Below are positions 1 to 52,800 of a stretch of DNA of 52,800 bases, piece by piece (the stretch's first letter is position 1; the number at the start of each line of letters is the position of its first letter). The notes under the pieces are model-generated. The model made no database searches. It had not been told where the DNA came from and was given only the letters and a program-made list of their open reading frames with translations. The translations under genes were made by a program, and so were the position numbers. Origin of the DNA: Microcoleaceae cyanobacterium. GTDB taxonomy: Bacteria > Cyanobacteriota > Cyanobacteriia > Cyanobacteriales > Microcoleaceae. The stretch spans positions 1 through 52,800 of the forward strand of contig JBOFUV010000064.1 of the NCBI GenBank assembly GCA_051652765.1, in the 5' to 3' direction.

Positions 1-959
1 ACCATTGTGCCGTCATCTAGATAGCCAACTCCCTGGGAAGGTTCTTTGCCTTCCTTGCGAATTTTTAAATCAATGATGTCTCCAGGTAGATAGTTCGGTC
101 GAACAGCCTGAACAAGATCATTAATATTCAACACAGAAACCTGTTGAACCGTGGCCACTTGGGAAAGATTGTAGTCGTTGGTTAAGAGAGTGCAATTAAT
201 CTCTTGGGCAAGCCGTACCAATTTCGCATCCACCGTGGCAACATCGTCGTAATCAGCCGGGTGAATTTGAATTCGATCGGGATAGGTATCTCGCATTTGA
301 TTGAGAATTTCAAGTCCCCGTCGCCCTCTAGCCCGCTTCTGGTCATTGGCAGCATCGGCAATCAGTTGCAACTCCTGCAAAACAAACTTGGGGATCAGAA
401 TCTTCCCCTCTAAAAACCCAGTATCCAGCAAATTTTCAATGCGACCATCAATGATGCAGCTTGTATCTACGACCTTGGTACTCGACGGCTCCAAGGTTCC
501 CTCCGCAATCAACATACTGCTCAAACTATTGGGGTTGATCAATCGCAAAACAGCTTGTCCATGGGTATCCGCCAAGTTAACCCCAGTGAACCCTAGCATC
601 GTACTGCAGAGTAACGCCATCAGTGGCTTGATAAATCCAAAATCTTTTGGGATTGGCAGCAGAAACAGAGGAGCCAGGAGCAAATTGGCCACTAACAATC
701 CAATCACCAAGCCAATGGCACGAGTCAACAAAACATCCAAAGGCATCTGACGAACCCGTTCCTCTAGGCGACGGTAAGTCGTTTGCACGACTAAGCCTAA
801 CACTCCTCCAATTAAGGCAGTGAACGCAGCCGTGACCGATCGTAATCCTTCAATATTGGTGACCTGCTCCAATACCGGAGACGGAAGCAGCTCAATACTA
901 TAAAAGCCTGTGCCTGCTCCAGCAACAATGAACAATATGATGATGATTGCATCCAGCAT
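1..959 (-). CDS. PIN/TRAM domain membrane protein (YacL-like); 3' end runs off the window
   Basis: Manual translation from ATG at 959 (MLDAIIIILFIVAGAG...). N-terminal TM segments, PIN motif VVDTSCIIDGR...LLTNDYNL, TRAM start KEGKEPSQGVGYLDDGTMV. Missing from the ORF track because there is no stop in the window. Confidence 0.9.
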   Translation of the reverse strand, partial: MLDAIIIILFIVAGAGTGFYSIELLPSPVLEQVTNIEGLRSVTAAFTALIGGVLGLVVQTTYRRLEERVRQMPLDVLLTRAIGLVIGLLVANLLLAPLFLLPIPKDFGFIKPLMALLCSTMLGFTGVNLADTHGQAVLRLINPNSLSSMLIAEGTLEPSSTKVVDTSCIIDGRIENLLDTGFLEGKILIPKFVLQELQLIADAANDQKRARGRRGLEILNQMRDTYPDRIQIHPADYDDVATVDAKLVRLAQEINCTLLTNDYNLSQVATVQQVSVLNINDLVQAVRPNYLPGDIIDLKIRKEGKEPSQGVGYLDDGTM

Positions 960-1272
960 AGATTTAAGCTGACAGAATAATATAATCTTTCCCTAGATCA
1001 ACAGGGTAGATTTCTATCTATTATATCGTCCAGCTAGAATGCATTTTGTAAGAAAGATTTCGGTAAACCCAACTTGATTAAAACCCAAAGTCTTAGGGTT
1101 CCACTGATATTTTAAGGTGCTAGCTCTAACTCTCCAAGATTCTGGATCAGAGGTTGTTCAATCAGTGAGAGGCATCCCAATGACAAAAGCTTTACAAATC
1201 ACAGGATTATAGCAATACCCCTGCCAAAAAATTCAACGTTTGAATCTATTTCCACGGAGTTTAACTTTCAGT

Positions 1273-1524
1273 TCAACTTTCACATCCCAAACCGTCCCTA
1301 TCCTTGTCAAGCTTGTGAGGATCGGGGGCTTTTACGACCACTGGGACATTGATACCCGCTCTTTCCTTCAGGTATTTACAATCGAGGTCTGGTGGTGGTG
1401 ATGGAATACAGATCTTTTTCCCGTTCACATCCTTTGGATAGGCTGGGTCGCAGTTGAGTTGAGCGATTAGGATTAAGAGTCTGGTGTCATAGGTCATGCC
1501 ATTTTGGTTTGATCCGTACCACAC
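1273..1524 (-). CDS. Small excalibur-like Ca-binding domain protein (start uncertain)
   Basis: CDPAYP...CIPSPPPDLDC...DPHKLDKDRDGLGCE matches the excalibur-type DxDxDGxxCE motif. Confidence 0.7.
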   Translation of the reverse strand: MWYGSNQNGMTYDTRLLILIAQLNCDPAYPKDVNGKKICIPSPPPDLDCKYLKERAGINVPVVVKAPDPHKLDKDRDGLGCES

Positions 1525-1724
1525 AAGACGACTCTTCGTTCACTCTGAGAAAGGCAGTTAGTCAAGTCTGTCACCAATCCTAACATCCATATTTTCAAAA
1601 TAGGCTCATCAAAATGGGATCAGACTCCTAGGTCAAATGCATTGCCTTGTCTCCAAAAGCAAGTCGGGTTGACGATCAACAACCCAACCCACAACATTGA
1701 TCTGGACAAACCCCTAGGTTAGAT

Positions 1725-2729
1725 TTACACAGTCAGATCTTTACCCTTGTAATAATCAAGATACCAATCTACAAAATTCTTAACACCCACTTCAATCGGA
1801 GTACTTGGACTAAAGCCCACATCTTGAATCAGAGCATCGACATCTGCATAGGTAACAGGAACATCCCCAGGCTGCATGGGCAACATAACCTTTTCTGCTT
1901 TCTTGCCTAAGCAATCCTCTAACACTTCAATCAAATGCAAGAGTTCAACCGCTTTATTGTTGCCAATATTATAGACCTTGTAGGGAGCTACCGTTGGAGC
2001 ATTAGTATCGGTTTCAGCCTGGGGAATCTTGTAAAGCACGCGAGTGATTCCCTCAACAATGTCATCGATATAGGTAAAGTCTCGCTGCATCTTGCCATAG
2101 TTAAACACACTGATCGGCTTTCCCGCCAGGATTGCTTTTGTAAACAGAAAAATGGCCATGTCAGGACGACCCCACGGGCCATACACGGTAAAGAACCTTA
2201 AGCCCGTGGTAGGAATTTGATACAAGTGACTGTAGCTATGGGCCATCAATTCATTAGACTTTTTGGTGGCTGCATAGAGACTCACGGGATAATCTACGTT
2301 ATCTTCAACTGCAAACGGAATCTTTTTGTTGGTTCCATAGACAGAACTGGAGGACGCATAGACTAGATGCTTGACTTGAGTTTGGCGGCAACCTTCCAGG
2401 ATGGTCATAAACCCAGTCAAGTTACTATCCAGATAGGCATAGGGATTTTGAAGAGAATACCGAACCCCAGCCTGAGCCCCCATGTGAGCAACGACTTCGA
2501 ATTGGTGCTCTGCGAATAATGCAGCCATCCCAGCCTGATCAGCAAAGTCCAGTTTCTGAAAACTGAAGCTTTCTTGTTCTTTCAACTGAGCAAGCCGAGC
2601 TTCCTTGAGAGAAACTTCATAATAATCATTGAGATTATCAATTCCAACAACTTGTTCTCCCATTGTTAACAGTCGTTGACTGAGGTGAAATCCAATAAAA
2701 CCAGCCACGCCAGTCACTAAAATCTTCAC
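1725..2729 (-). CDS. NAD-dependent epimerase (UDP-glucuronate 4-epimerase-like)
   Basis: TGVAGFIG Rossmann motif, AQAGVRYS, YAATKK, RFFTVYGPWGRPDMA. Confidence 0.93.
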   Translation of the reverse strand: MKILVTGVAGFIGFHLSQRLLTMGEQVVGIDNLNDYYEVSLKEARLAQLKEQESFSFQKLDFADQAGMAALFAEHQFEVVAHMGAQAGVRYSLQNPYAYLDSNLTGFMTILEGCRQTQVKHLVYASSSSVYGTNKKIPFAVEDNVDYPVSLYAATKKSNELMAHSYSHLYQIPTTGLRFFTVYGPWGRPDMAIFLFTKAILAGKPISVFNYGKMQRDFTYIDDIVEGITRVLYKIPQAETDTNAPTVAPYKVYNIGNNKAVELLHLIEVLEDCLGKKAEKVMLPMQPGDVPVTYADVDALIQDVGFSPSTPIEVGVKNFVDWYLDYYKGKDLTV

Positions 2730-2926
2730 AAGAGGGTCTCCCGATGAAATGAGTGATGAATCCCAGAGAGTATTAGCACCCTGATTAATCCCGACTCTAG
2801 TTGTCTCCAGCCTTTTGGGACAGCCAAGTCAGATGGAGCATTTCTACCATCATAACCACAGAAGTAGGGCTGGCTACCACTCCTTTCGAGAACCTTGTGC
2901 AGTGACTGGAGAAGATTAAGCTAGAT

Positions 2927-3784
2927 TTATTGGTTTTGCTGAGCTTTTCTGAGGGCTTCTCCATACAGTTTTTCAGAAGCTTGATTCAGGGTTTCAATTC
3001 GTTGGGATTCTTCTGGAGTCAAGGAACGGTTTCCCATCATCGCTTTGGCTTGAATGCCCCGGACTTCCTCGTAGAGTTTGTGTCCCTGACTAAAGCGAGC
3101 CTCGTTAATCTGACTGAGGGTGAGTTGGATCTCACCAATATGTCCATTCGACAGTTTGACATTGAGGAGAATGTCTCGATATCCTCCGGGGGTCGGGTCA
3201 ATAAAGCGGTCTTTCATCCGCACCGCCTGAGTGCGATTAACAACAGTTTCTAAGGAATTATAAATTTCATCCAGGGAGTCATACTCCAAGGCTAAACGAG
3301 TCAGATCAGTAATTCTAGAAGCGTCTCCATCGTACTCCACCATGATTTTTTCCTGGGTTCGTTCCCGACCTTTGAGTCCTTCTGGGGGAAGAACCACCGT
3401 TCCTTGAGTCAGTTGAGCGAGCTCTTGGGCAATTTTCTGAAGTTCAACATCTGCAACTGCGGCAGCTTGATAGAGTTCATCTAAGTCCTTGCTGGTTTGA
3501 TACAGTTTTTGCTGCGGAACCTGGGCTTGAACCCGCTGGCTGATCTCTACATACTTTGAGTCCAATGCATCAGGCGTTGCTTGAGGTTCATTGGCCTGAC
3601 GCTCAACCGTTGCTGAACGTTCAACTGCATCGGGTTGAGGAGAGGTTGCTACAGTTTGGGACGCGGTGGACTCTGTTTTAGCAGTTCCAGGCTCAGTTTG
3701 CTTTGGAGCCGTCATCAACGCAGTGCAACTGGAGGATAGCAAAAGAACTGTGGTCAAAATCGCAAATTTCCGAAGTCTATTCAT
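2927..3784 (-). CDS. Putative lipoprotein with RelA/SpoT-like synthetase/nucleotidyltransferase domain
   Basis: Signal peptide ending LSSSC (Cys20) and a low-complexity linker, then LKGRERTQEKI, ITDLTR, KDRF, GGYRDILL and GEIQL, resembling Syn1-Syn4. Confidence 0.75.
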   Translation of the reverse strand: MNRLRKFAILTTVLLLSSSCTALMTAPKQTEPGTAKTESTASQTVATSPQPDAVERSATVERQANEPQATPDALDSKYVEISQRVQAQVPQQKLYQTSKDLDELYQAAAVADVELQKIAQELAQLTQGTVVLPPEGLKGRERTQEKIMVEYDGDASRITDLTRLALEYDSLDEIYNSLETVVNRTQAVRMKDRFIDPTPGGYRDILLNVKLSNGHIGEIQLTLSQINEARFSQGHKLYEEVRGIQAKAMMGNRSLTPEESQRIETLNQASEKLYGEALRKAQQNQ

Positions 3785-3877
3785 CGCTTTATTCCCGTTA
3801 AGAATCTCAATTGAGTATGATAGCCAGAATCTGTATTGAAAAACTATGTTAAGCTTCTGTCCAGTGATTTAACTGCT

Positions 3878-4150
3878 ATGACTAGCGACCCCTTGGCCAT
3901 TCTCAAAATTAGAGTCAAGCCTAATTCTAGACAGCAAGCCATTCAAGCAGAGCTGGATGGAAGTTGGACAGCTTGTCTCAAGTCTCCGCCAATTGATGGG
4001 AAAGCCAACCAAGAGCTGATCAAACTGTTAGCAAAGCAGTTCAACGTACCCAAATCCCAGATCGTCATTAAGTCCGGCTTGACCTCACGCCATAAGCTTG
4101 TGGAGCTACCCGACTCTAGTTTGAAGCAGAGCCCGAACTTAGAACCCTGA
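3878..4150 (+). CDS. DUF167/YggU family protein
   Basis: IRVKPNS...[18 protein letters not shown]...[11 protein letters not shown] at 3878 preferred over upstream TTG. Confidence 0.88.
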
Positions 4151-4177
4151 GTTGAACAGGTCTTGGTTTTCTAATCC

Positions 4178-4390
4178 CTACTCTCTTAAGGGTATCCAAA
4201 ACCGATAAATTCCAATTGAGAAAAGCGTGAGAATTAGCTGAACTGTTTCTGATGCCCAGCTTAATCCCCATAAAAGCTCGATCATTCCAGTCAAGAGAAT
4301 GGCAAGGCGATAAACTTCTTCTCTGAGCTTAATCCCCAACCAAATTGTTCCAGCGCCAAGGGCAAACAGTGCTAAGTCAGTAATAAACAT
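4178..4390 (-). CDS. Small hypothetical membrane protein
   Basis: 70-aa hydrophobic ORF with ATG start. Confidence 0.6.
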   Translation of the reverse strand: MFITDLALFALGAGTIWLGIKLREEVYRLAILLTGMIELLWGLSWASETVQLILTLFSIGIYRFWIPLRE

Positions 4391-4734
4391 CGATTTAACC
4401 TAAAGTGTTTAGGAGACTAACAACGTCATAAAAAAGAAACAGACTAACACCCTTGTTTTAAAACCTGATATTAAAAAAATCAATTTTTGAAACCTAAACA
4501 CCCCTTGCATTGATGCAAACTGAAGCATTACTCATTCAACTGTCCTTAAGGGGTTCCTCAAGAACTCTGAAGAATAAATAGTCAAAATGAGTACATATAC
4601 TTATTACTCACCCTTAACATTAGTATAAGCTGAGGGTCAAAAATTGACTAGATGGGGCCTAGGGTAAGGTAATCTCACCCCTCTATTGAGCCTCTCTATC
4701 AAAGAGAATTTGAACAAGTGCTGATCTCAGGAGT

Positions 4735-5406
4735 TTACTTTTGAGTTTCTTCGGTCTGGAACTGGCAAATATATTTCGGAGTGATGGGGCAGGTTTTGTC
4801 CGCAATTGGATTCCCCCGCAAAAACAAATAGGTTAAGCTCCCGAGAGGCTTGAGTGAGCTAATACTGGTAATTTGATTGTTATTTAAATTCAGTTCATTG
4901 AGGTTTGACAGCGCATTCAGCGGTTCAACATTGGAAATGCTGTTGTAGCTGAGATTGAGTAATTTAAGATTCTTCAAGGATTGCAGGGGCGTAACATCGG
5001 CGATCTGGTTGTAACTCAGGTCAAGCACGACTAACTTCTTTAAAGATTTGAGGGAATTCAGATCAGAGATTTGGTTGTTGATCAGGCGGAGAACGGTCAA
5101 GTTCTCTAGGGATCGTAATGGAGCGAGATCGGTGAGCTGACTCGTGCTCAAATCCAGTTGCGTGAAGCTTGATAATTGTTTGAGAGCGCGATCGCAATCG
5201 TAAGTTCCAACCTGTTGCAAAATCACACTAACAGTGCGCCTTGTGACTTCTGGTAAACTCTCTCGCTGCAAACACCACTCCATAAAACCTTTTGGGGCTG
5301 CTGTTTGGGGCTCTACTGATTCAGCCAGTGTAGGGGATGTTGCTCCGCTCAGAACCCATGCCAACCCTAAGGTTAACCCGTAAAATATGATATCTTCTCT
5401 GACCAT
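4735..5406 (-). CDS. Secreted leucine-rich repeat (internalin-like) protein
   Basis: Signal peptide, 22-aa LRRs (LxxLxLxxNQIxDxxxL), C-terminal Cys cap. Confidence 0.88.
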   Translation of the reverse strand: MVREDIIFYGLTLGLAWVLSGATSPTLAESVEPQTAAPKGFMEWCLQRESLPEVTRRTVSVILQQVGTYDCDRALKQLSSFTQLDLSTSQLTDLAPLRSLENLTVLRLINNQISDLNSLKSLKKLVVLDLSYNQIADVTPLQSLKNLKLLNLSYNSISNVEPLNALSNLNELNLNNNQITSISSLKPLGSLTYLFLRGNPIADKTCPITPKYICQFQTEETQK

Positions 5407-5527
5407 TAACTCTTCCTCCCTGACTGCTACCTTTAGCTATAACAAAATAATGTTAAGCTCTGCAAGGAAATTCTTGCTCTAGATTTAATCAGATTAATTT
5501 CAATCAGACTAATTCGATCATACCCAG

Positions 5528-5561
5528 GAGAACGGATGGAAACTTGATTCCATCCGTTCTC
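5528..5561. repeat. Perfect 14-bp inverted repeat upstream of crcB
   Basis: GAGAACGGATGGAA-acttga-TTCCATCCGTTCTC. Confidence 0.8.
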
Positions 5562-5608
5562 TATCAGGAGTTCATCCTCTCGCAGTAAAAGATGTTTTAG
5601 CCAGAAGA

Positions 5609-6064
5609 ATGTTCAGACATTTGACTCAAGCGTTGCTGATGATGCCGTCCTGGGCTGCTAGCGCGGTGCAAGCACCCAACTTTCGGATACCGATTGCCAT
5701 TAGTCTTGGGGCAATTGGCGGGGCTTTATCCCGTTATTACTTAACCGTCTGGTTTGCCAGTCGTTGGGGAATAGCTTTTCCCTATGGTACATTTTTCATC
5801 AATCTAACTGGATGTTTTGCGATGGGATTTTTTGTCACCTTGGTTGAGCGACTGGGAGGCATGATTTCTCCAGACCTGCGATTGTTAATTGCGGTTGGCT
5901 TTTTAGGCGCTTACACCACCTTTTCAACCTATGAATTGGATGCCCACAACTTGGTGCAGGCGGGTCATTTCAGAAATGCAATGTTTTACTGGGGAGGAAG
6001 TGCTATGCTCGGCTTTCTTGGTATTCAATTTGGGGTTACTCTAGCTTGGTTACTGACTCGCTAA
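5609..6064 (+). CDS. crcB: Fluoride efflux channel CrcB/FluC
   Basis: [19 protein letters not shown] and [12 protein letters not shown] motifs. Confidence 0.93.
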
Positions 6065-7179
6065 TGCGCTTAACCTCTCTTGATGTAGTTCGGGGAATTG
6101 CGATCACCAGCATGATTCTGGTGAATAATCCCGGCAGTTGGAGTCATGTCTATCCGCCATTGCTTCATGCGGAATGGCATGGTTGCACCCCAACGGATCT
6201 AGTGTTTCCGTTCTTTTTATTCATTGCTGGAACAGCCATGGCGTTTTCCCTGGGCAAATCTGTTCAAGAGAACCGTGCTAAAACCCGAACGGTTCCGATC
6301 AATCTCTACTGGCGAATCTTTCGACGGTGCGCGTTGCTGTTTTTTTGGGGACTATTGCTGAATGGCTATCCCAACTATGACTTTACAACGATCCGGATTA
6401 TGGGGGTGTTGCAGCGGATTAGTATCGCTTACTTCTTGGCGGCGATGATTGTTCTCCATCTGCCTCGCCGAGGAATTTGGATCACGTTAACGATACTCCT
6501 GTTGGGTTACTGGGGAGCAATGGAATGGATTCCGGTTCCGGGCTATGGCCCAGGACAGCTTACTCCCGAAGGAAATTTAGGCGGCTACCTGGATACTTTG
6601 ATTCTCAGTCGAGACCATCTCTGGAAAGGTGGCCCCTATGATCCGGAAGGGCTATTCAGCACGTTGCCTGCGGTAGGAACGGTTCTGTTGGGTTACCTCA
6701 CCGGGGCTTGGTTGAAACAGCAAGAAACAACTACTCAAACCAGTCTGAACCTGGCAATCAGTGGGCTGTGTGCTGTCATTATCGGTTCCCTTTGGGGGGC
6801 AATTTTTCCCCTCAACAAAGCCCTTTGGACAAGTTCTTATGGGGTGTACACTGCTGGATGTGCCCTGTTGTTACTGGCGGTGTGTTATGAAACGATTGAA
6901 GTGCGAGGTTGGAAAGCGTGGGGATTTCCGTTCAAAATCATGGGCTCAAATTCAATCTTCCTGTTTATTGCGTCTGGGTTTGTTGCCAGAGTATTAATTT
7001 TTACCCATGTGTCTTCAGACCCCAAATCGGCCAGTGTTAAAACCTGGATCTATGAAAATTGGTTTGCTGCTTGGGCTGGGGAGATGAATGGATCACTCCT
7101 GTTTGCAGTGGTTACCATTTTGCTTTGGCTGGTGGTAGCCTATGGTTTGTACCGTCAGAGTTGGTTTTTCAAGGTTTAA
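6064..7179 (+). CDS. Heparan-alpha-glucosaminide N-acetyltransferase-like membrane protein
   Basis: RLTSLDVVRG, HAEWHGCTPTDLVFPFFLF, GVLQRI, DPEG, NKALWTSSY; TAATG stop/start overlap with crcB. Confidence 0.85.
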   Translation: MRLTSLDVVRGIAITSMILVNNPGSWSHVYPPLLHAEWHGCTPTDLVFPFFLFIAGTAMAFSLGKSVQENRAKTRTVPINLYWRIFRRCALLFFWGLLLNGYPNYDFTTIRIMGVLQRISIAYFLAAMIVLHLPRRGIWITLTILLLGYWGAMEWIPVPGYGPGQLTPEGNLGGYLDTLILSRDHLWKGGPYDPEGLFSTLPAVGTVLLGYLTGAWLKQQETTTQTSLNLAISGLCAVIIGSLWGAIFPLNKALWTSSYGVYTAGCALLLLAVCYETIEVRGWKAWGFPFKIMGSNSIFLFIASGFVARVLIFTHVSSDPKSASVKTWIYENWFAAWAGEMNGSLLFAVVTILLWLVVAYGLYRQSWFFKV

Positions 7180-7425
7180 GGGGTTTTACAAGTCAACTCC
7201 GTCTACTGACTGAGAAACTAGTGATTGGAAACTAATGTGATTAGAAACTAGTGACTGGTTAAACTTGATTGGGTTATGCAGGTTGGTATCGAGCTAGTGA
7301 GCTCCAACAATTCTTAAGCGAATCTTAAGCGAAGATTCTCAAAAGTTTGTTGGATTTGCTGGCATCAACCCAACCTACACAGGTGATCTAGACAACCCTC
7401 TAGACTGTGACCTTACGCTGTGAAC

Positions 7426-7971
7426 TTACGCTGTGACCTTAGTGGGAAGATATCCCAGCTCTTCAAGTTTGTTGGTGATCTTCGTAACACCAATGTCGAG
7501 ATCCTCCAAATCAGTGCGGCACTCCACTTCGGGATCGAGCGGGTGTTCGTAGGGATCATCAATCCCGGTAAATTGCTTGATTTCTCCAGCCCTGGCCCGC
7601 TTATACAAGCCTTTCACATCTCGATCTTCACAAACGTTGAGTGGAGCATTGACGAACACTTCGATAAAGCTGCCGATTTTTTGACGCACTTCTGCTCGAA
7701 TTGCCCGATAGGGGGAAATCGCCGGAACGAGGACGATAACTCCGTTGCGAGTCAAGAGCTGAGCAACAAATCCAATCCGACGAATATTAGTATCCCGATC
7801 TTCTTTGCTGAAACCTAAGCCCTTAGAAAGGTTTTCTCGGATTTCATCGCCATCTAGAACCTCTACCTTGCAGCCCTCTGATCGCAGCTTTTCTGCTAAC
7901 GCTGCAGTGATCGTACTTTTGCCAGCTCCACTCAAACCTGTGAGCCACACGGTTACGCCTTTGTGCTCCAT
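7426..7971 (-). CDS. cysC: Adenylyl-sulfate kinase
   Basis: [32 protein letters not shown]. Confidence 0.96.
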
Positions 7972-8218
7972 TACGCTTCTGCCTCTCCTAGTTTGATTAC
8001 AAGAGTTAGTGTTCCGAACAATGGTTCAGGAACTCAATTGCTAGGACATCTCAAGCTTAAAAACGTAGCTCAACCCATCCGATAATCGGGCTAGGAAGCA
8101 CACCCTGCCTTGTCCTGCAATTGCAATTGATTGGTTTTAGGCATCATCTACCTTCTGCTATTATAGTCGCAGTTTGTTAGCCGTTCTGTGATTTTTCACC
8201 TCAAAAAACGACCCCACT

Positions 8219-8297
8219 TAGATTTCAGGCAGATTTCAGGCAGATTTCAGACAAACTTCAGGTGAATTCCAGATGGATTTCAGATGGGTTCCAAGGA
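8219..8297. repeat. Degenerate 11-bp tandem repeat (AGATTTCAGGC) downstream of the malic enzyme gene
   Basis: About 7 progressively degenerate copies. Confidence 0.7.
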
Positions 8298-9689
8298 TCA
8301 ACAACGAGCAACTCCTTCCTGACGAGCAGTGTGAAGTACCGCACTGGCAACAGAGGTGGCAACTCGTTTGTCAAATACAGAGGGAACAATGTGCTCCCGG
8401 TCTAAATCCGTGGGGGAAACTAAAGCCGCGATCGCATGGGCTGCTTCGAGATACATTTTGGTGGTCAGACTAGCGGCTCGGCAATCCAAGGCACCGCGAA
8501 ATATCCCTGGAAAAGCCAGAACGTTATTGATTTGGTTGGGGTAATCGCTTCGTCCTGTGGCAATAACAGCCGCATCTTCAATAATTAACTCCGGCTGAAT
8601 TTCAGGGACAGGGTTGGCCATGGCAAAGACAATCGAATCTCTGGCCATAGTTCTCACCATCTCTGGCGTGACCACTCCGGGAGCACTCACCCCTAGAAAT
8701 ACATCTGCATCTTTCATCGCGTCTGCCAAATTGCCCTTGACCTCGACTGCAAACTCCTGTTTTTCAGGGTTCAAGCCTGTGAGGGATTTAGAAATAATCC
8801 CTTTAGAATCGCAGAGAACCATGTGCTTGACCCCGGCCTCCCTGAGTAACCGGGCGATCGCAATCCCGGCTGCCCCAGCCCCATTCAGCACAACCCGAAT
8901 TTCGGCCATGGACTTCTTGACGAGTTTTAGAGCATTGATCAAGGCCGCAAGGCTGACGATGGCGGTTCCATGTTGATCATCATGGAAAATCGGAATATCT
9001 AAACACTCCCGCAATCGAGTTTCAATCTCAAAGCACCGGGGTGCGGCAATATCCTCTAAGTTCACTCCCCCAAATACTGGCGCAATATTTTTCACCGTTT
9101 CAATGATTTCATCGGTGTCCTGGGTGGCCAAACAAATCGGAAAGGCATCAATGCCAGCGAATTCCTTGAATAACATGGCTTTGCCCTCCATCACAGGCAG
9201 GGCTCCTTCTGGCCCCAAGTTCCCTAACCCCAGAACTGCACTGCCGTCGGTGACAATCGCAACGGTGTTTTGCTTGATCGTCAGGTTGTAAACTTGCTGG
9301 GGATCTTCGGCGATCGCCTGACAAATTCGACCCACTCCCGGAGTATAAGCCATCGCTAAATCGCTCTGGGATTTTAGGGGAATCTTGCTGTGAATGCTGA
9401 TTTTGCCATGCTGGTGCAGATGAAACGTCCGGTCATAAACAGACAACACTTTGAAGTCTGGCAAGTCCTTAACCGCTTGTACAATTTCCTCGGCTTGCTC
9501 TGTGCTGGAAGCATCAACTGTGATTTCTCGAATTGTTGTGCGGCGGGTGTGCTCGATCAGGTCAATTTGGCCTAAGTTTCCCCCAACGGAGGCGATCGCC
9601 TGAAAAACCTGTGCTAGCATTCCGGCTTGGTTGGGGAGTTCTAAGCGAATCGTAACGCTATAGCTAGGATTTGGAGTTAGTTTGACCAT
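8298..9689 (-). CDS. NAD(P)-dependent malic enzyme with N-terminal ACT domain
   Basis: AYTPGV, GLGNLG, VMEGKA, NLEDI, FHDDQHGTA, GAGAAG, NQINN. Confidence 0.95.
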   Translation of the reverse strand: MVKLTPNPSYSVTIRLELPNQAGMLAQVFQAIASVGGNLGQIDLIEHTRRTTIREITVDASSTEQAEEIVQAVKDLPDFKVLSVYDRTFHLHQHGKISIHSKIPLKSQSDLAMAYTPGVGRICQAIAEDPQQVYNLTIKQNTVAIVTDGSAVLGLGNLGPEGALPVMEGKAMLFKEFAGIDAFPICLATQDTDEIIETVKNIAPVFGGVNLEDIAAPRCFEIETRLRECLDIPIFHDDQHGTAIVSLAALINALKLVKKSMAEIRVVLNGAGAAGIAIARLLREAGVKHMVLCDSKGIISKSLTGLNPEKQEFAVEVKGNLADAMKDADVFLGVSAPGVVTPEMVRTMARDSIVFAMANPVPEIQPELIIEDAAVIATGRSDYPNQINNVLAFPGIFRGALDCRAASLTTKMYLEAAHAIAALVSPTDLDREHIVPSVFDKRVATSVASAVLHTARQEGVARC

Positions 9690-10008
9690 GATGTCAGTTA
9701 AGGGGTGAATTAACAGGAAGAACTAGCAATGATTGCTCACGGCATTTTACAGCAGCCCTAGGTGAGTTCTCAGGGTGAGTTCTAGAAAGATGCAGTGGTT
9801 TAGCGTCCAGTTGTACTTTCAAAGTGACTCTATAAGAACATGGCATGGGCCTGCACTGTACAATCTCAAACTGGGCTGCTCTAATGGCTGAAGCCGAAAC
9901 AACTTCCAGCTTCAGGAGAAGCCAATCATTTCCTCAGATTTCTCTCTAGTTAACTCATCATGATGCTAAAGAACTGTTCATCACTGACTAACTCGACTGA
10001 ATCTACGA

Positions 10009-10470
10009 TTAACTCCACATTCCCCGATTTCGAACCCATTTTCGGAGTGGCGGGGCAAGCTCTTGAACTTGAGCCGGAGGAATCGGCCTAGTCGTACCAC
10101 GGGGAGGTTGAGGGGCTCTACCGGGAACTTGAGGGATACCGTTAGGAATCTGAGGGATACCAAATGATGCTGCAGGCATTCCGAAGGACGCTTGAGAGAT
10201 CTCATCTGGAACTTGAGGCACGGCATACAAGGCGTTGGCCGAATCACTTGGAAAGGTATCTGATTCAAATTCGAGGCACATTCGGACTTTTCCTTTGCGC
10301 CACTGTTGGTTTGGGCAGAGCACTTCACAGTCCATCCCCTGACCAAATAGCTGTTCTTCTTCAAGCTTGGACTGCATTAGAGCGAGGTATTCACTGGTTT
10401 TAAAAGTGCACTGAAACATTAAAGCACTCGAACCTGTGTGCAAAACATCGTTATCATCCAGGATTTCCAT
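10009..10470 (-). CDS. KGK domain protein with Pro-rich tail
   Basis: GMDCEVL...WRKGKVRMCLEF. Confidence 0.8.
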   Translation of the reverse strand: MEILDDNDVLHTGSSALMFQCTFKTSEYLALMQSKLEEEQLFGQGMDCEVLCPNQQWRKGKVRMCLEFESDTFPSDSANALYAVPQVPDEISQASFGMPAASFGIPQIPNGIPQVPGRAPQPPRGTTRPIPPAQVQELAPPLRKWVRNRGMWS

Positions 10471-10554
10471 ACACTTAGCTCCGTAAACTTAACTCTGTAA
10501 ACTTAACTCTATAAACTTAGGAATGAGAACCAAATAACCTCTGAAATTTTGTGG

Positions 10555-10599
10555 GTTGGCAATTCATCCTGACTTAGACAGTCAGGATGAATTGCCAAC
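10555..10599. terminator. Perfect 20-bp hairpin downstream of ccsB (terminator or REP-like)
   Basis: GTTGGCAATTCATCCTGACT-tagac-AGTCAGGATGAATTGCCAAC. Confidence 0.65.
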
Positions 10600-10676
10600 T
10601 TAGATAGCCGGGAAGCCCCACATCACTTAACCCACAAACTTTGACTCTGTAAACTCAAACTTTCCTGCAATGCTAT

Positions 10677-11723
10677 CTAGAAAAACCAACCGTAGGAGTG
10701 TAACCCTTTACCGAGTAAATTCACCCCAAGGTAGCAAACCCAAACAACAACTAATCCAGATGCCGCTAGAATAGCAGGTTTTCGTCCCTGCCATCCCCGT
10801 GTAATTCGAGCATGGAGATAGGCAGCAAAGACTAACCAGGTAATCAAGGCCCAAGTCTCTTTCGGGTCCCAACTCCAGTAAGACCCCCAGGCTTCATTAG
10901 CCCAGACCGCCCCAGCAATAATCCCAATGGTGAGTAACGGAAATCCTAAGCCAATGATACGGTAACTTACGTTGTCAATCGTTTCAGCCAGGGTCAACCG
11001 TTGAGGAGAGAGGCGAGCAGGGGTTGATAGGACAGCCGGAGATTCCAGGACTGCTGTTGCAGCCAAACCAGAGGGTGCGGTTGCCAGATCCCCCGGAGAC
11101 GAACGAGGGACTAAAGACTGAGCAATAGGTTCATGAACTGATCTATCGGGGGAAGCCTGAAGGGTGTTGATCCGATGCCGGGAAATTCGGGTTCCTAGAG
11201 AGCTACCACTCAACTCAACATTCTGCCCTCGGGTGATGACCAAAAACGCGATCGCCAGCATCGAGCCGACCATCAGCGTTGCATAGCTAATCATCATCAC
11301 GCTCACATGCATCATCAGCCAATTGGACTTGAGGGCTGGAACGAGGGGTTCAGACACTTGCATTTGGGCAGGCAAGGTCAGGGTGGCAAAGGCAGCAATT
11401 CCCATGGCAACAGGGGCAGTGACAACACCGACCAATCGACTGCGACTCATATTCTCAGCAATCAAGTGAACCGCTGTGATGCCCCACGTGAGGAAAAACA
11501 AGGACTCGTACAGGTTGCTGATCGGGAAATATCCTGCCTCAATCCATCGCGCTGCCAACAGGGCAGTCATACATAGATTGGCAATAATCATCCCCGATGT
11601 TCCCAATGGCTGTAGGTAAGGAATTTTTGGAAACGCAGCCCCTACCCAGTAAATCAGCATTGTAACTAGTAGGGCAGCAAACGACAGGTTATCCAGCCCA
11701 TTCTCGAGTGCAACCAGATCCAT
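10677..11723 (-). CDS. ccsB: System II cytochrome c biogenesis protein CcsB (CcsA/Ycf5 family)
   Basis: WWD domain [39 protein letters not shown]. Confidence 0.96.
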
Positions 11724-11783
11724 CAGCAGTTCTCCTCGGTCAACATGTTAGAAACGTATTCTACTTATCCTAACGGTTCTAGC

Positions 11784-12518
11784 TCAGAGTGAGGCAGCTT
11801 TCTCCAGATGAATTCCGCATTCCTGCTTTAAACCTTGAAAGCGAGTATCTCGTTCATGTTCATCTTCAAAGGTTAGGGGGCGTGTTGAATGCCAATCCCC
11901 AACCGTGACATAACCCTGATCAAATAGAGGATGGTAAGGCAAATTGTGCGCCATTAAATATTGGTAAATATCTCGTGAACTCCAGTCTAAAATCGGCAAA
12001 ATTTTGTAGCGTTCTTCTTGCAAACTAATCAGATCTAAAGTACTACGAAAATCCGTTTGATGACGGCGTAACCCTGCCAACCAAGCCGTTGCACCCAAAT
12101 CTTTCAAGGCTCGTTCCATGGGCTCTACTTTGCGGATTTGATCGTAGAGATTGAGGGATGGGAGGTTTCCTTTTTCCCAGAGTTTACCGTAAGTGATTTC
12201 CATTTGTTGTGGACTGATCGGCGATTGATAAACTTTTAGATTCAGGTGTAGTCGTTTAGTCAAGTCCTCAGCAAATTGATAGGTTTCTGGCATGAGATAC
12301 CCGGTGTCTACCCAGATGACTGGAATCTCAGGAATAACTTGGGTGACTAGGTGTAACATCACCGCTGACTGAATGCCAAAACTCGTGCTCAACACCAACT
12401 GTTTCCCAAAAGTCAGGGCTGTCCACTTAACCCTTTCAGTCGCGTTTAGAGTGCTTAAGGTTTGGTTGGCTGTTACTAGGTTAGTTAATATTACTGAGTC
12501 AAGGGTTAGGGTTTTCAT
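11784..12518 (-). CDS. cysH: Phosphoadenylyl-sulfate (PAPS) reductase
   Basis: STSFG, DTGY, RKVEP, GYVTVGD, C-terminal ECGIH. Confidence 0.95.
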
Positions 12519-12599
12519 GCTATTTCTAGTTGCTTTCTACGGGACGTTTCTCTGTGATTCCTCAATGGGTCGGGGGTGATTCAGGGTTAAGAAACATCA

Positions 12600-13226
12600 C
12601 TAACAAGTGATCGCTTCTCCAGAAACCGTGCGGGGAATGATTCGACCCGGCACGCCCACTACCGTACAGCCGGGAGGGACATCTTTCAACACTACGGCTC
12701 CGGCTCCCACCTGAACCTGATGTCCCAGGGTAATGTTTCCTAAAATTTTGGCTCCGGCCCCAACGGTCACGTTACAGCCCAAGGTCGGATGGCGCTTCCC
12801 GGTTTCCTTCCCCGTTCCGCCCAAGGTAACGCCTTGATAGATCAAACAGCGATCGCCAACGATGGCTGTTTCTCCAATCACAACCCCCATACCGTGGTCA
12901 ATAAATACGTCTTGACCAATGATTGCGCCGGGATGAATTTCGATTCCGGTTAAAAATCGAGCTAGGTGAGAGATCAAGCGGGGCAACACTGGAACGTCAT
13001 ACTGATTCAGCCAATGGGCAGCCCGGTAGAAGCTTAAAGCTTGGGGGCCGGGATAACACAGGATAACTTCTAGCCAATTTTTGGCGGCAGGGTCGCGTTC
13101 CAAGGCGATCGCAAAGTCTGAAACCAAAGTGTTGATACTGTTTCGGAGTTGGGTGACGAACCCTGGAGATTTGCGCTCAATCTGGGTTCGGGAGGTGCCT
13201 GTCGTTGCTCTAACGGTTGTAACCAT
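12600..13226 (-). CDS. cysE: Serine O-acetyltransferase
   Basis: [41 protein letters not shown]. Confidence 0.95.
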
Positions 13227-13308
13227 TGCTTAATACTCCTTAACATTACTTTACATTTTATGACTCTGGAGGAACAGTGTGGATTACAAGAAACTGTAAT
13301 AGAGGGTC

Positions 13309-13545
13309 TTATCGATCAATGGCGGCAACTAGTGGGCTGAGTTGTAAGGGATTGCCGAGCCAGAGTAGGGATTGTTCAGGGGTCTTGTGCAGCGCTGAAA
13401 TGGCAATGATCGTTAGCGTTGTCAGTGTTGCTAAGATCAGGCGTTCACCCATAGGTTGGAATTTTGGGGCAGGCGCAGGTTGTGGGGAAAGGTTGCGGGT
13501 TAGAGTTGTTGTCTCATTTGTCCCCACCTGTGAAGTTGCGTTCAT
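13309..13545 (-). CDS. Small hypothetical membrane protein leading the cysE-cysH unit
   Basis: ATG preceded by GGAGG; one hydrophobic segment. Confidence 0.55.
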   Translation of the reverse strand: MNATSQVGTNETTTLTRNLSPQPAPAPKFQPMGERLILATLTTLTIIAISALHKTPEQSLLWLGNPLQLSPLVAAIDR

Positions 13546-13587
13546 AACGAATCCTCCAGAATTAAGCTTGAAATCGCAGTTTTTAAC

Positions 13588-13606
13588 TTTACCGTTCAGT
13601 CAAGAA
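13588..13606. promoter_or_regulatory. Putative TetR operator 1
   Basis: TTTACCGTTCAGTCAAGAA, matches operators 2 and 3. Confidence 0.6.
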
Positions 13607-13676
13607 TTGGTCAAATGGCTTCCTGAAGTAATAAAGTTCCAGAGTTCACTCCCTTCTCCCGTAGTATACCTAATTT

Positions 13677-13695
13677 TTTACCGAATGGTCAAGAA
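13677..13695. promoter_or_regulatory. Putative TetR operator 2
   Basis: TTTACCGAATGGTCAAGAA (TTnACC-N4-GGTnAA dyad). Confidence 0.65.
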
Positions 13696-13710
13696 CTAAT
13701 TTAAGAAGTC

Positions 13711-14301
13711 CTACAACGGTTGCTGTAAGACAGACAGGGCTGTCTGGAGAATTTCATCCACACAGGTTTGGCTGGGACAAAGTTTGCCCCGAACGTTGAA
13801 CCCTAAAATGACATGATAAAGGAAGCGCGCCACTTTCTGAGGCTCGGTCTCAGGGGGGAGTTCTTGGGTCGCCATTGCCCGCTCCACAGTCTGGGCGATC
13901 GCCCGTTCAATTTGTTGTGCCAGTCCTCGGACTACCTTGGCCACTTCTGGATCATGGGGAGCCAGTTCCATCATGGCATTGGCCACAAAACAGCCTCGAT
14001 ACTGAGGACAGGCGGCATCTGCGGCAGCTTTTTTCAAGACCCTGTTTAGGTTTTCTAGAGGGGAACCCGGTTGGTTCAACTGCCCTTCAATTTTGCACAC
14101 GACCGTTTGTCCATAGTGCTGCACGGCTTCTAAAAACAGGGCGTGCTTACAGCCAAAGGTGTTATACAAGCTCTGGCGCTGGATGCCCATGTGTTGCAGG
14201 AGTTCGCTCAGGCCAACGGTGCTGTAACCTTTTGACCAAAACAATTCCATTGCCTTTTCTAAGGCTTCTTCGCGATCAAACTCTAACTTTCTTCCTACCA
14301 T
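13711..14301 (-). CDS. TetR/AcrR family regulator (NemR/ComR-like)
   Basis: GRKLEFDREEALEKAMELFWSKGY HTH, SLYNTFGCK, RGCFVAN. Confidence 0.92.
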   Translation of the reverse strand: MVGRKLEFDREEALEKAMELFWSKGYSTVGLSELLQHMGIQRQSLYNTFGCKHALFLEAVQHYGQTVVCKIEGQLNQPGSPLENLNRVLKKAAADAACPQYRGCFVANAMMELAPHDPEVAKVVRGLAQQIERAIAQTVERAMATQELPPETEPQKVARFLYHVILGFNVRGKLCPSQTCVDEILQTALSVLQQPL

Positions 14302-14320
14302 ATTCTCAGATTAACAATTT

Positions 14321-14339
14321 TTTATCGATTGGTCAAGAA
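14321..14339. promoter_or_regulatory. Putative TetR operator 3 (autoregulatory)
   Basis: TTTATCGATTGGTCAAGAA, 20 bp upstream of the tetR ATG. Confidence 0.65.
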
Positions 14340-14464
14340 TGCTTAAGGGTTTCTAGGGAGTTTCTAGGAAATTGAGGAGATGCCCAAACTTTGCGGTTGT
14401 GACCTTGTTTGGTAGCCTGAGGTTGGCGATCGCAAATCCCTTTGAAACCATTCTTTACCGAACC

Positions 14465-15241
14465 ATGGCAGATCAACCAGCAATTCTAGCGTTAGACTTC
14501 GACGGGGTCGTTTGTGACGGCATGATTGAGTATTTTCAGATCGCTTGGCAAACCTACTGCCAAGTTTGGTCACCTTCAGAGGTCACTCCGTCCCCTGAAT
14601 TAGCCAAGCAATTTTATCGAACTCGACCTGTGATTGAGACGGGCTGGGAAATGCCAATTTTAGTCCGAGCCTTAGTCCAGGGGGTTGCCGAAGCTGAAAT
14701 CCTCCAAGACTGGCCTACCATTGTTCAGGGCTTGATCACGACTGAAAACTTGGATGCTAGTATTTTGGGGCCAAAGTTAGATCGGATTCGGGATGAATGG
14801 ATTGCTGGGGATCTCGACAGTTGGCTCTCGCTGCATCAGTTTTATCCGGGAGTCATCGAACGGTTGCAACAGGTCTTGGCAAGTTCAACAAAACCGTTAA
14901 TTATCACGACCAAAGAGGAACGATTTGTGCGATCGCTCCTTCAAACAGCAGGGATTGAAATGCCAGCAGGAGCAGTGTTTGGGAAAGGAGAAAAACGCCC
15001 CAAGCATCAAATCTTGAGGGAATTGTCGGCTGGGTGTGATCCTGCCCCAGTGATTTGGTTTATTGAAGATCGCATGAAAACCTTATTGTTGGCTCAGGAA
15101 CAGCCTGATCTAGATCATGTTCGCCTATTCCTGGCAGATTGGGGCTACAACACTCAAGCAGAACGAGATTCTGCTGCCCAATATCCTAGAATTCAGCTAT
15201 TGTCCCTCGATCAATTGACCCAGGACTTTTCAACTTGGTAG
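14465..15241 (+). CDS. HAD family hydrolase
   Basis: ALDFDGVVCD, ITTKE, FIEDR, LADWGYN; ATG at 14465. Confidence 0.88.
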   Translation: MADQPAILALDFDGVVCDGMIEYFQIAWQTYCQVWSPSEVTPSPELAKQFYRTRPVIETGWEMPILVRALVQGVAEAEILQDWPTIVQGLITTENLDASILGPKLDRIRDEWIAGDLDSWLSLHQFYPGVIERLQQVLASSTKPLIITTKEERFVRSLLQTAGIEMPAGAVFGKGEKRPKHQILRELSAGCDPAPVIWFIEDRMKTLLLAQEQPDLDHVRLFLADWGYNTQAERDSAAQYPRIQLLSLDQLTQDFSTW

Positions 15242-15449
15242 CTTGGCTAAGGTGTTGCCCCATATCCTTGCCCCTGTATAACGTTGCCCTCCTGATGGAC
15301 TCTGAAGTTACAGCTTCAGTTTTACAGGTCTGGTGCTACAGGCTAGACATAGAGTGGGATTGCAAGAATTGAGCTAGAGGTTGAGAGAAAAAGTGGGTAA
15401 TTGCAAAAGCCCTCTTGTGTTCTCAAAATGAGATTGCAATAATAAGTAC

Positions 15450-15532
15450 AGAAAGGCACATTACGAGGGTTTCAAGGAGCTGGAGGTGGTGTGTTTATGG
15501 GAGCACTAAACCTCCAGCGTTCTTGCTTTTTT
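15450..15532 (+). ncRNA. Candidate small RNA (long hairpin plus U tract)
   Basis: CAAGGAGCTGGAGGT...ACCTCCAGCGTTCTTG followed by T6, in an ORF-free region with an AT-rich -10-like sequence just upstream. Confidence 0.4.
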
Positions 15533-16075
15533 GTGAATCTTTTTTAGCTTGTGAAAAGTTCACAGCTAGTTGATTAGAGGGTTATTTGATTCAGGGTCAT
15601 CTTTCAAAATCTACTATCAGGGTCATCTTTTGAAAACCCCGCAACTGCTTGGGGTATTTTTTTGTAAACTACTATTATCTAGAATAAACGAAATTTAAGG
15701 GTGAATCAAAATTAGTTTTTTCAAGAAGTCTCAAGTAGGCTGTTTTGCACTTAAGAGAAGGGACTGAGGGTTTAGTATTCTACATCTCACTGAACCGCAG
15801 TATCCTGAGCTGCTAGGAACCAGCCGCGCAAGATTATTTTGATAGCCTTTAATAGTTTTAGATATTTTAGTTTTGCCGACCTAGCCTAGGAATGTGGCAA
15901 TCTTTGGATATTTGTGGGAAGTGGACGCTCCCCCTTGTTATGGAATTTCAATTGATGTTAGGTGAGAGTTCTAACTCTACAGGACTTGCACGCTTGATAT
16001 GAGCAGATGGGTTTTACACAATCTTTCAGCGTTTTCATGTCCAGAACTCGGGTTATGCTATTATTACAGAAATAA

Positions 16076-16148
16076 GGGCATGTAGCTCAGTGGATAGAGC
16101 ATCAGGTTCCGGTCCTGAGGGTCAGGGGTTCGAATCCCTTCATGCTCG
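16076..16148 (+). tRNA. trnR: tRNA-Arg(CCG)
   Basis: Acceptor stem GGGCATG/CATGCTC, D arm, anticodon arm TCAGG-TTCCGGT-CCTGA, T loop GGTTCGAATCC; CCA not encoded. Confidence 0.95.
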
Positions 16149-16816
16149 TTTATGAGAGCCTGTAACAGAGTCTTATTGGTCTAAGTGTATCCGAGAAAAC
16201 GGCTAAGCTTAGGATATTGTATTATGTCATTAGAGTAAGTGTATCTGCTTGGTTGATAGTTTAATTTGTGTTTCTAGAACTGGTAACAAAGTTTCAGGGT
16301 GTAAAGTTTCAAGGTCATCAACTGCTATTTTTGTTTGCCAGATTCCATAGGGCCTTGCAGTGCTTGGTCATAATTTTTGAGCAGCTTCAACTCCTACTTG
16401 TCAGCACATCTTCCAGTCACATGAGAAAGCTCTAAACAAAAGTCCTAGAAGGAAAGCTCTGAAGAATTGCTCTGAAACGTATTGGATAGACTTTCTGTAA
16501 AACTCCTGAAAGCAGTCCTTTTACCCTGAGTAGAACTTTAACGAAAGCTGTTGCTGAATGTGAAATATTTAGGCTCGTTCCCGTGGGACGGCTTAAAGTC
16601 ACAAGTTCAGACTGTTGTGAATTTTTCTATAGTTCATTGATTTTTCCTAGCAGGGCTCAAAATAGAGACTATTCTCAATCGTTGAACTTATTGAAAACTC
16701 ACTAGCAATTTTTGATCTTAAGTAAGTCAACAGACCAATAAAAACAAGCGTTCTGGCAAATTTTTATCCTGAATTCAAGTTATTCGTTTTTGACTTTACC
16801 CTGAAGAGTAGGTGTT

Positions 16817-18847
16817 ATGTTAATTCGACCTTTTACCGAGATTGTTTCCAGAACAACTCGTCATCTTCCCTTGCAAGCCATTCTTATCATTCCCTTCATT
16901 CTGCAAATTTTTTCAGCAGTTGGATTAGTTGGATACTTTTCATTTAGGAATGGGCAAATCACGGTAAGGGAGCTTTCATCTCAACTTCGGCATGAACTCA
17001 CTGCTCGCATCGAAGAGCGCTTGCACAGTTACACCAATGCGCCCCATGCCATTAATCGCCTGAATGCCGATGCCGTCTCTCAGGGAAAGATTTTTGATCC
17101 CCAAGGCGGAGCCACTCAATTTTTACAACAGATGCGAGTTTCTTCGTTTATTAATGGGATCTATTGTGGTAACGAGCAGACTGGAGATTTTGTCGGAGTA
17201 AGCCGTGTAGATAAAGGCTCAGGATTTCAACTGATGATCAGTAATGAGTCCACAGATAATGTCATGCACCTTTATAGCCTAGATGTTCGAGGAAATCCCA
17301 CCCATTTTCTCAGAACTGTTAGACCTTATAATCCTCGAATTCGCCCTTGGTATCAAAAAGCTCAAGCCACAAGCCAAGCTGCATGGAGTGACATCTACCT
17401 CGACTTCACGACTCAACTGCCAACGATTACAGCCAGTTATCCAGTTTATAGCAACACAATGGAAAACCGTTTGGTAGGAGTCTGTGGAACAGATGTGCTG
17501 CTCTCTGAGGAACTCCGGCAATTTTTGCAAAGCTTAGCGATTGGGAAGTCTGGAGAAGCCTTTGTGATTGACCGAGCCGGAACTTTAATTTCTAGTTCAA
17601 CAGAGGACACTCTAGCAACAGGCTTTGGGAAAACGGCCCAAAATATTAAGGCGCTACAAAGCCAAAATACCCTTGTCCAAGGAACAGCTCAATATTTAGA
17701 TCAGCACTTCAGTAGCCTGGAAGAAATTCAGGATTCCCAACAGCTCGATTTCAAGCTAGCAGGTCAACAGCAGTTTGTTCAAGTTCTACCCTTTGGAGAT
17801 CAGCACGGCTTGGACTGGCTGATTGTGTTAGTAGTTCCAGAGGCAGACTTTATGGAGCAGATTCATGAGAATACCCGTACAACCGTTGTCCTCTGTATCG
17901 CTGCCCTGATTAGTGCAATCATCCTGGGGATTTTGACCTCTCGCTGGGTGATTCAACCCATTCTGCAATTAAAAATCGCAGCCCGAGCGATCGCCCAGGG
18001 AAACTGGGATCAACCTGTAATCTTGAATCGAGCCGATGACTTGGGAGAATTGGCCTATTGTTTTAATACCATGGCTCGTCAGTTGAAAGAATCTTTTTCC
18101 ACCTTAGAACATCGGGTAGAGCAACGAACTTCCGAGCTATTGAAAACCAATACCCAGCTTAAACGAGAAATTCAAGATCGCCATCGGACAGAGGTCGCCT
18201 TGCGAATTTCCAAACAACAATCGGAGAATTTGTTACTGAATATTCTGCCCTTTAGTATTGCGGAACAATTAAAGCAAGCTCCTGGAGTAATCGCCGAACA
18301 GTTTGAGGAAGCTTCTATTCTATTTGCCGACATCGTAGACTTTACCCCCTTAGCCACTCAGCTTAAGCCGATTGAACTCGTCAAGCAACTCAATGAAATC
18401 TTTTCCGCCTTCGACCAGCTTGCCGATGAATACAACCTAGAAAAAATTAAAACGATTGGGGATGCTTACATGGTGGTCGGCGGTTTACCCATTCCTCAGG
18501 AGACTCATCTTGAAGCGATCGCTGATATGGCCCTGGAAATGCAAGCCGCAATTCTTCACTTTTACAAACATACGGGTCAGCCGTTTCAAATTCGGATTGG
18601 CATTAATACAGGCCCAGTGGTGGCTGGAGTGATTGGCATGAAAAAATTTACCTACGATTTGTGGGGAGATACGGTTAATATTGCCAGTCGGATGGAATCT
18701 CAAGGAGAACCTGGAAAAATTCAAGTGACCCAAGCGGTCTATGAACGGCTCAAAGATCAGTATCTCCTAACATTGAGAGGTGAAATTGAAGTAAAGGGCA
18801 GGGGCAAGATGCAAACCTATTGGTTAGTCGGCAAACAACATTGCTAG
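16817..18847 (+). CDS. Membrane adenylate cyclase (TM-Cache-TM-HAMP-class III cyclase)
   Basis: YNPRIRPWY Cache motif, HAMP DDLGELAYCFNTM, FADIVDFT, KTIGDAYM, YDLWGDTVNIASRMES (K/D specifiers indicate ATP). Confidence 0.92.
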   Translation: MLIRPFTEIVSRTTRHLPLQAILIIPFILQIFSAVGLVGYFSFRNGQITVRELSSQLRHELTARIEERLHSYTNAPHAINRLNADAVSQGKIFDPQGGATQFLQQMRVSSFINGIYCGNEQTGDFVGVSRVDKGSGFQLMISNESTDNVMHLYSLDVRGNPTHFLRTVRPYNPRIRPWYQKAQATSQAAWSDIYLDFTTQLPTITASYPVYSNTMENRLVGVCGTDVLLSEELRQFLQSLAIGKSGEAFVIDRAGTLISSSTEDTLATGFGKTAQNIKALQSQNTLVQGTAQYLDQHFSSLEEIQDSQQLDFKLAGQQQFVQVLPFGDQHGLDWLIVLVVPEADFMEQIHENTRTTVVLCIAALISAIILGILTSRWVIQPILQLKIAARAIAQGNWDQPVILNRADDLGELAYCFNTMARQLKESFSTLEHRVEQRTSELLKTNTQLKREIQDRHRTEVALRISKQQSENLLLNILPFSIAEQLKQAPGVIAEQFEEASILFADIVDFTPLATQLKPIELVKQLNEIFSAFDQLADEYNLEKIKTIGDAYMVVGGLPIPQETHLEAIADMALEMQAAILHFYKHTGQPFQIRIGINTGPVVAGVIGMKKFTYDLWGDTVNIASRMESQGEPGKIQVTQAVYERLKDQYLLTLRGEIEVKGRGKMQTYWLVGKQHC

Positions 18848-18863
18848 TTGCCATTGCCAGTCG

Positions 18864-20207
18864 CTAATAGGCAATCTCCCAAACGGCATGGGCGACCTCA
18901 GGACGGGTAATATCATTATGAGCCCCTTCAGCGCGATTGCCCTCCCGAATGAACTCACTGCCATCCAGGTTGTAAATCACTCCGGGCTGAAACTCGTAGG
19001 CAATCTCTCTAGGATTCATCTTTAGTTCTACGGCATTGAATCCAACTCCGCCCTGAGCCCCAAACGCCCCAACTGATCCATATTCAGGCAAAGGGTCAGA
19101 ATTACTATAAAAACTAATTGATTTTGCGAACAAACTGGCCGCATTGGCCGCCAGGGGATACCACTTGTTCAAGGCGATGTCAAACCTAGACTGAGTTGTA
19201 ATTGCAGGCCCAGAGATTTTACCCTGGGAAAAAATTCTGTGAAAATAACCCGGAGTACCGGGAGCTAGGGGAATATCCGGACAATAAGACCAATGGGAAA
19301 GGGCTCCCTGAATCAGTGCTAGGGAGTGTAGCGGACGCACCAACTGTCCTTGACTAGCCTTTCCATTCAACATCCCAGACATAACAATACAGCCAAAACT
19401 GTGGCCCATCAGGTGAAATTGAACTGCTGGACGGGCTGCCTGTTGGAGCTGGGTCAAGAGTCGAAATCCTCCAGTTTCGCCGATTTGACGGGCCCGATCT
19501 TTCATTTTCCAAAAGGACAATGTTCTCAAGGGAGCCAACACCCCACCCCAACTGAACCCTGCATAGCTTAGCGCTTCTTGTCTCGCCACCAAAAAGGTAC
19601 TGTCGGGGTCAAAGGGCTCTCGATCGGCACTTGGTTTCGCGCCCAATCCCTCACTGCCGAGGGAAGCTTCACGATCCAGAATCCGATAGGCATCCCCCAC
19701 TTCTGCGGGCAGTTGCTCCGGAGAAATATCCTCGACAGCCGCCTCAAAAACAGTCTGTAATGCCTGTCGGGCAGCCGGGGTCTCTGAAATTCGCTCAGCG
19801 TACTGATTTACCAGGTAGTCAATACCAGCATCAACTGGCGTGTCAAAGTATGGAGCAGCCGCGATCGCCGAACGGGTCAATTCATATTCCCCCCAGGGTT
19901 CACTGGGCCAATGAATGCCCACAAGACAAGGTGAAAAACCCGGACGAATTTGGCGCATTCGTTCTAAGTCTGCCGCTTGGTTCACCATAGTCTCAATCCA
20001 AGCCCCATATTGCAATCGGGCTGCAGGAACATCACTCAACCAACCATGGCTGAAGATAAATACATCTGTAATGGATGGTTGCTGTAAAGCCTCAACAATG
20101 AGGTTACTCATTTTTCCATCCGGATCATCTAAGCGTTCATTTCCCTTCGGATCAAACGCCACGAGGAAGTATTTAAGATCACTTCCGGGCACAGTTTCAA
20201 TCGGCAT
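18864..20207 (-). CDS. Alpha/beta-hydrolase-fold hypothetical protein
   Basis: FIFSHGW, nucleophile elbow GHSFG, C-terminal GAHNDI. Confidence 0.75.
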   Translation of the reverse strand: MPIETVPGSDLKYFLVAFDPKGNERLDDPDGKMSNLIVEALQQPSITDVFIFSHGWLSDVPAARLQYGAWIETMVNQAADLERMRQIRPGFSPCLVGIHWPSEPWGEYELTRSAIAAAPYFDTPVDAGIDYLVNQYAERISETPAARQALQTVFEAAVEDISPEQLPAEVGDAYRILDREASLGSEGLGAKPSADREPFDPDSTFLVARQEALSYAGFSWGGVLAPLRTLSFWKMKDRARQIGETGGFRLLTQLQQAARPAVQFHLMGHSFGCIVMSGMLNGKASQGQLVRPLHSLALIQGALSHWSYCPDIPLAPGTPGYFHRIFSQGKISGPAITTQSRFDIALNKWYPLAANAASLFAKSISFYSNSDPLPEYGSVGAFGAQGGVGFNAVELKMNPREIAYEFQPGVIYNLDGSEFIREGNRAEGAHNDITRPEVAHAVWEIAY

Positions 20208-20215
20208 AACGTATT

Positions 20216-21025
20216 TTAGGGGTGAGCATAACGCAAACGATCCAACAAAGAAGGTCGCTTCAGATTGGTGGTTGCCTCATCTAACGGCAGGCGACGGGTA
20301 GACGGACGCAGAACATTAACTTGATAAACTTTTCTGTTGGTTAAGTCAACCCCGGTCAGCCACCCACTCTTGGCATGATAGGCCCCTGTATCAATGCCTA
20401 ACCACCCCTGACCCTGAACTAACGCCCCTGGCTCCACGCCACTAAAGGTAAACGTAATCGTATGGCCCACAATAATCAACTTTTGATTGAAGTAAGGCTT
20501 AGGAATTTGATGAAACTCATTGCGAATCCAGCAAAACTCGGCTGCTGTTTGTTGTGCCAGGGGAATACTCGGATGGATGCCCGCATGAACCAGCCAGGTA
20601 TCTCCCAGATCAAGATAAAGAGGCAGGGCTTTCATCCATTGCAAATGATCTCGTGGAATGATGGCTGCCTCTTGGTAACTCGCAATAGTGGCATGGCCTC
20701 CGCCGTAAAGCCAAGCTTGCCAAGCTTGTGGATTTTGTCCTTTTTCAGGTAAGGCACTGATCATCATGTGTTCATGGTTGCCCAGAATACAGCGATAGGG
20801 GCTATTTTTAACAAACTCAACGACCCGAGCACTCTGAGGGCCTCGATCAATCAAATCCCCCAGAAAATAAACTTCATCCGTTGCTCCAGGTGCAAGCTGA
20901 TCCAATAATGTCATCAAGCCTTCATAATGCCCATGAACATCACCGATGACGATACGTCGTCGGCCAGCAGGGCTGCTCAACCCTGAAGATTGCCTACCCA
21001 ACTTAGAACTAGAACTAGCACTCAT
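20216..21025 (-). CDS. Ser/Thr protein phosphatase (calcineurin-like metallophosphoesterase)
   Basis: GDVHG, GDLIDRGP, GNHE, VHAG, GHT, IDTG. Confidence 0.92.
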   Translation of the reverse strand: MSASSSSKLGRQSSGLSSPAGRRRIVIGDVHGHYEGLMTLLDQLAPGATDEVYFLGDLIDRGPQSARVVEFVKNSPYRCILGNHEHMMISALPEKGQNPQAWQAWLYGGGHATIASYQEAAIIPRDHLQWMKALPLYLDLGDTWLVHAGIHPSIPLAQQTAAEFCWIRNEFHQIPKPYFNQKLIIVGHTITFTFSGVEPGALVQGQGWLGIDTGAYHAKSGWLTGVDLTNRKVYQVNVLRPSTRRLPLDEATTNLKRPSLLDRLRYAHP

Positions 21026-21762
21026 CGACTCAAGGCGTTGAAAAAGTTTTGTAAGCCTGTCAGCAACCCTTGTTTTGGAGTTGAACCCTTCGGAGAGTTC
21101 GTGTCTTGGCCCCCACGGACGTTGAAGAAAATTTCCTCCAGTCGGTCTGCATTTGGCTTAGTGGGTTCTTGAGCAAGACAGCGATTCTCGCCTTCAATTT
21201 CTTGCCAGACTTCCCAAGGAGAGGGATAGCAGCGAAACAGCACTCCTGACTCCAAGGACTTCACATAGTAGCAAGATTCAATGGTTTGAATGAAGCGCTC
21301 TCGCAGTTGACGGGCTGCATATCCAATTCCCACTACAGCAATGTCCTCAAGACGAGGATTGAGCAGAATTACCGGGCGATCGCCCGCCAGTTGAGACAAC
21401 TTCTCGACCTGCCCAACTTCTACAGGAGAGGGTGCAATCACCAGAAAGCATTCATCATCAGGTTCTAAACGGGTCTCAATTGGAGAAGCACTTGTTCCTA
21501 AATCTGTGACTCGAAATGCAGTCTGTCCCCAATCTCGACGCGCCAGAGCAGCAGCCCCCGTATCCGGAAAAAACACCTTGAGCTGAGTGCCGCGTTCAGC
21601 AATCGTGGGAATAAATTGTTGAGCAATGGACTGCGCTTGCAGTTCAATCTCAGGAAATACCAATTCAACTTGAAGCAGCTTATAGCCTGCATCAAGGGCA
21701 GCAATAGTCGCTTGCTTAGCCTGCTCTACTGCTTCATCAAGGCTCTTGGGCAACTGAACCAT
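21022..21762 (-). CDS. DUF1995 family protein
   Basis: FFPDTGAAALARRDW, LNPRLED, LFRCYPSPW; ATG at 21762. Confidence 0.88.
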   Translation of the reverse strand: MVQLPKSLDEAVEQAKQATIAALDAGYKLLQVELVFPEIELQAQSIAQQFIPTIAERGTQLKVFFPDTGAAALARRDWGQTAFRVTDLGTSASPIETRLEPDDECFLVIAPSPVEVGQVEKLSQLAGDRPVILLNPRLEDIAVVGIGYAARQLRERFIQTIESCYYVKSLESGVLFRCYPSPWEVWQEIEGENRCLAQEPTKPNADRLEEIFFNVRGGQDTNSPKGSTPKQGLLTGLQNFFNALSR

Positions 21763-22247
21763 ATCTCTCAAACTCAAAGTTTAACTTCTCGCACAAGGAA
21801 TAGCTAATAATTCCTATTCTAACTCTACTTCTTCAGATTCTTCAGAGGTTAATAGACACCGGACACATAGATGAGAGCCTTCGCTCAAACCCCTACCCCC
21901 TTCTCTTGGGCCAGAATTAGGTGTCATTTTTGCCTTGAAAACTTTGTTTGAGATCTTGAGGATGATTTGTTGTCACCAAAGATCTAGGCCCTAGACCGGA
22001 TCTGGCAAGCTTTGTAAACTACTGGCCTAACTGATTGCCTTGACAGATCTGAGCCAAAAACTGCACAAGCTTTTCAACTCAGGACTTACACAAGAACAAT
22101 AGAAATAGTAGGTCGCTTGAGCTGCTCGAGCAGATCATTGGAAAGCAACCCATGCTTGAGTTGATAGACTGTGCAACCCCTGTGGTAGGCCAGGGTTTTC
22201 AGTCTTGTCCAAACCAATAGAGCACAGGCAATGTGTAGGAGATTTAG

Positions 22248-22531
22248 GGGTTTGGTATGAGATCAACGCGGGTTTGGTGTGAGATCAATGCGGGTTTGGT
22301 GTGAGATCAACGCAGGTTTGGTATGAGATCAACGCAGGTTTGGTATGAGATCAACGCAGGTTTGGTATGAGATCAACGCAGGTTTGGTATGAGATCAACG
22401 CGGGTTTGGTATGAGATCAATGCGGGTTTGGTGTGAGATCAATGCGGGTTTAGTATGAGATCAACGCGGGTTTGGTAAGAGATCAACGCGGGTTTGGTAA
22501 GAGATCAACGCGGGTTTAGTGTGAGATCAAT
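22248..22531 (+). repeat. 22-bp tandem repeat, 13 copies (GGGTTTGGTATGAGATCAACGC), last copy partial
   Basis: Exact 22-bp period with no spacers and scattered point variants. Confidence 0.95.
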
Positions 22532-22575
22532 CTGAACTTAAACGTAACCCGCCACAGATTTATTCAATAATCAAG

Positions 22576-22659
22576 TCAGAAATAACTTCTTCTACCATAG
22601 TGCTTGAGCCGAATCAGATCGCGCACCTGCTCCAACAGCTTTTTCGGGCATTGTTCCAT
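22576..22659 (-). pseudogene. intI: Truncated integron integrase (IntI N-terminal remnant)
   Basis: Translates MEQCPKKLLEQVRDLIRLKHY-GRRSYF*. The first 21 aa match the IntI start (PKKLLDQVRxxIRLKHYS), divergent from the cassette array. Confidence 0.8.
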
Positions 22660-22902
22660 TTGGGATTTATACAGAAAATTTCAAGGTAATCCTCCGAATA
22701 AATCGATATTAGGCCGAACATTGCTGTGTTTCATCGTGAGGATATACATCCTAAATTTCAGGATAATCCTCAAATTTAGGATGTATACCCAGAAAGTTTC
22801 AGTATAGTTGCAGTATTAGGGTGGACTATATGGAAAGTTTCAGGGTAATCATCCCAAAAGCGTTGGTTATGCAGAAAATTTCAATATAATAACTAGTTGG
22901 AC
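22660..22902 (+). other. Putative attI site and Pint/Pc promoter region
   Basis: Core GTTGGAC at 22896-22902; TATAAT at 22885-22890 with TTGGTT 16 bp upstream; phased GAAARTTTCA repeats; 45-bp palindrome at 22743-22787. Confidence 0.65.
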
Positions 22903-22963
22903 TCCCTTGTTTTATCAAATTAGAGTATTTGACAGATTCAACATAAATCACCCTACGTATGCC

Positions 22964-23989
22964 ATGTCTCCCGATTCTCGTCGCTCTGTCAGTCTGTTTG
23001 TCTGCTTGATATCTCTACCTTTTTCACTCATGTTTTTGGGTGATACGACACAATCCTCAAAGTCTGTCATGGTTCAAATGACAACACCAACAGGCATTCT
23101 TTATGGAACAGAGATCATTCCAACGCCTAATGTGCCAAAGCCAGTGGCACTGATCATTGCGGGTTCAGGTGCAACTGATCGCAACGGAAATAATCCTCTG
23201 GCTGGGCAGAATAATAGCCTCAAACTACTGGCTGAAGGATTAGCTGATCACGGCATTGCCTCGATACGATACGACAAGCGCGGTATTGGGGAAAGTTCAG
23301 CCGCAGGAGCTAGAGAAGTTGATTTGCGTTTCGATACCTATGTTGAAGATGCTGCACTTTGGATTCAGCAATTGCAGGCAGATTCTCGTTTCTCAAGCGT
23401 CACCGTGATTGGTCACAGTGAAGGATCTCTAATTGGAATGCTGGCGACTCAAAAAACTGGAGCAAATGCTTTTGTATCAATAGCAGGACCTGCTCAAACT
23501 GCATCACAAGATTTACGAGATCAACTGCGACCTAAATTGCCAGACGCATTATGGCAACAGAATGAGCAGATTCTTGCTGCTCTAGAACAAGGTAATACAG
23601 TGACTTCTGTGCCACCAGAACTAGACATGCTCTACAGATCGAGCGTACAACCCTATCTCATTTCCTGGTTTCGCTATACCCCTACTCAAGAGATTAAGCG
23701 TCTAACTGCACCTGTTCTAATCGTTCAAGGAACAACTGATATCCAAGTGCCTGTTAGTGAGGCGCAAGCCCTGAAAATGGCTAAGCCGGATGCGGAGATT
23801 AGAATCATTGAGGGGATGAATCATATCTTAAAAGCTGTTCCATTAGACCCTGAACAGCAAAATGCTTCCTATTTTGAGCCAACGCTGCCAGTTGTGCCTG
23901 AACTAGTTGAGGGCATAAGTCAATTTATTCACAGCCGTGGAATGCGCCGTGAGTCTAACCAGTCGCTGCACCGGAACGCCGAAATATAG
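22964..23989 (+). CDS. Alpha/beta hydrolase (cassette 1; start uncertain, ORF open from 22907)
   Basis: IIAGSGATDRNGN, RYDKRG, GHSEG, QGTTDIQV, GMNH; reads into attC1. Confidence 0.85.
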   Translation: MSPDSRRSVSLFVCLISLPFSLMFLGDTTQSSKSVMVQMTTPTGILYGTEIIPTPNVPKPVALIIAGSGATDRNGNNPLAGQNNSLKLLAEGLADHGIASIRYDKRGIGESSAAGAREVDLRFDTYVEDAALWIQQLQADSRFSSVTVIGHSEGSLIGMLATQKTGANAFVSIAGPAQTASQDLRDQLRPKLPDALWQQNEQILAALEQGNTVTSVPPELDMLYRSSVQPYLISWFRYTPTQEIKRLTAPVLIVQGTTDIQVPVSEAQALKMAKPDAEIRIIEGMNHILKAVPLDPEQQNASYFEPTLPVVPELVEGISQFIHSRGMRRESNQSLHRNAEI

Positions 23990-24039
23990 TCAGTTGAGTT
24001 ACAACGGTTATCTGCGTCCGGTGAGCTTGGTCGTTATAC
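23953..24039 (+). other. attC1 recombination site
   Basis: R'' GTCTAAC; L'' arm GCTgCACCGGaACG pairs with CGTCCGGTGAGC leaving 2 extrahelical bases; R' GTTATAC. Confidence 0.88.
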
Positions 24040-24134
24040 GTGTCAATATTCTGGTCGGGAAAGTGGTTTAGAAGTTGTCTGTTAGCATCAGATGAATTGC
24101 AGAAACAGAGAGTCATCTGGAAAAGCTCACAGAT

Positions 24135-24677
24135 TTGCCGAAAGATTTGCCCATCCCAGTAGACGATGGTGCTTGCAACCACTTGCTGGGGAAATCTTTG
24201 CCATTGATCGCTTTATCTTCAACTCAAGGCGAGTATGTAGATTTATCAGAGATTCCTGGTCATGTTGTCATTTATTGCTATCTAATGACGGGGCAACCTG
24301 GTATTCCTCTACCTGATAGATGGGACGAAATCGCTGGAGCAAGGGGATGTACTCCTCAATCATGTGCTTTTCGGGATCATTATCAAGAGCTAAATGAATT
24401 GGGAGCAAAAGTTTTTGGCTTTAGCACTCAAAGTACTGAATATCAGATGGAAGCGAAGATACGCTTGCATTTACCTTTTGATCTTTTGAGTGATTGTGAC
24501 TTGAGCCTTGCTAATACTTTGAAATTGCCAATGTTTGAAATAGAAGGCAAGCATCTTGTTAAACGAATTACACTGATTTCGGAAGATGGAAAAATTGTCA
24601 AAGTCTTCTATCCAGTTTTTCCACCCGATAGAAACGCCGATGAAGTTATTGACTGGCTGCAAGCTCACGCCGTATAA
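24135..24677 (+). CDS. Peroxiredoxin (BCP/AhpC-TSA family; cassette 2)
   Basis: LPIPVDDGAC, GARGCTPQSCAFRD, KVFYPVFPP; stop TAA lies inside attC2 R''. Confidence 0.88.
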   Translation: MPKDLPIPVDDGACNHLLGKSLPLIALSSTQGEYVDLSEIPGHVVIYCYLMTGQPGIPLPDRWDEIAGARGCTPQSCAFRDHYQELNELGAKVFGFSTQSTEYQMEAKIRLHLPFDLLSDCDLSLANTLKLPMFEIEGKHLVKRITLISEDGKIVKVFYPVFPPDRNADEVIDWLQAHAV

Positions 24678-24759
24678 CAACGCCCATGCACACCGACCGT
24701 CGAAAGTTGATCGGTTAGAGTTAAAGGTTATCTGCGGCGGGTGATTGGGAACGTTATGC
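24672..24759 (+). other. attC2 recombination site
   Basis: R'' GTATAAC; CCCATGCACACCGACCG / CGGCGGGTGATTGGG imperfect stem; R' GTTATGC. Confidence 0.85.
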
Positions 24760-25030
24760 CGCTGAGTTCTCGGTTGGGGCAGTACTTCAGGGTTGCTGGT
24801 GGGGACGATTAAGACGGAACTACGTTTAGCAGTGGCGAAGGGTGCAGCAGCTAAAGGTTCTGATTTGCTAGTATTGACGAAATTCTGCCCTTGGCGGATT
24901 TGCTCTTTTAAACAACGACGTATGACCTCAGAAATCCAACTACAAGCTTCTTCAGTAGAACTTGCTACAACGCTGGATTCCCTATCTACAAGCCTGTCTA
25001 CATATCTTTGGATAACACCTTGTAAGATCA

Positions 25031-25537
25031 ATGATATTTGCAACAGATGTTTACTATCGAGACAACAAAGCTGTTGCGGCAGGAGTACTGTTCAATGACT
25101 GGGAGGATCATGAACCTGTCAGTGAATTAATTGTCCAAATCGATAATGTGACAGAATATGAGCCAGGACAATTTTATAAGCGTGAGTTGCCTTGTATTTT
25201 GGAATTATTGAAACAACTCAAATGCTTGCCAACGTACATTATTGTTGATGGGTATGTTTATTTAGATGATGCAAAAAAGCCTGGACTCGGCAAGCGCTTG
25301 TATGATGCACTTCAAGCAAAATCTGTAGTTATCGGGGTTGCTAAGAGTCGGTTTAAAGATATATCCGATAAAAGTGAGATATTCAGAGGTGCTAGTCAGA
25401 AACCGTTGTACGTAACTGCGGTTGGCATCAACGAATCTGAGGCAAAAGATCTCATTTCAAGAATGTATGGTGAACACAGAATACCAGCAATGTTAAAGTT
25501 AGCGGATAGTCTCAGCAGACAAACTAGAGCGGCATAG
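25031..25537 (+). CDS. Endonuclease V family protein (cassette 3)
   Basis: TDVYY, YEPGQFYKRELP, VDGY, IGVAKS, KPLYVT, GEHRIP. Confidence 0.85.
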   Translation: MIFATDVYYRDNKAVAAGVLFNDWEDHEPVSELIVQIDNVTEYEPGQFYKRELPCILELLKQLKCLPTYIIVDGYVYLDDAKKPGLGKRLYDALQAKSVVIGVAKSRFKDISDKSEIFRGASQKPLYVTAVGINESEAKDLISRMYGEHRIPAMLKLADSLSRQTRAA

Positions 25538-25597
25538 CTATCTGGCTGGAGCGGATTGGTAAGAGTCTTCTGTAGCCGCTCAGCCGGATAGTTAGCT
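25532..25597 (+). other. attC3 recombination site (R'' AAC changed to AGC)
   Basis: GCATAGC; TATCTGGCTGgAGCGG / CCGCTCAGCCGGATA stem with extrahelical G; R' GTTAGCT. Confidence 0.8.
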
Positions 25598-25865
25598 TTC
25601 CAGCCCCAGCGGTAGGGTTCTGTCAGGGAACTTTCTTCCCAACAGGTTCCGGTTTTGTTCAGTTGCTTGTAGGAGTGCGATCGCCCCCAATTAAAGGTTG
25701 GGTTCGTCCAGGTTTTCTTCACCATCCACAGTCCCAGAGCATGGTTTCTGAGATGGAAAGGTGTGGTTTTTGTAGGGTGTTGGTGAGAGTGGGAAGTCAG
25801 GAGAGGTGTCAGGGGGGCGATCACTTGAAAGTCCCTGTTTGTTGAGGGAAAGGGCGATCGCAGCA

Positions 25866-25929
25866 AGCTAACAATCCAAATGCAGCGGACTAACGAAAAC
25901 CGCTAGTGCATTGCGAAAAGGAACTGTCG
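25866..25929 (+). other. Truncated attC4 (left half only)
   Basis: R'' AGCTAAC followed by AATCCAAATGCAGCGGAC; no matching L'/R' downstream. Confidence 0.65.
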
Positions 25930-26421
25930 TATTATCTAGCCCATCTAGTCCTTAAACCCTGGCTTAAAACCCGGTAGAAGCATTGTTTTTTCGCCTGCAT
26001 CACACAAAGATCAACTTTCAGAACCTTAGTGCGATCGCATGAAGGGTTGTGCATCAAAGGGTTGTGCATCAGAGAGATGTGAGTCTGATAGAGTGAGGAA
26101 TCATAGAACACACAACAATTCCAGGGTTGTATGTTCCATGGATGAGAATTGGCAGTGTCAAGCTAGACATGTTCATGATGCGATTTCAGGCTGTGAAGAT
26201 CGAATTAGGATATTGATTCAGGTCATTTTGACGATTCATTCCTCTGGTTTGATTTAGCGCTCGCTTGCCCTTTCCATCCCTCCGTTAAAAAACAGCGGGG
26301 ATTTATCGGAGGACAGCATGGCAAATTAGGCTCAGAGACAAACGACAGGAAATTACAGCGTTCAGTTACGGCGCTAAAATATGAAGCGTGACCCATAGAT
26401 GACCTACAGAATCTAATTGCC

Positions 26422-27417
26422 ATGACACGCAAAACAACTCGTCGTCGATTCCTCCTGACAGGAATGGCTGTTGCAAGTGGAGTGGTTGGCAGTAAAGCCC
26501 TTCAGCCGCAACCCGCCCAGACTTTTGCAACCTCGGATATTCAACTGCCTTCAATCGCAACGATGCCCGAACGAGTCCTAGGAAAAACAGGTATTAAGGT
26601 TCCTATTTTTGGTCTGGGCGGAGCCGGTCAAACGCCCTTGTCTAAATCCGGGCAGGAAGCTGAAGCGATCGCCCAGATTGAAGCGGCTTTAAGGTTGGGG
26701 ATTCGGTATTTTGATACGGCTTCTAGCTATGGGCCGAGTGAAGACTACTTGGGAAAGACGTTGCCGCCCCATCGTTCTAATATTTTTCTGGCCACCAAAA
26801 CGGCTGCTCGTGATCGTGATGGGGCATGGCGGGAGTTAGAGCGATCGCTGCAACGGCTCAACACGGACTACCTTGACCTGTGGCAGTTGCATCACGTTTC
26901 ATTTCAGGAGACCCTTGACCAGATTTTCAGCAATCAGGGCGCAATTAAAGCCCTAGAAGAAGCCAAAGCTCAGAAAATCATTAAATTCTCTGGGATTACG
27001 GGACATCATGAACCTGATGTAATTGCTGAGGGATTGCGTCGTTATCCGTTTGATACAACTTTGATCGCCCTTAATGCGGCGGATGTTCATCACCCGCGCC
27101 CGTTTGGGCCAACGGTGTTGCCGATTGCCAAGGCCAATCAAGTTGGGGTGATTGCCATGAAAGTTCCGGCCTATGGTCGCTTATTTAAACCGGACAGACT
27201 TGCAGGAATGCATCAGGCCATGGGTTATGTATTGTCCTTGGAGGGGGTTCACTGCTGTATTATTGCGGCTGAATCGGTGGCACAGCTAGAGTCTAACCTA
27301 CGGGTTGCCCAAGCCTTCAAACCCTTGAACCGGGAAGAAATGGTGGCAATTGAAGGGAGAAAGGCTTCTACCTGGGAAGATAATACCTTTTTCCGAGTTT
27401 GGATTAGGAATAGGTAA
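26422..27417 (+). CDS. Aldo/keto reductase with Tat signal peptide
   Basis: TRRRFL twin-arginine leader; YFDTASSYG, LATKT, DYLDLWQLH. Confidence 0.9.
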   Translation: MTRKTTRRRFLLTGMAVASGVVGSKALQPQPAQTFATSDIQLPSIATMPERVLGKTGIKVPIFGLGGAGQTPLSKSGQEAEAIAQIEAALRLGIRYFDTASSYGPSEDYLGKTLPPHRSNIFLATKTAARDRDGAWRELERSLQRLNTDYLDLWQLHHVSFQETLDQIFSNQGAIKALEEAKAQKIIKFSGITGHHEPDVIAEGLRRYPFDTTLIALNAADVHHPRPFGPTVLPIAKANQVGVIAMKVPAYGRLFKPDRLAGMHQAMGYVLSLEGVHCCIIAAESVAQLESNLRVAQAFKPLNREEMVAIEGRKASTWEDNTFFRVWIRNR

Positions 27418-27475
27418 AAAGGCCAAAGACTCGTAAAATGAACTGTTAGACCCTAATTCATCAAGTGTTCAGATC

Positions 27476-28246
27476 GTGAAACTTTTTGTCTACCATACCC
27501 CCGAACAAACCCCCACGGATCAGCTTCCAGACTGCGCTATTGTTGTTGATGTGCTGCGGGCAACAACGACAATGGCAACGGCCCTCAGTGCTGGAGCGGA
27601 AGCGGTGCAGGTTTTTAGTGATATTGAGGAATTGATGCGGGTCAGTAACCAATGGCCAGTTGGTAAGCGGCTGCGGATTGGCGAGCGCGGTGGCCAAAAA
27701 GTTGAGGGATTCGATCTGGGGAATTCCCCCCTGAGTTGCACCCCAGAGGTTGTGGCGGGCAAACGTATCTTTATGACGACAACGAACGGCACTCGCGCAT
27801 TACAACGAGTTCAGGGAGCTAAAACGGTGATCACGGCTGCTTTTGTCAATCGCAAGGCCGTGGTTGAATACTTGATGACTCAAAAGCCCAAAACCACTTG
27901 GATTGTCGGTTCCGGCTGGGAAGGCAGCTACTCCCTGGAAGATACGGCCTGTGCCGGAGCCGTCGCTGAAGTCTTTAGTCATGAGGGCGGTTATCCAGTA
28001 GAAACCTTGGCTGGAAATGATGAGGTTCATGGCGCGATCGCCCTCTATCTTCAGTGGAAAGCTCAACTTCTGCACTTGCTCAACTCTGCCACTCACGGTC
28101 AGCGGCTATTAAAGCTCAATTTGTATGATGATTTAAAATACTGCGCCCAAGTGGATATTTTGGACGTTATCCCGATTCAGCGGGAGCCTGGAATTCTAGT
28201 GAAGTCGAAAGTGCCCACTCAAGATTTACATTCCTGGGTAGAGTAG
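27476..28246 (+). CDS. comB: 2-phosphosulfolactate phosphatase family protein
   Basis: [35 protein letters not shown]. Confidence 0.92.
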
Positions 28247-28486
28247 TCATATTTTTATCGACTTGCAATCTTGTTGAAATCCTTGTGCTACTGGCGGATT
28301 GAGCTGTGTTCGTTGACTTGACTTTGTACAAGATTAAGCCAGAGTACGGCTTGAACGTTCGTCTTTTCCGTCTATTTCCTTGGCAATCAACACCAAGGAC
28401 AGGTTAATTTGTCCAAAGTCAAGCAACTCTCCTATCCACAAATTCTACTGCCTAAAATATCATTGGGAAACTCACTAAGATCAAGA

Positions 28487-28963
28487 TTAAGGGTTCTCCG
28501 AGTCGCGATTTCTGGGTTGTTCTTCCGGGATTTGGGCGATACGCTTCAGCTTTTCCATCACATCTTCGTCAGAGCCACCACGAACTTTGGTTATTGGAGT
28601 CTCTTCGGGGGATCGAGTATCTCGCACTTTTGCCCAATACTGACCGCGATCATTCGTAAAAATCCAATAACGCAAGTTCCGCAGGTTTCCCTGTCGCACT
28701 TCTCGGCCTGACTCAGCATTCTCTGTAGTAGCGGTTCTGCGGGTTTGAGGACGTTTAGGAGAAGCAGTTGGAGATTGGATAGAGGCACATAGCCCATTTA
28801 AATTCTGGGACTGGCCTGAAGACAATATGATAAAACAGCCCTCGCGTTCTTGAGCAACTGCTGGTGAGTGTTGAATGACTGTCAATAAACCAAAACTAGA
28901 AAGCGCGATCGCAGTTGTCAAACAAACTTGAAAAATCCCAGAGGATTTACGCTGACTAACCAT
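28487..28963 (-). CDS. Hypothetical secreted protein
   Basis: Signal peptide ending AVA-Q, followed by a CF...NLNGLC motif. Confidence 0.65.
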   Translation of the reverse strand: MVSQRKSSGIFQVCLTTAIALSSFGLLTVIQHSPAVAQEREGCFIILSSGQSQNLNGLCASIQSPTASPKRPQTRRTATTENAESGREVRQGNLRNLRYWIFTNDRGQYWAKVRDTRSPEETPITKVRGGSDEDVMEKLKRIAQIPEEQPRNRDSENP

Positions 28964-29584
28964 AATATTTCTACCAAATTTGAATTGTGATAAAATTCAT
29001 GAAATTGCATCTTTCATCTGTTTTCATCTGCGTATTTCATGAATTTCACTCTGATCTTATTCAATTGAGTTGATTCAGCGCTTCACCCAATCCGGTGATC
29101 TGATTCACCCCTAAAGTTGGTACAGTAGTTTCTAAAATACAATCCTATTTGAATCGTGAACGTTAGGTCGAGTATTTTCCCTGAGCAGGCTTGAAGCGTT
29201 TCAGGAGAACGGCAATACACAACTAGTTCTCAGGGCTTTACAAAACTTTCAAGACTTTCAAGACTTTCAAGACTTTTAAAACTATCCTGAAGCCCCAAAA
29301 ATAGGGTGGAGAAATGAGTATGACAAGTTAGACAAACTCAGCGATGGGTATCTAAAACTCAGGAAACATCCTGAACCCCCAAAAAAGCAGTCGAAGAGAC
29401 TAATCACGTAGCAGGGAAAACCTCAAAACAAAGCATAAATATTCCACGATTAGGAACTTCACAGAGCTTTCTAAACGGGTTGTTATGGCCGTTTTTCCTA
29501 TGCACAAATAACGAATTTGTAACGGACTCTATAGCAAGTGCGTTTACAAACATCCTACACACTTTTGAAGTTCTAAGGTGACTT

Positions 29585-31786
29585 ATGGCGATTATTAATG
29601 GAACAGCTTTAGCAGATGATATCAGACCTGGGTTTCCCCTAGTTGGCGGGCCTATCACTTTTGATGGAACAACTTATAATGCAGGGGACATCATTCCAAC
29701 GTTAGCCCTAGCTGGAAATGATTTAATGCTTGGGCAAGCAGGTGCAGACGTTCTAGGGGGTGGTGAGGGGAATGACACCCTCGTAGGCGGCGCTGATTTG
29801 GACATTCTGCTGGATGGCGGAGCCGGAATTGACTTTGTCTCCTACGAAGATGAACTCGCTGGTGTTCTTGTGCAGCTTGAAGATGCGCCTCTTTTCGGTT
29901 TTAGCGGCCCCGATGGCGCGGCAATCATCACGAATGTTGAAGGCGTTATTGGCGCAACTGCCGGAGGTAACAACTTAACTGGCAACAGTGGCAACAACAC
30001 TCTGATTGGTGGCAACCTTGGTGATTTCCTCGCAGGTGAAGCAGGAGATGACACCTTAGCTGGAAAAGAGGGTGATGACGGACTATTCGGTGGTGAAGGG
30101 AATGACCTGTTGCAAGGGAATGCAGGCAATGACTTTATCAATGGAGAAGCTGGAAACGACCTAATCCAGGGTGGAGAAGGCAATGACCAACTGACTGGAG
30201 GCGGGGGCCTAGACACTCTCCAAGGCGGCCTAGGCAATGACATTTATACCGTTAATCTGCTTGCGCTCGCTGGCGGCACTCGGATTGAAGATGTGGGAGG
30301 CGTGACTGACCGTTTGATTCTCGATCCGGCCCTCACCGTTTTTGCTACGGCTCCGAATACTACAAGTGTCGGTGTGGCACGGGATGGGGAGAACTTGATC
30401 CTGGATATCAACCGCAACGGAATTGCTGATCCGGATACCGACTTGACCATCGTTAAGTTCTACGGCAACGCAACTGAAAGCGCTCCTGGAGTTGGGTTCA
30501 TCGAAGACCTAAACGGTTTGGATGCGAACACCGTTTTGGCGAATACCATTCCTGATATCAATCCTGTTCCTGGCACTGTTCTCGGAACCAACGGCAACGA
30601 CAACCTGGCTGGAACTCCTAGCAATGAAACCGTTCGAGGCTTGAACGGTAACGATACTTTGACCGGGGGTGGCGGTGCAGACTTGCTCCAAGGTGGCCTA
30701 GGTAACGACATTTACACCCTCAACAACTTGACAACCGTTGGCGGAACCAAGGTTGAAGACGAAGGTGGCAACGATACTGTTAACTTCGATCCAGCCTTAA
30801 CGGTTGTTGCAGCACCTCCCAGCCCAACCCAAGTCGGTGTCGCTCGGATTGGCCCTGATTTGATTGTGGATGTTAGCCGCGATGGTCGGATTGATCCCAA
30901 TGCTGATGTTACCCTCGTTGACTTCTTTGCAAACGCAACCAGCACTGATGCTGGAGTTGGCTTCATCGAAAGCGTTGGCGGTCTTTCTGGCAATACCATT
31001 CGTCTAAATGCGGTTGAAATTCCTAAGATTGCCGTTGTGACTCCCATTCCCAACAACACCGTTCCTGGTCAGCCCGTGGAAGGATTCACTCCATTCAGTG
31101 AAGTTCGGTTTGGCGACACTACTGTGTTTGTTCTCTCCAACGAACCCGATTCCCAGCAAGTTCCAGGTCGGAACCTGCAAATTTTGGGTCTGTCTGGCAA
31201 CGATACCCTGACCGGAACCTCTGGCGAGAATGACATCCTGGGCAACAAAGGCGCAGACGAAATCAGCGGCGGAGATAGCGATGACATCATTCGGGGCGGC
31301 CAAGGTTCCGACCTACTCAATGGCGGCAACGATGAAGACCTGCTCAATGGCAACCAAGACAACGACATCCTTAATGGCGGCAGTGCCGATGACATCCTCC
31401 GAGGCGGTCGGGGCGATGATATTCTCAGTGGTGGTGACAACCAAGATGCTCTAATTGGTGACCTAGGTCGAGATTTCCTCACCGGTGGTGCAGACAAAGA
31501 CATCTTTGTTCTGAGCGGTGGAGAAGCCGCAGTCAGCAGCTTGAATCAAGCTGATATCGTCACAGATTTCGTGGCAGGGGCAGACAAGATCATGCTCACC
31601 AACAACTTAAGATTTGATCAACTGAAGTTGGTACAGGTCGATCTGCAAATTGATGGCGGCACCTCTGTGATTTCTACAGCAATCCAGACTCCAGAAAATG
31701 CTTACCTGGGAGTTGTTCAGGGCGCATTCACTCTGAGTTCTGGTGACTTTATCGCTGAAGACAAAGGCATCACTAACCTGGGTTAA
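29585..31786 (+). CDS. RTX/hemolysin-type calcium-binding protein
   Basis: Many GGxGxDxLx nonapeptides and an internal domain duplication. Confidence 0.92.
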   Translation: MAIINGTALADDIRPGFPLVGGPITFDGTTYNAGDIIPTLALAGNDLMLGQAGADVLGGGEGNDTLVGGADLDILLDGGAGIDFVSYEDELAGVLVQLEDAPLFGFSGPDGAAIITNVEGVIGATAGGNNLTGNSGNNTLIGGNLGDFLAGEAGDDTLAGKEGDDGLFGGEGNDLLQGNAGNDFINGEAGNDLIQGGEGNDQLTGGGGLDTLQGGLGNDIYTVNLLALAGGTRIEDVGGVTDRLILDPALTVFATAPNTTSVGVARDGENLILDINRNGIADPDTDLTIVKFYGNATESAPGVGFIEDLNGLDANTVLANTIPDINPVPGTVLGTNGNDNLAGTPSNETVRGLNGNDTLTGGGGADLLQGGLGNDIYTLNNLTTVGGTKVEDEGGNDTVNFDPALTVVAAPPSPTQVGVARIGPDLIVDVSRDGRIDPNADVTLVDFFANATSTDAGVGFIESVGGLSGNTIRLNAVEIPKIAVVTPIPNNTVPGQPVEGFTPFSEVRFGDTTVFVLSNEPDSQQVPGRNLQILGLSGNDTLTGTSGENDILGNKGADEISGGDSDDIIRGGQGSDLLNGGNDEDLLNGNQDNDILNGGSADDILRGGRGDDILSGGDNQDALIGDLGRDFLTGGADKDIFVLSGGEAAVSSLNQADIVTDFVAGADKIMLTNNLRFDQLKLVQVDLQIDGGTSVISTAIQTPENAYLGVVQGAFTLSSGDFIAEDKGITNLG

Positions 31787-31794
31787 CGCCCCCT

Positions 31795-31837
31795 AACCAA
31801 AGGCAGTAAGAGCTATAAGCCTTTACTGCCTTTGGTT
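31795..31837 (+). terminator. Hairpin terminator after the RTX gene
   Basis: AACCAAAGGCAGTAA ... TTACTGCCTTTGGTT. Confidence 0.8.
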
Positions 31838-32085
31838 CTGACTCCATTTTTCTCACACAGCTTGTGCAATTCATTTTTGGCAATAGTCCCAAGTCTTAAG
31901 TCTCAAATTTAAAACTTAAAACTTAAAACTCCATTCTGGCTCAACTCGTCAAAATTTATGTCACTAGTTCGCTTTTGAATGCTGTTACAAGCATTCAAAA
32001 GCGGATTGCGTTTGTCTGAAGATCTAGAAGAAACCGATGGGCTCATCAAGTTCCGCCAAAATATCCACATCACTTTGCAGGTTAA

Positions 32086-32139
32086 CTTGATCTCGTTATG
32101 CTCAAATTTGACCAAAGCCCCAAAAATATGAAAGACCAA
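32086..32139 (-). pseudogene. Serine recombinase (resolvase/invertase) fragment
   Basis: LVFHIFGALVKFEHNEIK resembles the resolvase helix LVFHIFGALAEFERxLI. Confidence 0.55.
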
Positions 32140-32160
32140 CGTCAGGATTTAATGTCGTCA

Positions 32161-32175
32161 ATGCAAGAAACGCAT
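32161..32175 (+). promoter_or_regulatory. NtcB (LysR) binding motif
   Basis: ATGC-N7-GCAT (AT-N11-AT) upstream of the NtcA box of nirA. Confidence 0.7.
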
Positions 32176-32212
32176 ATAAATTATGCTAGAAAAACATAAA
32201 AATTTGGATTTT

Positions 32213-32254
32213 GTAAATTTTGCTACGATCTGGCGGCTTGAGACTTTCTAATCT
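32213..32254 (+). promoter_or_regulatory. NtcA-activated promoter of the nirA operon
   Basis: GTA-N8-TAC (32213-32226), 22-nt spacer, TAATCT -10 (32249-32254). Confidence 0.85.
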
Positions 32255-32319
32255 TAGGTATTGATAAAATCCTAGAGACATCATCCAGTAGGACTTTAGA
32301 AGACTTAAGGGAACACTCG

Positions 32320-34191
32320 ATGACTAGTACAGTAGAGCCCACAGAAACGCTTAACAAGTTCGAGAGGTTCAAGGCGGAGAAAGACGGTCTAGCCATCAAA
32401 GCAGAGATTGAAGCATTTGCGCGGATGGGGTGGGAAGCGATGGACGAGACCGATCGCAACCACCGGCTCAAGTGGCTAGGGGTATTCTTCCGCCCAGTAA
32501 CTCCTGGTAAGTTCATGTTGAGGCTGCGACTGCCCAATGGAGTGATGACTGCCGAACAAATGGTTGTTTTGGCAGAAATCGTCCAACGTTATGGCGATGA
32601 CGGCAGTGCTGACATCACCACCCGGCAAAACCTCCAGCTTCGAGGCATTCGGATTGAAGACATCCCTGATATTTTCCGGCGGATGGATCAAGTTGGGCTC
32701 ACTAGCATCCAATCTGGCATGGACAACGTGCGAAACATCACGGGTTCTCCAGTGGCTGGTTTGGATGCCGATGAACTCTATGATACTCGCGAGTTGGTAA
32801 CCCAGGTTCAAGACATGATTACCAACAATGGTGAGGGTAATCCAGAGTTCACCAACCTACCCCGAAAATTCAATATTGCGATCGCCGGATGTCGAGACAA
32901 CTCTATTCATGCGGAGATTAACGATATTGCGTTTGTTCCTGCGTTCAAGGGGGAAACCTTTGGCTTTAATGTTCTGGTCGGAGGATTCTTCTCGGCTCGA
33001 CGCTGCGAAGCCGCTATTCCTCTGAATGCCTGGGTACAGCCGGAACAGGTTGTTGCTCTCTGTCGCGCCATTCTAGAAGTCTATCGAGACAACGGCTTAC
33101 GGGCCAATCGCCAGAAATCTCGCCTGATGTGGCTGATTGATGAATGGGGTTTGGAGAAATTTCGGACTGAAGTTGAACGGCAGCTCGGTCAATCTTTAGA
33201 GCCAGAAGCCGAAAAGGACGAGATTCTCTGGGACAAGCGGGATCACATTGGCATCTACAAGCAAAAGCAACCTGGGCTGAACTATGTTGGGCTGTTGGTT
33301 CCGGTTGGGCGGTTGTCTGCTAGCAATATGTTCGAGTTGGCACGGTTAGCCGCTGTTTACGGCAGTGATGAAATTCGTCTGACAGTAGAGCAGAATGTCA
33401 TTATTCCCAATATTCCTGACTCTCGCCTGGACACATTCCTTACAGAGCCGTTACTCGAAAAATTCGCTATTAGTCCTGCTCCCCTAACCCGGGCTTTGGT
33501 TTCCTGTACAGGGGCTCAGTTTTGTAACTTTGCCTTGGTTGAAACCAAGCAACGGGCTTTAGCCGTTGCTCAGGAACTAGAAGCTGAGCTTTCGATTCCC
33601 CAGCCTGTCCGAATGCACTGGACAGGTTGCCCCAACTCCTGTGGTCAACCTCAGGTTGCAGAAATTGGGCTCATGGGAACCAAGGTTCGTAAAAACGGTA
33701 AGACGTTGGAAGGAGTTGACTTGTACATGGGGGGTAAAGTTGGCAAAGATGCTCGACTAGGAACCTGTGTCCGCAAAGGAATTCCCTGTGAAGATCTCAA
33801 ACCCATCTTGCGTGAGATTTTAATGGAGCAATTTGGAGCTGAGCCTTTAAAGGGCCTGAATGGGTCAAGTGTAGTTGTTGCTCCTGAACATCAGGGCGAA
33901 GACTCCAACATTGATCAGGCTGCGAAGCCAGCCATAATTGGGTTTGCCAAGTCCGGCAAAGAAATTAACTGCTCCGAGGCAGATTCTATTCTGGATGTTG
34001 CAGAACAGGCAGGGATTGAGCTTGATAGCAGTTGCCGAGCCGGTAACTGTGGCACTTGTAAGCAGAGATTGGTGCATGGGGAAGTGTGTTATGAAGGTGA
34101 ACCAGAAGCGTTAAGTCAGGGCGATCGCCAGCAAGGATATATTCTGACTTGCATTGCCCGTCCGTTGGGTCGAGTTGTCCTAGACCTATAG
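32320..34191 (+). CDS. nirA: Ferredoxin-nitrite reductase with C-terminal 2Fe-2S ferredoxin domain
   Basis: TTRQNLQ, NLPRKFN, CTGAQFC, GCPNSC; tail SSCRAGNCGTC...LTC. Confidence 0.96.
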   Translation: MTSTVEPTETLNKFERFKAEKDGLAIKAEIEAFARMGWEAMDETDRNHRLKWLGVFFRPVTPGKFMLRLRLPNGVMTAEQMVVLAEIVQRYGDDGSADITTRQNLQLRGIRIEDIPDIFRRMDQVGLTSIQSGMDNVRNITGSPVAGLDADELYDTRELVTQVQDMITNNGEGNPEFTNLPRKFNIAIAGCRDNSIHAEINDIAFVPAFKGETFGFNVLVGGFFSARRCEAAIPLNAWVQPEQVVALCRAILEVYRDNGLRANRQKSRLMWLIDEWGLEKFRTEVERQLGQSLEPEAEKDEILWDKRDHIGIYKQKQPGLNYVGLLVPVGRLSASNMFELARLAAVYGSDEIRLTVEQNVIIPNIPDSRLDTFLTEPLLEKFAISPAPLTRALVSCTGAQFCNFALVETKQRALAVAQELEAELSIPQPVRMHWTGCPNSCGQPQVAEIGLMGTKVRKNGKTLEGVDLYMGGKVGKDARLGTCVRKGIPCEDLKPILREILMEQFGAEPLKGLNGSSVVVAPEHQGEDSNIDQAAKPAIIGFAKSGKEINCSEADSILDVAEQAGIELDSSCRAGNCGTCKQRLVHGEVCYEGEPEALSQGDRQQGYILTCIARPLGRVVLDL

Positions 34192-34202
34192 CTTTAAAAC
34201 CG

Positions 34203-34236
34203 CCAAGGTGGAGCGATTGTTGTCCACCTTGGTTTT
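34203..34236 (+). terminator. Hairpin plus T tract after nirA
   Basis: CCAAGGTGGA...TCCACCTTGG-TTTT. Confidence 0.6.
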
Positions 34237-34270
34237 CGGTTCCGATCAACATAAGTAGGAGAATTGAACT

Positions 34271-35020
34271 GTGGTAAGGGTTCCTGAAGACATTCCTGAA
34301 CAGGAAATTGATCAATTAACGCCATCAGAGTCAATTGTACTCAAGGTGATTTCAGCCATTGGCCTAACGATTTTTACAATCTTCATGGTTGTTAATTGGC
34401 ATCGAACCTTGTCTCAACACGCTGCCGCAGAAGCAGCAAAAGCAAAATTGGCCAGCACCCAAACTGCAACGGCTCCTTTTACCCCTGTCTCAATTAGTGG
34501 AACTTCAGTGAATGGAACTGCTGCTCCTGAAACAACACCATCCCAACCTGCGGCAACAGCAACCTCTCTGGTTCAAGAGGGTTTAGCTACTCCTTCAACG
34601 ATTCTGTCTACTGCTGCAGAGTCTTCATCCCCAACCGTCCCGAATGCTGAAGGAACTGTGATCGGCTCAATTTCCCCCGACATCACCTCAGAAACTATGG
34701 CTCAGGACTCTGGGACTAAAATTATAGATTCAGGCCAGGTTCAAGCCCTCAGCAAAACCTTGTCTGACAAAGTTAATGCAGCCTGGACTAAGTCTCCGAC
34801 TTTCTCCAACAACTTAGTTTATTTGGTCAAAGTTCAGGCGGATGGAGACATTTCTGAGTATAAACCGGTGAATCAGTCCGCTGTGGACTTCCTCAAGGAA
34901 ACCCCGCTAGAGACAGTCACCCAGCCTGGAACTGTCTCTGAAGCTGAACCCATTGCTGAGTTTGTTCTGGTTTTAACCCCGAGTAAAAGTTTAGAAGTGA
35001 GTCCCTGGTTGGCTGAATGA
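34271..35020 (+). CDS. Hypothetical single-TM protein with Ser/Thr/Ala/Pro-rich linker
   Basis: GTG with GGAG RBS; TM helix, low-complexity region, C-terminal globular domain. Confidence 0.75.
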   Translation: MVRVPEDIPEQEIDQLTPSESIVLKVISAIGLTIFTIFMVVNWHRTLSQHAAAEAAKAKLASTQTATAPFTPVSISGTSVNGTAAPETTPSQPAATATSLVQEGLATPSTILSTAAESSSPTVPNAEGTVIGSISPDITSETMAQDSGTKIIDSGQVQALSKTLSDKVNAAWTKSPTFSNNLVYLVKVQADGDISEYKPVNQSAVDFLKETPLETVTQPGTVSEAEPIAEFVLVLTPSKSLEVSPWLAE

Positions 35021-35145
35021 TTGAGGTTAGGGCAAGGTTGGCAGAGATAGAGATCATCTAGCCGAGTAACTCCCAGATCACGGTTCAATGTCTGTCTGTC
35101 TGTTCATGGTTTCGTTTTCAACATTTATCACAAAGGAAAATCTAG

Positions 35146-36645
35146 GTGCTCACAGAAATGTGGTCATTTCGAGGCAGGTATAAAATCCTCCATCTGACCT
35201 GGTTTGCGTTTTTTCTCACGTTTGTTATCTGGTTCAACTTTGCACCCCTGGCAACAGCTATTCAGGAAGACTTAGGGCTAGATGTTGCCCAAATCCGAAT
35301 TTTAGCGATTTGCAATGTGGCCTTGACGGTTCCCGCCCGAGTCATTATTGGGATGTTGTTGGATCGCTTTGGCCCTCGAATTACTTACTCTTGTTTGCTG
35401 ATCTACTCTGTAATTCCCTGTATTGGGTGTGCGATCGCCCAAGACTTTAACCAACTGGTCATTTCCCGTTTAGCTTTGAGCATTGTTGGTGCAGGGTTTG
35501 TTATCGGGATTCGCATGGTCGCAGAGTGGTTCCCGCCCAAGGAGATTGGCTTGGCAGAGGGCATCTACGGAGGTTGGGGCAACTTTGGATCGGCTGCGGC
35601 AGCGTTTACCTTACCAACAATTGCTGCTCTCTTGGCGTTTGGAGGTGACATCGTGAACTGGCGGTGGGCGATCGCTGGAACGGGGATCTTCGGAGCAATC
35701 TATGGAATTTTCTACTTCTTCAACGTGCAGGATACTCCCCCTGGAAAAGTCTACCAACGTCCTGTCAAGGCAACTGGAATTGAAGTCACCTCAGTTCGGG
35801 ACTTTTGGTTCTTGATGTTGATGAATGTGCCGCTCAACGTGATTCTTGGCATTCTGGCTTGGCGACTCACGAGAGTGGGGTTCCTTACCCCTGTGGGAAT
35901 GTATGTTACGTGGCTAGCATTGGTCGGACTATATCTGTTCCAGGCTTATGGTTGCTGGAACGTGAATAAAGACTTACTGGCCGGACGCAAGCGTTATCCC
36001 CTGGCAGATCGCTACAACTTTTCCCAAGTCGCGTTGCTAGAACTGACTTACGTGGTTAATTTTGGATCTGAGCTAGCAGTGGTTTCGATGTTGCCCGCGT
36101 TCTTTGAGACCACTTTCGGATTGAGTAGTCAAGCCGCAGGGATGATTGCCGCATCTTATGCCTTCATGAATTTAATGTCTCGTCCCGGTGGGGGTTTAAT
36201 TTCTGACAAAATGGGCAGTCGGCGGGCCACAATGTCAGTGCTGACTGCTGGAATGGCCATCGGTTACCTACTGATGGGTCAGGTGAATGGGGGCTGGTGG
36301 TTGCCGATGGCTGTGTTGCTCTCGATGGCCTGCTCCTTTTTTGTTCAGGCCGGTGAAGGTTCCACCTTTTCAATTGTGCCTTTGATCAAGCGACGGATTA
36401 CGGGGCAGGTTGCTGGCAACGTTGGAGCCTATGGTAATGTGGGTGCAGTCGCTTACCTGACCGTGTTCAGCATCTTGCCCGCCGACGACGTGGGGAACCA
36501 AATCTTCTTTGAATTGCTTGGGGTTACGGCAATGATTGTTGCTTTCCTGTGCTGGTTTTTCCTGAAGGAACCGAGGGGCTCCTTTGCTGAACACCACGAA
36601 GGGGAAGAACACTATGCTCCTGTAACAGAGAGTTCTATCGTTTAA
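35146..36645 (+). CDS. nrtP: Nitrate/nitrite MFS permease (NarK/NRT2 family)
   Basis: TWFAFFLTFVIWF, AEGIYGGWGNFG, FGSELAVVSML, GNVGAYGN. Confidence 0.93.
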   Translation: MLTEMWSFRGRYKILHLTWFAFFLTFVIWFNFAPLATAIQEDLGLDVAQIRILAICNVALTVPARVIIGMLLDRFGPRITYSCLLIYSVIPCIGCAIAQDFNQLVISRLALSIVGAGFVIGIRMVAEWFPPKEIGLAEGIYGGWGNFGSAAAAFTLPTIAALLAFGGDIVNWRWAIAGTGIFGAIYGIFYFFNVQDTPPGKVYQRPVKATGIEVTSVRDFWFLMLMNVPLNVILGILAWRLTRVGFLTPVGMYVTWLALVGLYLFQAYGCWNVNKDLLAGRKRYPLADRYNFSQVALLELTYVVNFGSELAVVSMLPAFFETTFGLSSQAAGMIAASYAFMNLMSRPGGGLISDKMGSRRATMSVLTAGMAIGYLLMGQVNGGWWLPMAVLLSMACSFFVQAGEGSTFSIVPLIKRRITGQVAGNVGAYGNVGAVAYLTVFSILPADDVGNQIFFELLGVTAMIVAFLCWFFLKEPRGSFAEHHEGEEHYAPVTESSIV

Positions 36646-36727
36646 ATTCTTGCTAACTTTCTCAGGGCGCAGCAACACTGTGCCCTTCTTGCATTATCAC
36701 TTTTGGATCATGTGGGACTGAGGGTAC

Positions 36728-36767
36728 TTTAAATAAACTTTGAATTCACTTTTAAAGTTTATTTAAA
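36728..36767. repeat. AT-rich 14-bp inverted repeat after nrtP
   Basis: TTTAAATAAACTTT ... AAAGTTTATTTAAA. Confidence 0.6.
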
Positions 36768-37276
36768 AAAAATGGGCTTGAAAAATTAGTTTAAAAATGA
36801 AATTGAATTCATGAAACTCATTAGATATTTAAATTGTTTTCATAACAAAGACTAAGCATTGCTTGGACAAGAAATTTTTAAATCTTTACATTCCCTGTGA
36901 TGATCTCATTTGAGACCTTTAAGCACAATTTTCTCTCATTAAAGAGATCCTAAAAAGTAAAATATTGAGTATAATTGCTTATTATAACCTCAGGTAAAAT
37001 GTTAATCACGGACAGACTTGGACTCAAGTTTTGACTAAGTTGGCTTAAATAAAAAGCAAAAAGTCTTGGTTTTTAATTTGATTACTAGTAACTTGATTTT
37101 CCATAACTTGTTGACGCAGTCAAGCTTTCGTAGAAATATTGTGAAACTTTAAGATGATGGTCTCTCCCTTCTAGGTTCAAGTGGGCTTAGAAATTCCCTC
37201 TTTTACGAGCTTCACAACTAAAAGCTTCAAACTAAAAGCTTCAGAACCCTGATCAACCAATGATTGGATCGAACCT

Positions 37277-39517
37277 ATGACTGAACTCATAAAAACCCTT
37301 TGTCCTTATTGTGGCGTTGGCTGTGGCTTGGAGGTCTTGCCCCCTGCGTTACCGGGAAAAGCCACGCACCGAGACGCGGAAGGGAATCCCATCTGGCAGG
37401 TTAGAGGCGATCGCGCCCATCCCTCCAGCCAGGGAAAAGTTTGTGTCAAAGGAGCGACTGTTTCAGAATCCTTGGGCCTCAGTCGTTTGAAGCATCCAAT
37501 GATGCGAGAGTCTCTGAATGAGCCGTTTAAACAAGTTACCTGGGATGAAGCTCTAGAGCGGATTGTGCGTCAGATTCGGACAGTACTTGCCACCCAGGGG
37601 CCAGATGGAATTTGTATGTATGGTTCGGGTCAGTTCCAAACTGAAGACTACTATGTTGCTCAGAAGCTGTTAAGGGGATGCTTGGGAACCAATAACTTTG
37701 ATGCCAACTCCCGGTTATGCATGTCTTCAGCCGTGTCAGCCTACATTCAAAGTTTTGGCTCCGATGGCCCGCCCTGTTGCTACGAAGATTTAGAACTGAC
37801 GGATTGTGCTTTCCTAATTGGCACGAATACCGCAGAATGCCATCCCATCGTGTTTAACCGTTTACGTCAGTACCACAAGCGAAATCGAAATGTCAGGCTG
37901 ATTGTGGTTGATCCTCGCACAACTCAAACGGCTGAATCTGCGGATTTGCATCTAGCCATTCAGCCGGGAACTGATATTGACCTGATGAACGGGATTGCCC
38001 ATTTGCTGATGCGGTGGGGCATGGTTGACAGCTTGCTGATTGATGAATGTACCTCCGGATTCTCAAGCTACGCAGAGGTGATTCGTCACTATCCCCCGGA
38101 ATTGGTGGCGCGCAAATGTGGGATTCGCCTAGATGATCTCGAAAAAGCTGCCCGTTGGTGGGGAGAGGCTCAGCGAGTGTTGTCCCTGTGGTCAATGGGC
38201 ATTAACCAATCCTCTGAGGGAACTGCGAAGGCCCGAACCCTGATTAACCTGCACCTGATGACCGGGAATATTGGCAGACCAGGGGCAGGGCCATTTTCCT
38301 TAACAGGCCAGCCAAATGCCATGGGAGGTCGAGAGGCTGGAGGATTGGCCCACATTCTTCCGGGCTATCGAGTGGTCAAAAACCCCCAACACCGGGCCGC
38401 AGTTGAACAGCTTTGGGGCTTAAAATCAGGGGCAATTTGTCCTCATCCGGGCCTCTCTGCGTGGGAGATGATCCTGGGATTGGAGCAGGGTAGGGTAGGG
38501 TTGTATTGGGTCGCGGCAACCAATCCTGCCGTCAGTATGCCGGACTTGGAACGCACAAAGGCCGCTTTGCTCAAGTCTCCCTTCACCGTTTATCAGGACG
38601 CTTATTATCCGACAGAAACCGCAGCCTATGCCCATGTTTTGCTGCCAGCGGCCCAATGGAGTGAGAAAACAGGAACAATGACCAACTCTGAACGGATGGT
38701 TACTCTCTGTCCAGCCTTTCGCACCCCTCCTGGAGTGGCCAAGGCGGATTGGGAAATCTTTGCAGCAGTGGGTCGTCGGTTGGGCTTTATCGAACCGTTT
38801 GACTTTCTAGATTCAGAGGCCGTTCGAACCGAACTGAATCAACTAACCCGTCATCGCCCCTGTGACATGACCGGAATTACCTACGAACGGTTGCGTCGGT
38901 ATGGGCCGATTCAGTGGCCCTGTTCCTCTTCAAAGACCGGAGCCTCCCAAGAAGGCATCTCTTCCCAGGAACTAGCCAATGTGAAACAGACTAACAAGCG
39001 GCTCTATACCGATCTCCGCTTTCACACTGAGGATGGACGAGCCAAATTTGCTGCGTTTCACTCCAATGGCTTAGCTGAGCCTGCTAATTCAAACTACCCC
39101 TTTGTCCTGACCACAGGGCGGCTCTACGGTCATTGGCACACTCAAACCCGAACGGGGCACATTCCTAAGATTCGGAAAATGCACCCAGAAGCCTTGATTG
39201 AAATCCATCCTCGAGATGCTCAAAAATTATCCATCCAGGACGGTCATTGGGTAGAGGTGCGATCGCGCCGGGGCATGGCCCGATTTATGGCCAAAGTTAC
39301 TAAGGCGATTAGTCCCGGAACCGTGTTTATTCCGATGCACTGGGGTTTTCTTTGGGCTGAGCAATCAGAAGCCAATGCCTTGACGCACGCGGAGTGTTGT
39401 CCCAGTTCTTTGCAGCCTGAGTTGAAAGCTTGCGCTGTTCAGCTCATTCCCCTTGGTGCAGAACCTATTATTGCTAAAGCGCAGCTAATCCAGCAACCTG
39501 TTTTGGGGGTGATGTGA
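37277..39517 (+). CDS. narB: Ferredoxin-dependent nitrate reductase
   Basis: CPYCGVGC...[29 protein letters not shown]...HWHTQTRT. Confidence 0.96.
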
Positions 39518-41081
39518 TCAATTTCTCGGGGGTAATGGGCGCACTTAACGCTTCCTCTAGGGGCGCACAACCCAACCGTTCCTCCAGAATAGTCATCACT
39601 TCCCGCCCAAAATCGTTGGGGTTTCGTTGCCAAGCCGCTAAGCAAACTGCACCAAAGAATGAACCCAAGGGTTCAGGATTCCACAGCAGTTTCTTCGCCA
39701 CCCAGGGTAGATGAATGGCCAAGGGATCATATCCTTTTTGCAGGATATTGTGCTCAAAGGCATACTTTTCTAGATGGGTATGGGGTTGCAGACCGATAAA
39801 GAAAATGGCAGGTTCAACTTTGTCAGCCCCAAAAATCTGTTCTAGTTCTCGGTGATACGCAATCGTTTGGCGAATGGTCTCGAAGGTTTCATCAATCACG
39901 TTAAAGGAGTAATTGACGGAAACTAAGTCATTAAATCCGGCAGCCTTCAAATCTCGGCAGTTTTCTAGCACAACGCGCAAGTTATAGCCCATTCGCATCT
40001 TCCGCACGAGTTCTTGAGATCCGCTAGTAATTCCGATCTCAAAGTAGTTCATTCCAGTTTTGACCATCAACTCACACAGCTCAGGGGTGAGATTGTCCGC
40101 CCGAATATAGGCCGCCCAGTGAATATCAGTCATGCCTGAATCCAGGATTTTTTGTAGTAACTCTACTGCATCGTCAATAAACCGTCGGGCTGGAATAAAC
40201 TGAGCATCGGTAAACCAGAAGTTCCGAATCCCCCGCCGGTACAATTGCTGAATTTCAGCGACCACTTCATCGGCTGGATTGATGCGGACTTGCTTGCCTT
40301 CAACGACGGTGTAAATGCAGTAACAGCAGTTGTGGGGACAACCGCGCTTTGTTTGTACCCCAACGTAAAAATCTTGCTCTTGCAAATAGTAATCAAACTT
40401 TGGCCAAATCTCAGCAATATAGTCATAGTTACAGGCCGTTTTCTCAATGGCAGTCGGTTGCTCATGAACCATCTGCTGGCGGGGGGAAGTCTCTCCCACC
40501 ACATAGCACCGTTGATCGGAGAAGTCCTGATGGGTTAGAATCCGCTCTAGCAAAATTTCACCTTCGCCGACGGAAATTACAGTTCCTCGGGGCAGCATTT
40601 GACCCAACTGTTCATAGAACACGCTAACTGCACCGCCCCCAACTACCAAACGGGCATCAGGATTATACCGCTTGGCCCGTTTGAAGCCACGCTTGATCAA
40701 GCCTAAATTGCGCCAGAGCTCCGTTAGGTAAGTAGAAACCATTCGCAAACCACCAAATGCTCCTCGCAGTCTGGTTAGAGGGTTCTGAGCGTAGTAAAAC
40801 TCAAACGCATTTTGTAGGGGATTGCCGCCTCGTCCTCCCACCGGAGCGTAGATCTGGATGTCTCGCCAGGAGAACACGATCAGAGTGGGTTGAAACTGAT
40901 CAATACAAGCATCCAACGCTGGGCTGTAGTCCAAGGGCGGTACAGTCCCGAGGTCAAAAATCTGCTGCTCTACATTAGAGAACAGCTTGTGAACATGATC
41001 AGCCAGATATACGACTCCAATTGGGAAAATTGGATTGCAAGGGAGGCGAACATAGAGAACTTTGTGATTCATAGTCAGCAT
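39474..41081 (-). CDS. Radical SAM protein (PSII high-light acclimation, Slr0320-like)
   Basis: [11 protein letters not shown]-terminus and [11 protein letters not shown]xxxCxxC motif; 44-bp convergent overlap with narB. Confidence 0.88.
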
Positions 41082-41436
41082 TCCTACTCTGATCCGAGCT
41101 TGACCGACAACAGATTAAAACTTATTCATACAACTTAACAACTTTTAGAGCTTTTTTACCTTAGATTGAAGGGATTCTAAAATTTAAAAACTTTTTTTAA
41201 CACAAGCTAGCAAGACTCTGGAGCTGATTTCAGCAAAAAGTAGTATTCTACTGAAGTCATCTAGTGTTTTTGACAGATTTTCCGGAATTAAGGCAAAAAT
41301 TCTTAGGTTAAAGCTAAAAATCAGGAATGTTTAAAGTTTATAATTAGGATTGGTAGTCGGTTTTACAACCAACGGGGATCACGAAATGTTACCTTATTTT
41401 TATACAAAAACCTGTATAGACATCCCCTTAATCGCT

Positions 41437-41817
41437 ATGGCTCAGATTCTTGATCCCCTACCATCTAGTGCAGACGGCCAAGCTCTCTGCTGCTATGTGA
41501 ATGCGACTAGCCAGATCCAGATTGCTCGCATCACAAATGTTCCGAGTTGGTACTTTGAACGGGTTGTATTTCCGGGACAACGTTTAGCATTCGAAGCCTA
41601 TTCGTGGGCACTTCTAGAAATTCATACTGGACATATGGCGAGTGCAATTATCTCCGATACTATTCCTTGTTCCCGCCTTCGGATCAACCAAGGGACTTCT
41701 TCTGAAGGAGGTTCTCAGCCTGGGCAAGCAACTGGTGCATATAGCTCAAAAGTAACGCAAAAAGTCCGGGGCAACTCAGATACTTTAGCAGTTCCGGCCT
41801 TGAGTTCTGTTGAGTAG
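41437..41817 (+). CDS. DUF1830 domain protein
   Basis: CCYVNATSQIQIARI...YFERVVFPGQRL; ATG at 41437. Confidence 0.85.
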   Translation: MAQILDPLPSSADGQALCCYVNATSQIQIARITNVPSWYFERVVFPGQRLAFEAYSWALLEIHTGHMASAIISDTIPCSRLRINQGTSSEGGSQPGQATGAYSSKVTQKVRGNSDTLAVPALSSVE

Positions 41818-42107
41818 TCCAAGGGATTTGGAAGCTCTAGGACTGATTGGTCTCAGTAGATTGCCTAACAAGCCTTTTTTGATTGCTTTAGTGCTACTTC
41901 ATTCCCTGGGTTAAGTTGCTTTAGCAAGACTGATCTAGGGAATGTTTTACGAATATCTTGACTTGTTTAGCCCCTAATTTTTTACTTTACTGCCTGCTCC
42001 CCACCTTGTTAGAAATCTACATTAGAAATTGATCGATCGGAAGATTACTGCGAGTTTTATGTTGATCTTTGTTATTGCCCTGTCTTAACTGGTGATGAGG
42101 CCAACCC

Positions 42108-42686
42108 ATGTCAACAGTGTCAGCTTCTGTTCCTAGCTCCGAATCTCAGTCCCTGAGCCGAACGTTTAGATTGTCTCCTTTGATTCGGTTCACTCTCCTG
42201 AGTTTGTATGGCGCTTTAATGGTTCCCTTGCCCTTTTTAGCCAATGCTGTAGAATCTGGCATTCGACCCAATTGGCTATGGGCAGGTATTATCTTGGGGG
42301 CGATCGCACTGTATGGAGCCCTGAGCGAAAAGGTCGTTGTAGATGAGGAGAGGATTCAAGTCACTTATCCAACTTGGGTTCCTCGTCGGTTTCGCCAAGG
42401 ATGGTCTCTGGCTTGGAGTGAGGTTCAGGCCCTGAAACCAAAAACAACGGGACAGGGCGGTTTGGTCTACTACTTCTTGAGTACATCTGGAGAAGGGTAT
42501 CTGTTGCCGATGCGAGTCGCTGGCTTTGCTGAACTCGTTCGAGTGGTGCAACACAAAACTGGAATCGAGACAACAGATGTTCGTCCCTTGGCTCAGGCTT
42601 GGATGTATTTAATCTTGCTGGGATGTACGCTCTTACTTTGGTTGATGAATATTTGGACAATTTCAACCGCAATCTCTTTAGGTTGA
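42108..42686 (+). CDS. Conserved cyanobacterial membrane protein
   Basis: FRLSPLIR, TTGQGGLVYY, LLPMRVAGF; several TM segments. Confidence 0.8.
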   Translation: MSTVSASVPSSESQSLSRTFRLSPLIRFTLLSLYGALMVPLPFLANAVESGIRPNWLWAGIILGAIALYGALSEKVVVDEERIQVTYPTWVPRRFRQGWSLAWSEVQALKPKTTGQGGLVYYFLSTSGEGYLLPMRVAGFAELVRVVQHKTGIETTDVRPLAQAWMYLILLGCTLLLWLMNIWTISTAISLG

Positions 42687-42721
42687 GCGTCTGAATCTGT
42701 ACAATAAAGCTTAATGCCAAC

Positions 42722-43513
42722 TTGCGTTTTACCCGCTACAGATTGATTGCAGCGACTTCACAATTACTATTCAATTCCTTAAAGCTGGATCGAGTCAGCT
42801 TGCTGTCTTCCCTGAGTCCCTATCCCATCCTTCAGGAGATTTCTGCAACGATTCAACGGGGTGATCGCATTGCCCTTGTGGGTAGTAGCGGTGCAGGAAA
42901 AACCTCTCTGTTGCGGTTGTTGAACCGCCTGAGTTCCCCAACTCACGGCAAGATCGAGCTGAATCAACAAGACTATCAATCGATTCCTCCTGTCCAACTC
43001 CGACAACAGGTTACCCTGGTTTTGCAGGAACCTAAATTATTAGGAATGACCGTTCAGGAGGCGATCGCCTATCCGTTGAAACTGCGAGGTTTGAACCCAA
43101 CAGAAATTACGCAACGGGTCAGCACTTGGATGGAGCGACTCCAGATTCCTCAAGATTGGCTCAATCGTACTGAACTCCAGCTTTCCACAGGACAGAAACA
43201 ATGGGTGGCGATCGCCCGCGCTCTGGCCATCCAATCTCAAGTGTTACTCCTAGATGAACCCCTATTTAGCCTTGACCTCCAGCAACAGATCACCTTGGTC
43301 AACCTATTAGAGGCGCTCACTCCCTCAGACATGACGATATTGATGGCGACCCATGGTCTTGAACAAGCTGAGAAATTTAGCACCCGGCTCTGGCACTTGC
43401 ACAAGGGGAAATTAATCCTAGATGAGGCCAAGGGTTCAGTCAACTGGCAGACTCTCGAAGCTGAGCTGGATCAAGCAAAACAGCAGGAAGCCCAAGCTTG
43501 GGGAGAGATTTGA
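42722..43513 (+). CDS. ABC transporter ATP-binding protein (start uncertain)
   Basis: Walker A GSSGAGKT, signature LSTGQ, Walker B LLLDEP, H loop ATH. Confidence 0.88.
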   Translation: MRFTRYRLIAATSQLLFNSLKLDRVSLLSSLSPYPILQEISATIQRGDRIALVGSSGAGKTSLLRLLNRLSSPTHGKIELNQQDYQSIPPVQLRQQVTLVLQEPKLLGMTVQEAIAYPLKLRGLNPTEITQRVSTWMERLQIPQDWLNRTELQLSTGQKQWVAIARALAIQSQVLLLDEPLFSLDLQQQITLVNLLEALTPSDMTILMATHGLEQAEKFSTRLWHLHKGKLILDEAKGSVNWQTLEAELDQAKQQEAQAWGEI

Positions 43514-43515
43514 GA

Positions 43516-43896
43516 TTAGGACTGAAGGGCCAAAGACTCTTCCAACGAAACTAGTTGATACCCTGCATCGGCTGGCGCAACCACTGAAACAAAAACCAAT
43601 GGCTCTTCACCATGGTTGAATACTCCATGTACGCACCCGACCGGAGCAACGACCACATCTCCTGCAACAATCGGCCTTGTAGCTCCGGCCCGATCCAAAT
43701 AATAGTTTCCCTGCCCAGTCAAAATAGTCCAGGTATCTTGCCCATGAGGGTGGATATGGGCAGGAATTTCTTGACCTGGTTTGATATACCAGGCGACAAC
43801 AACGGCATCCTGGGATTCTGTAATGACCGAACGAATCGGCTCCCCATCTGTCGGCTGAAAAAATTTAGAACTGTTGAATATTCTGGTTGTACTCAT
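43516..43896 (-). CDS. Cupin domain protein
   Basis: AHIHPHGQD...GDVVVAPVGCVHG. Confidence 0.88.
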   Translation of the reverse strand: MSTTRIFNSSKFFQPTDGEPIRSVITESQDAVVVAWYIKPGQEIPAHIHPHGQDTWTILTGQGNYYLDRAGATRPIVAGDVVVAPVGCVHGVFNHGEEPLVFVSVVAPADAGYQLVSLEESLALQS

Positions 43897-44304
43897 CTGG
43901 TATCACGATCGATAATAATAGGCTGCGCTCGCAAAAGCATTGTCTAACTAATTGCCTTGTAAAACTGTCACATCAATAACCTTTGTAAAATGATTCTGGG
44001 CTCTGTGCTCAACACTCGAAAAAATCAGCTCCTAAGACTGTTCAAATTGCTTCTCGTTCGGGCTGAAGTAACTGGTTAGATTTCTGGTTTTGTTTCTAAC
44101 AAATCTGAATTAGCCCAGTCGGTGGAGACGTTGCAAGATTGCAAGCATTTTTACATCCCACGAAATCAGCTTAACGTTCCTTTCATAGACTTTCCTTCCT
44201 CAACTTTTCTTTCATAGACTTTCTTTCATAGACTTTTTTTCATAAATGTTGAGGAAAGCCCAGATTATTGAGTAGAAGCCCTATCCTACTGGAGAATTTC
44301 TACT

Positions 44305-44502
44305 ATGCAGCTTGGTCAGATTTTAGTTCAAAAACAGTTGGTCTCAACCGATCAACTTTATGAAGCGCTCTCACTTCAAATCTCATGCTCCAAAAAGTTA
44401 GGTGAGATTTTATTAGAGTCTGGAACCATTCATGAACAAGACCTGCGGCAGGCTCTAAAAGAGCAATCTTGGCGGCAGAACGGCTTTTGGATCATCGATT
44501 AA
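44305..44502 (+). CDS. Small stand-alone MshEN-like protein
   Basis: Two 24-aa xLGxxLxxxxxxxxxxLxxALxxQ motifs joined by a 5-aa linker; GGAG RBS. Confidence 0.75.
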   Translation: MQLGQILVQKQLVSTDQLYEALSLQISCSKKLGEILLESGTIHEQDLRQALKEQSWRQNGFWIID

Positions 44503-44575
44503 ATTCACTCAAACCCACTCAAAATATATTATTAGACTTGCAATATTATTGAACAATTTTTTGCTTGAGCAATGC

Positions 44576-45181
44576 CTAAGAGGATTGACCCGGCACAAGC
44601 TCAGTATTGATTTCATTCACGGATCTACGCCGCAACTCACGGGATTCAGAACGGGGCAGTAAATCAAATACTTTCCGAAACGCATCGTCAATTTTCTCAA
44701 ATGGCACTTGACCCGCTTCGTCTAATACAACCTTTCCAGACTGATCAATTAACACAGTTTGAGGGACAAACCCTCGATAGTAATAGCTAGGTTGCGTCGG
44801 ATCATCAACAGTTTCAAAGTTAACTGCATCAACGCTCAACGGCATGAAATCAGCCACCCGCCCATAGAACTGTTGAAGTTGGGAAACCGTTGTTGCAAAT
44901 TGCTTACAATCTCGGCTGTCGTCTAGGAAGAACACGAGCAAACTGGGTTTTGAGTGTTCTAAGGATTCCGTTAGGGTGACGCGGGGAGGAACCAGGGAAC
45001 CGTTCCCGGCATAAAGCGCAAAGATATTACCATCAAACACATCATTTTCTAGACTTGCCAGGGCGTATGGTGTTCCCAAGAGTCCCCAACTCAGGGCCAA
45101 ACATGTCACGACCTGAACCACCGTCAGCCACCAATGACGCTTGGGACAAAATCTAGATATCTGCTTTGACATGATCAACAT
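44576..45181 (-). CDS. Thioredoxin-like thylakoid PSI accumulation factor
   Basis: FDGNIFALYAGNGSLVPP, LDDSRDC, YYRGFVPQTV. Confidence 0.8.
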   Translation of the reverse strand: MLIMSKQISRFCPKRHWWLTVVQVVTCLALSWGLLGTPYALASLENDVFDGNIFALYAGNGSLVPPRVTLTESLEHSKPSLLVFFLDDSRDCKQFATTVSQLQQFYGRVADFMPLSVDAVNFETVDDPTQPSYYYRGFVPQTVLIDQSGKVVLDEAGQVPFEKIDDAFRKVFDLLPRSESRELRRRSVNEINTELVPGQSS

Positions 45182-45832
45182 TTACACCTCAGGAAAACTC
45201 AAATGATTTTTCTACTCTGTTTGCCGGATCTGTTTGCCGAATAAAGTCAGACTTAACAGAACTTCACACGACAAATTGTGACTTGGGAAAAGACTTTGAT
45301 CAAGCTAGAGCCAACCTTGCTAAGTCTAGCACCATGGGATTCCTAGAAGTGCCAGGTTTTTTTAACCGGATGGGAAGACAAACTTCTATTTCGCAGTTCT
45401 TAACAGAATGAGAGGTTATGTTAAAAACTATTACGATCATATCAATCTAGGGAGCCTAATGCCTGAGAATACATGCGATAGGTAGTTGTGTTACGAGACA
45501 AGTTTCTGGCCAACTCCTGATGTCATTCCTGAGCAAAACTTCTGGCCTCTGTTGCTATATAACTGCGTTCTGCGCTGTTTGTGAGTAACTTGTCCACCGA
45601 GAACGTTCAGTGAGTTTCGACTTTATGCCTAGTGTCCTTGACTGCTCAGCTAAGGCCATTAGGAATCTTAAGCTTACTAGCCTTTCGCCAACGATGAAGG
45701 GTTCTGAGGTCAGATTGCTGGTCTCTAGCCTTGATAGTTGAGCGAAGTCAGAAAGGGGTTTGGCCTCTGCTGGTGCAGGGTAAGTTTAGGTCGTTCGATT
45801 ATGAACACGTTAGCAAAACTCTTTGGTAGAAA

Positions 45833-46318
45833 ATGAGTATCGTCACAAAGTCCATCGTGAATGCTGACGCTGAGGCTCGTTATCTCAGCCCAGGTGAGCT
45901 AGACCGGATCAAATCCTTTGTTACAAGCGGTGAGCGTCGTGTTCGCATTGCTGAAACAATGACGGCTGCCCGTGAGCGCATCATCAAGGAAGCAGGAAAC
46001 CAACTGTTCCAAAAGCGTCCTGATGTTGTTTCTCCTGGTGGAAACGCCTACGGCGAGGAAATGACCGCAACTTGCTTGCGTGACCTTGACTACTATCTCC
46101 GTCTGGTTACCTACGGAATCGTAGCAGGGGATATCACTCCCATTGAAGAAATTGGGATTGTTGGTGTACGCGAAATGTACAAGTCCCTCGGAACACCCAT
46201 TGAAGCGGTTGCTGAAGGGGTTCGGGCAATGAAGAATGTTGTAATTTCCCTCCTCGCAGGCGAAGATGCATCAGAAGCTGCGGCTTACTTCGACTATGTT
46301 ATCGGTGCGATGTCATAG
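45833..46318 (+). CDS. apcA: Allophycocyanin alpha subunit
   Basis: [29 protein letters not shown]. Confidence 0.98.
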
Positions 46319-46408
46319 GAATACTTTAGGGAATAGCCTAAAGATTTATGGGGCTTTAACGAGCCGATTCTTCACTGTATTGACCTCTAACAAGGAAATC
46401 AAATCATC

Positions 46409-46894
46409 ATGCAAGATGCAATTACTGCAGTAATTAACTCTTCTGACGTTCAAGGCAAGTACTTGGATGCCAGCTCTCTAGACAGACTCAAAGCCTACTT
46501 TGCGACAGGCGAATTGCGCGTTCGGGCTGCAACAACCATCAGCGCCAACGCTGCAAACATCGTCAAAGAAGCCGTTGCGAAGTCTCTGTTGTACTCCGAT
46601 ATCACCCGTCCCGGTGGTAACATGTACACCACTCGTCGCTATGCTGCTTGTATTCGCGACTTAGACTACTACTTGCGCTACGCAACCTACGCAATGCTAG
46701 CGGGTGATCCTTCCATCCTAGATGAGCGCGTGCTCAACGGTTTGAAGGAGACTTACAACTCCCTAGGCGTACCCATTGGTGCAACTGTTCAGGCAATTCA
46801 ATCCATGAAAGAGGTAACTGCAGGTCTTGTTGGATCTGATGCAGGCCGCGAAATGGGTGTTTACTTCGACTATATCTGCTCTGGCTTGAGCTAG
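46409..46894 (+). CDS. apcB: Allophycocyanin beta subunit
   Basis: [29 protein letters not shown]. Confidence 0.98.
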
Positions 46895-47041
46895 GTTTTC
46901 TTGGAATAATTATCTTGGAATAACTGTTTTGGAGTAACACTCCTAGAAGAGTTGTCCTGAAATAGTTGTCCCGAAGTAACCGAATAAGATGGCTGAAAAA
47001 TTGGGCTGAAAAATTGGGCTCAGTGATCAGCAGTGTATTGC

Positions 47042-47146
47042 AAGGCGAGGGAAGTCTGGAGTGAATACTAGGCCGTCAAGAGCTTTTCAAGTGAAATAAA
47101 TTGATGAGTTTTAATGAGCTAGTGTTGATTCCAAACTCCCAGCCTT
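47042..47146 (+). other. Long imperfect stem-loop between apcB and apcC
   Basis: AAGGC..GGGA..TGGA..AATACTAG pairs with CTAGTGTT..TCCA..TCCC..GCCTT. Confidence 0.55.
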
Positions 47147-47202
47147 CAGTTGTATAAAAAAACAATGTAGAACTACTCTTTGCGGTTGGGAGAAAACTCG
47201 TC

Positions 47203-47406
47203 ATGAGAATGTTTAAGGTTACTGCCTGTGTCCCTAGTCAGACTCGGATTCGCACTCAACGGGAGCTGCAGAACACCTACTTTACAAAGCTTGTCCCCTA
47301 CGACAATTGGTTCCGTGAACAGCAACGGATTATGAAGATGGGTGGCAGAATTATTAAAGTTGAATTGGCAACAGGCAAGCCTGGAACTAATACAGGCTTG
47401 AAATAG
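47203..47406 (+). CDS. apcC: Phycobilisome core small linker
   Basis: MRMFKVTACVPSQTRIRTQRELQNTYFTK. Confidence 0.97.
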   Translation: MRMFKVTACVPSQTRIRTQRELQNTYFTKLVPYDNWFREQQRIMKMGGRIIKVELATGKPGTNTGLK

Positions 47407-47562
47407 TTTCATTCCCCGTGCCATCTCTTGTCTACAAAAATGGCCGGGGTAGATCTTGAGAATAGACTTTAAGAGTAGATTTTGAGACCAAAAACTCCTG
47501 ACTGTTCTACCCTTGTCCGCTATTATGGAAAGGTATATCAGGTTTTAGCAGGATATATCTAG

Positions 47563-49593
47563 ATGGAGAGCTGGGAGTTTTTGCTGCAGAGAGAAGGGGA
47601 TGTAGCCTGGTTGCCACTAGAATCCCCGGATGTAGAAATTTTAGAGGGCCGTTATCGAGTTGTGGCTAGAGTTGCCGCTTTGAGAGGCAAGGTAGAGGTT
47701 CGGATCACTCACCACGCTCTAGATGAGATTCCCCCAGTTCATCGGGTTCAGACTCGAGTGACAAACGTTAGTCCTGAGGGTCTGGCCAGTATTCTTCCCT
47801 ACAGTCGTCTCAAGCCAGGGATTTGGGAGATCGCATGTTTTGCTTCTCCTTCGTCTGAGGGTTTCCCTGCGAGTCAGTCTCAAGTTGTCCAATTGCAGGT
47901 TCTACCAAGCGATTCAGAGCCCTTAGAGCAGCCGCTTCAGTCAGTTTCTTTGGAACACGAGTCAGATTTTTCCCGAGAGCAACGGTCTGCTCAGTTTTTG
48001 CCGGGGTCAAATCTGATGCCCAGTTCCAGCCAAGATTTTGTAGTCGCGAATGGCGTAGGGGTTAGTCCCCTAATGTCTGAGTCTTTACCACTTCAGTTGA
48101 GCCTAGATCAAACCTCTTACATGGCCAAGTTGGGCCAATCATTTTTGATGTCTGGCCAGATTCAATTAGATCCATCCTGTTCGGAATCGATGGTGATGTC
48201 CAACCTGTTCCTGCGGGTGCTGCTCCGCGATCCTCAAACATCAGCAATCCTTTCAGAGCTTCAGCAACCCCTTCCTCTAATTCCGTTTCCCCTGCCCTTT
48301 ACCTGCTTAGTTTACACTCCCTTTGAATGTCAAACCCGTTCAATTTTGGGAGAGGTTACCCTCCACGATGACGAGCAAATCTTTACCAAGTGTATGTTTA
48401 CGGTTGGGACACAGGTTGAACATTTGCTGGAGGTGATTGTCCAAGAGTTTGAAGAGGAGCTTGAATCAGAGGCGATCGCCGAATCCCTCACGGCTGTAGG
48501 TCGAGGAATTCAACTGCCTTTAGAGTCAGAATTTCCACCACCACCTCCCCTTCCCCGGATGAAATTTCGACCTCCCTCAACAACACTGAATCTCCCCAGC
48601 CTACGTGCTTCTACCCTAGACAAGCCTCCTCTGCCATTGCCCGCTGCAACCCAACCCTTAACCCCAGAGTTAATTACCCCTCAGTCCCAGTCTCTCTCCC
48701 CTACATTGAGCGCTGAACCTGAGCTTGTTGGGACAGAGCCCAGAGAAGCTAACCGTTCCGAGTTGAGTTCAGAACTGGTGGAAGAGCAACCAACCCAACT
48801 GCAACCTCAGGTCTCTGAACAGACATCTCCTTCTCCTGTCCAAGTTGCGTTTCAGCAGCTCAACTTACAGAATCGATTTTGGTCTCGACTCAGTGCTTTA
48901 GCAGAAGATCGAGATTTGTCCCAATGGATGAAGCGAGCAACACCCAATCCTTTGCCCGACACTCCTTTTGCAGCTTCAGAGTCAGCTTCCACTCAAACCT
49001 CTCAAACCTCTCAATTCCATGATTCCTCTGATCTACTGAGAGCGGAGACGGAAATTGAAGCTACATTGGTTGAGCGTTCTGTGATTCAAGATCTAGATGC
49101 TCAGGAAGTCGTGATGGATGATGAATCTCTGAATGCGCCTTCGTCTTCTATGACCCGTCGCCAAACCTCATCAGATCCCAAATCCGACGTGAAAAGCTTC
49201 CAATCAGGGGGAGCATTGGCTGCGGTATCCGAAGATGAGCCTATTCCTGCCCCAATTTTAGAAATTTCTAGGGAGGTGATCGTGGCAGGACGACCAGTCC
49301 CCATTCAGGTCAGGTTGCCAGAAGGTTTGCCTCGAATTTACGTTAAGATCTGGGTCTATGACCGCCAGTTTCGTCAAATTATTGATGGCCCTCGCTGGTT
49401 GACTGAATTTTCCCCAAATGGCTTAGATCAAATTGAAACCAGTGTGAGCCTTGAAATTGCTTACAGCAGCTTGGAGGTTCAGATTGAGGCGATCGCCGTT
49501 GAAATGCAAACTCAGCGAGAAAGTCGCAAGGTTGTGATTGATCGACCCGTAGTTCAGCCTGATGCCCCCACCCTGCCTCTAGAAAGTCTCTAG
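47563..49593 (+). CDS. Cyanobacterial hypothetical protein with acidic/Pro-rich middle
   Basis: 676-aa ORF; N-terminal WEFLLQREGD...LEGRYRVVA and C-terminal VKIWVYDRQ...DGPRWL blocks. Confidence 0.8.
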   Translation: MESWEFLLQREGDVAWLPLESPDVEILEGRYRVVARVAALRGKVEVRITHHALDEIPPVHRVQTRVTNVSPEGLASILPYSRLKPGIWEIACFASPSSEGFPASQSQVVQLQVLPSDSEPLEQPLQSVSLEHESDFSREQRSAQFLPGSNLMPSSSQDFVVANGVGVSPLMSESLPLQLSLDQTSYMAKLGQSFLMSGQIQLDPSCSESMVMSNLFLRVLLRDPQTSAILSELQQPLPLIPFPLPFTCLVYTPFECQTRSILGEVTLHDDEQIFTKCMFTVGTQVEHLLEVIVQEFEEELESEAIAESLTAVGRGIQLPLESEFPPPPPLPRMKFRPPSTTLNLPSLRASTLDKPPLPLPAATQPLTPELITPQSQSLSPTLSAEPELVGTEPREANRSELSSELVEEQPTQLQPQVSEQTSPSPVQVAFQQLNLQNRFWSRLSALAEDRDLSQWMKRATPNPLPDTPFAASESASTQTSQTSQFHDSSDLLRAETEIEATLVERSVIQDLDAQEVVMDDESLNAPSSSMTRRQTSSDPKSDVKSFQSGGALAAVSEDEPIPAPILEISREVIVAGRPVPIQVRLPEGLPRIYVKIWVYDRQFRQIIDGPRWLTEFSPNGLDQIETSVSLEIAYSSLEVQIEAIAVEMQTQRESRKVVIDRPVVQPDAPTLPLESL

Positions 49594-49640
49594 TAGAAAG
49601 TCTCTAGTAGAAAGTCCTCAGACCCGAAAGACCTATTTAT

Positions 49641-50639
49641 TTATTCACTTGTCTTCTCCAAGAATGCCTTTAAGCTTTCAAAGGTTGCTGAATAGGTTGC
49701 AATCGGGATATCGTAACCTTTTAGATTGACCATGCACCGCTCGAAGGTTTTTTCGGGCTTTAGTTTTGACAAATATTCATAGGTGGTTTCGCCAATCGCA
49801 ATATCTACCCCAAGCTGCTTTGTGGCAGACTCTAGACGAAACGCTGCATTGACAGTATCTCCGAGGGCCGTATAGTCTGATGTTCCTCCACTCCCCGTGT
49901 TGCCCACCATGGCATAGCCTGTGTTCAGCCCTGCACCAACTCGCAGAGGAAAAGGCAGGGGATATGCATCACTCAACTCAACCGTCACTCGATGCAACTC
50001 ACTCAACGCTTGACAAATCCGCAGCATTTCCTGAGGACTAACGCCCTGAGTGCCATGAAACCAAACTGCCATGATGGCATCCCCAATGTATTTATCCACC
50101 CAACTGCCATAGTCCCGAATAATTTCTCCTGCGTGACGAAACCATCGCCCAATGACTTCTGAGAGAATCCGTTCATCCAATTGTCGGGTTAGCACAGTGA
50201 AGTCTCGAATGTCCATCACCAGCACAGAAATGAGTCGCCTCACTGTTAACGTTGCGGTAAAGTCTGATTCAGACTCCTCTTCGGCGCTCTCCTCCGCACC
50301 GACAAATGAAGGACAGTGAAACTCAAACTCGGTTTGACCTAAAGTAATGTGATCACCATCTTTTAGGGTAACGGGAATCGTCAGCCGTCGCCCATTCAGA
50401 AAGGAACCGTTGCGACTCCCCAGATCAATTAAAAAGAACTCCCCATGTTCCATCCGTTGAAGCATGGCATGATTCCGAGAAGCCCATCGATCTTTTAAAA
50501 CAAAGTTACTCTCCTCACTCCGGCCCAACGTCCAATAGTTCTTACCTGTCGGCAACGGTAAGAATCGATTGCTGCCGTTATCAAGCATGATCAAATAAGA
50601 AGTGTGATGAAGCTGCACAACGGGTAGGAGAAAGGTCAC
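49641..50639 (-). CDS. FHA domain adenylate cyclase
   Basis: FHA LGRS...SRNHA...DLGSRNGSFLNG; cyclase MDIRDFT, DKYIGDA, YTALGDTVNAAFRLE. Confidence 0.92.
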   Translation of the reverse strand: MTFLLPVVQLHHTSYLIMLDNGSNRFLPLPTGKNYWTLGRSEESNFVLKDRWASRNHAMLQRMEHGEFFLIDLGSRNGSFLNGRRLTIPVTLKDGDHITLGQTEFEFHCPSFVGAEESAEEESESDFTATLTVRRLISVLVMDIRDFTVLTRQLDERILSEVIGRWFRHAGEIIRDYGSWVDKYIGDAIMAVWFHGTQGVSPQEMLRICQALSELHRVTVELSDAYPLPFPLRVGAGLNTGYAMVGNTGSGGTSDYTALGDTVNAAFRLESATKQLGVDIAIGETTYEYLSKLKPEKTFERCMVNLKGYDIPIATYSATFESLKAFLEKTSE

Positions 50640-51028
50640 TAGGCGATCGCTAGATTAAGTTCAAAAAAATCAGTTCAAAAAAATCAATACCGTTCAGCAG
50701 AAGTTTACCTCACCTCAGTTTAGACCTTGGCAGTTACAATATCATGACTCCACTAACAGGCAATCAGATCAAGGGACAATATAAATACTGACCCAAACTC
50801 CCCTTCCCAAAAAATCACAGACCCAAATAAATACTGGCCGACTAGGTAAATACTAAGGCTATTACTAAACTATAGATGCATCGATGCAGAGTAAAATGCA
50901 AGGCAGTATTTGAGTAATTTTGCTTAGCAGTTGGCAGCTTATATTTCTCGGTAAAAGTAATAAGGACAGACTCCAAAACCCTAATTCAAAAACCCTAACT
51001 CAAAAACCCTAATTTAAAACTGGTAGCC

Positions 51029-51757
51029 TCAAGCCAATGCTGCCACCACTAAAAACAATGAATCAACCAAAATCGTACTGAGAACTGCACCACCAAACGC
51101 CCATCGATGAAGTTTTTCTGACTGCAAGGCTAGCAACCCGACGACTAACAAAATTGTAACAAATTCAACTGCCCCCAGAACTCCCCAAGGCGTACTAATC
51201 TTCTGAATTGCGTTCTGAAAAATTGGCAGGGCCAGGGATGGATCAACCTGCATTAACTGTCGCCAGTTAGAAATCAGGTCAGTCATATAAAAATACCCAT
51301 CTGTCATAACAGTGCCAAACAGCGACCCCAAATAGAACCAACTGCCAACTTTTCCCCATCCTTGTCTCAAGCACCAGACCGCACAGGGAACTCCAATTGC
51401 TTCGACGGGAAGATGCCAGGAAGGTTCCCAACGGAGCCAACCCCAGTAGATTGAACCTGCCAGCCAACTCCAAGTAAAGCCCAACAGTAAATCACCCCAA
51501 ACTTGAGTTGAAGGGTTTTTCAGGAGCAACATACTGATGATGAACCAGTTAATTGTAAAGACTAGACTGAGCTCTGGCCACATCCGTACCAGGGGAGCCT
51601 GAAAAAATACTGGGACTGAAACCAGAAAAACCGCCCCTAGAAATACAGCCCACTGTTGGCTGATCCAGCCTGGATGAGAATGAGTTACGGATCTATCTCC
51701 GGTTTGGACAGACTGAACGGTTGCAAAAATAGAGTTGGGTCGGATTAGATTTAACAA
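51029..51757 (-). CDS. DUF3120 family membrane protein
   Basis: FLVSVPVFFQAPLVR, WLAGSIYWGW, HLPVEA, FYLGSLFGT. Confidence 0.85.
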   Translation of the reverse strand: MLNLIRPNSIFATVQSVQTGDRSVTHSHPGWISQQWAVFLGAVFLVSVPVFFQAPLVRMWPELSLVFTINWFIISMLLLKNPSTQVWGDLLLGFTWSWLAGSIYWGWLRWEPSWHLPVEAIGVPCAVWCLRQGWGKVGSWFYLGSLFGTVMTDGYFYMTDLISNWRQLMQVDPSLALPIFQNAIQKISTPWGVLGAVEFVTILLVVGLLALQSEKLHRWAFGGAVLSTILVDSLFLVVAALA

Positions 51758-51839
51758 GGTTCTATGAAGGAGTTTATTAAAGAGTTTGTTAAAATTTGTT
51801 TACTTAAGTTTACCGTTTTTAAGACTTAAGGCAAGGAAT

Positions 51840-51898
51840 TATCCCCCCTAGGGGCATCCCAATTCTAGCACAAAATTTTATATCCCCCCCAGGGGCAT
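51840..51898. promoter_or_regulatory. Two C-tract/G-tract dyads (CsoR/RcnR-type operator-like)
   Basis: TATCCCCCCTAGGGGCAT at 51840 and TATCCCCCCCAGGGGCAT at 51881. Confidence 0.5.
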
Positions 51899-52242
51899 AT
51901 TGGAGAGCTGCCAAATACCGTTCTAATCTAATCTAATCTGAAGGTTGAGTCTAGAGAGAACGGCGGAAACTTGCTAAACTGTTAACAGGTAGGCTCAGGT
52001 TGCAACTGAAGCATCAGATGAAGTGAGTGGTTTGTCGGTCTTGAGGTGAGTTGTGTCGGTTGATGTCGAACCTACGAGACTCAACACTCTCAAGCTGTTA
52101 TTCTCACGGGTTTATTGGTTTCTTAAGGGTCAACTCAACTGACAAGATTTTTTTAGGCAAGCCACCAAACTAGATCTATTGTATTGAGTTCAGATTGCTC
52201 AGTTTATCTTTAAGTTCACTTCAACCTCTTGGCAAGATCACT

Positions 52243-52800
52243 GTGGAGACATCGACTGTAGCAGCGTCAACAGATATTGGTATCTTTGAGGCCATTATTC
52301 TGGGTCTAATCCAAGGACTAACCGAGTTTCTACCGATCAGCAGCACCGCCCATCTCAAGGTTGTTCCTGTGGCGCTGGGATGGGGAGATCCAGGTGTTGC
52401 CGTGACCGCAGTGATTCAGTTGGGCAGTGTTGCAGCGGTGTTGTGGTACTTCTGGAACGATTTAACGACAGTTATCCTAGGGGCGATCCGGGCGATCCGC
52501 CAGTCCGATTACCAGTCGCCTGATTTCCGAATTGCTCTGGGAATTGGTTTGGGAACCCTGCCAATTCTCTTTTTTGGAGTGTTGATTAAAGTCTTCATTG
52601 CTGATTTTGATAACTCCCCCCTACGAAGTGTTGGCGCGATCGCCATGGCTTCAATCGTGATGGCTCTGCTTTTAGGACTTGCCGAAAAAGTGGGAACTCG
52701 CAAGCGAGAGTATGAACAGTTAACGGTTCGTGATGGCGTGTTTATGGGGTTTGCCCAAGCCCTGGCTTTGGTTCCTGGGGTTTCTCGATCTGGCTCCACT
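52243..52800 (+). CDS. uppP: Undecaprenyl-diphosphate phosphatase, 3' partial (start GTG 52243 or TTG 52195)
   Basis: Manual translation: AIILGLIQGLTEFLPISSTAH, VIQLGS, QALALVPGVSRSGST. Confidence 0.93.
   Translation, partial: METSTVAASTDIGIFEAIILGLIQGLTEFLPISSTAHLKVVPVALGWGDPGVAVTAVIQLGSVAAVLWYFWNDLTTVILGAIRAIRQSDYQSPDFRIALGIGLGTLPILFFGVLIKVFIADFDNSPLRSVGAIAMASIVMALLLGLAEKVGTRKREYEQLTVRDGVFMGFAQALALVPGVSRSGST

Follow-up and report, generated by a model that had tools for sequence, protein, structure and literature searches.

Exported alarmone synthetases (EAS) have been described as a class of orphan, signal peptide-bearing SYNTH proteins, comprising 252 of 1,369 homologues and found mainly in Streptomyces, Vibrio, and Shewanella (Ahmad et al., 2025; PMC12691689). 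In the members tested, activity and toxicity are confined to the cytoplasm: the exported forms are harmless, and removal of the signal is lethal. SaEAS and VpEAS use ordinary nucleotides; among the assayed Sec-type EAS, one is released to the medium and one is presumed to be periplasmic (PMC12691689). Their physiological role was left open, with an extracellular signal or sensor and a toxin that re-enters other cells both under consideration (PMC12691689). Tas1 is a divergent homologue of the RelV subfamily according to Jimmy et al. (PMC7229694). In Shewanella, damage to peptidoglycan induces relV, and cells overexpressing it grew more slowly, according to a preprint that proposed a role in envelope stress (bioRxiv 10.1101/2023.05.05.539549). 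Rescue experiments in a 2026 paper did not bear out this role: relV was ampicillin-induced but did not rescue tolerance (PMC13712847). In ppGpp-null V. cholerae, no penicillin-tolerance defect was seen (PMC12909929).

The window, i.e., the whole stretch of 52,800 nucleotides of cyanobacterial DNA analyzed here, carries a gene encoding a protein (P0001) that shares many features with these enzymes (Table 1). The ORF is real, reading from an ATG at 3784 to a TAA at 2927, and the plus strand of the same interval is interrupted by stops. The host is a filamentous cyanobacterium with a near-complete genome (G000), and the gene lies on contig C64. Protein search and six-frame HMM each returned one match in this genome, indicating a single copy. 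With a GC content of 47.7% vs. 46.1% for the genome, the gene shows no sign of recent transfer. A promoter scan gave 4 sites vs. 2.0 +/- 1.5 expected, none of them upstream of P0001 on the gene's own strand, and no terminator was found. Met24 was considered as a second start that might yield a cytoplasmic form, and was rejected since it is not conserved. A 55-aa ORF at 2797-2964 on the minus strand, which overlaps the stop of P0001, was taken as spurious, there being no DNA similarity to the related locus L004 in that interval.

Table 1. Features of the P0001 locus; positions are those of the window, and residues those of P0001.
Feature	Position	Strand	Remarks
P0001 gene, lipobox-bearing RelV/Apk1-type alarmone synthetase, EAS candidate	2927..3784	-	285 aa
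Predicted signal peptide, residues 1-19	3728..3784	-	n-region MNRLRK, net +3; hydrophobic 7-19
Lipobox Cys20 (L-S-S-S-C), predicted diacylglyceryl site	3725..3727	-	sole Cys of P0001
Low-complexity linker, residues 21-75	3560..3724	-	weakly constrained tether; disorder inferred
SYNTH (pyrophosphokinase) domain and C-terminal helical hairpin, residues 76-283	2936..3559	-	from AF2, Foldseek, and VIA-align
Syn1, K138-x3-R142-x3-K146	3347..3373	-	KGRERTQEK 138-146; Apk1/RelV type, not RxKxxxS
Syn2, D160-L-T-R163	3296..3307	-	equivalent to Apk1 D327/R330 and SaEAS D121/R124
G-loop/Syn3, T198-P-G200-G-Y202-R-D-I-L206-L-N208	3161..3193	-	without equivalents of RelP K147/N149 and His155
Syn4, E218-I-Q220	3125..3133	-	equivalent to Apk1 E382/Q384; EIQL 218-221
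G234-H-K-L-Y238	3071..3085	-	Gly at the site of the guanine-contacting Glu189 of RelP
70-aa membrane protein, upstream of P0001	4178..4390	-	syntenic in 3/3 same-genus genomes

A sequence-only reading of this DNA had proposed an exported lipoprotein with a RelA/SpoT-like synthetase domain, and the fold was borne out by structural comparison. Residues 71-285 were modeled with AF2 at a pLDDT of 97, and Foldseek ranked Tas1, SaEAS, and RelP first (6ox6 at E=5e-10, 8vx3 at E=3e-7). VIA-align gave Z scores of 16.0 for Tas1 (6ox6; rmsd 2.6, 165 residues), 16.0 for RelQ (5ded), and 13.8 for SaEAS (8vx3; rmsd 3.0 over 166 residues), with the tRNA-modifying enzymes FaRel2 (6.7) and CapRel (13.1) below Tas1 and RelQ. 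At the sequence level, the best PDB match was again Tas1/Apk1 (6ox6, E=1e-7), and a 99-sequence profile matched Tas1 (5e-22), B. subtilis RelP (4e-10), RelA, Rel, and, weakly, SaEAS (0.017). Pfam RelA_SpoT gave no match to P0001 at E<=1, and NCBIfam likewise no real match; ESM Atlas returned unnamed clusters at 0.90-0.91 and one cluster, at 0.89, in which 34% of the members carry RelA_SpoT. The model gives the domain the fold of small alarmone synthetases of the RelV/Apk1(Tas1) type.

The N-terminal signal peptide, Cys20, and flexible linker of the earlier proposal are also present, and 73% of the 55 linker residues are Ser, Thr, Pro, Ala, Gln, or Glu. Cys20 lies in the range (15-35) expected for a lipobox Cys that follows basic and hydrophobic regions, judging by pattern and conservation. 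A PROSITE-like lipobox pattern that we coded matches 46 (1.4%) of the 3232 ORFs in the own genome that are 150 aa or longer; it matches Cys20 in P0001 and in the same-genus orthologues P0002 and P0003, and this Cys is the only one in all three proteins. The -3 residue of P0001 is Ser and not the usual Leu, Val, or Ile, a variant found in 4 of the 46 genome matches. P0229, which is 51% identical, has LLGC with Cys22 as its sole Cys. Pattern and conservation indicate an export signal in all 14 full-length close relatives (P0001 included). Four of these carry a lipobox Cys, while the other ten have a basic and hydrophobic N-terminus without Cys, and the anchor is therefore not a trait of the whole cyanobacterial group. 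In some Cys-less relatives we read by eye a VYA site, a candidate signal peptidase I cut. Compared with L004, dN is 0.27 in the signal peptide and 0.86 in the linker. From its sequence, P0001 is probably a lipoprotein.

The four synthetase motifs reported earlier (KGRERTQEK, DLTR, GGYRD, and EIQL) all lie in the domain, GGYRD at residues 200-204. Residue roles were taken from PMC12691689 and PMC13710873, and Apk1 numbering was deduced as chain number +21, which reproduces R330, N370, and E382 as cited. The catalytic and ATP-binding residues D121, R124, K154, E182, and Q184 of SaEAS correspond to D160, R163, K191, E218, and Q220 of P0001, K191 being equated with K154 by spacing and profile alignment; the D121 Ala mutant of SaEAS is inactive (PMC12691689). 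Across 186 aligned domains (P0001-P0185 and P0207), D160 is kept in 186, E218 in 185, K138 in 184, Y202 in 183, K146 in 179, R142 in 172, K191 in 160, and R163 and Q220 in 157 each. The domain dN/dS is 0.10 between P0001 and L004 and 0.18-0.23 in three further pairs, the fifth pair being saturated; in the linker it is about 0.55-1, vs. about 0.1-0.2 in the domain. Since the catalytic residues are kept and the domain is under purifying selection, the enzyme looks intact and selected.

Syn3 does lack the canonical His, as had been pointed out, Leu206 taking its place, but this absence is family-wide and not distinctive of P0001. At the site of RelP His155, Apk1, SaEAS, and the Vibrio/Shewanella proteins have Asn and AaEAS has Gln, and Apk1, SaEAS, VpEAS, and AaEAS are active synthetases all the same (PMC12691689), so a missing Syn3 His is normal here. 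The unknown substrate that had been deduced from it does not follow, given that SaEAS and VpEAS use ordinary nucleotides. Leu206 itself is shared by 125 of the 186 relatives, none of which is known to have been assayed; the site is polar in all four assayed EAS/Apk enzymes examined (Asn in three, Gln in one). Asn208, two residues further on and kept in 155 of the 186 domains, may substitute for the active-site Asn (SaEAS N169/Apk1 N370). His235 is replaced by Tyr or Phe in P0003 and the ten Cys-less relatives, and P0004 is a natural relative with Tyr at this site.

RelP contacts guanine through K147, N149, Y151, A186 (backbone), and E189 (PMC13710873), and the equivalents of K147/N149/Y151/E189 in P0001 are T198/G200/Y202/G234. 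A Gly also stands at the Glu189-equivalent site, before HKYYE, in Apk1 and Apk2-like sequences. The guanine-contact sites of the (p)ppGpp-specific Vibrio-type sequences hold Ser and Glu, and the Shewanella proteins also have Glu. The L206/G234 state is the commonest among the relatives (105/186) and includes immunity-paired toxin tips (L002). Because the acceptor pocket lacks the guanine-contacting side chains of RelP, we lean slightly toward (p)ppApp or a mixture as the product rather than (p)ppGpp alone. This prediction is soft, since SaEAS, with Thr at the Glu189 site, prefers guanylates without a Glu and makes both alarmones (PMC12691689), and since positions 200 and 234, which covary in raw counts (21 of the 22 rows with Glu234 have Ser or Asn at 200), show no significant covariation once the phylogeny is corrected for (5 pairs, median p 0.5).

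P0001 is an orphan without an adjoining immunity gene. Its neighbors encode a NAD-dependent epimerase, a YggU/DUF167 protein, the 70-aa membrane protein, and an LRR protein; as the sequence-only reading had stated, no hydrolase or antitoxin gene is among them, and no same-strand ORF of at least 40 aa starts within -30 to +150 nt of the P0001 stop. The upstream 70-aa protein was considered as a dedicated partner, a link that is unsupported because members of its protein family turn up widely (in 37 of 144 family genomes) and mostly where the synthetase is missing. Gene neighbors vary between genera across six distinct loci (the window and L004-L008; L015-L017, L019, and L020, with the same or nearly the same proteins, were left uncounted). 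A same-strand ORF of at least 40 aa just past the stop occurs in one of the six, in L004, as a TTG frame overlapping a NUDIX gene, and the NUDIX gene was rejected as a partner for its absence beside the synthetase gene in the other five. At both toxin-type loci, i.e., the cyanobacterial L002 with an eCIS core and the Chitinophaga L011, a small protein follows the toxin gene, that of L002 being 72 aa long, and the two small proteins are 43% identical to each other. A model of this family (pLDDT 90) compared with 48,161 chains placed Tis1 (6ox6_B) third, as a weak match (Z 4.1, rmsd 3.7, 63 residues), while Foldseek gave no match for the L002 protein. The likeness to Tis1 had been predicted before the structural comparison; for background on Tis1, see PMC11782079 and PMC10083569. 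An HMM of the Tis1-like family gave no match in the six loci or in the own genome (best E 0.15), a search that divergent immunity genes could escape. Among five other carrier genomes, only the same-genus G420 has a match, an orphan gene unlinked to the synthetase.

Domain relatives are numerous (3122 at E<=0.001 among cluster representatives), and 12 of 53 hand-picked long relatives are toxin tips (five with an eCIS core, two PT-HINT, and one each with WXG100, PAAR, VgrG-like, MuF, and T9SS). The gene itself is rare, and its carriers are mostly uncultured genomes. Three of 401 phylum genomes contain it (the own genome, one with a toxin-type gene, and one with a broken copy), as do eight of 144 family genomes, two of them with broken copies: 3/3 in the own genus, 4/4 in genus g3 (two broken), 1/8 in g7, and 0/79 in g2. 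The same-genus and same-family relatives fall in Oscillatoriales, Microcoleaceae, and Lyngbya entries. Two scans of metagenome contigs found no relatives, and the neighborhood data therefore come from genome loci only. In a 186-row FastTree, 13 rows (12 close-group proteins and a fragment) form a clade with support 98, and in a 49-row IQ-TREE the eight sampled close-group members form a clade with support 100/99. When four rows were added to the FastTree, the union of the lipoprotein and Cys-less groups lost its support star, and P0229 was not firmly placed. P0001 is 36-38% identical to signal-peptide proteins of Enterovibrio and Shewanella (RelV/VpEAS group). The cyanobacterial and Vibrio/Shewanella groups are separate, well-supported clades, and stand-alone signal-bearing proteins occur elsewhere in the tree in Vibrionaceae/Shewanella, Pleurocapsa, and Deltaproteobacteria, among them WP_019504790.1 of the cultured strain Pleurocapsa sp. 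PCC 7319. A repeated origin of signal-bearing orphan forms is only suggested, because the AU test does not reject a union with the Vibrio group (p-AU 0.102); an origin independent of Vibrio RelV is, by the same test, not established.

We hypothesize that P0001 is exported by the Sec pathway, receives its lipid at Cys20, and is processed by signal peptidase II, as its conserved lipobox suggests, and that the 55-residue tether would then hold the enzyme outside the cytoplasm, the periplasm being the most likely location. It would be an intact RelV/Apk1-type pyrophosphokinase which, by analogy to four assayed relatives, takes the beta-gamma pyrophosphate from ATP and attaches it to the 3'-OH of a purine nucleotide, and its acceptor pocket would yield the product predicted above. 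Export would stand in place of immunity, the orphan P0001 being toxic only if kept in the cytoplasm, as are SaEAS, VpEAS, and RelV. From sequence, model, and analogy together, we consider it fairly probable that P0001 is exported and lipidated, is an intact and active pyrophosphokinase, and relies on export instead of immunity. Being tethered, it would act on the producer's own envelope, and the lipid anchor would lower the likelihood of a diffusible, colicin-like toxin. As for its role, we tentatively propose that P0001 converts ATP and GTP leaked from damaged or lysed cells into alarmones at the producer's envelope, as a damage-triggered signal generator or a nucleotide sink; the scarcity of ATP and GTP outside the cytoplasm counts against such a role. 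A more elaborate and quite doubtful version is an alarm along the filament, in which a domesticated toxin tip turns ATP from a lysing or phage-perforated cell into periplasmic (p)ppApp/(p)ppGpp that warns or arrests the neighbors. In other filamentous cyanobacteria, the cells of a filament share one periplasm. Signal-bearing orphan forms lie at several places among the toxin tips, so a conversion from toxin to sentinel may have occurred repeatedly.

The difficulty of substrate supply would disappear if P0001 acted inside the cell, i.e., if export itself were the switch: when Sec transport or lipoprotein maturation stalls under envelope stress, phage attack, or loss of the proton-motive force, the precursor would fold in the cytoplasm and make alarmone, leading to arrest or death, and Rel together with the unlinked hydrolase would reset low levels. 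Besides a long Rel, the own genome indeed encodes an HD hydrolase of 193 aa, which lies on another contig. Signal-less SaEAS, VpEAS, and RelV are strongly toxic (PMC12691689), and RelV is described as a ppGpp source in cells without RelA and SpoT, with slowed growth on overexpression of full-length Shewanella RelV (bioRxiv 10.1101/2023.05.05.539549). Set against this, growth was unaffected by full-length VpEAS and VcRelV and mislocalized SaEAS was degraded (PMC12691689), PADLOC gave neither a match for P0001 nor defence-island neighbors among the five proteins scanned, and the Met24 that would start a cytoplasmic form is not conserved. We regard such a switch as unlikely.

Slightly less likely still is a weapon, with P0001 as a surface-displayed or outer-membrane-vesicle toxin tip that acts inside competitors or grazers which take up vesicles or engulf filaments. 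The many relatives that are C-terminal tips of polymorphic toxins point in this direction, the patchy distribution and pseudogenes fit conflict genes, and G420 has an orphan Tis1-like gene. P0001, however, carries a predicted lipid anchor and has neither a delivery nor a translocation domain, which also weakens the exported effector of the earlier proposal, and none of the six loci has a kin-protecting immunity gene, the search for the Tis1-like family having found no member in the own genome or in four of the five other carriers searched. Moreover, secreted SaEAS had no effect on B. subtilis or other Streptomyces (PMC12691689).

An altered chemistry, i.e., pyrophosphotransfer from ATP to an RNA 3' end, a sugar, or an envelope component, or a low-activity nucleotide binder, would be in keeping with Leu206 at the His/Asn site, Gly200 and Gly234 in the pocket, and the His235 replacement in the sister group, and some toxSAS enzymes do modify tRNA (PMC12691689). 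We consider it improbable, as L206/G234 is the state of most relatives, immunity-paired toxin tips among them, the structural matches to tRNA modifiers are weaker than those to Tas1 and RelQ, and the donor-site residues are intact. Finally, Sec lipoproteins of cyanobacteria can also reach the thylakoid lumen (Psb27 and CyanoQ), dual Sec targeting being established. Action of P0001 in the lumen by this route, for which the regulation of photosynthesis by ppGpp (PMC10107265) could be adduced, is nevertheless very unlikely, as no photosynthesis genes lie near the six loci, few cyanobacteria carry the gene, and non-photosynthetic relatives share the design.

Our preferred reading, a tethered enzyme at the producer's envelope, can be set against the known systems. 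P0001 combines an Apk1-homologous SYNTH domain, an export signal, the catalytic residues, and an orphan gene, as the published EAS do; an orphan synthetase outside the cytoplasm, which the sequence-only reading had proposed, thus has a described class. The RelP/RelQ housekeeping synthetases share its fold (Z 15-16), the catalytic Asp and Glu, and the G-loop Tyr, but are cytoplasmic and have the RxKxxxS Syn1, the Syn3 His155, and the guanine contacts K147/N149/E189; P0001, which keeps neither RxKxxxS nor GYRSxH nor these contacts, is not of this type. Assignment to a toxSAS toxin-antitoxin module was likewise rejected, there being no co-encoded antitoxin or hydrolase and the small hydrolase lying on another contig. 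Apk1/Tas1, the T6SS (p)ppApp synthetase (6OX6), and the MuF-fused Apk2 resemble P0001 in the type of Syn1 and Syn2 and in the Gly before HKxYE. Unlike P0001, they have a PAAR or MuF delivery domain, an adjoining Tis1 (and Aph1) immunity gene, and an insertion before GHKYYE, and since P0001 has no PAAR or MuF domain and no Tis1-like neighbor, it was not classed as an Apk1/Apk2 toxin. AaEAS (T7SS, Amycolatopsis azurea) and the eCIS/DUF4157-fused EAS have GYRD-x-x-x-N and NGH-x-x-E motifs nearly identical to those of P0001, but their delivery domains are long, an immunity ORF lies downstream, and a signal peptide is lacking.

Among the Sec-exported members, SaEAS of Streptomyces albidoflavus (8VX3) is an exported orphan of the same fold that is toxic only in the cytoplasm; in contrast to P0001, it is cleaved and released into the medium by a monoderm, and the two are 14-19% identical. 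Similar to P0001, VpEAS and the RelV proteins of V. cholerae and Shewanella (EAS cluster B) are stand-alone, orphan RelV-type SYNTH proteins with an N-terminal signal, DLxR/GYRD/ExQ/HxxYE motifs, and a C-terminal hairpin. No lipobox is found in them (0/3 tested), and their guanine-contact sites hold Ser and Glu, whereas P0001 is marked by Cys20, its long tether, Leu206, Gly200, and Gly234; VpEAS makes only (p)ppGpp (PMC12691689). The main text of that paper mentions neither cyanobacteria nor lipoprotein, lipobox, or SPII; its EAS data set contains two _9CYAN entries, one labeled DUF4157 and the other with a similar N-terminus, and its EAS lists hold none of the other cyanobacterial taxon names that we searched. 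Lipoproteins may sit unlabeled among the 252 published signal-bearing EAS. In the titles and abstract openings of non-subscription papers, we found no cyanobacterial or lipidated small alarmone synthetase, and no earlier description seems to exist of the lipid anchor, the orphan group in cyanobacteria, or the pocket resembling that of Apk1.

At the family level, P0001 is probably explained by the EAS class of 2025, of which it would be a variant; it adds cyanobacteria to the range of Sec-type EAS, and its sequence allows a prediction of whether adenine or guanine acceptors are used. A lipid-anchored member under purifying selection, with neither immunity nor delivery domain, would favor action at the producer's envelope and help to separate the two models proposed for EAS, and because a tethered member would act only at its own envelope, it makes EAS function directly testable.

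In all three same-genus genomes, a gene encoding a 70-aa membrane protein lies upstream of the synthetase gene in the same orientation, immediately adjoining it in L019 and separated from it by an opposite-strand yggU in the window and in L020. The protein belongs to an unnamed cyanobacterial family of wide occurrence. Of the other window neighbours, neither the small ORF with a weakly Excalibur-like C-terminus nor the leucine-rich-repeat protein was found beside the synthetase gene in other loci. The small alarmone hydrolase encoded elsewhere in the Microcoleaceae genome is unlinked to the synthetase gene.

Features discussed, with locus coordinates
Feature	Position	Strand	Remarks
70-aa membrane protein	window 4178-4390; L019:1229-1438; L020:2730-2942	- (window)	same-genus genomes
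Small ORF	window 1273-1524	-	weak Excalibur-like C-terminus, E=0.005
Leucine-rich-repeat protein	window 4735-5406	-	signal-bearing
HD_4 small alarmone hydrolase, 193 aa	L014:1378-1959 (G000:C1)		stand-alone; adjoins smpB
72-aa unnamed family	L002:2298-2516; L011:5655-6074		3' of eCIS-type synthetase toxins
Orphan gene of the 72-aa Tis1-like family	L035:1489-1719 (G420:C125)		

Within genus g3, the synthetase gene was recently lost in two of the four genomes (G172 and G412). Broken remnants of the gene persist in L003/L022 (G172) and L021 (G412), and they share upstream synteny with the intact copies in L007 and L008.

The His of the GHKLYE motif is kept in 160 of the 186 aligned synthetase domains; Tyr or Phe replaces it in the same-genus orthologue P0003 and in every member of the cyanobacterial group that lacks Cys (P0003-P0011, P0052, P0228). 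GDQLY takes the place of GHKLY in P0207 (WP_019504790.1, from the cultured strain Pleurocapsa sp. PCC 7319) and P0079, a second cyanobacterial signal-bearing synthetase type that is placed separately. Signal-bearing deltaproteobacterial homologues (L009/L010:4821-5672) have a stop codon overlapping a downstream ThiF-family gene, and P0094 and P0134 are fusion proteins that combine a synthetase of the P0001 type with an HD_4 hydrolase, P0134 having a NUDIX domain as well. Bordetella phage vB_BbrM_PHB04 (two records) is the sole phage with a homologue in the annotated collection searched (32% over 54% of the query). Family members frequently carry the public-database label "phosphoribosylglycinamide formyltransferase" (P0238, P0186-P0201), apparently a propagated mis-annotation.

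The orphan gene in L035 begins 6 nt after a gene for a 452-aa exported protein, in which S-layer-homology-like repeats were judged by eye, and is unlinked to the synthetase gene of the same genome. The L011 (Chitinophaga) copy has a C-terminal extension that faintly resembles the hairpin at the C-terminus of the synthetase itself, with a tblastn E-value of 0.012 against L005. Behind the eCIS-type synthetase toxins of L002 and L011, the 72-aa family has a fold weakly like that of Tis1, the immunity protein of the Tas1/Apk1 toxin.

Follow-up and report, generated by a model that had tools for sequence, protein, structure and literature searches.

The genome of the Microcoleaceae cyanobacterium analyzed here was found to harbor 22 attI platforms on 20 contigs (23 motif matches, minus three without context, plus two indel variants added by hand), one of which is located in the window, i.e., the analyzed stretch of 52,800 nucleotides. 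All 18 remnants of the integron integrase gene intI that were detected in the assembly, using a congener's intI as reference, represent 5′ pieces, and 12 of them end at nucleotide 63, each being fused to one 66-bp segment and an array of 22-bp repeats. As explanation we favor, with slightly better than even confidence, that an integrase-less platform multiplied as a non-autonomous unit and that its cassettes were loaded by IntI acting in trans; the copying step of the platform is what we infer here.

At the window locus, the intI 5′ stub occupies positions 22597..22659 on the minus strand and comprises nucleotides 1–63 (21 codons) with an 89% match to the congener's integron integrase gene, in agreement with the original prediction of an N-terminal remnant. 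Its frame continues from the 21 IntI codons into six unrelated codons and stops at 22576. The adjoining promoter/attI region of type A (22660..22898, plus strand) contains palindromic-core boxes at 22674, 22792, 22833 and 22874, the last three being spaced at 41 bp, a feature overlooked previously. The predicted attI-like GTT site was likewise recovered, with its crossover at G|TT (22896/22897) and a motif identical to that of the attI preceding the congener's near-intact intI. This attI diverges from the intI start and is joined to the first cassette at G|TT, as is characteristic of an integron.

On the other side of the stub, a 22-bp tandem repeat (22248..22530, plus strand, 12.9 copies, 93% matches) is followed by the 66-bp segment (22531..22596, plus strand), which forms the identical join to the stub at 12 loci; repeats and segment at this locus had also escaped notice earlier. 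The 66-bp segment is also present without stub on contig C74; at other loci, the 22-bp repeat family likewise adjoins the shared junction, and it occurs without platform as well. Repeats and segment were considered as the native 3′ flank of intI and rejected, as they are absent from all 80 loci with related integrases. Terminal inverted repeats, which would mark a MITE or composite transposon, were not found at the window locus. Searching positions 21800–26450 against Rfam yielded no matches at E values up to 1, so the repeats and att sites belong to no known RNA family. Regarding the promoter Pc, sigma-70 consensus matches were not detected in 22200–23100, a consensus scan saying nothing on function. 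In one DNA sequencing run (0.06 share), only short pieces of cassettes 1 and 2 were represented, and none of the platform.

Three complete attC sites were recovered at the predicted positions of the plus strand by a covariance model, namely attC1 (23953..24039, E 9e-17), attC2 (24672..24759, E 3e-18) and attC3 (25532..25597, E 1e-6), the latter being short (66 bp) and showing one R″ mismatch. A predicted half site at 25866 also proved to be the 5′ half only of a fourth attC (25866..25920, plus strand, E 0.16), where the array terminates in a deletion. The model was trained on 19 attC sites from four other genomes, 10 of its 12 pairs covarying, and since a profile initially seeded with the window's attC sites had served to find them, the test is not wholly independent. 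Beyond attC1 to attC4, the sole match within the 52.8 kb had an E value of 0.43. Folding of the bottom strand, which had been suggested as a check, gave z-scores of −2.5 for attC1, −0.9 for attC2 (not significant), −3.1 for attC3 and −0.65 for attC4. Co-oriented attC sites featuring R and L boxes and a bottom-strand hairpin are present as in an integron, attC4 being incomplete.

In cassettes 2 and 4, the leading heptamer pairs perfectly with the R″ box of the attC site belonging to that cassette, and in cassettes 1 and 3 the pairing shows a single mismatch each. Across the genome, exact matches were counted for 24 of 52 adjacent site pairs compared to 4.2 expected, none of 10,000 shuffles reaching the observed number, and the misread end of the window's attC2 in this count works against the observed excess. 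Such complementarity of cassette ends is what IntI insertion predicts. Moreover, half of the attI/first-attC pairs (7/14) matched exactly, compared to 1.5 after shuffling.

Cassette 1 (22897..24033, plus strand) encodes an alpha/beta hydrolase (ATG at 22964, stop at 23989) that is intact when compared with its copy in congener G002. Judged by sequence comparison, cassette 1 is mobile, because this copy is 89% identical, keeps the cassette boundaries and resides at a different locus of the congener. Cassette 2 (24034..24753, plus strand) encodes a peroxiredoxin of the AhpC/Redoxin type (frame 24117–24677), for which a test for BCP/PrxQ-like proteins scored above the Pfam cut-off and below the NCBIfam cut-off. 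Its codon at the start position of most homologues is not ATG, and Leu replaces a Pro conserved in 14/14 homologues; the Cys is retained. The peroxiredoxin gene is likely decaying. Cassette 3 (24754..25591, plus strand) encodes a short endonuclease V-like protein (ORF 25031–25537), which is full length against four homologues, matches PF04493 above cut-off over 115 of 198 positions, remains far below cut-off for the NCBIfam equivalogs and was found in 4 genomes among 250 others from the order. The body of cassette 4 (25592..25865, plus strand) is devoid of plus-strand ORFs of at least 61 amino acids, contains two HIP1 sites and is unique in the genome; this cassette lacks a gene, and its attC is broken. 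Using a profile trained on this genome, an attC match was obtained at one of 14 peroxiredoxin and none of four endonuclease V-like homologue loci; outside this genome, the two genes thus reside mostly in non-cassette contexts, unless the profile overlooked sites. The proposed oxidative-stress cargo is doubtful considering the changed start codon and invariant Pro of the peroxiredoxin and a second copy elsewhere in the genome (61% identical), and a stress-response theme of the cargo is not supported.

The platform in the window was predicted to lack an integrase, and the recommended genome search likewise revealed no intact intI in the assembly. Beside the window's attI, the 63-nt stub takes the place of an intact intI with catalytic domain as present in complete integrons. 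No intI sequence past codon 117 was detected in the assembly (tblastn reaching amino acids 1–117 only), and none of eight matches to TIGR02249 exceeded the cut-off. The assembly (5.04 Mb, 158 contigs) is 99.97% complete with 0.18% contamination, and its smallest contig measures 1,614 bp, so absence of intI holds for contigs of that size and above. Seven tyrosine recombinases matching PF00589 were evaluated as integrases acting in trans and discarded, none being above the IntI cut-off. Likewise, PF13495, matching in 178 of 401 genomes, was rejected as an integron count across the order, since it matches 6 of 14 controls and only 2 of the 18 remnants of this genome.

In total, at least 82 attC sites were identified in the genome by the covariance model (150 candidates scored) and 85 by profile at E < 1e-3. 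They group into 15 attI with at least one attC, 10 attI-less clusters and 14 single sites, in addition to seven attI with no attC detected, some of these groups being arrays split at contig ends (five arrays stop ~138 bp short of such an end). Of the 22 attI sites, 20 each have their own host ORF upstream, the sole homologous pair among these ORFs being 31% alike; one of the remaining two sites has no ORF, and at the other the ORF corresponds to the stub itself. The first 400 bp past attI are clearly common to the pair on contigs C50 and C67 only, two weak short matches occurring besides. Platforms on C116 and C61 are positioned directly 3′ of an attC, and most copies feature tens of kb of unique upstream DNA. 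With 22 attI sites, the arrangement is not that of a sedentary chromosomal integron at a single conserved locus.

The identical join at twelve places rules out twelve separate local deletions, and the deletion was accordingly inherited or converted rather than local. At a thirteenth locus (C50), the 66-bp segment is retained and the stub is lost. The first cassettes differ among the junction loci, and identity across the junction region ranges from 81 to 95% (median 88%). Mosaicism among the copies is pronounced: the four-gamete test was failed by 51% of pairs among 28 informative sites, only 15 singletons are present among 45 variable columns, and distances between stubs are not correlated with those between promoters (Mantel r −0.33, six copies); the distance-dependent recombination test gave a p value of only 0.075. 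Furthermore, two promoter types that are ~62% alike occur under the same junction, with hybrids on C67 and C103. This mosaic pattern with few singletons does not fit a clean transposition burst. The start of a gene-less cassette (132 bp) was found 16 times, mostly after different attC sites and at G|TT joints, with copies up to 98.5% identical compared to 81–95% for the junction region. The gene-less cassette looks younger than the platforms, and selection could also conserve such a short cassette.

Left ends of the 12 junction loci are heterogeneous. Three loci (C45, C67 and C101, the latter ending at a contig break before any stub) have a common left end, a single MITE terminal repeat, with different flanks, and a possible pair of MITE terminal inverted repeats exists only on C50. 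Target duplications or empty sites were not found when four loci were compared with two congeners, which are too diverged and rearranged for this comparison to be informative.

According to the favored explanation, a single deletion would have fused the repeat element to nucleotide 63 of intI, and the fused unit would then have been copied into new intergenic sites. The most likely route would be that IntI treated an attC-bounded platform as a cassette, possibly aided by homologous recombination at the repeats dispersed in the genome; in one sub-lineage, an IS-derived MITE end may have contributed as well. Platform copies may have continued to exchange sequence, while an IntI acting in trans, now lost or unassembled, would have shuttled cassettes between arrays that would be static today yet reloadable. 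In congener G002, the right end of an attC abuts intI precisely at an internal GTT (nucleotide 209), the joint expected if IntI takes a platform as cassette; as read from this joint, IntI can apparently bound a platform. The G|TT signature was observed at 1 of 12 distinct stub ends examined, and at none in this genome.

As a possible though less than likely alternative, complete or longer integrons may have reached ~20 loci first and been loaded in cis, the allele combining repeats and deletion having later replaced many of them via gene conversion or via one-sided homologous recombination with stub and promoter as anchors. Strong mosaicism and the two promoter types beneath one junction are in line with this scenario; moreover, both types also occur in G002, so the junction postdates several platforms and could owe its spread to conversion. 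G002 carries eight attI-motif matches, stubs of five lengths (119–260 nt) and one intI of full length that is interrupted by an internal stop. Similarly, the closed genome G028 of another family, without intI above cut-off and with 13 attC matches, has four 5′ stubs of different lengths at the distant positions 0.96, 1.53, 1.90 and 3.08 Mb, so multi-locus intI stubs are not unique to this genome; among 41 genomes, with the first 14 candidates per genome scored, expansion of a shared junction was observed in this genome only. Tandem intI/stub units in G016 also fit conversion, and the ragged left ends are compatible with illegitimate joints. However, an intI 3′ remnant was found at none of the 12 junction loci, although some such remnants would rather be expected after complete integrons had undergone one-sided conversion. 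Conversion still requires a process multiplying the platforms, and the near-identical small cassette in many arrays demands cross-locus IntI activity anyway.

An in situ amplification of one or a few tandem platform arrays, followed by their dispersal through genome rearrangement at repeats and att sites, is improbable. The tandem units of G016, the C116 and C61 platforms directly downstream of attC, and the flanks of four tested loci, which are non-adjacent in congeners, would agree with such an origin, but for every new left flank a separate break has to be assumed, located no more than a few hundred bases away from the junction, and the non-adjacency carries no weight since synteny with the congeners is poor in the compared stretches, integron-free ones included. 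The suggested comparison of the DUF1995-AKR interval is likewise uninformative, since these genes are not neighbors in either congener; both congeners lack a platform upstream of DUF1995. The original prediction that the locus records its own integron turning into a CALIN draws on the local anatomy, the eroded attC4 and the degraded cassette 2; decay of a single resident integron in place is nevertheless very unlikely and is contradicted by the identical junction at 11 other loci. That the copies are assembly or binning artefacts is scarcely credible, for although the draft consists of 158 contigs and five arrays stop close to contig ends, the copies differ by 5–19%, mostly have long unique upstream DNA, come from an assembly with 0.18% contamination and have a multi-locus counterpart in the closed genome G028.

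Multiplication of an integrase-less platform can be compared with known systems. MITE-mobilized class 1 integron fragments move non-autonomously, carry a truncated intI and are bounded by two MITEs, whereas the window locus has no MITE and a sub-lineage in this genome has one MITE end. CALINs comprise at least two attC sites without nearby functional intI and may be mobilized in trans (PMC4889954). The window, with three full attC sites and no intI nearby, corresponds to this IntegronFinder definition and to the possible mobilization in trans. It is more than a CALIN, since attI is retained, and differs in that the platform keeping attI and the intI leader is repeated 22 times. In their survey, only 15 of 279 CALINs are reported to have an intI pseudogene nearby, as searched with C-terminal/catalytic profiles at >50% coverage (PMC4889954), to which a 21-codon 5′ stub is invisible; the window's stub also escapes detection by Pfam and TIGR02249. 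How CALINs originate is not settled, 95% being without recognizable intI pseudogene as given there (PMC4889954). This genome reveals a route invisible to standard searches, with attI and a very short 5′ stub at many loci, and suggests that an attI persists in some CALINs, masked by stubs so short that such searches miss them.

Pseudo-integrons are described with about one third of intI genes broken and 20% of carriers having more than one, some via duplication (PMC2426708); here, in contrast, 12 of 18 remnants have a junction in common, and the assembly contains no functional partner. For the sedentary integrons of Xanthomonas, frequent integrase loss, remote CALINs and intI at the conserved ilvD locus are outlined (10.1101/2025.06.18.660453), representing a comparable chromosomal platform with integrase loss, whereas the attI platform is dispersed here. 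The SALIN/attG route, in which IntI places attC-bounded DNA into non-att genomic sites, could carry a platform and is demonstrated for cassettes and not for attI-bearing units (10.1101/2022.09.11.507474). Broken and duplicated intI, CALINs and trans mobilization are already known (PMC4889954, PMC2426708, 10.1101/2022.02.06.479319). In a literature search of titles and abstract openings, with subscription papers mostly outside its scope, no description of attI platforms forming a genome-wide family with the same intI deletion was encountered; IntegronFinder tables may list such genomes as multiple CALINs. The window locus alone, as one decaying integron, would be ordinary. The platform family calls into question the rule of integron platforms being immobile by themselves. 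Tentatively, and at somewhat below even confidence, the integrase-less attI platform may be regarded as a non-autonomous mobile element ("integron MITE") seeding capture sites, the genome as a distributed integron of at least 20 docking sites served by one transient trans IntI, and many cyanobacterial CALINs as such hidden reloadable platforms.

Matches above the IntI cut-off were obtained in 44 of 401 genomes of the order, so supply of IntI from outside is plausible. Cassette recruitment through natural transformation is reported for Vibrio (PMC12614218). Integrase inactivation accompanies lack of E. coli-type LexA control, and the cyanobacterial LexA motif differs, according to PMC3108266. 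Platforms of type A in G002 share 84–89% identity with the full-length copies here and 74% with the diverged C97 copy, and cassettes common to both genomes are 89–93% identical compared to ~70–80% for flanking genes, indicating either horizontal exchange or constraint. As judged from a HIP1 density of 641 per Mb and from the closest integrases, the host is a cyanobacterium. An attC model for cyanobacteria is already available (PMC8352920).

In the congener G002, contig C63 (locus L045:2814-2904) carries an intI gene that is truncated at the point where an attC site abuts an internal GTT exactly, and this joint is likely to have been produced by the integrase cutting its own gene. Furthermore, units composed of intI or its stub, attI and cassettes are arranged in tandem at 4.478-4.512 Mb of another genome, G016 (loci L062-L063). 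This region contains three near-full intI copies, two of which are preceded by a repeated host-gene end.

Within the attI region of the window (22667-22890), boxes with a palindromic core recur with a period of 40-41 bp. Among the 26 cyanobacterial intI leaders compared (from loci L079-L143), approximately 10 show exact 40-41 bp spacings, and further leaders, as judged by eye, contain inverted pairs resembling IntI boxes at a comparable period. These boxes may represent candidate accessory IntI sites comparable to DR1 and DR2 of attI1 (10.1101/2022.02.06.479319).

The 22-bp repeat family located beside the intI-stub junction in the window also occurs without the platform of attI and intI stub, namely on contigs C63, C109, C134 and C145 of the same genome (G000) and at locus L047, and G002 likewise harbors this family. 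Matches to attC numbered at least 82 in G000, 19 in G002 and zero in the second congener, G001, for which a search for the attI motif also returned none.

The most widely distributed cassette in G000 is a gene-less element of 132 bp with 16 motif matches, of which one (C97) is false; matches were located on C10, C21, C22, C30, C34, C50, C67, C68, C74, C82, C116, C134 and C136. Several copies are split at one identical position by a MITE or other DNA. A MITE of 270-285 bp, found in G000 at C68:1706-1973, C134:25174-25459 and C35:63885-64155, consists of both ends of one transposase gene, and is putatively assigned to the IS5 family; no intact parent was observed among the loci viewed.

Regarding other features of the window, an ORF of 447 aa (18864-20207), which yielded no match in a Pfam search, is kept in both congeners, adjoining the metallophosphatase and DUF1995 genes. 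Moreover, a short dispersed repeat is present at 26060-26107, with further copies on C56, C61 and C145 of G000.

What the first reader, a model, noticed from the sequence alone, without database searches (positions are those of the whole stretch)
22896..25872. Every cassette's two ends are reverse complements, a record of circular excision and integration
Seen: cassette 1 GTTGGACTC (22896) vs GAGTCTAAC (23951-23959), 8/9. Cassette 2 GTTATACG (24033) vs CGTATAAC (24671-24678), 8/8. Cassette 3 GTTATGCCGCT (24753) vs AGCGGCATAGC (25528-25538), 10/11. Cassette 4 GTTAGCTT (25591) vs AAGCTAAC (25865-25872), 8/8. The R'' and R' within each in-array attC match each other less well. Known: this pattern is expected when circular cassettes recombine at G/TT. 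It fixes the crossovers at 22896/7, 24033/4, 24753/4 and 25591/2.
Basis: partly seen in the sequence, partly recalled or inferred. Interest (0 to 1): 0.75.

Follow-up and report, generated by a model that had tools for sequence, protein, structure and literature searches.

The report
Gene cassettes at scattered integron sites
The matching ends are the ordinary mark of integron gene cassettes; what is unusual is that their docking site is one of 22 related copies scattered over this cyanobacterium's genome, in which no intact enzyme gene to load them was found.

Summary
Cassette 1 recurs in three other genomes with homology stopping at the proposed junctions. This is textbook integron cassette anatomy. 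Corrections: cassette 4's attC is half deleted, and attC3 has a damaged core. This attI exists in 22 copies on 20 contigs, with unrelated flanks and nearly all different first cassettes; no intact intI was found in the assembly. Twelve copies share one intI break; three module copies start at an IS5-like MITE end. Best reading: genuine cassettes on an integrase-less attI platform that has itself spread through the chromosome. The finding as stated is known (about 0.15); the dispersed platform lifts it to 0.45.

The parts
22248..22530 (.). 22-bp tandem array, 12.9 copies; dispersed repeat that also stands without attI elsewhere in the genome
22510..22596 (.). imperfect hairpin (arms 22510-22529 / 22533-22552) and block joined to intI at codon 21; same joint in 12 of 22 attI copies
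22597..22659 (-). 5' stub of the integron integrase gene, 21 codons, divergent from the array
   Evidence: 56 of 63 nt identical to the start of the G002 gene, which scores 475.6 bits on TIGR02249, cut-off 265, read with X at its one stop
22660..22902 (+). attI region: repeats at about 40-bp spacing (22674, 22753, 22792, 22833, 22874); inferred L box 22884-22890, 5-nt spacer, R box 22896-22902, crossover 22896/7
   Evidence: box assignment is inference by analogy with known attI
22897..24033 (+). cassette 1, 1137 bp: alpha/beta hydrolase (likely 22964-23989, stop inside attC1)
   Evidence: PF12146 5e-17; same cassette at 88-89% in G002, G411, G494
23953..24039 (+). attC1, canonical: R'' AAC, L''/L' with two extrahelical bases, R' GTT
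   Evidence: (z -2.20)
24034..24753 (+). cassette 2, 720 bp: redoxin / PrxQ-like peroxiredoxin (24135-24677)
   Evidence: PF08534 3e-16; G514 match starts at 24033, G318 match ends at 24756
24672..24759 (+). attC2, canonical
   Evidence: z -1.14; 62 bits
24754..25591 (+). cassette 3, 838 bp: 277-nt leader then endonuclease V-like gene (25031-25537)
   Evidence: PF04493 3.5e-12; first 141 nt shared at 91% with a cassette start on C82
25532..25597 (+). attC3, short (66 nt), R'' core AGC instead of AAC
   Evidence: (z -2.35); not hit by the attC model
25592..25916 (+). cassette 4 remnant: no credible gene, ends in a half attC (25866-25916) lacking L' and R'
   Evidence: no homologue of its body in 61 genomes

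Best explanation
22897-25916 is an integron array of three complete cassettes and one truncated one. Each cassette once existed as a circle whose attC had self-complementary R''/R' arms; IntI opened it between G and TT, leaving most of R' at the cassette's start and making the in-array attC sites chimeric (mechanism from established integron biochemistry; ends, folds and movement of cassette 1 shown here). The array sits behind an attI whose intI is cut to 21 codons. That attI platform is one of 22 related copies that spread over the chromosome (copy number and unrelated flanks shown). Inferred: the copies spread by at least two non-IntI routes, transposition inside an IS5-like MITE for some and recombination through the 22-bp repeat, intI stub or attI homology for others, and were loaded by an IntI that is now lost or was only transiently present; the arrays are at present frozen.
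For: End matching: (56 other cassettes: 212 matches against null 133.1 +/- 7.8, 0 of 20,000 shuffles; own end better than in-array partner in 34, equal 9, worse 5 of 48). attC fold: 10 of 15 consensus pairs with double-sided changes in 32 sites incl. attC1 and attC2; rebuilt circular junctions fold as well or better than in-array ones in 9 of 9 comparisons. Exact boundaries elsewhere. 22 attI hits ending at the crossover, 0 hits in the reversed genome; 0 shared far-left flanks among the 20 that could be compared, 1 shared first cassette among 22. No intact IntI: best TIGR02249 match 63.9 bits against cut-off 265; tblastn with a full IntI finds only N-terminal pieces plus two 45-47% C-terminal hits at loci that one search lists as other tyrosine recombinases. 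Same break at 63 nt in 12 of 22, in both attI subtypes that are only about 65% alike. MITE end at the left edge on C45, C67, C101 with three different outer flanks, and the other MITE arm joined to the last attC on C50.
Against: The window copy has no MITE end on either side and no empty site could be found in the two congeneric genomes, so its own route of arrival is unknown. No copy shows both MITE ends with a target duplication; on C101 the attI is beyond the contig end. No full MITE transposase found (one 41-position PF13340 piece). The assembly has 158 contigs, so an unassembled intI is not excluded. The last 60 nt of attI are not significantly better conserved than the rest (9 of 60 against 50 of 242 variable columns in 9 copies, p=0.37). 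No sigma-70-type cassette promoter was found near attI. Top strands fold at least as well as bottom strands. Only cassette 1 has both ends confirmed in other genomes.
Confidence: 0.8

Rival explanations
1. Imported fragments: relatives each keep one ordinary integron; pieces containing attI and the first cassettes enter by natural transformation and insert ectopically through the 22-bp repeat, stub or attI homology. The dispersed attI sites never captured anything at their present places.
For: Ragged left ends (intI kept: 0 to 351 nt); truncated attC4 here and several half attC elsewhere; mosaic copies such as C103; attI and cassette 1 are 84-91% identical to G002 while flanking core genes are 73-75%; truncated copies of cassette 1 in G509 and G453.
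Against: Three precise MITE-end insertions; 9 copies with complete ATG-to-GTT regions are 92-96% identical to each other's reference yet carry different first cassettes, which needs many donors.
Confidence: 0.35
2. Whole integrons with intact intI moved or duplicated many times, captured cassettes locally, and each then lost intI by deletion up to the neighbouring gene.
For: Longer stubs end at neighbouring genes on C74, C51, C34, C138; G016 has tandem intI-attI units, two with intact genes; intI pseudogenes from intragenomic duplication are described (PMC2426708, passages).
Against: 12 of 22 copies share one break to the base, which independent deletions would not give; no orphan 3' part of intI is left anywhere.
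Confidence: 0.15
3. The copy number is an assembly or strain-mixture artefact, or an intact intI is simply unassembled.
For: 158 contigs; five arrays end 132-134 nt before a contig end; no reads of this genome were available.
Against: Completeness 99.97, contamination 0.18; unique flanks; genomes in 1-5 contigs also hold several dispersed intI-attI loci.
Confidence: 0.08
4. The matched ends are chance or a by-product of the GTT/AAC consensus.
For: Lengths were chosen after the fact; for cassette 4, 11.9% of the genome's R'' sites match equally well.
Against: Joint p about 1.5e-5; genome-wide 0 of 20,000 shuffles; homologues start with a perfect 9/9 match.
Confidence: 0.01

Closest known systems
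Integron gene cassettes and attC sites (chromosomal integrons; cyanobacterial attC class)
   Same: Cassette runs from the first T of one R' to the G of the next; its own attC is the circular form (PMC2674596, passages); arrays hold chimeric attC (PMC4889954, passages); R and L boxes, extrahelical bases, promoterless genes in one direction; cyanobacteria are known to have integrons and their own attC model (PMC8352920, passages).
   Different: Nothing for the cassettes; attC3 has a mutated core and attC4 is half deleted.
CALIN (cluster of attC lacking integron-integrase)
   Same: At least two attC and no integrase gene nearby; 95% of CALINs had no recognisable intI pseudogene (PMC4889954, section read whole).
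   Different: This one keeps attI and the 5' 63 nt of intI, which that study's search for the C-terminal domain could not see; and it is one of many sister platforms, not a split-off or secondary-site insertion.
MITE-flanked class 1 integrons / integron mobilisation unit (IMU)
   Same: Non-autonomous ends moving an integron, in one case a defective one, with transposase in trans (PMC3575428, passages).
   Different: There two MITE copies flank one clinical integron; here an attI platform appears to lie inside one IS5-like MITE in 4 places, most copies lack MITE ends, and the copy number is 22 in one chromosome set.
Genomes with several intI genes and intI pseudogenes
   Same: About one third of intI are pseudogenes, one fifth of lineages have more than one (PMC2426708, passages).
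   Different: Scale (22 attI, none with an intact gene) and one shared truncation.
Cassette insertion at attG sites; delta-attI cassettes
   Same: Dispersal of cassettes over a genome (attG seen only as cited in PMC12614218 and the Xanthomonas preprint); attI pieces carried in arrays (PMC12901181, abstract).
   Different: Here the insertion point is a true attI homologue with its upstream region, not a genomic secondary site.

Membership tests
Integron gene cassette | attC with R'' (AAC) and R' (GTT) cores | tested here: met
   met for attC1 and attC2; attC3 has AGC; site 4 lacks R'
Integron gene cassette | Bottom-strand hairpin with L''/L' pairing, unpaired spacer and extrahelical bases | tested here: met
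   15 pairs, 10 with compensatory changes, conserved unpaired C and T in 32 sites incl. attC1, attC2; for attC3
Integron gene cassette | R' at the cassette start complementary to its own R'' (circular form) | tested here: met
Integron gene cassette | Moves as a unit: same cassette, exact ends, other neighbours | tested here: met
   cassette 1 in 3 of 7 matches elsewhere (2 independent contexts, as G411 and G494 share neighbours); cassette 2 one end each in two genomes; cassettes 3 and 4 not shown
Integron gene cassette | Excision and insertion by IntI | not testable with these tools
   needs a recombination assay
Complete integron | Intact intI with the IntI-specific domain beside the array | tested here: not met
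   only 21 codons here; no TIGR02249 hit over cut-off in the assembly
Complete integron | attI between intI start and first cassette, ending in a GTT core | tested here: met
   position, and 22 copies diverging after GTT; function untested
Complete integron | Cassette promoter Pc | tested here: inconclusive
   no sigma-70 consensus hit near attI; scan found 4 sites against 7.3 expected
CALIN | Two or more attC, no integron-integrase gene nearby | tested here: met
   though an attI and intI stub are present
MITE-mobilised integron (IMU-like) | Terminal inverted repeats on both sides of this array | tested here: not met
   no MITE hit on C64; left end only on C45, C67, C101; right end plus eroded left piece on C50
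MITE-mobilised integron (IMU-like) | Target-site duplication around the whole unit | tested here: inconclusive
   the three copies with a left end run into contig ends
MITE-mobilised integron (IMU-like) | Cognate transposase in trans | tested here: inconclusive
   only a MITE-borne PF13340 fragment found; other transposase families not searched

The most novel reading that the evidence does not exclude
A distributed integron: an integrase-free attI platform has become a mobile element in its own right, seeding about 20 cassette landing sites across a cyanobacterial chromosome, each loaded independently by IntI acting in trans; many cyanobacterial CALINs would then be such platforms, invisible to searches for the intI C-terminal domain.
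Probability: 0.35. Interest if true: 0.75.

Novelty: new variant of a known kind. Interest (0 to 1): 0.45.

Why it matters
The matched ends themselves are known and serve only to mark cassette limits. The context bears on an open question, how CALINs arise: here most arrays keep attI and a few codons of intI, a state that a published genome survey would have scored as 'no pseudogene'. If the platform spreads and is loaded in trans, a genome gains many first-position expression slots instead of one. The 22 natural attI variants and about 90 attC sites of one genome also give a ready test set for a cyanobacterial attI, which I found defined in none of the papers seen.

Tried and rejected
Rfam: only a tRNA at 16076. 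A first heuristic attC finder gave many false sites and missed attC2; replaced by an iterated nhmmer model (92 hits, 0 in the reversed genome). Empty-site search: the flanking DUF1995 and aldo/keto reductase genes lie on different contigs with other neighbours in G001 and G002. Idea that intI-attI is itself a cassette bounded by attC: in G016 the repeated units start with a cassette leader fused to a release-factor gene piece (gene name recognised from recall), not at a clean GTT; not supported. Selection on the attI core: not significant. Promoter scan: nothing above chance. attI module in plasmids: no match; by DNA only in 3 of 144 family genomes, all of the genus. Earlier findings of the scan: none. 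One search was translated one base out of frame; corrected. Paper searches for multi-copy attI or cyanobacterial dispersed integrons listed nothing describing this; the library lacks most subscription journals and I read no supplements, where cyanobacterial CALIN lists may be.

Full report
Setting. The window is contig C64 of a 5.04-Mb assembly in 158 contigs. I take the host to be a cyanobacterium from 3231 copies of the HIP1 octamer (the meaning of that motif is recalled). The array lies between a DUF1995 gene (21022-21777, minus) and an aldo/keto reductase gene (26422-27417).

1. The observation. Since lengths were chosen afterwards and three bases are invariant, I used positions 4-8 only. 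The window gives 19 of 20; with R'' drawn from the 84 other R'' sites of the genome this is reached at 1.5e-5. To get those sites I built an attC profile by iterated nhmmer: 92 hits, none in the reversed genome. All 56 start-to-next-attC intervals outside the window up to 6.5 kb, uncurated and so including some that span missed sites, give 212 matches against 133.1 +/- 7.8 in 20,000 shuffles, none reaching it; in the 48 with an R', the cassette's own start matches R'' better than the in-array R' in 34, equally in 9, worse in 5. attC3 was missed by the model and entered by hand. Rebuilt circular junctions fold as well or better than in-array ones (8-nt extension: -16.5 against -15.3, -14.8 against -12.4, -22.1 against -12.0 kcal/mol), though top strands fold no worse than bottom strands. 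An alignment of attC1, attC2 and 30 sites picked from relatives gives the canonical fold with 10 of 15 pairs showing double-sided changes and two conserved unpaired bases.

2. Boundaries in other genomes. Cassette 1 is in G002 at 88.6%, aligned 22897-24037, and in G411 and G494 at 88%, 22896-24036. All three start with a perfect match to their own R'', so the window's one mismatch is a later point change. G411 and G494 share neighbours and count as one context; there it follows an attC, here an attI. The other four matches (G509 twice, G453, G414) are truncated or gene-only; none runs across a junction. For cassette 2, a G514 match starts at 24033 behind an attI-like site and a G318 match ends at 24756; but of the 12 loci inspected (11 of the 32 matches outside this genome's own two, plus one G002 locus) only 2 had an attC model hit, so this gene family is often not in a cassette. 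Cassette 3 shares only its first 141 nt (91%) with a C82 cassette; the two differ at three of the first eleven bases and each difference is mirrored in its own R''. Cassette 4 has no credible gene, no homologue in 61 genomes, and its attC stops at about 25916.

3. Upstream of 22896, on the minus strand, 22659-22597 encodes the first 21 residues of an integron integrase, 56 of 63 nt identical to the G002 gene (that gene scores 475.6 bits on TIGR02249 and has one stop). So 22896 is the attI crossover. Beyond the break lie a hairpin block and 12.9 copies of a 22-mer. A 45-nt attI profile finds 22 copies on 20 contigs at E up to 0.0012, two of them not in the training set, none in the decoy. Identity to the window copy is 92-96% for eight complete ones and down to about 60-70% for a second subtype. 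Far-left flanks are unrelated in all 20 comparable copies, and only one pair of the 22 shares a first cassette. Seventeen have at least one attC within 6.5 kb; of the five without, three lie within about 2 kb of a contig end. No intact intI was found. The intI kept is 63 nt in 12 copies, always joined to the same hairpin block and in both subtypes; 61-351 nt in five; none detected in five. On C45, C67 and C101 the module extends left to the exact end of a 270-290-bp element with terminal inverted repeats and a remnant transposase start (PF13340 on one copy; IS5-like is my label from that family), with three different outer flanks; on C50 the last attC joins directly to the other arm of that element. 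The window copy has neither end.

4. Relatives. G002 has 7 attI pattern matches with at most 2 mismatches (9 at 3, against 3 for the control pattern), G001 one weak one. The first 100 residues of IntI hit 112 of 301 genomes of the order; this genome has the most matches listed, 11 (16 of 21 candidates scored), the next 6. Of 20 loci that I picked from 7 genomes in 1-5 contigs, 12 have an attC on the cassette side; 17 align to only part of IntI and the other three show stops or a frameshift. Those attI regions look mostly unlike each other within a genome, so they show that dispersal is real in closed genomes but not the same recent expansion. G016 has several intI-attI units in tandem, two intact.

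5. Mechanism. Shown: cassette anatomy, movement of cassette 1, multiplicity of attI, absence of an intact intI from the assembly, one shared truncation, MITE ends on a few copies. From established knowledge: G/TT crossover and circular intermediates (PMC2674596, PMC4889954, PMC8352920, passages). Inferred: one intI was truncated by fusion to the repeat block; the platform then spread, partly inside a MITE and partly by recombination between copies, and was loaded by an IntI now missing. Whether loading happened at the present sites or in donors (linear transforming DNA is a substrate for integron recombination in Vibrio, PMC12614218, passages) I cannot decide. Against function today: no significant extra conservation of the attI core (p=0.37), no promoter found, a damaged attC3, a half attC4.

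6. Novelty. Matched ends: already known. Several or broken intI genes per genome (PMC2426708, passages), CALINs (PMC4889954, section 20 read whole; the Xanthomonas and Archaea preprints, passages), MITE-moved class 1 integrons (PMC3575428, passages) and partial attI inside cassettes (PMC12901181, abstract) are known. I found no description of about 20 related integrase-less attI platforms in one genome in searches; the library is incomplete, PMC3518468 (passages) added nothing, and no supplements were read. Verdict: the finding is right but ordinary (about 0.15 alone); the system it belongs to is a new variant of a known kind, interest 0.45.

Noticed in passing
window 24117-24119: Three homologues of the redoxin gene have ATG at this position; the window has CTG in the same frame, 6 codons before the TTG at 24135. 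The start may be damaged.
   Followed up: partly
G000, at least 9 places (C10, C21, C22, C30, C34, C50, C67, C74, C82, C116, C136): A gene-less cassette of about 215 bp (about 136 nt to R'') recurs many times with a conserved leader; several contigs break in or near it; MITE insertions hit the same spot of it on C68 and C50.
   Followed up: partly
window 24754-24894 and G000 C82:9214-9353: Two cassettes with unrelated bodies share a 141-nt leader, yet their first bases differ in step with their own R''; may bear on how cassettes are made or corrected.
   Followed up: partly
window 22248-22530; G000 C63, C109, C134, C144, C145, C101, C74: The 22-bp tandem array also occurs without an attI, on C134 inverted at the head of a cassette array and on C144 behind one; nature unknown.
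   Followed up: partly
window 26060-26107: A 48-nt repeat also found just upstream of the C61 attI, on C145, C56 and twice in G002.
   Followed up: partly
G016 C1:4478600-4498300 (L033, L031): Tandem intI-attI units interleaved with cassettes, two intact, repeated with a piece of a neighbouring gene.
   Followed up: partly
G000 C116, C138, C61, C71: An attC lies upstream of the attI module in the same direction, so some platforms sit inside or behind another array.
   Followed up: no
window 22740-22790: Near-perfect 25-nt inverted repeat inside the attI region; stronger here than in sister copies.
   Followed up: no
window 16076-16148: tRNA gene, 6 kb from the array; no link seen.
   Followed up: no
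window 7214-51019: Many short 11-15-bp tandem repeats between genes.
   Followed up: no
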